Assembly (NCBI RefSeq): GCF_000315625.1
Contig: NW_005434627.1
Span: 185,915-229,367, forward strand
Source of the DNA: Guillardia theta CCMP2712
Lineage: Eukaryota; Protista; Cryptophyta
Direction of reading: 5' to 3'
Length of the DNA stretch: 43,453 nt
This document shows, piece after piece, positions 1-43,453 of this stretch. The notes under the pieces were generated by a model. The model was not told where the DNA came from, made no database searches, and was given only the letters and a program-made list of their open reading frames with translations. A program made the position numbers and the translations under genes. Numbering within the stretch: the first letter of the stretch is position 1; each line of letters begins with the position of its first letter.

Positions 1-1130
1 CGCGTTTGCGAGCCAAGACCTCAGTAGCAGGTCCGTCATCAGGCACGAAGTGCCGACCAAACGCCGCATCCTCAAGAGGCATTGAGCGCTGAGCAATGAT
101 GTCCGCGAGATACCAGATGAAGCGGAGGGTGTCAGGATGCAGGGTACCGTCCGTCGAGATGGCAAGAGGGATGAACGCTCGAGGAGGAGTAGTCATGGCA
201 TATGCAGCGCGATGTTTGCGAATCTTCTCAGACGCTGCAACATGGAGGGCGTCGAGGTTGACCTCCCCCCACTTGGTCAGGTCGGCAGAGCTACCAATGT
301 AAGGGTGGACCAACGTCACGTCCGCCATCAAGCCCTCGTACTGCTCGGGCCCTCGATCGCGGATTCCAGGAATGTGGATATCGCCCTTCATCTTGCGGCC
401 ATGAGGATGGGAGGGTACCTGCCGTCGAGAACGAGGATCCCCCACTGTATCGATGACGCTCTGAAGACCAGCTTCGTTCAGCATCGACCGAATCGTACGA
501 GTAAGGTTGTCATGCGCCGTGGGAAGCTTGGAGGATCGGCGTTTGCAGGTCTGGAGATGATGTGCAGCAACGGAGGGGTCGAGCTCGCGCTGACATCCAT
601 CACATTCCGTCGGACACTGGCAGATCGGCATGCCATGGAGATAGCAGTCGAGCATCTGAGCATAGCGGTGCGGGAAGGCCTTGAGGGGGTAGTAGCTCGA
701 GACTCGCATCGGAGAGTGGCTCAGGTCACGCTCAGGAAAATGAGCGAAGATGGTAGACTGCAAGACCCTATCCTGCGACTTGAGCGAGTGTGTCCTGCGG
801 CTGTGCAAGGTGAGGATATCACGCTGCTGATCGGTCAGCGCAGCGCGAGCATGCACATGGCGAGGGAAGACGCGCATGACAAGAGGGGTCACATTTCGCT
901 GCGCAGGCGGCGGAATGAAGTGCTCATGAGACGAGTCGACGAGAGCGCGCAAACCAGGGATGTGTACCACAGATGCCGGGGGGCGGCCTGCGTCATCAGG
1001 CATAGCAGCCGGGGCAGGTGGGATCGCCGCGCCATCTGCAGCCGGTGCAGGAGCCTTGACACGACGGTAGAGGATCGCTCTTTCATTATGAACGAAGTCG
1101 TGCGCCTCAACGAAGAAGGTCGCCAGAGGA
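1..1130 (-). mobile_element. Non-LTR retrotransposon-derived (CRE/R2-like, RLE clade) C-terminal region: CCHC zinc knuckle plus restriction-like endonuclease; runs off the window's left edge
   Basis: Manual minus-strand translation (antisense to track ORF 137..1210) is stop-free and reads CDGCQRELDPSVAAHHLQTC (545-604, CCHC knuckle), AHDNL (RHD-like), KGDI, ADVTLVHP, AASEKIRKH, FIPLAISTDGTLHP. This is the canonical motif order of the RLE domain in CRE/R2-type elements. Confidence 0.88.
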
Positions 1131-1798
1131 TGTTGGTCAGTCGGCTGCCTCCGGGTATCGCGTCTAAGGGATTTTATTCCTCCTGCATGCTCCTGCTGCT
1201 TGTTGCTTGATTGCTTGAGTAAATCCTGTACTCCCGCTTGACCCTTCGGCTGCTTGTCTGCGCGGCTTCGCGCTTGGGCTGGCGGTGCCGGCAGTGCTGG
1301 TTCTTTTCGGGCTTGTGTTTTGTGTACGATTGGCAGGTAATGGATTGTGCAGCTTCTCGCTGTGCGCTGTGTGCCTGGAGGTTTAGCTTGTTCCTGCTTT
1401 GTTTTGCTTGAGGCACTTTTTACCTTCTGCCAGTAAATCCGCCTTCTACCCGGAGGCATCCGACTGACCACTGTCAGTCGAGACGTCCGCCGCCGCCGCA
1501 AAGCTTGCGGTCGCGGACGGAGAAAGAGCTGAGCCGCCGACAAGGAGCCGGCGCTGCCCGGGGGTCCGCCGGGGGCAGCGGACAGAGGGAGGCTGGGCAC
1601 AGGAGCACGGTACCGCTCGAGGTGACGCATCAAGTCCTCCTCGCTAGCCTCCGAGTCAGCGGTAGCCGAGACCAACACCACCCGTGACGGCGGCGACGCT
1701 GCATCAATGGCCCAAGGGACCGGGCTGTGCGGCATCGGAGGCAGGCGAGCTCGGACCAGCAGCAAGCACCCCAGTGGTGTCGAGCTCTCCGGAGGCAT
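2..1798 (-). CDS. 3'-partial ORF (at least 599 codons): low-complexity N-terminus fused in frame to the CCHC-RLE region; no RT domain visible
   Basis: Codon-by-codon check finds no stop in this frame from 1804 to 2. In-frame ATGs at 1798, 1735, 1630 and 1459. Absent from the ORF track because the stop lies outside the window. Confidence 0.5.
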   Translation of the reverse strand, partial: MPPESSTPLGCLLLVRARLPPMPHSPVPWAIDAASPPSRVVLVSATADSEASEEDLMRHLERYRAPVPSLPLSAAPGGPPGSAGSLSAAQLFLRPRPQALRRRRTSRLTVVSRMPPGRRRIYWQKVKSASSKTKQEQAKPPGTQRTARSCTIHYLPIVHKTQARKEPALPAPPAQARSRADKQPKGQAGVQDLLKQSSNKQQEHAGGIKSLRRDTRRQPTDQHPLATFFVEAHDFVHNERAILYRRVKAPAPAADGAAIPPAPAAMPDDAGRPPASVVHIPGLRALVDSSHEHFIPPPAQRNVTPLVMRVFPRHVHARAALTDQQRDILTLHSRRTHSLKSQDRVLQSTIFAHFPERDLSHSPMRVSSYYPLKAFPHRYAQMLDCYLHGMPICQCPTECDGCQRELDPSVAAHHLQTCKRRSSKLPTAHDNLTRTIRSMLNEAGLQSVIDTVGDPRSRRQVPSHPHGRKMKGDIHIPGIRDRGPEQYEGLMADVTLVHPYIGSSADLTKWGEVNLDALHVAASEKIRKHRAAYAMTTPPRAFIPLAISTDGTLHPDTLRFIWYLADIIAQRSMPLEDAAFGRHFVPDDGPATEVLARKR

Positions 1799-2455
1799 CC
1801 GACGTCACAGTGGGCGCGTCGGCTCCACTCTGGATGTTTCCCCCATCGGAGTCGGAGACCTCCGGCGAAGACTCCTCGGGCGACTCGACAAAGTCCGAGG
1901 AGGAGCTGTCCTCTGGCTCGAGAAGTGCTTGCACCCGCAAGGGCGTCATGCGCCTCGCACCAGACAGGAGCTGACGTCTGATGCCTCCGGAGAGCTCGAC
2001 ACCACTGGGGTGCTTGCTGCTGGTCCGAGCTCGCCTGCTTGCTCCCCCCCGACGGGGTCCTTGGGCACTCAGTGACTGCTGCAGCGTCGTCGCAGTCAAT
2101 AGCGGTCTCGGTCTTGGCTGGCCGCTGAGGACAGTGAGGAGGACTGTTTGCATCACTTGGAGCGGTACCGTCGGCTTGCGCCCGGCCTCCATGTGTCAGC
2201 GGCCTCTGCGGTGGCGGACGCGTCGACTGACAGTGACAGCGGTCAGTCGGACGGGCCTCCGGGTATCGTGTATGTATGAGGGCGTTCACGTCCCCTGCTG
2301 TGCCGGTATCACGGTGCTTGTTCAACGGTTGCTTGCCCCTCTCTGCTACACGATGTCTGAGTTTTACTCGCATAAGGTAAAAAGTGCCTCAAGCAGAAGA
2401 AACAAGCAACAAGCAAAACGGCGGCGTCAGGCATAGAGCACACAGCAACAAAAGC
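1350..2455. repeat. Large fold-back (inverted repeat) with a ~164-bp spacer
   Basis: 1741-1807 vs 1972-2038 is a 67-bp inverted repeat with 1 mismatch. Diverged inverted similarity continues outward: about 1608-1645 vs 2130-2170, 1447-1500 vs 2205-2266, and AAGGTAAAAAGTGCCTCAAGCA at 2374-2395 vs its reverse complement at ~1405-1426. Confidence 0.85.
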
Positions 2456-3339
2456 GCTTGTCTACGTGGCTTCCCGCGTGGCGGCTGGCAGTGACGGTGT
2501 AGGGTCTGGTTGCCAGCAGTGCTGGTTACTTTCGGTCTTATATTTCATGTGTTTGAGCCGCGTTTGTTGCTACCGCTTGAAGTGCCGGGGCGGCGTCGCC
2601 GGGGAGAATCGGCGGCCTTCCCGCTTGCCACTGACTAGCCTCATCGGGCCGCCGGGCCACGGACGGGCAGCCGGGCCACATTCTAATCCTGACTGGTACC
2701 CTCTGCTGATTTCATCTCAGGTATATAGCAGACATTACATCTGATCCCCGCTTTGGCGGGGCTGAGTCGACCTGCCCGGGTTGCCACCGTGACGGGTGGC
2801 ACTCAGGGGCACCGGGCACGGTAGCTTGCCTTGAAACGCGCAGCTATTGATCCGATGATCAGCGTCGAGTCTAGTACTGAACTTTCAATACTTCTGCTCA
2901 GTAACCTCCGAATTGCCAACTGGTATCCACGGGTGTATGCCCGGCGATCTCAGTCGGTCACTGACCGGGCCCCGGCCCGGCCGCTGCGAGTCGGACAGTC
3001 GAACTAACGGAAGTTGATTGATCCCCCCGGGCAGTGCCGCCACTAAGCGAGCTCGCCTCAGAGCTCTCAGTCAGCTTGCAGAACACCTAGCCTACCACCC
3101 TGTAGAAAATGACCCCTACCCCCCCAAAAGTATCTAATTCCAACAAAGTGCAGGATCGTACCTACTTGAAACGCTGTTTCCTACCGAATCATGATCATGC
3201 TGATAGTACCGGTAGTATTACTACCCCATCAAATGTACCCACCCCCCGTGGTAGAAACCTCAGACATCTCTTGTCTCAGTCCTCCCGCCCTCCTCGATCC
3301 TCCCCCTGCCTCCCCTTCTCATCCTCCCCGCCCCCACCC

Positions 3340-3580
3340 ATGCCTCCTGCTCCCCACCCCATGCCTCCTGCTCCTCCTCCTCTTCCTCCTGCTGCTCCTG
3401 CTGCTCCTGCTGCTCCTACTGCAGCTGCTGCTCCTGCTGCTCCTGCTGCTGCTCCTGCTGCTGCTCCTGCTGCTCCTGCTGCTGCTCCTGCTGCTCCTGC
3501 TGCTCCTGCTCCTGCTCCTGCTGCTCCTTCTTCTACTGCTCCAGCTCCTGCTCCTGCTGCTCCTGCTGCTCCTGCTTCTG
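3340..3580. repeat. (GCT/CCT)n low-complexity repeat
   Basis: Tandem CCTGCTGCT/GCTCCT units. Confidence 0.9.
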
Positions 3581-3918
3581 TCCTGCTGATGTCGCTGTTG
3601 CTGTTGTCCTCCTCGTTCTCATCGCCCTCTTCCTTCGCCTTCCCTTCCCTCTCCTCATCCTTATACTCGTTTTCATTGTTTTCTCCTTGTTCCCACCCCT
3701 ATGTCAAATTTCCCTCCTCCTCTTTTCCCTCCTCTCTCTTTCCCTCCTCCAGTCTCCCAGATCATTCACTCCGTCATGTTCCCCCTCCCCTTCCTCACCT
3801 CAACTGTCTCCCATCCTTTATCTTGTCTCCTGGACCTCCTTACCTCCTCTTTGTCACCTACCCGCTCCCCTTGTGATCCCGCTCCTCTGCCTTGGGCCCC
3901 AAACTCTTGCCTAACCTT

Positions 3919-3951
<33 letters not shown>

Positions 3952-4606
3952 CTTTCATTGACCTTATCCTTCCTCTTCCGCATCGTTTTCCTCCCCAAAT
4001 GTTCCCTTTCACCCCCGTTCTCCTTTACATTTCCTCCGATGTGGTCACCTTGTCCTGTTTCCTGCACTCCCTGAATTATCGCTGTACCGCTTCTCCTACA
4101 AGTTCCCCATCCCCTCATTCTTGTCTCTCTCTTGCTTCTTCCGTCTTCTTCCAAAAGGGCGTTCTTGCACCTCTTTCCTTCCTGCTGCTGATTCTACAGC
4201 AACTCGTCCTTTTGATACTCTCTACTTCCCTCGCCTTCTTCATCTTGCTCCCTCCTGACCTCTTGCTCCCTCCTGACCTCTCCTCCATGAGGAGTAGGAC
4301 GAAGAAGATCGGCGTCCAACTCTCCTTCCAAATCTTTCTGTTGCTTCTTTCCGACGTCTCACCATCTGCTGTCTTCCCCATCTTCGCCTCTTACACGATT
4401 TGTGCTCACTGCTTTGATTGCAAGGTCTTGTCCGCTCATTAGCCCGCCGCTCTCATGCTGGTCTGCTATCCACTCATGCGCAGTTATCTTGTGCTTGGCT
4501 GTCCAAGATCCTCCATACCAGGCGTGTAGAGGCGTGTGGTCTCATACTTGCACAAAAAATGTGCAGCTTCTGATTTTGGCTCTCCCTGGAAGAGCCTCGA
4601 CCAGAC

Positions 4607-7600
4607 ATGCCTGTGCGCAACATCAAGAAGCAAGATAAGATCGTCTCTCAGCAGAGAATCGAGACCTCACCACAAGAATTTCTCAAGGACGACGAAGCCA
4701 AGGAGTGCAATGACGTCAGCTTAGACGGATGCAAGCATGAGAAGGAGCCACAAGGATGTGACGATGAAAGTGTCATCTGTGAAGGAGGCCTCGAAAATTT
4801 CATTTGGCTCCCAGTAAAGGGAATGACACTGCTAGAAGAGCAGGTAATGCTCGTTTTTCGGTCTGTGTTTTTCTTCCGTTCCTTTCCGTTACCCCATTTG
4901 GGTCGATGACTCCTGGCAGGAACTTCCCTTGCTTGCAACCAGCCCGATCAGCTACGTCAAACTTCGGAATCACATCTTGTCTACGTAAGCACTTGTGACC
5001 TGTATCCATGGTTCAGCTTCACCTAGGTGGCATAAGAATCCGTCGCAAGAGCTCACACACGAGGCTGCAGCTCTCGATGCTCCGATAGTGTTCCACAGGC
5101 GAGAAGCTCAAGCAGAGGTGAAGCGTCTGACGTTTGTCGAGTACCTAATGCTTTGCAGGCCATCCGTCTGATCCACGAGTTCTTGTCTTGCCATGGACAT
5201 ATTAATGTCGGCGTGTTCGCACCGAAGACGCCGACATTGATGTCGAACTCTAGCACAGCCACGGCAGGCAGCGAAGATGGAGGGGCAGGAGTGGAAGGGG
5301 GAAAGGGAGAAGCGTATGATGTGATCGTGGTTGGAGGAGGAATCGCAGGTGGCGAAGCGGGAGAAAGGAGAGAAACGTTTTGCTCTTGACCTCATGCACA
5401 TGGCAGGTTTGGCAGCAGCAAGTCAGCTGAAGAGAAGAGGACACAAGGTGAGGTCAAGGTCGATGGTCTGGCTGGAAGAAAGTGACTCCCTGCAGGTTGT
5501 GGTCTTGGAGGCTCAGAGCTTCATCGGGGGTCGAGCACGAGCAGGAGGCTGGAACAACCGAGACGAGTTCTTGACCTCCAGGCAGAAAAGCCTCAAGAAG
5601 AAGAAGACAGCCGAACCCCCGGCGGTGAAGCTCCAAGAAATGAGAGACAGCAGAAGTGACTCTCATCGCTTCCAGGACCACAGGCCTCACGAGGAAGGCA
5701 CTGACGGAGGAGCTTCGACTGCCTTGGACTTTGGAGCGATGATTATCACAGGGATATGGGGTAACCCGATAGCGATGCTGTGCAGGTAAGAGCGCTGGAG
5801 CCTGCTCAAGCTGACCCTGCAAAAGGCAACTAGGCATCAAGATGCAGCAGATTAAGAACGCCTGCCCTCTCCTCGATGCTGAGCCGGTCCTCTTCTCCTC
5901 CACTCTCCTTCTATTCCCTCCTTCTCTCTCTCCTCCTCTTGTCCTGTTTCATTCCTTTTCGCCTCATCATCGGGGTTCCCAACCCCTTCTCCGCTGCATT
6001 TTGCTGATGTGCTAACAGCAAGGAAGCTTCAAGGACGTGTCCTGTAGGAAGCTTTCTCCTCCTGAGGTACAGCCTGACGAACGTAACAAGTTGTGCTCGT
6101 TATCCATGACAAGTCTCCGGAACCTCAACAGGGAGCATTGCTGCATCATTCCATCCCCAAGGACGTCGACAACAAGATTCAAGTATGATGCTCAGAGTAG
6201 CAGCAGCAGCAGGAGGTGCACTGCTTTCCTCACCCTTTGGCAGTCAATCTTCAATAAGGCTCTCACCGCAGCTTGCAATAAGAGGAAGCATCTAGCTGAC
6301 GATCAGGTGAGATCATGATGCAGATGGCAGGACGAGAGAGCAGAGGATAACGGCATGGAATAGGACTTGTCATTGGGAGAAGAGCTCTTGAGAGTGCTTC
6401 ACAACTACAAGTTCTCTCAAGTCGAGACTCGAGTCTTAAACTGGCACATTGCCAACCTCGAGTATGGATGTGGAGCTCCTCTTGACGAGGTTGACTTGCC
6501 CTGACCCCTCATCATCCTCACCATCCTCACCCCTCGTCCTCTTCTTCATCTTCCTCACCCTCGTCCTCTTGTTGCTCACCATCAGTCCTCTTGCAGGTTT
6601 CTCTTCGTTTCTGGGATCAAGACGACGCGTTTGGCTTCGGCGGGCCGCACTGTCTCATCCCGGGGGGTTACCAGCGCATCGCCGAGGAGCTCGCGAAGGA
6701 GGTGGAGGAGATCAGACTGAACGCGGAGGTGGCACGGGTGCGATGGACGGGACGAGGAGGCGAGAAGAAGCGGAAGGAGGAGGGAGAGGAGACGCAGGAG
6801 CTTTCACCTCCTTCTGCCGAGAGCAAAATCGAGTCCCTCCTGTGCGTGGGGGCGTTTGTTGGGAAACTGAATGCAGGGACGCAGGAAGTGAGGGCGATGG
6901 AGAGCGTGAGGACGAAACACAAAGTACCCGAGGGGTGGAGAATCTTCTCGACGATGAAGAGAGTCTCTACCTCCTGCTTCTCCTTGTCAGGGGGCGGAGG
7001 AATCGACTGCGACGTTGTGTTTCAAACCGAAAGGGGGGTGAAGCTGCGCAGCATCGGAGACGCGAAGAGAGAGATCAAACGAATGCGATCGGGCAGCTGG
7101 GAGGAGGAGAAGCAGCAGGAGGCTCTACATGACGTCAACAAGGTGCTGCGAGACATGTGCCGGCTGGAGGCCGAAGATGGGCAAAGAAGAGAATGCGAGA
7201 GACAGATCCTCCAATCTCTTGGGCTGAGTTACGAGGAAGAGGACGAGGAAGAGGACGAGGATGACGAGGAGGAGGCAGAGACTACGTCTGAAGTGTCAGA
7301 TAGGGCAGGAGAGTGGGAAGAAGGGATGGAAGTAGAGATGTACTTCAGTGATGGCATGTGGTATCGGGGACGCGTGACGTCATTGGAGGACAAGGTAGCA
7401 GTGATCGACTTTGAGGATGGTGACAGGCAGACGGTCAGACTGCCAGACCCGGACGTGCGTCCCGTGAGAGCTCTTGGGTCGTCGTACATGCAAAGCAAGG
7501 AGGAGGAGAAGGAGACTGAGGAGGAGGAGAAGATGAAATGCGGCTCCCATTGGAAGAGAAAAGGAGAAGGAGAACGTAGGAAAAACTCTCAGGGTGAGCA

Positions 7601-9632
7601 GAAGAGGCCGAGGAGGAGCGCAGTGGACCAGCAGCTGCAGGTCGGGGATGAGGCAGAAGTTCTTTTCAGCGATGGCGTCTGGTATCGGGGACGAGTGACA
7701 GCAAGAAAGGAGAACCTCATCCATGTCGCTTTTGCCGATGGCGACCGGCAGAGTTTCCTCCTCCCAGACCCAGATGTCCGCCCTGCTACTGCTCCCTCTG
7801 CCTCCGACATGTCCTCTCCATCCACTGACGACAGAAGTGTGCAAACAACCCTGAAGGATGATGAGGAGAGCGAGAAGGTGGAGAACATGGATAGGGAGGA
7901 CAAGCAGGACAAAGAGGAGAGCGAGAGCGAAGAGAAAAGGGAGAAGGAGAACGAGAAAAGCGAGAAATCGAATAGCGTGGAAGCTTCAACGTCGCTGAAC
8001 GACATGGATATTGGGAGTGCGGGACAGTCTACTTTGGGAAGAGGGAGCAAGCTCAAGTACCACGTTGGCATGCAAGTTGAGATGGTTCGCTATGTAGTCT
8101 TTTCCTACCTTCTGCCTTCTTGCCCCTTCCCCCTACACCCCTCCCTCCCCTTCTCTCTCTCACAATTGTTTCAGTTCTTCGATGATGGTGTCTGGTATCG
8201 AGGGCGCGTTGCCTCGCTGTTGCAGGACGTTGCGACAGTTTTCTTCGAAGACGGCGACGTGCAGCAAGTGTCACTCCCTCACCCTGACGTGCGTCCCGCT
8301 CGACCTCCTCCTCCTGTCCGCGTGCACACAAGGGACGGGCAGACGTTGAGAAGCAGAGCAGTGCTGCTCTGCGTTCCCATGGGAGTGATCCAACAGGGAG
8401 CAATGAAGTTCGAGCCTTCTCTCCCTTCCTGGAAGCATGAAGCCATTCGGCGGTCTCTCCCTCATATCTACTTGTTGCACTCCTTCCAAGTCCTCTACTT
8501 CTCTCTCTGCCCCTCTTCCTCCTCCCCTACTGCTCCTCCTCCTCCTCCTCCTCCTCCTCCTCCTCCTCCTCCTCCTCCTGTTTCTTACCTTATCTTATCG
8601 TCTCTGCAGTGCTGGCAATGGACTCATCAACAAGCTCACGATTGAGTATCGAGGTCGCCCGCCACTCCCTCGTCTGCCCTCACTCGTTCCTTCAGAAGTT
8701 TTCTGGGACCCTCAGGTGGATTTCTTCGGAACCACCTCCTCAGTAGTCGAGGTAGACGAACGCGAAGAGCAGCAAGGTCTGACGAGGCAGTAGGAGCGAG
8801 GAGCCTTCTTCCTGGTGTGGAGCCTCTTCCGCTTCACAGGTGACGAGACTTGACAGCAGACAGAGCGATGAAGAGCGAACATAGAGTGGGAGAGGATGAG
8901 AGGGGAGGGGAGGAGGGGAGGGGAGGGTTGGTGATCACGTACAGGTCGCCCTATCTTGATTGCAGTCTTGTCTGGAGCAGCAGCGAGGAAGTACGAGAGC
9001 CTTCCAGATGACACCGTAAGAACCTCAGCGATCGAGAGGACCTCGTTGCTGTCTGTCTTGCTGTCTGTCTTGCTGTCTGTCTTGCTGTCTGTCTTGCTGT
9101 CTGTCTTGCTGTCTGTCTTGCTGTCTGTGGCTGCTTGGGCGTCTTATCCTCTCATCTTCCTTCAGGTCGTCAGGAGGTTCCACGAGGCCATCACCAGCAT
9201 CTTCGGTCACGTGCCACAACCCGAGAGGAGTCACGTTACGCGATGGGGAAGCAACCCTCATGCTCGCGGCGCCTACTCGTTCGTCAAGGCGAGTCACCTC
9301 CCCGCCTCCCCCCCTTCCCCCGCTCATGTGCAGGTCATGCAGGTCGGCAGCAAGGGAGGGCCAGACTACGATCTGTTGGCAGAGCCCGTCGCAGGGCAGG
9401 TGGAGCATCTCAGTTGCGAGGGAGAGCGAGTGAGGAAGATGGCAGGTGTTCTTCGCGGGAGAGGGGACGTGCCGCGAGCATCCGGCAACGGCAGCAGGAG
9501 CGTACTTGACGGGGCTGCGAGAGGCAGGTGATCGCTTGAGCTGCCTGAGTTTGAGCTGGTGGCTGACGAGCTGTAGCTCGCTTGCATCGCCTGCTGTCGG
9601 AGATGAAGGGCGAGGCGAGGGATGACAGATGA
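4607..9632 (+). CDS. LSD1: Lysine-specific histone demethylase 1 family (SWIRM plus FAD-dependent amine oxidase), multi-exon, with inserted MBD-like and 3 Tudor domains
   Basis: Spliced peptides: SWIRM YVKLRNHILSTWHKNP and IHEFLSCHGHINVGVF; Rossmann motif VIVVGGGIAG|LAAASQL; VVLEAQSFIGGRA; DFGAMIITGIWGNPIAMLCR; LNWHIANLEYGCGAPLDE|VSLRFWDQDDAFGFGGPHCLIPGGY; GLINKLTIEY (catalytic Lys equivalent); VTRWGSNPHARGAYSFV; FFAGEGTCREHPATAAGAYLTGLREA. The 3' end could extend to ~9840 if one more intron is used. Confidence 0.93.
9049..9128. repeat. 12-bp tandem repeat (CTGTCTGTCTTG) x~6.5, intronic
   Basis: Directly visible; lies in an LSD1 intron (gtaaga at ~9016 to cag at ~9165). Confidence 0.9.
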
Positions 9633-10109
9633 AGAAGAGAGAAGAGAAATGGTGCGAAGAATTCATGTACATGAAAGAATTTGCAACCTAAAGGCGGCGA
9701 TGAGCATGAGGTTGGCGAGAAGGAGCAGCATGAGAAGGAGGCGGTTGAGGGCAGGAAGCGCTACCAACGCCCAAGAAGGGCCGCAAAAACGACCTGAGTT
9801 AGTATCAGTTCTCGTCATGATGAGCAGTGAAGTCACGTAGAGCAGAAGGAGCAGGAGAATGATTGGAACCAACCAGACATCTGCGAATATCAAGATCTGA
9901 CGGAAGAAACAGTTGAGTTGCAATCAGTCCGTCGTCATGTCAAATTACCAGAGAAGCAACGAAAGGGAAGCATCTCATACAGTTTGAAAGTAAAGCATCA
10001 AAAACATACAAAAATATCTCACAAGTTCCCGCATGTCACAACAAAGTTCCATCATTTGCAGTCAATAAGAACATGTACAAACTCATCTTTCACTTTACCG
10101 ATCTCACTA

Positions 10110-10843
10110 GACTTGACGTTCCGTCGTCCACCTCCGCCTCTTCCTGCACTCACTGTCACCTCCTTTCACCATTGCTCGCGCTCTTGCCGAGGTGTTCGCG
10201 GGCTTGGCGTAGGTAGAGGAGGAGAGAGAGTTGTGGAGGTTGAGGGGGGGAGTGACGTGGGTCTCATGCTGTTTCTGAGTCACTCATGTCCAACTACCGT
10301 CACCTCTTCACCTGCCGCTTCACTTCATGGTGATCTTCCTTTGCCGAGCGATGACGGATGCCGTCTCTGCTTGCATCACATGCTGTCAGCTAGACACCTT
10401 CACACCCATTGAATGGTCGAGCCCTCTCTCAAGCTCCAGCTCCCTCCCAGCTATGCTCTAAGATCCTTGACCTCACATCTAGTGAGTCAGCTTTGCTCTC
10501 TCCTTCCACAGTTCGCTCGCCTCCCCGTTTGCTTGAGGAATGTCAACAAGAATGTCCCAGACATTAATCCATCAGCTTTCGCTCTCCATTGGATTTGGAT
10601 GATCATATATCGCCATGTGCATTTGAAAAACTTCCTGATCATGTTCACCGTTTTCTGTTGCCTTCTGTTCTCTCTTGTGTTCTCTCGTGTCTTATGTTTT
10701 GTCTTGTCTTCTCTCTTCTCTTCTCTTCTCTTCTCTCTTCTCTCTTGTCCTGTCTTGTGTTGTGTTGTGTTGTGTTGTCTTCTCTTCTCTCTCACCTCAC
10801 TTCCATGCCCTCCAGCTTCGCTTGTTCCCTCGCCCCTGCCATG
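10110..10843 (-). CDS. Possible short multi-exon hypothetical gene
   Basis: Plausible exons (MAGAREQAKLEGME|KTVNMIRKFFKCT..., MQAETASVIARQRKITM) bounded by GT/AG. No recognisable family. Confidence 0.25.
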
Positions 10844-11005
10844 GCCGGCACCAAAAGAGGTATCTGGAAAACGATCACAGAATCTGAAGGACCGGTTCTT
10901 TTACTGGAAATCTGGGGGGTACTGTCAATGATCATAGTGGGGGACGAAGCGGTTACAATGCAACGGTTACATGCAACAGGATCAGTCAACTGAAACTGAC
11001 AAGTG

Positions 11006-12089
11006 ATGAAAGGTCCGCCTCAGAGCAAACACGCCGTTGAAATGAACGAAGATACAATGAACGGAGCTGGAGGAGAGGAGAGGAGAGGAGAGGAGAGGAG
11101 AGGAGAGGAGAGGAGAGGGAGAGGAGAGGAGAGGAGAGGAGAGGAGAGGAGAGGAGAGGAGAGGAGAGGAGAGGAGAGGAGGGAAGGGAAGGGAAGGGAA
11201 GGGAAGTTGACTGGAGGAGAAGGGAAGGGAAGTTGACTGGCGTTCATCAGCTTGGAGAGGTCGACTGGAAGATGGGAAGCAGCGACAGAATGGTGAGCTC
11301 ATCTGTTACTACCTCACGAGTCTGACGGTGAGGGCAGGTAGCAAGTGACGCCCGTCAAGGGAGGAGGCGAGAGGATGCAGAGGATCGCAGGTTTCTCCTT
11401 GTCCTCCTTGTCCTCCTCCTCACCCAGACCCAGCAGATTGCGAGAAACTCCAGCTGACGTCCTGCTAACGAACATGAAGGACGCTCATGCACTTGTCGGC
11501 TCGGGACATGTCACGAGGATGCGGAAGCTCTCGCAGGTGAGGAGGAGGAGGCGTGATGGACTCACACCTTGATGTGTGCGTGTGTTGGGAGGGAGGGGGG
11601 AAGCAGGAGCACTGCTCGTCTCCTCACTGCTCGTCTCCTCACTGCTCGTCTCCTCACATGCTGCAGCTCCGGACCATCTACTCGCCCCTTGAGCCGCGTC
11701 CTCTTGCTCGCAGCCTCCGTCCTCACTCAGGTGCTGCCGGGAGAGCCACAAGGCAGAGGATGACGTTGCACAGCCTCCTCGCTCGTGGAGAGACGCAGAA
11801 CCGAGTGCGGGGCAGCAGAGAAGCGGCGGAAAGTCGCGAAGAAGCTTCCAAGGGAGCAGGGAAAGGAGCGAGGAAGGGAAGAGAAGAAGTGAGGCAGTTG
11901 GTTGACATGCGCGAGACTAAATCAGCCGAGCAGAAAGTCAGGCGAGAAGAAGACTCGAGCTGCGAGTCAACGACCCTCCATCGCTCAACTGATTGCTGAC
12001 CTCCGCAGGGTAATGACAACGATGATGATGGAGATGATGGAGATGATGGAGATGATGATGATGATGATGGAGATGATGATGATGATGGA

Positions 12090-12187
<98 letters not shown>

Positions 12188-13075
12188 CGACGATGGAGAT
12201 GATGATGATGATGGAGATGATTACATGTTGGATTCAAGCGTACGAGAGGATAGAGAGACTAACTTCATACTCAGAGTGCATTTGAGTGCGAGGAGGAGAA
12301 ACGATATGAAGCAGAGAAGGAGGAAGAAGCAAGAAGGAGTATCAGAGGCGAAGGAGAAGCATCAAGGAGTGGCAGGGGTGTCGTCGAGTCAGCAACCAGG
12401 AGCACGCGAGGTTTCCTTGTGCTCCTGTCACGTCTGGTACTCAAACGCGTGGGACGCAGGCGGACGGGTGAAGAAGACGAAGACGCTGAGAGGAGGGCAG
12501 GAGGAGGAGGAGAATACTCTCGCGCGAACCTTGTCCTCTCTCTCCTCCTCCCTGCCTTGGCTGCATGAGGCGCCATGCCGAGCGGAGGCCTGGAGGGCAG
12601 AGGGAGGGGACGCGCTGCTGGACTGGAGGAGGCAGAGGGCGATGGCGGAACTTTCTGTGCTGCATGCTGGCGAGTCGAACGCTGTGCGGGAAATCCGAAG
12701 GAGACTAGAGAGGCGTGAGAATGAAGATGAGGAGAGGGAGAGGGAGAGGGAGAGGGAGAGGGAGATGGAGGAGGAGGAGGAGGAGGAGGTTAAACTCGTT
12801 AACGCCTCAACTCTGATGTCCACGCTGACGCTGCAGCCAGCACCTGTCAGGTTTGACTTGCTCTGCTCGTTTGCAGACTGACGGTGAGCAGACGACCGTT
12901 TGGATGGGGCCGAGGGGAAAAAGAGACGAACGAGGGCTCGGGAGGAGGAGGAGGAGGATGTTCAAGCATATGCATCGACGAGAAGGATCTGCTTGCTCGC
13001 TGCTTGGAAGAGAGTGTCGATCGTGTTCTATTCGGGGAAGAAACATTCCATCGCTTCTTCTCCTTCATGGACTAG
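11006..13075 (+). CDS. Hypothetical multi-exon protein (charged, low complexity)
   Basis: Exon-like segments separated by GT..CTGAC..AG introns (e.g. LRETPADVLLTNMKDAHALVGSGHVTRMRKLSQ|LRTIYSPLEPRP; CIDEKDLLARCLEESVDRVLFGEETFHRFFSFMD*). No domain recognised. Confidence 0.45.
11070..11205. repeat. (GAGAG)n/(GGGAA)n pentamer microsatellite
   Basis: Directly visible. Confidence 0.9.
12013..12220. repeat. (GAT)n microsatellite
   Basis: Directly visible. Similar tracts at 13667-13850, 20840-21100 and 33170-33296. Confidence 0.95.
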
Positions 13076-13148
13076 ATGCTGAAGTAGTGATCTCATGATG
13101 ATGATGATGATGAGGATGATGATGAGGATGATAATGCAATCAAGGTGC

Positions 13149-13708
13149 TCACGCCTCCTCTTCCTCCAGCAGCACCTGCACTCACGTCATGCACTTTCCT
13201 TCCATCGCTTCTCCTACCTCAAGCGGGTATTGGATACACCCCAAGATCATGTCGACCAGATTGTCTGTTAGCTGAAGGAAAGAAAAGAATGCAGGGAAGA
13301 GAACAGAAGAGGAGAGAAAGGAGATGGGAGGTAAGGGGGAGGAGATCAGAGCGTGCGGGTCAGTTATGCAGCAAGGGAGGAGGTTGACGTCACCAGTCGC
13401 AGCTGACTGTCTCGTCCCAGTCGAGGATGCAGCCCCATCACGACGACCATCTTCACCTCTCCTGCTCTTCATGTCAGCTCGACCTCAGCTGGCAACTCAG
13501 ACCCCGCGGCGACGGGGAGCGATTGGCGGCAGTGAGGGCAACACGCTCAGCTTCCTTGAGTGAGAGGGGGCGGGGGAGGGAGAGAAACTCCAGGCCCGTG
13601 TGCGCCTGCAGGAGACCCGTCCACGCGTCCAGGGGGCTGCAGCAGCGCGAGTGAGGAGTACCAGCATGATGATGATGAAGATGATGATGATGGTGATGAT
13701 GATGATGG

Positions 13709-13773
<65 letters not shown>

Positions 13774-15876
13774 ATGATGATGATGATGATGATGATGGAG
13801 ATGATGATGATGGTGGTGATGCTGATGATGATGATGATGATGATAATGATNNNNNNNNNNNNNNNNNNNNNNNNNNNNNNNNNNNNNNNNNNNNNNNNNN
13901 NNNNNNNNNNNNNNNNNNNNNNNNNNNNNNNNNNNNNNNNNNNNNNNNNNNNNNNNNNNNNNNNNNNNNNNNNNNNNNNNNNNNNNNNNNNNNNNNNNNN
14001 NNNNNNNNNNNNNNNNNNNNNNNNNNNNNNNNNNNNNNNNNNNNNNNNNNNNNNNNNNNNNNNNNNNNNNNNNNNNNNNNNNNNNNNNNNNNNNNNNNNN
14101 NNNNNNNNNNNNNNNNNNNNNNNNNNNNNNNNNNNNNNNNNNNNNNNNNNNNNNNNNNNNNNNNNNNNNNNNNNNNNNNNNNNNNNNNNNNNNNNNNNNN
14201 NNNNNNNNNNNNNNNNNNNNNNNNNNNNNNNNNNNNNNNNNNNNNNNNNNNNNNNNNNNNNNNNNNNNNNNNNNNNNNNNNNNNNNNNNNNNNNNNNNNN
14301 NNNNNNNNNNNNNNNNNNNNNNNNNNNNNNNNNNNNNNNNNNNNNNNNNNNNNNNNNNNNNNNNNNNNNNNNNNNNNNNNNNNNNNNNNNNNNNNNNNNN
14401 NNNNNNNNNNNNNNNNNNNNNNNNNNNNNNNNNNNNNNNNNNNNGGAGTTAAAGGAGGAGGAAGAGGAGGTCGAGAATGAGGAGGAGAAGAAGAAACTCG
14501 AGGAGGAGGAGGAGGAGGAGGAGGTGGTGGTGGTGGTGGAGGAGGAGGTCGATGAGGAGGAGGAGTACCTGGGCTGTCAGCCCTGTCTTAGTGAGATCGA
14601 GTTCCTGCCATGTTTGCTTTGCCGCCAGGAGCTGCAGGAGGTGCGAACCCCCCGCTGCTCCCAAGTCGTTGTATGACAAACTGATACTGAGCGGCAGGTC
14701 AGCGATAACTTCCTGCCCTCGCCTCCTCCTCCTCCTCCTCCTCCTCCTCACCTCGTTATGCTCGGGTGATTGTGCGCGGCGTTCAACACTCCCATGCATT
14801 CGGCGACCCACAGCTTGCAGTTGCTGAGCAGCAGCCGCTCGAGCCTCTGGTGCTGGCGGATCACAGCCAAGAGAAGCTGCAGACACTCGCCATGGACGGC
14901 ACTGCCGGAGAGGTCGAGGACCCGCAGCTGAGTTTGTCGCGTGAGCAGAGTCAAGACCTCTTTCATCATCCAGTAGTTGAGCTAGCAGGTAGTCAGGCCG
15001 GCAACTAGAGAACAGAAGGGGAGGGGAAGGGGGAGGGGGAGGGGAAGAACCTTGACGGGGGAGAGGTCCAGCTCTTGGATCTCTGCTTGGCTTGCAGCAT
15101 CTTCGATCCACATGGCGTCGACCCGCAGGCAGGAGCAGCCGAGGAGGCGCGAGTGGTTGACGGACACGAAGACCATGTCCTTGTTGGCCTGCAGGCGGTG
15201 GGGTCATGCAGGAGCGCAGGAGGCAGCAGGCCATGGGTACCAGGCTGATCGTCCTCCTTGCGATCTCGTCGCTGCTGATCGTCCTCCTTGCGATCTCGTC
15301 GCTGCTGGTCTTGATGAACGACTTGACGCGCGTCAGGCTGTGGATGGCTCGGGTGATCATCGGGCATCCCTCCATGATCCTCAGCCGGCTGTTCCACCCG
15401 TTTTGCTCCAGCGCTGCAGCGACTAGAAACCCTTCCGGCTGCTGGCAGATACCTTGCAGCGCGACCATGATCTCTCTCTCCGACAGCTGCTCGTTCCTCA
15501 GGATGTCGTTGAGCGCTGAGGCGACCAGCGTCTCCACCCTCTTCCGATCCCTCCGCAAGCTCCTCTCCTTACACCGCGACAGCTCTGCCAGCAAGTCAGA
15601 CCAGGCGACACAACTTGGACTCGTACCGAAGTCAGCTGGACCCTGACCGTCTCGCTCGCCTCCGAGGTCAGACTCATGTCGGGGGGGAAGGGCAGGGAGG
15701 CAAGTTTGTATGACTGGCCAGACTGTTCAGAATCTCTTGACAACCTCCCTCCGGCTACCTGTCTCCTCCTCATCCCAGTAGGACAGGTCGCGAGTTGCCT
15801 CCTTGTCGTCAAGGATCAGCTCCCCGACCACATCCATGAGCCTCCTCAGCCTCGGCCTGCTGTCTGCCATCAACAT
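13149..15876 (-). CDS. RNI-like leucine-rich repeat protein (spans an assembly gap) with a C-terminal MGLHPRLG...LLTDNLVDMIL motif
   Basis: LRRs IQELDLSPV, LRVLDLSGSAV, LERLLLSNCKL, LSLSYNDLGAAGGSHL, WQELDLTKTGL. Consistent GT-AG exon chain from ATG 15876 (MLMADSRPRLRRLMDVVGEL). Last exon VLLEEEEA* ends at 13149; linkage across the gap is assumed. Confidence 0.78.
13851..14444. other. Assembly gap (N run); further gaps at 17955-18332, 20740-20839, 34284-34383 and 42275-42374
   Basis: Runs of n, each flanked by simple repeats or a GC-rich island. Confidence 1.
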
Positions 15877-18537
15877 CCGTCACCCTGCTGTAGGCGATAC
15901 AAGACGGCAAGAAGCAACACTCCGGCCTTGAAGCAGCAGCAGCAATGAGGGCAGGCGACGTGAGAGACACAGGAAGGAAAGGAAGGGAAGGATCAAAATG
16001 GGTTGTCAAGGGATGAGGTCGGAGGTGGCAGCAGTGAGGGGATATCTTGATAGCTGTAAAGGTGATGATAACACCTTTACAGCAATGTTGATACGTGTAA
16101 CATGCCAGCAACGAGATCATGCGAGTGAAGGAGAAGAGGTGAAGACAGGGACGAGAGCGATAGGGGTGCATTGAGCACATGCTGTGCTGTGCCGCTGGTG
16201 ATGATGATGCTCTGCCAACGAAGACAGGGTGATGAGGATGTGCAGACATGACGGGAAGTAGCCGAACATGAGGGAGTGAGTGAGTGAGTGAGGGAGGGAG
16301 GGAGAAAGGGAGGAGGGAGAGAGGGAGGAGGGTCATGAGGGAGGAAGGGAGGGAGGGAGGAGGGACATGAGGGAGGAGGGAGAGATACGAGGATCATCTC
16401 TGTGTTAGGGGAGAGGAGCCATTGCGAGCAGGGACTGGTGAGATATCCCAAAGCTGAACTAGTGTTGTTGAGAGGGGTGGGGGTATATTGTTTCCCACGG
16501 AAGTAGGGGTATCGTGATATGAATATGTAGGGTGGGGTCATCACAATTTCCCAGGGTATAATGTGGGTGGGTGGGTCAGTGGGGCGCTACTGGAGTTTAA
16601 AATGAGTTTTAAATATCGAGATTAAGATAGGGGTGGGTAGTACGAAACGTGAGAAGTCCCTCCATCATCTTTGTATGAATATCATGAAATTTCTATAAGT
16701 AAGATACTAAGTGATTTGATAGAAGGTTCAACCCTTACCCTCCTGCCTCCTCCCAGTGCCCCATAACTTCTGTCTCCTGTCTCTCCCTCTCCTCGCTCAA
16801 CCTTCTGTGTCAACTTTAAAAATAACCACAAATCTTTCACCACCCCACCCCATACAGGGCAACTCAATCATTACCCCTACCCCTTCTCCCCACATTTGTA
16901 CCTCCACCTACCCTACCTATTGTCAGTTCACCACCCCAACTTTCCTAATTCCTCTATCCCACGCGAACCTACCCCACCCACCCCAGTCTTGTCACCGACC
17001 CCCACACTCGTCATTCCTCCCGCGAATGTACCCCACCCTCCTCATTCACTCATCAACAATGGTCAGAGCAGGGGGTACTGGTACCCCGGAAAACTGATGA
17101 CGGACCGAGCCCAACCGATCAGGTAAGTAAACCAGTAAAAACTACTTCCTCGTACTGATTTTTAACTCAACTTTGAGTAAAAAAAGTAAAACCCGTAAAA
17201 ATCGGACTCAGAACAGCCAGCTGTAGCCTAGTCACTGAGGCTCAGACTCGGAACTTCGGAACTTGAAGAGTGACGGGCCGGGCCCGGGCCGTACTACGTC
17301 AACTGGACAGACGGAGCACACTGAAGTTTGTTACTGAGACTTGTACTGCACTGTGCCACTGAAGTAATGCAGACATCACATAGACCCAAGTTAAGGGGCC
17401 CGCCAACAAGTTGCAACTTACCCGGCGGACCGTGGCAGTTTTTGCTCACTGAGGGCCGGGCCGAGTTTAAGTAGTGCACACGAACTTGAACGGTCCGACA
17501 GAACTTGAAGGCTTCGGTGACTTCGGAATCAGTAGGCTCGGAGTGATACATCGGAGAGAGGCTTCTGAGACCGTTGTATGCTAGGATGTGAAACCCGCGC
17601 GGCGCACTGCCAGGAGGCTGGCACTGACTCGGAGTGAGTGACGGTGGTTGAAGCCGCCGGGGCACCGTGACCGTCGACCCCTCAGGGCGGCAGACTCCGT
17701 ACATCCGATCATGCCGCCGAGTCGGATTGAAGACGCGGCTAGGAACTTGAAGGCCTCATCCGAAGTTCGTCGCACCGTCGTACTACGGTACTCAGTGACT
17801 TGTCAGTGACCGTTGGTGCCGCATCCGGCGAGGCCGCAGTGGCACGGCCCGCGCCGGCCGGGCGGGCCGCCGGGGCGGCGGCCCGGTCCGGCCGCCGCCG
17901 CCGGTCACCGCGGCCCACTGCCAGGCTGGCACAGTGATCGCCCGGTCTCCGACTNNNNNNNNNNNNNNNNNNNNNNNNNNNNNNNNNNNNNNNNNNNNNN
18001 NNNNNNNNNNNNNNNNNNNNNNNNNNNNNNNNNNNNNNNNNNNNNNNNNNNNNNNNNNNNNNNNNNNNNNNNNNNNNNNNNNNNNNNNNNNNNNNNNNNN
18101 NNNNNNNNNNNNNNNNNNNNNNNNNNNNNNNNNNNNNNNNNNNNNNNNNNNNNNNNNNNNNNNNNNNNNNNNNNNNNNNNNNNNNNNNNNNNNNNNNNNN
18201 NNNNNNNNNNNNNNNNNNNNNNNNNNNNNNNNNNNNNNNNNNNNNNNNNNNNNNNNNNNNNNNNNNNNNNNNNNNNNNNNNNNNNNNNNNNNNNNNNNNN
18301 NNNNNNNNNNNNNNNNNNNNNNNNNNNNNNNNGGGGGGGGGGGAAGGAGACAGGTCAGCAGCAACCCAGACGATGATGAGATGAAGGAGGAGGTGGTGGA
18401 AAGGCGACGAGAGTGCATGAATCTCCTCGTGTATCAGGACAGCTTCATGATGCTTGTGGAACTCACAGATGCTCAGGAACATCAAGACAAGATGGTCCAA
18501 GCTCGCTGAGTTGGTTGCCAGCACATCTGATCTCGAC

Positions 18538-19590
18538 ATGTATCAGCATTCCCGTCGTGCTGCCATCAAGTCTGTGAGGTGGTTGCTCTGCTTTGTTCTT
18601 CTGCGAGCTAGCGACTCGTTTTTGGTCTGCAACGAGTTGCAGTCAGTGTGCATCAAGAGCTTGCTGGGTAGCACAAGTGCCAGCAGCTCCTGCGCATGGC
18701 GTGAGGCTCGTGTGGCTCCCTCAGGAAGAGCGTTGGACCTGCCTGGAGGGAAGGGAGGGAACTGCTGGTTCAGAGGAGGAAGGCTGCGGTTGCAACTGCA
18801 TGCCGGGCCCAGGCCGTCTCGCGCCATGGCGGAGGAGGTGAAGACGAGAGGAGGTAACTCGACGAGGACGATGGAGGCGACCAGAGGGAGAGACGTGCTG
18901 GAGACGCTGGCGGGGTGGCAGCAGCGATGGGGGAGGAGCGAAGTGTGGAAGTGGCGGTGGAAGGGCTCCTGGCTGTGAGCGATGCAGGTAAGAGCACGCG
19001 GGGGTGACGCGAGTGAGAGATGAGCAGCGAGGAAGTCGAAGTTGGACGTGTCGCTCCTCCCCGACCCCTCCAAGTCGCTCGAGAAGATCAGCAAGCTCGT
19101 CGAGACCTCCGCCGGCTCCCTGGCACCCTCCCAACTGGTGAACTTGATCAGACGGTGAGTGGAAGCATGATGGAGGAGGAGGAGGAGGAGGAGGAGGAGG
19201 AGATGCATCTTATTTGACGATGACGACTGCAATGGTGGTGGTGATGATGCTGGAGATATTGAGGTTGCTTGGACGTTGGTTCTACACATGAGCTGGATGG
19301 TTGGGTTGTATCATGACGTTTGTATCAGTTTACCTTCTTCCCATCTGTTCTCTTCTCTTCGTCTCAAGCTTTCTGTCTCTCTTCAATCCCAACTTGACAG
19401 GTTCAGCACGCTCTCTCGCTGCCCTCCTCCTCCTCCCACGTCTCTCTGACCTCTCTGCCAGTCTCTCCTCCAAGGAGATCTGCCTCCTCCTCAACCTCGT
19501 CGCTCGGGCCCACAAGATCCCCAAGACAAGGCAGGACGTTAGTACCTGCTGACATCTCCCCCGCTCCTCCTCTCCTTTGGTCCTTCTGTT

Positions 19591-19635
<45 letters not shown>

Positions 19636-20901
19636 TTCTGCCTCAGCTAGCCCTCGTCTTCCTCTCGTCTTCTCTTCCTCTGCTCGTTTTCATCCTGGCT
19701 CATGTCGCTCTCAGCCAGTGCAAGCGGAGCTGAAGAAGATGCTCCCGTCGCTGCTGGGAGTTCTGCTGGAGAGAAAGGAGGCGAGGCAGGAACAGGAGCA
19801 GCAGCTGGACAAGTTTGACATCTCCGCCCTGGCCAACGCCCTTGGGATCTTGTTCCCCACGTCGTCGAGAGGAGGAGGAGGAGGAGGGCAGGAGCAGGAG
19901 CGAGGGAGGGGGGTAGGGAAGGGGAAGGGGAAAGGATTCCCTCCTCGTCTCTCCTCGACTTGGTCCGCATGCTCCTCGACAGTTTTGCGCGGGTGGTGGA
20001 GGGAGGGGAGGACGACGTGGTGACAGCAGCCACGCTGCTCAACGGGCTCAGCCGGGTGGGTTGGAAGGAGCTGAGTGAGGAGGGAGAGTTTCGCTCGTCT
20101 CTCCTCCTCCTTCACTCCAGCCTCCTCCGTCCTCCTCCCTCAGCCCTGCAGCCCCGGCACATCGCCATGTCGCTGCACGCCATGTGGAAGATGCAGACTC
20201 CTCCTCCTCCCGCAGTGCTCGAGCAATTTCTGGCTGCCTGGAGGGTGAACGCGGAGCAGGAGGAGGGGAGGAAGGGCGAGGAAGACGGGCGAGGGGGGAG
20301 GGAGGAGAGAAGAACAGGCATGTCGTCGCAGGACGTGGGGCTGGTGACGTTCTCGCTCATGTCTCTCGGGCTGTCGCGACATGAGCTCATGGTCGAGGCT
20401 CTTGCTTCCTCCCGCCTCCTCCCTCCTCGCGCTTGGGACGGTCAGGCCATCGCCAACACGCTCGCGTCCTTTTCCTTTGCGCTAGAGCACCTCGCTCCCT
20501 CTCCCTCCTCTCCCTCCTCTCCCGACCTTCTCGCGGTGCTGCTGGCTGGACTTGGCGAGGTCCTGCAGGGGGAGAAGTTGAAAGGCTGCGAGCTCGGGTC
20601 GCTGGTCTCCTCCCTCTCCTCCTGCGGCCTCTCCGTCCGCTCCCACCCTCTTCTCTTCCTCTCACTCGGCGAGAAAATCTGCAAGCTCAACAAGGTGAGT
20701 AGAGGGAGGAGGGGAGGAACTGGGAGAGGAAGAGGAGGGNNNNNNNNNNNNNNNNNNNNNNNNNNNNNNNNNNNNNNNNNNNNNNNNNNNNNNNNNNNNN
20801 NNNNNNNNNNNNNNNNNNNNNNNNNNNNNNNNNNNNNNNGATGATGATGATGGAGATGAATGATGATGATGATGATGATGAAGTGATGATGACCCGATGG
20901 A

Positions 20902-20968
<67 letters not shown>

Positions 20969-22489
20969 ATGATGATGATGATGATGGAGATGGAGATGGT
21001 GGTGGTGGTAGTGGTGGTGATGATGATGATGGAGATGATGATGATGATGGAGACGATGGAGATGGTGATATGGAGATTACGTTGATGGTGGTGATGATGA
21101 TGTGGCTGTGGCTGCTGCTGCTGCTGAAGGAGCTTGCAGACATCTCATGAAGCAAGGGAAGGGGAGCGATCCTCAGCTTCTCTCAGCTCGTGACGCTTCA
21201 ACGGCGCTGTTGTCCCTCGCTCGTTCCTCCTCCTCTGGGGCTCCAGCAGTGATGGAGGTGGCGACGGCAAGTTTGTCGTCTCCCTCCTCCCTCCTCTCTC
21301 TCGATCACCTGGCCCTCGCCTCTCGCTCCCTTCTTGCCTGCAGAAAACAACAACTACTACAACAACAGCAACAACAGCACCTTCTCCTCTCGTCTGCCAC
21401 CCAGGTGACTTCGCAGCCAGGAGGAGAGGAGGGAGGATAGAGGGCTGACGCATGGGACAGAATGTGCTGATACGGAGCAAGGAAATGATCAGAGGAAACG
21501 GAAAGGAGATGGAAGAGGCGACGCGGGAGCTGTTGGATGTCTACGCGTTCGTCTCCTTCCTCTCCCTCTCAGACGGTCAAGTCGCTCAAGTTGCCGACGA
21601 GGTGGCGACGAGGATCGAGGAGGCTGCCTCCTTCTCCTCTTCCTCCCTCTGGCGGCCGCGAGTAGCCGCAAGCATGCTGCAATCGATGTCGAGACGGCGT
21701 GGGGAGGCGGCGGGGAGGGCGAGGGAGCGAGTGCTGCAAGGGCTACAGGAGCAGGAGGAGTGGAGCGGGGAAGAGCTGGGGATGGTAGCAAACCTGATGA
21801 GGGAGCAGGGAGGGGCGGAGGACTTGACCGTCCTCGTCGCTAGTCGCACGTCGCAGCTGCTCGCGAGAGAAGGCGAGGTGGAGCTAGAGGATCTTGCGGC
21901 GATCGCGTCCTACGTCTCGTCGAGGGAGGGAGGAGGGAGAGGGAGGGAGGAGGAGAGGAGGAGGTGCCTGGAGGGGATCGCAGAGGAGCTGGTGGCTCGG
22001 GGAGTGACGAGGATGTCGCTCTCCTCCCTCACGCAGCTGCTGCTGGGGCTGACGAGGTCAAGGCAGCTGCCTCCCTCGCTCAAGCAGCTTCTGTTCGCCT
22101 CCATCCGCAAGAACTCTCTGCGCTCCTTCTCCTCCTCCCATATCATTAACATTCTCACCGCCCTCTCGCTGGAGCAGCAGCAGCAAGAGCTCGAGGAGGA
22201 GCAGGAGGAGCAGGAGGTAGCAGGGGAGCTGCTGCTGTCGCCGAGTCAACGGGGGATGCTCGACTTCATAGTGACAGTGATGCTCAACATGAGGATGGAA
22301 GAGGAGCCTCTGCCCTCCCTCGCCCTCGTCGCCTCCTCCCTCGCTAAACTCACTTACGCTCATGCCAACTTTGAGATCTTCCGCAGGATGGTAAGAAGAC
22401 TCTATGCCTGCCTGCCTGTCGCTGCTCCTCCTCCTCCTTCTCGCTCTCTGTCTCTCCCTCCCTCCCTCCCTCCCTCCTCTCTGTCTCTG

Positions 22490-22520
<31 letters not shown>

Positions 22521-22995
22521 GTCTCTTCCAGGTGCTGACGGGGCGTCAGGCTCGGATCCTGCAGGAGCGAGAGGAGGAGGTCATGAGCTGCTCGGACCTT
22601 CTTGTCCTCAGTCGCTTCCTCCGCGGCTTCTCCTCCGCCTTTCCACTCCGATCCTCCTCCTCCCCCCCCCAGCTCATCATGTCTGAAGTTGCCCTCCCCG
22701 ATATCCTCTTCCAAGACCAAACCTTCTCCCTCCTCACCCGCCCTGCTCTCCTTGAGGTCTCCTGCTCTCCTGCTCTCCTGCTCTCACCTTGTGCTAGGAC
22801 GCGTCGCAACTGGCAGCGCAAGGGCATCGCTCGCTCGCTGTCTTCGCTTCCTCCCTCGTCAAGTTTCCTTCTCCTCTCAACGCCACCACTCAGCAGGTTA
22901 GACCCTCCGCCTCTCCTCCCTCTCCCGCCCCCACTCCTCCTCCCTCTCACTTCCACCCTCGCTCCCTAATCCTCACGCTTGTCTGGTTGGTCTGA

Positions 22996-23054
<59 letters not shown>

Positions 23055-26000
23055 CCAGGTTCTTCTCCGCCTCATGGACGCTGCTGAGCTCGTGGATGAT
23101 GCCAGCTGGTCGCACCAGGACGCGCAGAGTTTGGCACAGATAGTGAGGAAAGGACCGGTCCTGCTTCCTCCCGATCGGCTCCAGAGCTACATCGAGCGGA
23201 TCAACGAGAAGCTGGCGGGGGACCTGCAGAGAAACTTCAAACTCCACTCGCAGCACGTCAGAGGAGCCACGAACATTGCGCGGCTGCTGCCCTTCTTGCA
23301 GCAGCTCGAGCAAGCCAGCAGGATGGGAGAGCTGCTGGTGAAGAATGAGATGCGAGGGATGACGGTGAGAGGAGGAGGAGGAGGAGGAAAGAGGAGGAGG
23401 AAAGACGAGGAGGAGGAGGAGCTGACAGGAGCATCAGGTGTCGGACGGGGTGACGTGCTGCTTTACTTCCATCAGCTCTCTGCTTCTCCTTCTGCTCCTC
23501 TCCTGCTCAACCTCTGGGCTCCTCATCTCATCGAACAGCTGCAGACCCCAGGAGAGGACGAGGCGACAGGAGGAGGAGCAAGGGACTTGACTGCGCTAGT
23601 CAGACTCTTGAGCGTGATCAACGGGAGGGAGGAAGTGGAGGGCACTGCTGCTGCTGCTGCTGCGCCTCCTCCTCCTCCTCCTGCTCTACTCCAGCTGCTC
23701 TACCGTCGCATCCAGCAGGAAGTCTCTCGCTCCGATGGACACCATCGCCTACAGGATCTCGTCCTCCTCCTCCGCATGTCAGCTGGCAGTGAGCTGGGGG
23801 AGGCGGTCGCTAGCAGACTCTCCTCCCTCCTCTGCTCCCGCCGTGTCTGCTCCCGCCAACTCACTCCCCCCCTCCTCCTCTCCCTCCTCAGCACTCTCAG
23901 GGGTCAGCCGGCTGCTGCAGAGCTTCTCTCCGCCTCCTGCCTCTCCTTCTCCTCCGTCCCGGCACATTGCTGGGCCTCAGCTAACGTCGTGCTGGGGCTG
24001 CTGGAGCAGCTGAAGGAGCTGAGGGAAGTGGGAGACCCGAAGAGAGCAGCAACGAGAGTGTTGTCAGAGGCTATCTGCTCCCTTCCTGGTAGCTCCTCCT
24101 CTTGTCCTCCTCTCTGTCTTCCTCTCTTCTTATCCTCCTGTCCTCTCCTCTTCCTCTCCTCTTCTCTCAACTCCTGTCCTGTCCATCTGCTTCCCCTCCC
24201 CCCTCCCTCGCTCTAACTCTCTCACAGACGAAGCCTTGTCTCCTCGGCTGGCCGTCAGGATTCTCTTTCGCTTGGGGAGGGGCAGAGAGCCGCTGGAGGA
24301 CCCGGAGGCTGCTGCTGTCACCCGCCTCCTCTTCTTCCTCACCCGCTCCTCGCTCTCCTCCTGCTCCTACCGCGACCTCTCCTGCCTTGCTCGCGTGCTG
24401 GCAATGAGGAAGGCCGAGGAGTCGCCGTTGTGGCAGGCGGTGGCGGAGCAGGTAGTCGTGCTGGAGGAGGAGGAGGAGCTGCCGCTGGGGGATGCGGCCA
24501 GTCTTGCCGTGAACTTCGCGCGTATGACGAAGCTGGAGGAGTATGCGGGCATGAAGGAGGCGCTGCGAACAAGGTTGAGGAAGGAGCTGCGGGGAGGAGG
24601 AGGAGGAGGAGGAGGAGCAAGTCAAATGAGGATGCTGGTGAATCTGCTCAGCAGCTTTTCGGGGGAGCTCAGCGCGGAGGAGTGGGAGGCGGCAGTGGGG
24701 AGGATGAAGGAGGAAGACGTTGCTGCCCTCCCCCTGCCTGTACAGTGCTCCCTCCTCCTCCTCCTCTCCAAGGCCAAGATCTTCGACCGCGACCTCATGC
24801 GGACACTTGCTAACGAGATGGCGAGGAGGGCAGAGGAAGGCTCGCTCCCGCTCCCCCTCGCCGTCGTCGTCCTCAAGAGCATCGCAGCCTCCGACATGGT
24901 CTGGATCGACGCGGCCGGCACGGAGGACGTCTTCCTCGCCGTCTCCCGCCTCCTCCAGCAGCGGCCGCTGAAGCAGCTCAGCCTCCAGCAGCTCGCCATC
25001 GTTGCCAACTCGTTCGCACGCGTCAAGGTCTTCGACGAGCCTCTTTTCCTCCTCCTCTCCCGCGCCATCCGCAAGAGAAGGGTGAACCCCTCCCTCTTCC
25101 GCGTTCAGATCATCGCCGTCCTCCTCTTCGCCTTCTCCCGCGTCCAGGTCGAGGACCCCCAGCTCCTCGACTTCCTCTCCGAGGTTCTCCTCCAGCTGCC
25201 TCCTGAGCAGTTCACCCCGCAAAGTCTGTCCGTCATCATCTCGGTGTACGCGGGGGCTCACAGGCGGCGGTCGATGTCGTCGCTGGTGCAGCACAAGCCC
25301 TCGCCTGCTCCTCTCCCGCCTGCCTCAGGCATCCTCGCGTTCCTCGCCTCCGTCGCCATCCAAATGAAACCTCAGACCTTCGAGGTGACTTGCTGCTGCT
25401 GCTGCTCCTCCTCCTCCTCCTCCTCCTTCCCCCCCCCCACTCCCCCAACCTCTCCACAATCTCTTCACCTCCTGCCGCCGTTGCTGGTCTGCTGCTGCTG
25501 CTGCCCCTTCTCCTCCTCGGCTTGGTGCCTGCTGATCCTCCTCCAGCCCAGGCACATTCGCGCCATCGTGGAGGCTTATCATCGAGCAGGCGTAAGAGCA
25601 GAAGGACTGTGGGAGGTAAAATGATGCTGGTGGTGGTGCTGCTACTGCTGGTGGTGCTGGTGGTGGTGCTGCTGGTGCTGGTAGTGCTGCTAGTGGTGCT
25701 GCTGGTGCTGGTGCTGCTGCTGCTGGTGGTGGTGGTGCTGGTGTGGTTGTTGGTGTTGTTTGTGTTGTTGTCGGTGCTGCTGCTTTCTTTGTGTTGTTGT
25801 CGGTGCTGCTGCTTTCTTTGTGTTGTTGTCGGTGCTGCTGCTTTCTTTGTGTTGTTGTCGGTGCTGCTGCTTTCTTTGTGTTGTTGTCGGTGCTGCTGCT
25901 TTCTTTGTGTTGTTGTCGGTGCTGCTGCTTTCTTTGTGTTGTTGTCGGTGCTGTTTTTCTTTCTCACCATCAGCAGGTGATGTCCAAGGCATGGCAAATC

Positions 26001-26614
26001 AGATGGGGTACAGGATTCAAGAGCGAGCAGGTGAGGAGGAGGACGAGCAGAAGAGGGAGGGAGGGAGGGAGGGAAGGGAAGGGAAGGGGAGGGGAGGAGG
26101 AGGAGGGGGGGGAGGGGGAGGAGCATGAGGAGGAGGAGGAGGAGGAGGAGGAGAAGGAGGAGGAGGAGGAGGAGGACGAGGAGGAGGGATAGGAGGACAA
26201 GGAGTAGGATGACCTCTAAACTCTTCACAGGAGATGATTGACTTCCTGACATCGTTGGACGAGGAGACGAGAAAGCCAAAGACATCCAACGTGATTCACT
26301 CAAATCACCTCCAACCCTGCCCCTCCTTCTCTCCCTTTTCTCCCTTCCCTCGCTTTTTGCATCGCCCGTTTTCCTTCCTCCTCCTCTCCCCTTCTCCTCT
26401 CCTCCTCTCCTCCTTCTCCTCCAGTCCTCTCCTCATCTCCTCCTCCTCCTCCTCCTCCTCCTCCTCCTCCTGGTCTCCTCCTTCTCCTCTTCTTCTCCTC
26501 CTCTCCTCCTCCTCCTCTCTCATTCTTGGTATCTCGCAGGCCCAGTCGTCCTCCTCCCCTGGGGCTCAAGGCGACACCTTCGGTCTGATGCTCCTCGCCG
26601 GCGGCTCGTGCTGA
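18538..26614 (+). CDS. Very large (~2000 aa) alpha-helical repeat protein of OPR/HPR/FASTK-like type, probably a plastid-targeted RNA-binding protein; multi-exon
   Basis: Degenerate repeats: FDISALANALG, LQPRHIAMSLHAMWKM, MSSQDVGLVTFSLMSLG, WDGQAIANTLASF, LSARDASTALLSLARS, FSSSHIINILTALS, LSLQQLAIVANSFARVKVFDEPLF, FRVQIIAVLLFAFSRVQVEDPQLL, FTPQSLSVIISVYA, FE|PRHIRAIVEAYHRAG. N-terminus WLLCFVLLRASDS-F followed by a Ser/Arg-rich stretch. Long exons correspond to track ORFs 19960, 21452, 23074 and 24236. The 3' end is uncertain. Confidence 0.72.
25758..25953. repeat. 29-bp minisatellite (CTTTGTGTTGTTGTCGGTGCTGCTGCTTT) x~7, intronic
   Basis: TCGGTG recurs at 25771, 25800, 25829, 25858, 25887, 25916 and 25945. 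Confidence 0.92.
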
Positions 26615-28457
26615 CATGCTGTAGGGGCCCTCAAACGATGGATCATCGGCGGGGGGAAGTGAAGGAGGAGGAGGAAGCGAGCAGGTCTTGGCGTGTAACA
26701 TAACAATCAATCACTGTCAGCTCCTGTCCTTGCTCTCGTCTCCTCTTCTTCGGAGTTCTCAGTCCTCTTCTCTTCACCGGAGTTTTCTTCGTCTCCCCTC
26801 CGAGGCTCGTCGAGTTGCCGTTGGACTCTCAACTCACTCAGCAAGCCTTCACGTGCAGTGATCACCTGCTAGTGACTGCCTGCCCGCCGGACTCCTTTGC
26901 GGCCGCCAGCTCAGTGATCATCATGACTGATAGTACTACCCGGTGACCGTCCGATCGGAGCGTGAGCCTGTCAGCTCTGCCTGGCGCCAGCCCGGCGGGA
27001 CGGTAGGCCCGGAGCCGGGCCGGGCCACTGAGAGAAGTTTTGAGTCCGATGGTCAACGGGCCCGGAACCGTCGAACTACCGGGCTGCCAGGCTCCGGCGT
27101 TGCCCGGGTCGGTAGTAAGCCTAGTACGACTGTACCCTGCCTGGGGGGGGGGTAGTGAAATTAATGGTGGGGTGATGATCTTCAATTAGGGTCTAAATAC
27201 CCTCGTTTATAGAGTGTTTTTGAGTGTAAGGGTAGGGTCAAGACGAAAAAGCAGGGGTAATGGGAGGAGAGGGTGGGGTGAGAGTCTGCCAAGGAATTCT
27301 TCTGATCGTACCGGTAGGGGTGGTTCGTTCTTTTGTGGCCTAACAGGACACATCTCATACTTGGTGGGGTAGTAGCCATGGGGGGTGGTACAGATAACCC
27401 CCATTTAAATTTCAGTACCCACATGTTGGACCGATTCTTCCTCTTCAAAGACCCCTTGTAATTATACCCCTACCCCTACAAAATTCCAGAGTCCATGTAC
27501 CCCCTTCGTTGCCCCGTGCGGCAATGTAGCGGCTTGCGGCGAGTGGAACATGATAGGAGGAGGGAAGGGAAGGAGGGGGCGGAGAGTTTGATCCAGCACC
27601 AGACCGAGAGGAAGGTTGTATTGTGAGAGGTCTGCCCGCAAGGATAGGAGCTGGTGTGAATGTCAGGGGAGCGAAGGCCATATGGATTTGATCAGAAATG
27701 AAATTCATTTCCAAGTGAGCACCAAGCTTTGAAGGAAACTAGCGTCTCATTTGAATATGCAAAGGAGATATTGATGTGAAGAGAACAATACAGGAGTACA
27801 GGAGGACACATGCGTGTTTCAACTGCTTCAGCTGACGGGGAGAGTTTGATGATCGTTGGAAGATGATAGCAGGGTCTGGTTGATGAGCGTGCAAGAGAGA
27901 GGCGGAGCGAGCAGTTGAGCATGCAAGAGAGTCAAGTAGATGCTGCATCCAAACCCGAAGAATCATGTCTCAGGGACGTCCTTGCTCCCAGGGGCGAAGG
28001 CTTTGTTTGATTTCTGAAAGGCTTCACATTAGCAGGGCCGGCTACCTTTATCTCCGATGGGCCTCTTATCATTGCTGGGAGTCACTAAGAATGGAGTGAG
28101 ATGCTCTCCCCTCCCAACCTGATCGACACCCTGACACCTGCTGCAGAACTCAGCTGTCCCCCAGCAGAATGCGGTGGTGAGCACCGGCATGCGCGTGACT
28201 TGCTGCGTTGCCGACTGCTCCGCAGGAATCGACCCCTCAAGCAAAGAGCACCATGGACATCGTGCAGGGAGGGCTGGCGCACAAGGGGGTCGTCACCACG
28301 TCAGATGGTACGCGTGCTGAGAGCGAGAAAGAAGTTTGACGTGCCTGTCGGATGCTCGCAGAAGACTACGACTTCGAGGATATCGAGACCACTAAGCTGA
28401 GGTTGCTCGTGATGACTTCGATACCCGTTGGGCTGACTCGAGTGTTCTGGTGAAGAC

Positions 28458-29105
28458 ATGGAATCCAGCCAAGACAGCAGAAGAAGGTAACCTGCTCTCT
28501 CCAGCGTTCCCTGCTTCCCACTGTTTACATGATTGAGCTGCTTGTGCTGTTGGTGGTGATGACGTTGTAACGTGAATCTCGCCCTTGTTTGCATCGTTTT
28601 CTCTCCCTTCCTCCTCTTGCGAGTGCTTGTCTGCTGCTTGTGACCTGCGCTGTCCTGCTGTCTGGCTTGCTCGCGCTCGTTCACCTGCAGTCCCGTGATG
28701 GTCATGCAACAGCAAGTCGTGAAGCATTCATGGGGAGAAATCGCGTTAGGAACGGCACAATCGTGTGCAGTGATGGGGGTGAGAGCTAGAGCAGTGCTTG
28801 TCGCATGCCGGGCTGACATGAGCCTCAAGTGCTTCGGTGCTCTCATGGGTCTCTCGGTCGGGGCCATCACTGGCCCCATCTTCGCTCCTCCTGGTCACCG
28901 ACTTCCAGTAACCATCGCGTCAGCCACATGCTATCTGTGCCTCCTCCGTTCCTGAGGGCCTTTGCAGGTTGATGAAGAGACAGTCAGTGTGGTTCGGCGT
29001 GATCTTCGGAGGAGGAGGAGGCATAGTCAGTGAGTTGCTCCTCTCCTTGAGCTCTTGCTCGCCATTGACTGCCCTACTTCAGGTGCTGTGCGCAAATATG
29101 CTTGA
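28458..29105 (+). CDS. Small two-TM Tim17-superfamily (Romo1/Mgr2- or Tim17-like) mitochondrial inner-membrane protein, ~95 aa, 5 exons
   Basis: Exons 28458-28486, 28691-28778, 28830-28918, 28968-29029 and 29083-29105 splice in frame to ...SCAVMGCFGALMGLSVGAITGPIFAPPGHRLPVTIALMKRQSVWFGVIFGGGGGIVSAVRKYA*. It has glycine-zipper TMs and a PxGxRL loop. The first exon is uncertain. Confidence 0.6.
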
Positions 29106-31148
29106 GCAGCTACCAGCTCTACCTCGCGTCACCTCCACCTGAGGCACTCGACAGAGTGTCCACAACTGCGCAAGCTGAACAATGAAAGTCTGTTTGAACT
29201 TGAACTTTGAGTTGAAGGCCGGGGGACTCGTGACGCCCGCCCCGGCGGCCGCACACCGCCGCTCAGGGGCCGCCGCGATGACCAAACGGAGAGTCACTGA
29301 GTGGCAGCCGGGCCTCGTCCACCGCGTCACGCCGCCCGGCTGACTCACAGTGAGTACTACCGTAGCCACGAGAGGTTCCGACGTCGGCAATCAGGCGCGT
29401 CACGTCGTTCTTCCGAGTCAGCCCGGCGGCCCCCGGATGTATGATGAACTCGGAAGTGGATTCTGAGACTCTGTGCATTGAACTGACTCGGCGGCCCGGA
29501 CTCGGACTCGGGAACGGTCACGGCGGTCGACGGTCCGATCCCGGCCCCCGCGAGTCGGCGCCCGGCGCGGCCGGGCACTGCCGCAGGCCGCTGAGTCCGA
29601 GAGTCGCCGCCGCGAGTCGCCGGGTCGGGTGCTCGCGGCCCAACTCCCGGCCCTTGAACATTCGGACTCGACCGTGGGGTCGGCGAGCCCGGCCCGTCAC
29701 GGCTGGCCCCGGGCGGCCGCCGGGCAGGCGGGCGGCAGGCTCAGGCCGGGCCGCCCCGCCGGGGCGCCGAGTCGGCACTGCACAGTGTCGCCGGGAGACG
29801 GTCATTTAGAACCCCCCACCATCACCACCCCCAAATCTATGGAACACGAACCGGGTCCGGCACGGAGTGGCAAGGAGACATGTGGTACGTACCCGGTGGT
29901 TGGAGGAACTGGAGGCCGAGAAGTAGGCGGGGTAGGGGTGGAGGCAGTTGCAAAGCGTTCGAAAGAGGGGGTGGGGGTTACTGCAAGAAATTACCAATAT
30001 AGTAGGGTAGGGTTATGAAAAGGGGGGATATATCGAAGATTCTTAAGGTCAAAGGGAGGGGTGATGATGGAAGAAGTACCCCCTGTGGGGTAGGAGAATG
30101 GAAGTGTGAATGGTGGGGGTGGGGTCAGAGGAACTTGAGACTGACAATGGCGCAAGCCATACAATAGTTTTATCCAGATTTTACAAATATTATATAACTC
30201 AAGATGGTCAAATATATAATACCTTTATAGAGAGTTTGGATCGAAAGGCTGTACGGAATAATTTTAAAACTAATTTTTATTTATTAGTATGTTTTATATA
30301 CAGTTTCATTACTATGTAATTTATAACTCCCTCGACCAAAAAATGTCATTATATTATTTTTAAATCAGGCCCCCGATTAGTTGCGGAGTACAAAGAGGGG
30401 ATACCCCACCGGTTTATTTTCCATAGAATCAGTGGGTAGGGGTGTAAAATATACCGGTCATTGAGACTGTATTAGACAGGGTGGGGAGTGTAAGATGAAC
30501 CACCGGGTACAATTGTAGGAAAAATCACCGGTACTGAAAAATATGACCACCCCTAGCAGTCTCTAGAAGCTAATAGGTGGTTGTGCCTAGCACAAGTCAA
30601 GTTGTTCCAGGGGTGGGGGTGGACAAAACAAGGGGTGGTATGCTTTGAATAGTACCGAAATTATAAAACTATTTAGTTCATGAAACAGGAGGTATGGTAC
30701 TACATGCTCTCAATCTGGGCACAGATTAATTTTGTTAAAATATTTTATTCAGTACCATTGCTTCTCCATCCCTACTACACGGATGATGCAAAGATGGTAC
30801 CTTTCATTCTTTGCAGTACCATTTACAGCAGCCCTCTTTTATGTTACCAGGCTTGCCTCTATACATGGCCTTTTAACACAGGTCACTTCGACTTCAATCA
30901 CTACAGTTTTAAAATATATAAACACTGAACAAAAATTCATTAAAAATGTTATAGAATACAAAAATATTGTAATATAGAGCAAATTATTGACTAAAACTTC
31001 AAGGTACTACACAGCAGGTGTGTTTTCGTTTCTCGTAGTTTCTCAGGGGGGTCTGTACCCCTGCCGGTAAAGTCGCGACCTCCCCCCGCCCCCCTCACCT
31101 TCCCCTCCATGCTGAAACAGTGCGGAGGCATGGAAGGAGGAAGAGACG

Positions 31149-31179
<31 letters not shown>

Positions 31180-31730
31180 ACCATGCACCCTCTTCGAAGA
31201 CTTCTGTCCATCTCTTTTTACTCCCCGTCCTTCACCTCCTCTACACACTGCGCTTCGACTTACCCAGTCGTAGTCACATATTCCTGTCCTCCCTTGCTCA
31301 ACTTGACCGATCGATGTTCCTGCCACTACCACCTCATTGACGCCATTTTACTCTGACAGACTTTCTCTACTGCTGTGCGATGAAATCCTCTCGGTCTTGT
31401 TGCTTGGCTAGACCTGTCTTGTGGGATAGTGAGGGTTTGCGTGAGATGTCGGTTGTTGGAACAAGGGTAGACCGGGCTCAGTATCGCCTTGTTTTGAAGG
31501 GAGGAGAGAGGGAGATAGCCGAAAGACACTTACCATGGTGCTGTGAATGATGTGCACACATGAAATCACATGGAAGAGAAGCGAGAGCCATTGGGCATGT
31601 GATTCGTGGAATGTAAGACAAACAGAAAGTGTAGCGCGAGCGAGGGAGGGAATGCGAGGAGGATGAAGATCTCAACTCTGCTTCTCTGCCACTTGAGAGG
31701 TTTTCTCATGCATGCGACTTGCAGCTCGAG

Positions 31731-35008
<3,278 letters not shown>

Positions 35009-35183
35009 CGGGAGCAGAGCGAGCGGGAGGAGGAGGACGAAAGCAGAGGGAGCGAGAGAGTGGTGGAGGAGGAGGGAGAGAAGAGAAATAGTGCAGTGTG
35101 TATCGCTGCTTGTTTGTGCATATCGGCATGTTTCTGAGCAACAAGATGTTATCATACAAATAGAAGGGGTTCGTTTGAAACCT

Positions 35184-36001
35184 TCACATAAACTTTGACC
35201 ACTTTGACGACATCGGGACTTCGCTGAGCTTCATGTTAACCCCCAGCAAGCAGCAAATTCATAGTCTCACCTCCTCTTCTTGTCCTCCTCCTCCATCTTG
35301 GTGTGACCAACTTGTCGAGCTGCTTCCGCCCAACTCATCTGCAAGCACTTCAGCGTTTTCCCTTCCCTTCCCTTCCCTTCCCTTCCCCCCTCTCCCCTCC
35401 TTCCCCTTCCCTCCTCCCCTCTCCCCTGCTCTTGCTCTGCCTCCACCTATCCTCTCGTTCTCTTGCTCACTCCTTCCTCTTTCCTCTTCCCTCCCCTTTC
35501 GTTCTCACATGCTCGCTGCTCTTGTCTTGCCGTAGCTCATCGTTGGACATCTCGAGCACGATGGAAGCGGCAAGTTGCTGTTCGGAGGGTCTCCTGCTCT
35601 CCCTCCGACAAGAAGAGTTGCCCCAGCCGTTCTCTTGCTCTTCGTCCTCAACATCGGTCCTCTCCAACTTGTTGTCCCTTTGAAGGTTCCAGTTGTTGTT
35701 ATTATTTCTGTTGCTGCTGATACTGATGTTGCTATCACCATTCTTGTTGCTGTTGTTGTTGTGATTCCAGTTGTTGTTGTGATTCCAGTTGTTGTTGTTG
35801 TTGCTGCTGCTGCTGCTTAGCTTCCCTTCGCCAGATCTCATGTTGCCGCTCGACATCTTCTTCGGTCTGGCCGGCTGATTTTCCGATGTATCGCAATGAC
35901 GGCGATCACCACCCGAGCTCTTCCTCTTCTTGCTCTTCTGAGATCCAATCATCACACAAATTCTTCTCACCCTCCTCCCTCCCGCCACCCGCCACCCACT
36001 G

Positions 36002-36056
<55 letters not shown>

Positions 36057-36699
36057 TTCCCGCCACCCGCTCCTCTTCTTTCCCCTTCCCCCCCCTTCCC
36101 TACCTGCCCTACTGACTCGCCTCCTCCTCTCATTACTCACCTCTGGTAGGCAGGTGACGTACAAGTCTTCCAGGGGATCGTTCGCCTCCTCCCGCTCCTC
36201 CTCTTGCTCCTGCACGAAATCCTTCCAACGACTCTCAGCAGGCGCGGCGACTTCCCGCTGTTGTTCCTCCCTCCGCACGACTGCCGTCCTCGTCAGATCC
36301 CTTCCCCTCCCTCGAGCAACGTGAGCACCATTCCCGCTCGTCACCTCCAGCCTCTCCACCACCTCTCCTCGCGTCATGTTCAGCTCCTGCCTGCCGTGTC
36401 GCTCATCCTTTGCTTTCGCCATTGTCGCACACTCACGTCACTTGTCGACAATCCCTCGCTATCTCACTCTGGGCGAAGATCTGAGGGGGAAGGATCAGCA
36501 GCAGAAGCCCTTCCTGCCCTCCTTCGCTACCTTGCGCACTGACTGCTTCTCGTTACAGACCGGGCACACAAACTTGTTCGTCGATTTCTTCTCTTGCGTC
36601 ACCTGCTCCCTTGCACGCTCAGCACATCACAGCTGGTGGAGGAGCACGAACCTGGAACAGCCCGCATTGATAACACTGTACAACAATGTATGCCGGCAT
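35184..36699 (-). CDS. MRNIP: MRN complex-interacting protein (N-terminal C4 zinc ribbon)
   Basis: Spliced N-terminus MPAYIVVQCYQCGLFQ|VTQEKKSTNKFVCPVCNEKQSVRK|IFAQSEIARDCRQ..QELNMTRG matches the MRNIP family pattern. Internal SRWKDFV and terminal SSKWSKFM*. Confidence 0.85.
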
Positions 36700-36944
36700 G
36701 CCGAACTCCTGCAGCGGCGATGGGTTGGTCAGGAGCAGACGTACCACCAACGACCTCTCGCCGTGGGAGCAGAGAGCATGCAAGGCAACTAATGCTATAG
36801 CGACGACGGTTTCTCTATTTCCAGCATGCTTCACTCTTGCCCTTCGGCTGATTGTTTCGTTCACTGCAGGCCTGACCACAATCCTTCTGTGCCCTTTTCC
36901 TGCTGTGATGTTTACACTCAACGATACCTTATCCCGGCATCATG

Positions 36945-37150
36945 TCTTTCCTGCCTGCCTGCCTGCTGCCTGCCTGCCTGGTGGTGGTGGTGGTGGTGCT
37001 GCTGCTGCTGCTAGTGGTGCTGCTCGTGGTGCTGCTAGTGGTGCTAGTGGCGGTGTTGGTGCTAGTGGTGCTGCTAGTGGTGCTGCTAGTGCTGCTAGTG
37101 GTGCTGCTAGTGCTGCTAGTGGTGGTGCTGCTGCTAGTGCTGCTGCTTCT
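36945..37150. repeat. (GGT/GCT/AGT)n low-complexity repeat
   Basis: Directly visible; source of spurious poly-L/V/A ORFs. Confidence 0.85.
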
Positions 37151-38378
37151 CTTCTTCTGCTCGTCTCGTACTCATCATCGTCTGCCTCCTGCTTCCTATC
37201 GAGAAGGGCACATGCCCGCCATTGCTTGTGATCGACTGATTTGAAAGATTTCCCCTGAAGTTTGAAATATTGATACAATCAGTTCATCCATTACCAAATA
37301 TATTGAGGCGGGTCTGCTTGACTGGTGGTAGTTCAATCTGAACTAAACCAGAACGCCACTGAGGTTGGGGGTGGGGTAGATCAATGGGTCTACAGAGGTG
37401 GGGTAGGGGTAGTATCTGAGGAAGGGTCATACCTCCCATGTGCCTGGGTACCTCCGGTCAAGGTCCTTCAGTTTCAGTCAAAATGAGGGTGATCAAAAGG
37501 TATTTAGGGGGTAGGGGTGATCTTGCGTCGGCGGTGGGTGTGTTGGAGATGGGGGTAGAGCTCATACGATCGAGGGGGGGTATGGTATAACCCTACCCCT
37601 CAGATGATTTAATGACCCCCATATCAATGGGGGTACTATGAGAGGAATAGGGGGGTAGTAAGAAGGGGTATAGGACAGGAGTAGGGGTGGTGACAAATGA
37701 ACTTGGGAAACGGGGTGATGTCAGCCTCGGGTCGCATAACCTTATACAATGATTCATAATTTATAAGTATATTTTGTGGTACAAATGAAAAATAACTATA
37801 TATATTTATAGGACGAGAACATCTATTATGGTGTTTACAATAAGAGCCAGGAGATTATTTCTGGTACAAAGCCTTCGATAAAATATATAACAAGCAGCTA
37901 CATTATGTCCAAACAACGTCTAAACTCATCGTTTAGGAATTAACTCACTACCAGAGATGCTATTTTCAAGTTATAGTCTTAGCTTTAAAATTAATATGTA
38001 ATTTTACATTGCATTTTTAGCACTCTCGCTCGTTCGCCGCAGAGGCGCCGCAGCCGCTTCGTCCTCAGCAACCGCGGGAGGGCAGGGGGAGGGGGGGGGG
38101 GAGGAGAGGAGAGGAGAGGAGAGGACATCCCTTTCTCTCACGGTTCCTCTCTCCTCTTCGACGTACACGTCTGCTTCACAGCTCCCAGAGCCCCCACGCT
38201 CCTGCCCTGACCGACGGCTGCTCATCGGGGCTGAAATTTGAGGGGGCGGATCTCCTCAAACAAGCCGGAAGGTGCCGTTGCAGTGCGTTTCTGGTGCTCC
38301 ATGGTGCCTAACTGTCAGTCAGAGGTGTTCTGATTCGTTAGCTCCCGTCCTCCCTGCTGGAGTCAGAAGACATTGCTC

Positions 38379-40532
38379 ATGGATCAAGACGCCAAGTCAG
38401 CAGTCTCGGGCTCGCAGCACACGTCGCCCTCCTCGATGCAAGCCCCTCATAGCAACGTGTATGTGAAGAATCTCCCGGACGACATGGACGACAACTCGTA
38501 CGTCTCGTTTGATCCTCCCCTCCCGATCTCTCTGACGGATTCTCGATGCTTCATCATGCAGGTTGAGGGAGCTCTTCGAAGACCATGGTTTGATCAAGTC
38601 AGCTTGCGTCATGCTGGATCAGGTAGCGACTCAAGCTCAAGCTTTTCTTTCTACAGTCTATGTGATCATGTCTCTCGCAGGCAACAAAGAAGAGCAGAAA
38701 CTTTGGGTTTGTCAAGGTCCCGGCGTGCTCTCAAGTAGTTGTGCATGCTCACTAGCGTACCTGCAGTTCGTCGAGATCGAATCCGCACAAGCCGCCATAC
38801 AGGTCAGATACTGCAATGCAGGATATGGTGTCGTTGACATGCCCATCTGGAAGGCTTTGAACAACACAGAGTTACAAGGGAAGAAGCTCATGGTGAAATT
38901 TGCAGATGCAGATGCAGAGGTTTGGCAACTGTCCTATACTCGAGAGTGTTAGTAATCTTTGCCCGTTCTTGCACAGGACAAGCCTCCTGGTGATCAATGT
39001 CCTTCTGACAATCTCTATATCAAGGTATTCTGACATGCGGACGAGCCGTGTTCGACATTCTTAATGACTCTTGGCTGAAGGGGCTCCCGCCTTCCTTCAC
39101 ACATGATGAAATCTATCCAATTTTTAGGCAAGCTGCCTCCAGGCTAGAATGCTGCATGTCCTGACTGACTTCTCGTCTTGTGACAGTCGCTTGGGCAATG
39201 TGATGGACATCAAGATTCTTTCGAGACCAGGAGTTGGGTCAACGGGGAAGGCCCTGGGTAAGATTTTTAACTCCAATTTCATATTTCCGTGGTAAACCTT
39301 GCTCCCACAGTCCGTATGGAGAATTCAGGACAGGCTTCATGGGCAATATCGGAATTGAATGGGAAGATCCTTGAGGTTGTCACAAATGTTAAATCTTATC
39401 GTGTATTGAAATGCTCACAAAAGGGGTGCTCCGGGCCAGTGGTAGTCCGATATGCCGACAGCCCGGACGAGAAGCAGGTAGTGCCTAGTTTTGATCATCT
39501 TCCCATAGATTCCTTTGACCGTTGTCGATGTTTGCTCAGAACAAGAGAAAAAACAATTTGAAACGGAATGAAAGGTTTGCCGCTTCTCCACATATGGGCG
39601 ATGGTAAGGGCACAGAATTATCCGTACGTTTGGATTTGACAGAAGTTTCTCTGTGGGTATTGAAGGCTATCCTATGCCTATTATGGCAATGCAAGATCCG
39701 TTCAGAGCTCCGCCCTTTTTGCATGGCCCCCCAATGGCCAGGTGGGCCTAATACTCCAATGATTCGTTTTGACACTCACATTCTACCCAGAGCGCCAGAG
39801 ATCTGCAATCTCTATGTAAATGGTAGAGCATGGCTGCTGGCTCCAAGGCCTCCGAGACATCTGATGTGAGTGAAACAGAGCTGCCTTCGGACGCGGATGA
39901 TCTCTTCTTGTATCGGAACTTCGCACCTTTTGGTACTTCAATCCGATTCAATTATCGTGCCCTCAATTCTGATTCTTGAATTTCAGGTGCTATAACTAGC
40001 GTACGTGTTATGCGAGATGAGAATGGAAATAGCCGTGGTTTTGGATTTGTAAAGTTTGTACATGCGCATGTAAGTACTATAACACATTTGCTGAAAGCAC
40101 TTGACCTGCTCTACACAGGATGCTGTATTAGCGATGTCATCTTTGAACGGAAAACAAGTAAATCAAGCTCGAATGATTTGGAGTGGCTGAGAGCTTGGCG
40201 TAGGTGAACGGCAAATACCTCCATGTCTCTCCGAAGACCACGAGCAAGGGACAGGCCAATCAATTTCCTCCAGAGTTCCCTCTCTCCCCGTCAGGTAAAC
40301 GCCGAGGATCTTGGTTTCTCCGATGCTCAAAGAGTAGTTTCAGTTCCTCCTCATCCCATGCTCGGGCATTGTGTCCCTCTGCCACAGCCTCCACAGCCGA
40401 TGATGGGGCACATGCCGGTAAGACATAAGGATCGAGAGTCTGGGTAGACTGAGCTGATGTCATGGTGTTCAGCCATTCGCCATCCCTGGAATGCAGCCTG
40501 CCCGGCATATCATGCCAACAACGAGCCTATGA
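38379..40532 (+). CDS. Three-RRM RNA-binding protein of ELAV/Hu/Sex-lethal-like architecture; ~16 exons
   Basis: RRM1: NVYVKNLP...SRNFGFVK|FVEIESAQAAIQ|ALNNTELQGKKLMVKFAD. RRM2: DNLYIK|GLPPSFT...VVVRYAD. Pro/Met-rich hinge. RRM3: NLYVN|ELPSDADDLFLYRNFAPF|GAITSVRVMRDENGNSRGFGFVKF...SLNGKQ|VNGKYLHVSPKT. Confidence 0.9.
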
Positions 40533-40923
40533 GTCTCTCAGTCTCTTAGCCACTCAGTGCCAGGATCCCCCTTATCCTTTTGCGATCGGGTATTGCTCGT
40601 GAATAGATGCCAAAGGGTTCCAACTTCAATGCTTCCCTCTGTACTACTTGAGTTGTTCACGGTTGCCAAGTTGGCCACTCGGACCTCGAGTCCCACCCCG
40701 AAACTTGTCATTCAAGTACAGCCGCAGTGCCCTGGCACGGTGCCAGGACCGCGGGGGCCGCCGTACTCGGGCCCCGGATCTGGACTGAGCTGCCGCACTG
40801 CGCCACGGCACCCGACCCCCGGTGGCAGGCCGCAACTTGGCAAACGCCGCCGCGGTCTGGCCGGGCAGCTGAGTCGGAGTCACTCTGCCGGAGCCTCACC
40901 GGGCGCCGCCGAGTCGGAAGTTG

Positions 40924-40972
40924 AACACCCAACCAACCAGCTAGTACGTCACTAGCTGGTTGGTTGGGTGTT
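40924..40972. repeat. Perfect 22-bp inverted repeat with 5-nt loop
   Basis: AACACCCAACCAACCAGCTAGT-acgtc-ACTAGCTGGTTGGTTGGGTGTT. Confidence 0.95.
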
Positions 40973-41215
40973 GGTTGGGTTTTTGGAGGGAAACATTTTT
41001 CAACGGACCAGAAATGACGAAGACGGCGGGAGGGGACGGGAGGGGACGGGAGGGGACGGGAGGGGACGGGAGGGGAGATGGTGGAGAAGCTGAGTTGAAG
41101 GGAAGAGAAACGTGTAGTTCGACCTTGGTTGGTAGTCAGGGAGAGAAGACCTATCGTACATGCATGAAGATCAAGTTGATTACGATGGTTTCTCAAAAAG
41201 ATAAATTTGACATTC

Positions 41216-43160
41216 ATGGATGACAACGATGATGAAGACTTTCTGGCAGACATGTCTAATTGGATTCGAGCCGGCCACATGGGAAGAAGACGAGACGACT
41301 ATGATTCGAGCAGCTCAGACTCTGTGAGATTCTCGACTTCTCCTTATATATGTCTCTCATCCATCGCTTGTAAAGGATCTCAGTTTCAAGATATCTCACC
41401 TTGAAAGAAACCTCTTCACACACGATCAGCACAAGGCCAAGGCTAGAAGTGAGTTGCTTGCGATGTGAATGTCCTCAGCTGCAACCTCCTCTCTCCTCTC
41501 CTCCTCTCCTCTCCCCTCCTCTCCCCTCCTCTCCTCTCCCCTCCCCTCCTCTCCTCTCCTCGCTGCCTCATAACGTCACACCAGATGCAACTCGACCTGC
41601 AGTCAGCGGACGATCCAAGCTGGAAGATGGTTCCTCGAGGGTTGCTGGAGGCGTCTTGGACTGATGGTTGTCTAGCAAACAATCAACATGCAAGGTCAAA
41701 CTTCATAGGTGCAAGTCAGGTCAGTGAAACATCATCATCATTACCACTACCATCACCACCACGATCACAGCACCATCAATATCGTCGTTCCCTTCCCCTT
41801 CGTCCTTCTTCCCGTCTCTGACGCGCATGCAGAAACAGTTCAAGGAGGACATTCACTTGATGATGATGGAGAGGAGACGACCTGCCTCTTCCTCCTCCTC
41901 CTTCTCTTCAATCACTGTAAAACCCCTCCCTCCCTCCTCCTGGTTCTCCTCCTCCTGGTTCTCCTCCTCCTGGTTCTCCTCCTCCTGGTTCTCCTCCTCC
42001 TGGTTCTCCTCCTCCTGGTTCTCCTCCTCCTGGTTCTCCTCCTCCTGGTTCTCCTCCTCCTCGTTCTCCTCCTCCTCGTTCTCCTCCTCCTCGTTCTCCT
42101 CCTATCTTCTCATAGTTCTCACGCACACAAGTCTATTAGGTCTGTCGGCAACGAGGAGCTGAGCAAGAGAAGCGAGAGAGGAGGAGACGCAAAGACGTCG
42201 CACCTGCCAGTGAGCAGCAGAGGAGAAGCGTTCAACCTCGCGGTCTGGAAAGACGGGAGGAGGGAGGGAGGGAGNNNNNNNNNNNNNNNNNNNNNNNNNN
42301 NNNNNNNNNNNNNNNNNNNNNNNNNNNNNNNNNNNNNNNNNNNNNNNNNNNNNNNNNNNNNNNNNNNNNNNNNNAAGGAGGGAGGGAGGGAGGGAAGGAG
42401 GGAGGGAGGCAGGGAGGGAGGAGGGTTGCAGTGGGGATGTACAAGAGGATTGAGGACAAGAGTAGGTGATTGCAGGAGCAGAGGGAATAACATGAGGACA
42501 AGGAGGAAGAGAGGAGGAGGAGGAGGAGGAGGAGGAGGGGAATCGGGTGGTATGGGTTGAAGGGATGACGAGGTCTAGCAGGAAGGCAGGAGCAGGAGCG
42601 ATTTGTCCTGGCGCATGGACGTCATAGAGCAGAAGCTCGACACGATCCTCTGTCTCCTCCAGCCTCCTCGTCCCCTCCCCTCCTGTGAGCCCTCGAGCCC
42701 CCTCTCTCCTGTCCGCTCCCTCACACTCTCGCAGCAAAGAAGTCTCGCCGACCCTATGAGAGGTCCAACATCAGCTCCTCCTGCTCCTCCTCGCCCTCCC
42801 TTCCCCCCTCTCGCTCCCCTTTCCTCTCCCCTCTCTCTCCTCTCTCCCTCTCATGCATTTTCTCATCATAGCAGGACAACCAGGAGAGCCGCAGAGGTCT
42901 CCCTCCTCTTCTTCTTCCTCCTCCTCCTTCTCGTTTCCTTCCTCCTGTCATCCTCGTCCTCGTTCCCCTTTTCCTCTTCCTGTCCTCCTCCTTCCCGCTA
43001 CTTCTCCTATACCTTGTCTTCGTCCTCCTCAACCTGCTTCTTGGTTCCTCTCCCCTCACATTAGCTGCAGGCCAGCGACAAGATCAGCAGAAGCATCACG
43101 GAAGATGGTGAGGAGATGGGGGAAGGGAGGAGGGGGAGGAGGAGCAGGAGGAGCAGGAGG

Positions 43161-43238
<78 letters not shown>

Positions 43239-43408
43239 AGAAGGCCCGGAAGAGGAGGAGGCGGCGGGGGGGGAGTGGGAGGGAGAATTTGCTGCTAACT
43301 TTCCAACAGATGATCGAAGCCTAGAGCCACTGATGCGGGTGAGGAGGAGGGAGGGGCGAGAGAGGAAGTGAGAGGCAGGAGAAGGGTCATGGGAAAAGAG
43401 GAGGACAG

Positions 43409-43453
<45 letters not shown>
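41216..43453 (+). CDS. Hypothetical multi-exon protein, probably 3'-partial
   Basis: In-frame exon chain MDDNDDEDFLADMSNWIRAGHMGRRRDDYDSSSSDS|DLSFKISHLERNLF...|KQFKEDIHLMMMERRRP...WRMDVIEQKLDTILCLLQ. No known domain. Confidence 0.55.
41930..42102. repeat. 15-bp tandem repeat (TGGTTCTCCTCCTCC) x~11
   Basis: Directly visible; the last three units read TCGTTC. Confidence 0.92.
43140..43235. repeat. (GGAGCA)n hexamer; complementary (CTCCTG)n tracts at ~3920-3950, ~22996-23052 and ~31151-31178
   Basis: Directly visible. Confidence 0.9.

What the first reader, a model, noticed from the sequence alone, without database searches (positions are those of the whole stretch)
6747..8315. LSD1-type demethylase with an MBD-like domain and three Tudor domains inserted inside its amine-oxidase fold
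Seen: between two normally adjacent amine-oxidase strands (IRLNAEVARVRW and VRVHTRDGQTLRSRAVLLCVPMGV) lies a ~490-aa insert. It contains VPEGWRIFSTMKR...GGIDCDVVFQTERGVKLRSIGDAKREI (~6920-7080), matching the methyl-CpG-binding-domain pattern (PxGW...DVxxxxxxGxKLRS), and three Tudor-like repeats (~7311-7463, ~7631-7784, ~8058-8300). The position of the CoREST-binding Tower in human LSD1 is short here, so there is no Tower. Established: animal LSD1 and plant LDL/FLD proteins are SWIRM plus amine oxidase, LSD2 adds zf-CW, and they generally depend on partners for targeting. Inference: a self-targeting eraser coupling (methylated) DNA reading and methyl-Lys/Arg reading to histone demethylation in one chain. 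I know no characterised KDM1 with this architecture. The FAD motifs and catalytic Lys appear intact.
Basis: partly seen in the sequence, partly recalled or inferred. Interest (0 to 1): 0.82.

Follow-up and report, generated by a model that had tools for sequence, protein, structure and literature searches.

The report
LSD1 demethylase with nested reader domains
A cryptophyte alga (Guillardia theta) makes an LSD1-type histone demethylase whose catalytic domain carries, inside one surface loop, a 493-residue block with three Tudor domains and a probable but divergent MBD-like DNA-binding domain. This nested layout was not found in about 175 other LSD1 relatives and suggests an enzyme that carries its own targeting module.

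Summary
The window is Guillardia theta nuclear DNA. The gene is GUITHDRAFT_110688 (CDS 4607-9632, 22 exons), a SWIRM + FAD amine-oxidase protein of the KDM1/LSD1 family without a Tower.

A 493-aa insert (window 6747-8315) sits in the beta-hairpin that matches human LSD1 residues ~596-599. Spliced transcript contigs from three studies carry the insert unbroken. Only a 90-nt in-frame intron inside Tudor 3 is removed.

- **Tudor domains:** three are solid. Pfam TUDOR scores over its cut-off, the AlphaFold model has pLDDT ~90, and Foldseek matches PHF1/PHF19 Tudors.
- **MBD-like part:** probable but divergent. Pfam MBD does not hit it. A profile comparison with G. theta's own MBDs, a homologous stand-alone MBD-Tudor-Tudor gene from a metagenome, and two structure libraries all point to the MBD/TAM fold. 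The Tyr that contacts 5-methylcytosine is Val, so methyl-CpG reading is doubtful.
- **Conservation:** Hanusia phi has the same architecture as far as its partial contig reaches (second half of the MBD-like domain onward). Domain blocks are under purifying selection and linkers are free.
- **Rarity:** none of about 175 other KDM1 relatives has a comparable insert or this Tudor type.

Self-targeting is an inference. I rate it a new variant of a known kind, restricted to one lineage. The scan had not noted this architecture on other DNA.

The parts
4607..9632 (+). CDS of GUITHDRAFT_110688 (KDM1/LSD1-type), 22 coding exons, 1170 aa (P0001). The transcript spans at least 4421-9867.
   Evidence: The transcript contig L001 aligns at ~100% identity in exon blocks. 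Spliced contigs of 3 runs show GT..AG joints. P0001 translates from L001.
4832..5206 (+). SWIRM domain (P0001 aa 76-147), spread over exons 1-4
   Evidence: Pfam PF04433: 41.7 bits against a cut-off of 28.6.
5318..6746 (+). Amine-oxidase N-terminal part, from the FAD GxGxxG motif (DVIVVGGGIAG) to strand IRLNAEVARVRW. The Tower position is short.
   Evidence: Pfam Amino_oxidase and NAD_binding_8. PDB LSD1 alignment reaching human residue ~600.
6597..8084 (+). Exon 13, 1488 nt, by far the longest exon. It carries 150 nt of oxidase and then most of the insert.
   Evidence: Exact walk of L001 on the window. Record 1 of run X1 covers 6595-8083 with 0 differences.
6747..8315 (+). The 493-aa insert (P0001 aa 455-947), nested in the beta-hairpin that matches human LSD1 ~T596-G599
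   Evidence: The gap at this site is 1-106 aa in 148 other KDM1 relatives.
6831..6869 (+). Short conserved ESLLCVGAFVG motif upstream of the MBD-like domain, shared with the stand-alone relative L013
   Evidence: BLASTP of P0001:455-645 against L013: E 6e-10.
6918..7088 (+). MBD/TAM-like domain (aa 512-568) with a long Ser/Gly-rich loop between the first two strands
   Evidence: For: hhalign against G. theta MBDs gives P 1e-4 to 2e-4, with 0 of 300 shuffles reaching the score. The AF2 model m3228c44a7d74 gives Foldseek top 40 all MBD/TAM, VIA Z 5.2 and rmsd 2.2-2.5 A over 63/63 residues of MBD4, and 8 of 10 ESM-atlas rows in PF01429 clusters. Against: Pfam PF01429 gives no hit.
7095..7244 (+). 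Helical linker with conserved Cys residues (LRDMCRLEAEDGQRRECERQILQSLGL)
   Evidence: AF2 predicts a helix at model residues 94-134. The linker is conserved in Hanusia phi and L013. dN/dS is 0.10.
7233..7304 (+). Acidic low-complexity stretch
   Evidence: Read from the sequence.
7314..7472 (+). Tudor domain 1 (aa 644-696)
   Evidence: AF2 pLDDT ~90. Foldseek matches the PHF1 Tudor at TM 0.78 and rmsd 1.5 A. dN is ~0 against Hanusia phi.
7638..7793 (+). Tudor domain 2 (aa 752-803)
   Evidence: Pfam TUDOR and Agenet. Alignment A5. dN/dS 0.05.
8061..8306 (+). Tudor domain 3 (aa 893-944), split by the intron at 8085-8174
   Evidence: dN/dS 0.08.
8085..8174 (+). 90-nt in-frame GT..AG intron inside Tudor 3. 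It is the only intron in the insert.
   Evidence: The joint 8083->8174 appears in contigs of 3 runs. Exon walk.
8316..9632 (+). Amine-oxidase C-terminal part (exons 14-22). It includes the Lys661-equivalent codon at 8632-8634 and the Tyr761-equivalent codon at 9274-9276.
   Evidence: phmmer against PDB LSD1: E 8e-47, alignment. Coordinates.

Best explanation
The gene encodes a KDM1/LSD1-family FAD-dependent amine oxidase (SWIRM + oxidase domain, no Tower). A ready-made chromatin-reader module has been inserted into one exon, and it emerges from a surface beta-hairpin of the oxidase.

The module has, in order: a divergent MBD/TAM-like domain, a Cys-containing helical linker, an acidic stretch, and three single Tudor domains joined by disordered linkers.

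Shown here:
- The insert is translated as part of the mature mRNA.
- The domain blocks are under purifying selection between Guillardia and Hanusia.
- The oxidase keeps its FAD motif and the Lys661 and Tyr761 equivalents.
- The same MBD-like/helix/Tudor/Tudor module exists as a separate gene in an uncultured eukaryote.

Inferred:
- The module tethers or orients the demethylase on chromatin in cis. The Tudors would bind methylated Lys or Arg on histone tails and the MBD-like domain would bind DNA. This would replace or supplement partners such as CoREST, which the missing Tower cannot bind.
- The enzyme removes mono- or dimethyl groups from histone lysine (H3K4me1/2 by analogy).
- Methyl-CpG selectivity of the MBD-like domain is unlikely to be canonical, because the 5mC-contacting Tyr is Val.
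For: - **Family:** Pfam Amino_oxidase 226 bits and SWIRM 41.7 bits. The best solved relatives are LSD1 (E 8e-47) and LSD2. The K661 and Y761 equivalents are conserved.
- **Insert in mRNA:** JGI transcript contigs L001 and L002 encode the 1170-aa protein. Contigs of three runs from three studies are spliced at every intron and cover 6595-8083 without a break.
- **Tudors:** PF00567 at 40 bits against a cut-off of 23. AF2 pLDDT ~90. Foldseek hits PHF1, PHF19, MTF2, RDM15, PHF20 and TDRD3 Tudors. A profile of the repeats hits KDM4B/4A double Tudors at E 3e-6.
- **MBD-like:** hhalign P 2e-4 in the right register. The score of 26.2 compares with shuffles at 9.5 +/- 2.1 and a maximum of 17.5. L013 is homologous over 132 aa (E 6e-10) and its equivalent region hits Pfam MBD at E 0.002. 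An AF2 model built without any canonical MBD in its alignment returns only MBD/TAM chains in Foldseek's top 40. VIA gives Z 5.2 and rmsd 2.2-2.5 A over 63/63 residues. Eight of ten ESM-atlas rows are MBD clusters.
- **Conservation:** the Hanusia phi contig L015 shows the same order of parts as far as it reaches; it starts within the MBD-like domain. dN/dS is 0-0.17 in domain blocks. Linkers have dN of 0.6-0.86.
- **Rarity:** 148 other KDM1 relatives have 1-106 aa at this site. None of about 175 has this Tudor type.
- **Insertion into an exon:** the insert has 1 intron in 1479 nt. The rest of the CDS has 20 introns in 2034 nt.
Against: - Pfam's MBD model does not hit the region at E <= 10 in any slice, while two genuine G. 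theta MBDs score 24-26 bits.
- A 4-sequence HMM of G. theta MBDs does not score the region either.
- The first AF2 model, from a single sequence, gave no fold there (pLDDT 30-37).
- The second model has a mean pLDDT of only 65.
- In the unbiased VIA search, MBD4 is tied with unrelated chains at Z ~5.
- The Tyr that contacts 5mC is Val, and the first Arg finger is ambiguous (K-R).
- The Tudor cage has three aromatic residues plus two Asp rather than four aromatics, so ligand binding is not assured.
- No binding or enzymatic assay exists.
- I could not model the whole protein to see where the module sits relative to the active site.
Confidence: 0.62

Rival explanations
1. The insert is a Tudor-only reader module. 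The 'MBD-like' stretch would be a beta-hairpin plus helix of another kind, for example a protein-protein interaction or hinge element that only resembles MBD by motif.
For: There is no Pfam MBD hit and no hit with a G. theta MBD HMM. Foldseek E-values are only 0.04-1. VIA Z of 5.2 does not stand above unrelated chains. The 13-residue Ser/Gly loop and the Tyr-to-Val change are atypical.
Against: Four independent weak lines converge on the same family in the same register: hhalign, the L013 bridge to Pfam MBD, and MBD-only tops in PDB Foldseek and the ESM atlas. MBD2 is also one of only two PDB sequences hit by the module-only profile.
Confidence: 0.2
2. The enzyme is not a histone H3K4 demethylase. 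It would act on other methylated proteins, or on polyamines, and the Tudors would bring methyl-Arg or methyl-Lys non-histone clients to it.
For: No activity has been tested. Some Tudor relatives (TDRD3, SMN-type) read methyl-arginine on non-histone proteins. Polyamine oxidases are the next-best solved relatives.
Against: SWIRM plus oxidase with LSD1/LSD2 as best matches defines KDM1. The closest Tudor relatives by profile are histone readers: KDM4A/B, PHF1/19, RDM15. An MBD-like domain fits a chromatin role.
Confidence: 0.12
3. The insert is a tolerated, functionally neutral insertion into a variable surface loop. Protist proteins often carry long low-complexity inserts.
For: The site varies in length across the family (1-106 aa). 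The linkers between the domains are low-complexity and evolve freely.
Against: The domain blocks have dN/dS of 0-0.17 with saturated dS, while linkers have dN of 0.6-0.86. The folds are recognisable. The whole layout is kept in Hanusia phi.
Confidence: 0.05
4. The architecture is a gene-model or assembly artefact, with two genes fused or an intron read as coding.
For: The RefSeq model does contain one retained intron elsewhere.
Against: Independent transcript assemblies from at least three studies span oxidase-insert-oxidase in one frame with all introns removed. Hanusia phi shows the same junction from Tudor 3 into the oxidase.
Confidence: 0.01

Closest known systems
Human KDM1A/LSD1 (e.g. 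PDB 2iw5, 2v1d)
   Same: SWIRM plus FAD amine-oxidase domain. It is the best solved match for the C-half (E 8e-47). The Lys661 and Tyr761 equivalents and the FAD motif are conserved.
   Different: This protein has no Tower, hence no CoREST-type docking. It has a 493-aa reader module in the hairpin at ~596-599, where LSD1 has a tight turn.
KDM1B/LSD2 and plant LDL/FLD
   Same: These are Tower-less KDM1 enzymes. LSD2 adds a reader-type domain (zf-CW) in the same chain (Zhou & Ma 2008, PMC2579438).
   Different: Their extra domains are N-terminal, not nested in the oxidase. They have no Tudor and no MBD. No zf-CW was found here.
Other lineage-specific KDM1 fusions (S. pombe Lsd1/2 with HMG box, from my own knowledge; ARID, SRI and DEK_C fusions seen here)
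   Same: A KDM1 core joined to a DNA- or chromatin-binding accessory domain.
   Different: Those domains sit at the termini. None has Tudor or MBD, and none is inserted in the catalytic domain.
KDM4A/B/C (JMJD2) JmjC demethylases with a C-terminal double Tudor
   Same: A histone demethylase and Tudor readers in one chain. These Tudors are the best solved sequence relatives of the repeats here (E 3e-6).
   Different: The catalytic class is unrelated (JmjC dioxygenase). They have a hybrid double Tudor at the C-terminus rather than three single Tudors nested inside the catalytic domain.
PHF1/PHF19/MTF2 Tudor (H3K36me3 readers) and RDM15 Tudor (H3K4me1 reader)
   Same: Best structural matches of Tudor 1 (TM 0.7-0.8, rmsd 1.4-2.3 A).
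   Different: The fourth aromatic cage position is Asp or Arg here (F-[EA]-D-G-D). Ligand specificity is unknown.
MBD / TAM domains (MBD2, MBD3, MBD4, MeCP2, BAZ2A/B)
   Same: The predicted beta-hairpin plus helix fold, the PxGW ... D-V ... G-x-K-L-R-S register, and the conserved Asp and second Arg.
   Different: The score is below Pfam's threshold. There is a 13-residue extra loop. The 5mC-contact Tyr is Val, which is a larger change than the Tyr-to-Phe change in MBD3. MBD3 and TAM domains are not methyl-selective (from my own knowledge).
Stand-alone MBD-like/helix/Tudor/Tudor gene on metagenome contigs L013 and L014 (Ga0315908/7), and P0002 (ENA)
   Same: The same order of parts, with homology from the CVG motif through the MBD-like domain and helix (E 6e-10) to the Tudors (55% identity).
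   Different: It is not embedded in an oxidase, because the next gene starts about 150 nt after Tudor 2. It has two Tudors, not three. Its MBD-like loop is of near-canonical length and it scores 18 bits with Pfam MBD.

Membership tests
KDM1/LSD1 family | SWIRM domain N-terminal to the oxidase | tested here: met
   PF04433: 41.7 bits against a cut-off of 28.6, aa 76-147.
KDM1/LSD1 family | Flavin amine-oxidase domain closest to LSD1/LSD2 rather than to PAO or MAO | tested here: met
   PF01593 at 226 bits. PDB hits: LSD1 at 8e-47 and LSD2 at 5e-40, against PAOX at 4e-30.
KDM1/LSD1 family | FAD dinucleotide-binding motif, catalytic Lys (human K661) and Tyr761 | tested here: met
   DVIVVGGGIAG. 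K in GLINK aligns to chain index 491, which is K661. Y in RGAYSF aligns to Y761.
KDM1/LSD1 family | H3K4me1/2 (or other methyl-lysine) demethylase activity | not testable with these tools
   This needs an enzyme assay.
KDM1A subtype | Tower coiled-coil insert that binds CoREST | tested here: not met
   About 85 aa lie between CPLLDA and NWHIANLEY, against about 180 in human LSD1. HMMER aligns query 255-285 to chain 201-311.
KDM1B subtype | N-terminal zf-CW | tested here: not met
   No zf-CW in the Pfam scan of the full protein.
Tudor domain | Match to the family profile above the curated threshold | tested here: met
   PF00567 scores 40.1 and 38.8 bits against a cut-off of 23 on the protein. 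Each repeat alone scores only 15-19 bits.
Tudor domain | Five-stranded barrel fold | tested here: met
   AF2 gives pLDDT ~90 with five strands. Foldseek matches PHF1, PHF19, TDRD3 and PHF20 Tudors at TM 0.7-0.8.
Tudor domain | Aromatic cage for methyl-Lys or methyl-Arg | tested here: inconclusive
   F14, (W19-)Y20 and F36 are conserved, and D38 and D40 are invariant. The fourth aromatic position is not aromatic. This compares with 53BP1-type cages, from my own knowledge.
Tudor domain | Binding of a methylated peptide | not testable with these tools
   This needs peptide arrays or ITC.
MBD (PF01429) / TAM | Match to the family profile above the curated threshold | tested here: not met
   No PF01429 hit at E <= 10 on five different slices, nor in the whole-genome scan. 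The controls L004 and L005 score 24-26 bits.
MBD (PF01429) / TAM | Remote homology by profile-profile comparison or through an intermediate sequence | tested here: inconclusive
   hhalign gives probability 47-58% and P 1e-4 to 2e-4, with 0 of 300 shuffles reaching the score. The intermediate L013 links to this region at E 6e-10 and to Pfam MBD at E 0.002, which is below the cut-off.
MBD (PF01429) / TAM | Fold: beta-sheet wedge plus C-terminal helix | tested here: inconclusive
   The model core has pLDDT 70-85. Foldseek's top 40 are all MBD/TAM, but with E 0.04-1. VIA gives Z 5.2 and rmsd 2.2-2.5 A over 63/63 residues, tied with unrelated chains in the wide search. Eight of ten ESM-atlas rows are MBD clusters.
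MBD (PF01429) / TAM | 5mC-contact residues (MeCP2 R111, D121, Y123, R133) | tested here: not met
   In the register: R111 aligns to K with R one residue later, D121 to D, Y123 to V, and R133 to R. The same residues are seen in Hanusia phi for the last three.
MBD (PF01429) / TAM | Binding to (methylated) DNA | not testable with these tools
   This needs EMSA or fluorescence polarisation.

The most novel reading that the evidence does not exclude
The nested MBD-like domain would be a true reader of a DNA mark (5mC or another modification present in cryptophytes), and the Tudors would read a histone methyl mark. One polypeptide would then couple DNA-mark and histone-mark recognition directly to H3K4me1/2 erasure. 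That would be a single-chain version of the DNA-methylation/H3K4-demethylation cross-talk that animals and plants achieve with multi-protein complexes. The reader module, sitting on the oxidase, might also gate catalysis allosterically.
Probability: 0.15. Interest if true: 0.8.

Novelty: new variant of a known kind. Interest (0 to 1): 0.58.

Why it matters
LSD1-type enzymes are thought to keep a stable SWIRM-oxidase architecture (PMC2579438) and to rely on partner proteins for targeting. This one carries three Tudors and a probable MBD-fold domain inside its catalytic domain. It has no Tower, it is expressed, and it is conserved across two genera.

It is a natural experiment in cis-targeting of a flavin demethylase, and an example of a whole reader module being dropped into an exon of an enzyme gene. 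Several questions become directly testable:
- whether an LSD1 core tolerates and uses a nested reader;
- what the cryptophyte-expanded 'WYRG...F-x-D-G-D...PDP-x-VR' Tudor subfamily binds;
- whether divergent MBD-like domains in algae bind DNA.

The case is restricted to one lineage and has no experiments behind it, so its weight is moderate.

Tried and rejected
- **Micro-intron in the MBD-like loop.** A 28-nt GT..AG stretch (about 6953-6980) could have been a micro-intron that would make the domain look canonical. I rejected this: all transcript contigs keep it.
- **Pfam MBD on slices.** Whole and half slices of the region gave nothing.
- **Other sequence searches of the region.** phmmer against PDB sequences, a two-sequence profile against PDB and the ESM-atlas feature search gave nothing useful.
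- **Single-sequence AF2 of aa 495-700.** It gave no fold for the MBD-like part. Adding the Hanusia phi and L013 sequences helped.
- **G. theta MBD HMM.** A 4-sequence HMM did not score the region, but it did surface L013.
- **Word searches for orthologues.** The searches and the metagenome scan found no further orthologue that covers the first half of the MBD-like domain. The Hanusia phi contig starts inside the Ser-rich loop.
- **Raw RNA reads.** Run X19 gave almost no depth on the gene because only 6% of the run was read. The RNA evidence therefore rests on assembled contigs.
- **L013 as a possible LSD1 with the same insert.** I rejected this because the next gene begins just after its Tudor 2.
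- **Not run.** No complex prediction was run.

Full report
**What is there.** The window is nuclear DNA of the cryptophyte Guillardia theta CCMP2712. The protein cluster holds XP_005830253.1 / EKX43273.1, GUITHDRAFT_110688, which the source calls 'hypothetical protein'; UniRef names it 'SWIRM domain-containing protein'.

A 3.9-kb JGI transcript-type contig (L001) encodes a 1170-aa protein, P0001. It aligns to the window at about 100% identity in 22 exon blocks. The CDS runs from 4607 to 9632. Introns are 41-150 nt, all GT..AG except one GC..AG intron at 9289-9342. Exon 13 (6597-8084, 1488 nt) is by far the longest exon.

**Check of the observation.**
- In P0001 the insert is aa 455-947, which is window 6747-8315.
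- The third Tudor is interrupted by a 90-nt in-frame intron (8085-8174) that is spliced out.
- Alignment to solved LSD1 chains places the insert in the hairpin that matches human residues ~596-599. G. theta ...VRW aligns to human ...VRYTASGC600, and TLRSRAVLL aligns from human 616.
- The Tower position is about 95 aa shorter than in human LSD1.
- Lys661 and Tyr761 have identical counterparts.

**Is the insert in the mature product?** Yes.
- Contigs of three runs from three different studies are spliced at all introns. One 3921-nt record covers 6595-8083 with no difference and no gap.
- Ten of the runs listed hold 0.70-0.76 of the sampled words of 6300-8700, and one holds 0.80, about the exonic share.
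- A candidate 28-nt micro-intron in the MBD-like loop is not removed.
- Raw RNA reads (X19) were too sparse to add anything.

**The enzyme.** Pfam gives Amino_oxidase at 226 bits and SWIRM at 41.7 bits. The best solved relatives are LSD1 and LSD2, ahead of polyamine oxidases. It is a KDM1-family member of the Tower-less kind, without a zf-CW. G. theta also has another KDM1-like paralogue on contig 27.

**The Tudors.**
- Pfam TUDOR scores 40 bits against a cut-off of 23. Each repeat alone scores 15-19 bits.
- A single-sequence AlphaFold model gives Tudor 1 a pLDDT of ~90 with five strands.
- Foldseek returns PHF1, PHF19, MTF2, RDM15, PHF20 and TDRD3 Tudors (TM 0.7-0.8, rmsd 1.4-2.3 A).
- A profile of eight repeats of this subfamily hits the KDM4B and KDM4A double Tudors best (E 3e-6).
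- F14, D16, W19, R21, G22, F36, D38, G39 and D40 are invariant, and Y20 is nearly so. The cage therefore has three aromatics and two Asp. Binding is plausible but the ligand is unknown.
- The same subfamily occurs in at least seven other G. theta loci.

**The MBD-like part.**

Evidence against:
- Pfam PF01429 does not hit any slice at E <= 10, although two genuine G. theta MBDs score 24-26 bits.
- A small G. theta MBD HMM does not score it.

Evidence for:
- MAFFT and hhalign place it in the MBD register against four G. theta MBDs. hhalign gives P 2e-4 and probability 47%. The single-sequence score is 26.2, against 300 shuffles at 9.5 +/- 2.1 with a maximum of 17.5.
- Metagenome contig L013 encodes a stand-alone relative with the same order of parts: CVG motif, MBD-like domain, Cys-helix, then two Tudors. 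BLASTP over the non-Tudor part gives E 6e-10. Its MBD-like region hits Pfam MBD at 18 bits, E 0.002, just under the cut-off.
- An AlphaFold model was built from an alignment of only G. theta, Hanusia phi and L013, with no canonical MBD. Its core has pLDDT 70-85 and forms a beta-hairpin plus helix.
- Against 350,542 PDB chains, Foldseek's top 40 for this model are all MBD or TAM domains, with E 0.04-1 and probability up to 0.99.
- The VIA second look gives Z 5.2 and rmsd 2.2-2.5 A over all 63 residues of the MBD4 MBD.
- The ESM-atlas shape search gives MBD clusters in 8 of 10 rows.
- The module-only profile hits just two PDB sequences, and one of them is MBD2 in the right register.

Limits of that evidence: the unbiased VIA search does not lift MBD4 above unrelated chains at Z ~5, so the fold evidence is convergent but weak.

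I put about 0.75 on a divergent MBD/TAM-fold domain. In the MBD register, the Asp and the second Arg finger are kept, the first Arg is K-R, and the 5mC-contact Tyr is Val. Canonical methyl-CpG reading is therefore unlikely. G. theta does have DNMT-like genes.

**Conservation.**
- Hanusia phi (UniRef A0A7S0HVU7; JGI contig L015) has the second half of the MBD-like domain, the helices, Tudors 1-3 and the oxidase C-half in the same order. Its contig has a frameshift in Tudor 1.
- With dS saturated, dN/dS is 0-0.08 in the Tudors, 0.17 in the MBD-like part, 0.10 in the helices and 0.065 in the oxidase.
- The linkers have dN of 0.6-0.86 and carry indels.

**Rarity and origin.**
- An exhaustive phmmer search found 13,405 relatives. 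In 148 of the 150 best, the site holds 1-106 aa.
- None of about 175 KDM1 relatives has this Tudor type anywhere.
- Some have terminal ARID, SRI or DEK_C domains.
- The insert has one intron in 1479 nt, against 20 in 2034 nt elsewhere. With about 14.5 expected, the Poisson probability of one or fewer is about 8e-6. The insert has no intron at its borders.
- Together with the stand-alone relative, this suggests that a reader-module gene, or a copy of one, was inserted into an exon.

**Literature.** Zhou & Ma 2008 (PMC2579438) describe KDM1 as having a relatively constant domain architecture. The chromatin-evolution survey (bioRxiv 10.1101/2021.11.30.470311) does not mention LSD in its main text. 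Four further full-text searches found no description of a KDM1 with Tudor or MBD. Subscription journals are not covered.

**Verdict.** The architecture is real, expressed and conserved in two genera. The Tudors are certain and the MBD-fold is probable. Function as a cis-targeting module is inferred. I rate it a new variant of a known kind.

Noticed in passing
window 9289-9342: This is a GC..AG intron (54 nt, in frame). The RefSeq/GenBank model (P0003, 1194 aa) keeps it as 18 extra residues (ASHLPASPPSPAHVQVMQ), plus a 6-aa SPEPQQ segment. Neither is supported by the transcript contigs.
   Followed up: yes
window 9552-9900: The 3' end of the gene overlaps transcription from the opposite strand. 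A 43-nt joint from 9791 to 9835 has CT..AC ends, which is GT..AG on the minus strand. Raw reads of X19 lie almost only in the minus orientation (depth 8-21), while the demethylase itself has nearly none in that run.
   Followed up: partly
L013 1-1525, L014, L003 762-1931 (metagenome contigs Ga0315908/7 and ENA ERZ27246986): An uncultured eukaryote has a stand-alone gene with an MBD-like domain (Pfam MBD 18 bits), a Cys-helix and two Tudors 55% identical to those of the insert. A gene with FASTK/heptatricopeptide-like repeats follows it. L013 shows a duplicated exon end around a short intron (about 513-596).
   Followed up: partly
L026 (G000:C14:714500-724499) about 3141-6600, + strand: Another G. 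theta gene region combines a Pfam-positive MBD (25 bits), several Agenet/Tudor-like repeats (VGMELEAEM...WRF), an ARID-like stretch and one Tudor of the same subfamily as the insert (50% identity). Earlier notes of the scan on this genome also mention MBD-like plus Tudor readers.
   Followed up: partly
L015 about 440-450 (Hanusia phi transcript contig): There is a one-base frameshift inside Tudor 1 of the Hanusia orthologue. The gene caller therefore split it into two ORFs. This may be an assembly error, as only a single contig is available.
   Followed up: no
window 3100-3900: A long CTG/GCN-type triplet-repeat tract (poly-Leu, poly-Ala or poly-Pro depending on frame; GC skew -0.5) lies upstream of the gene, in what is probably intergenic or 5' flanking DNA.
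   Followed up: no
window 14001-15000, 18001-19000, 30001-31000: Three AT-rich islands (GC 0.33-0.40) lie in a window that is otherwise 50-65% GC.
   Followed up: no
L012 (G000:C48) minus strand: An ORF shows an MBD C-terminal-half-like stretch (...VVLKTIYDVKKFLEAKEIDEDEASRFDF). It was picked up only weakly (7.6 bits) by the G. theta MBD HMM.
   Followed up: no
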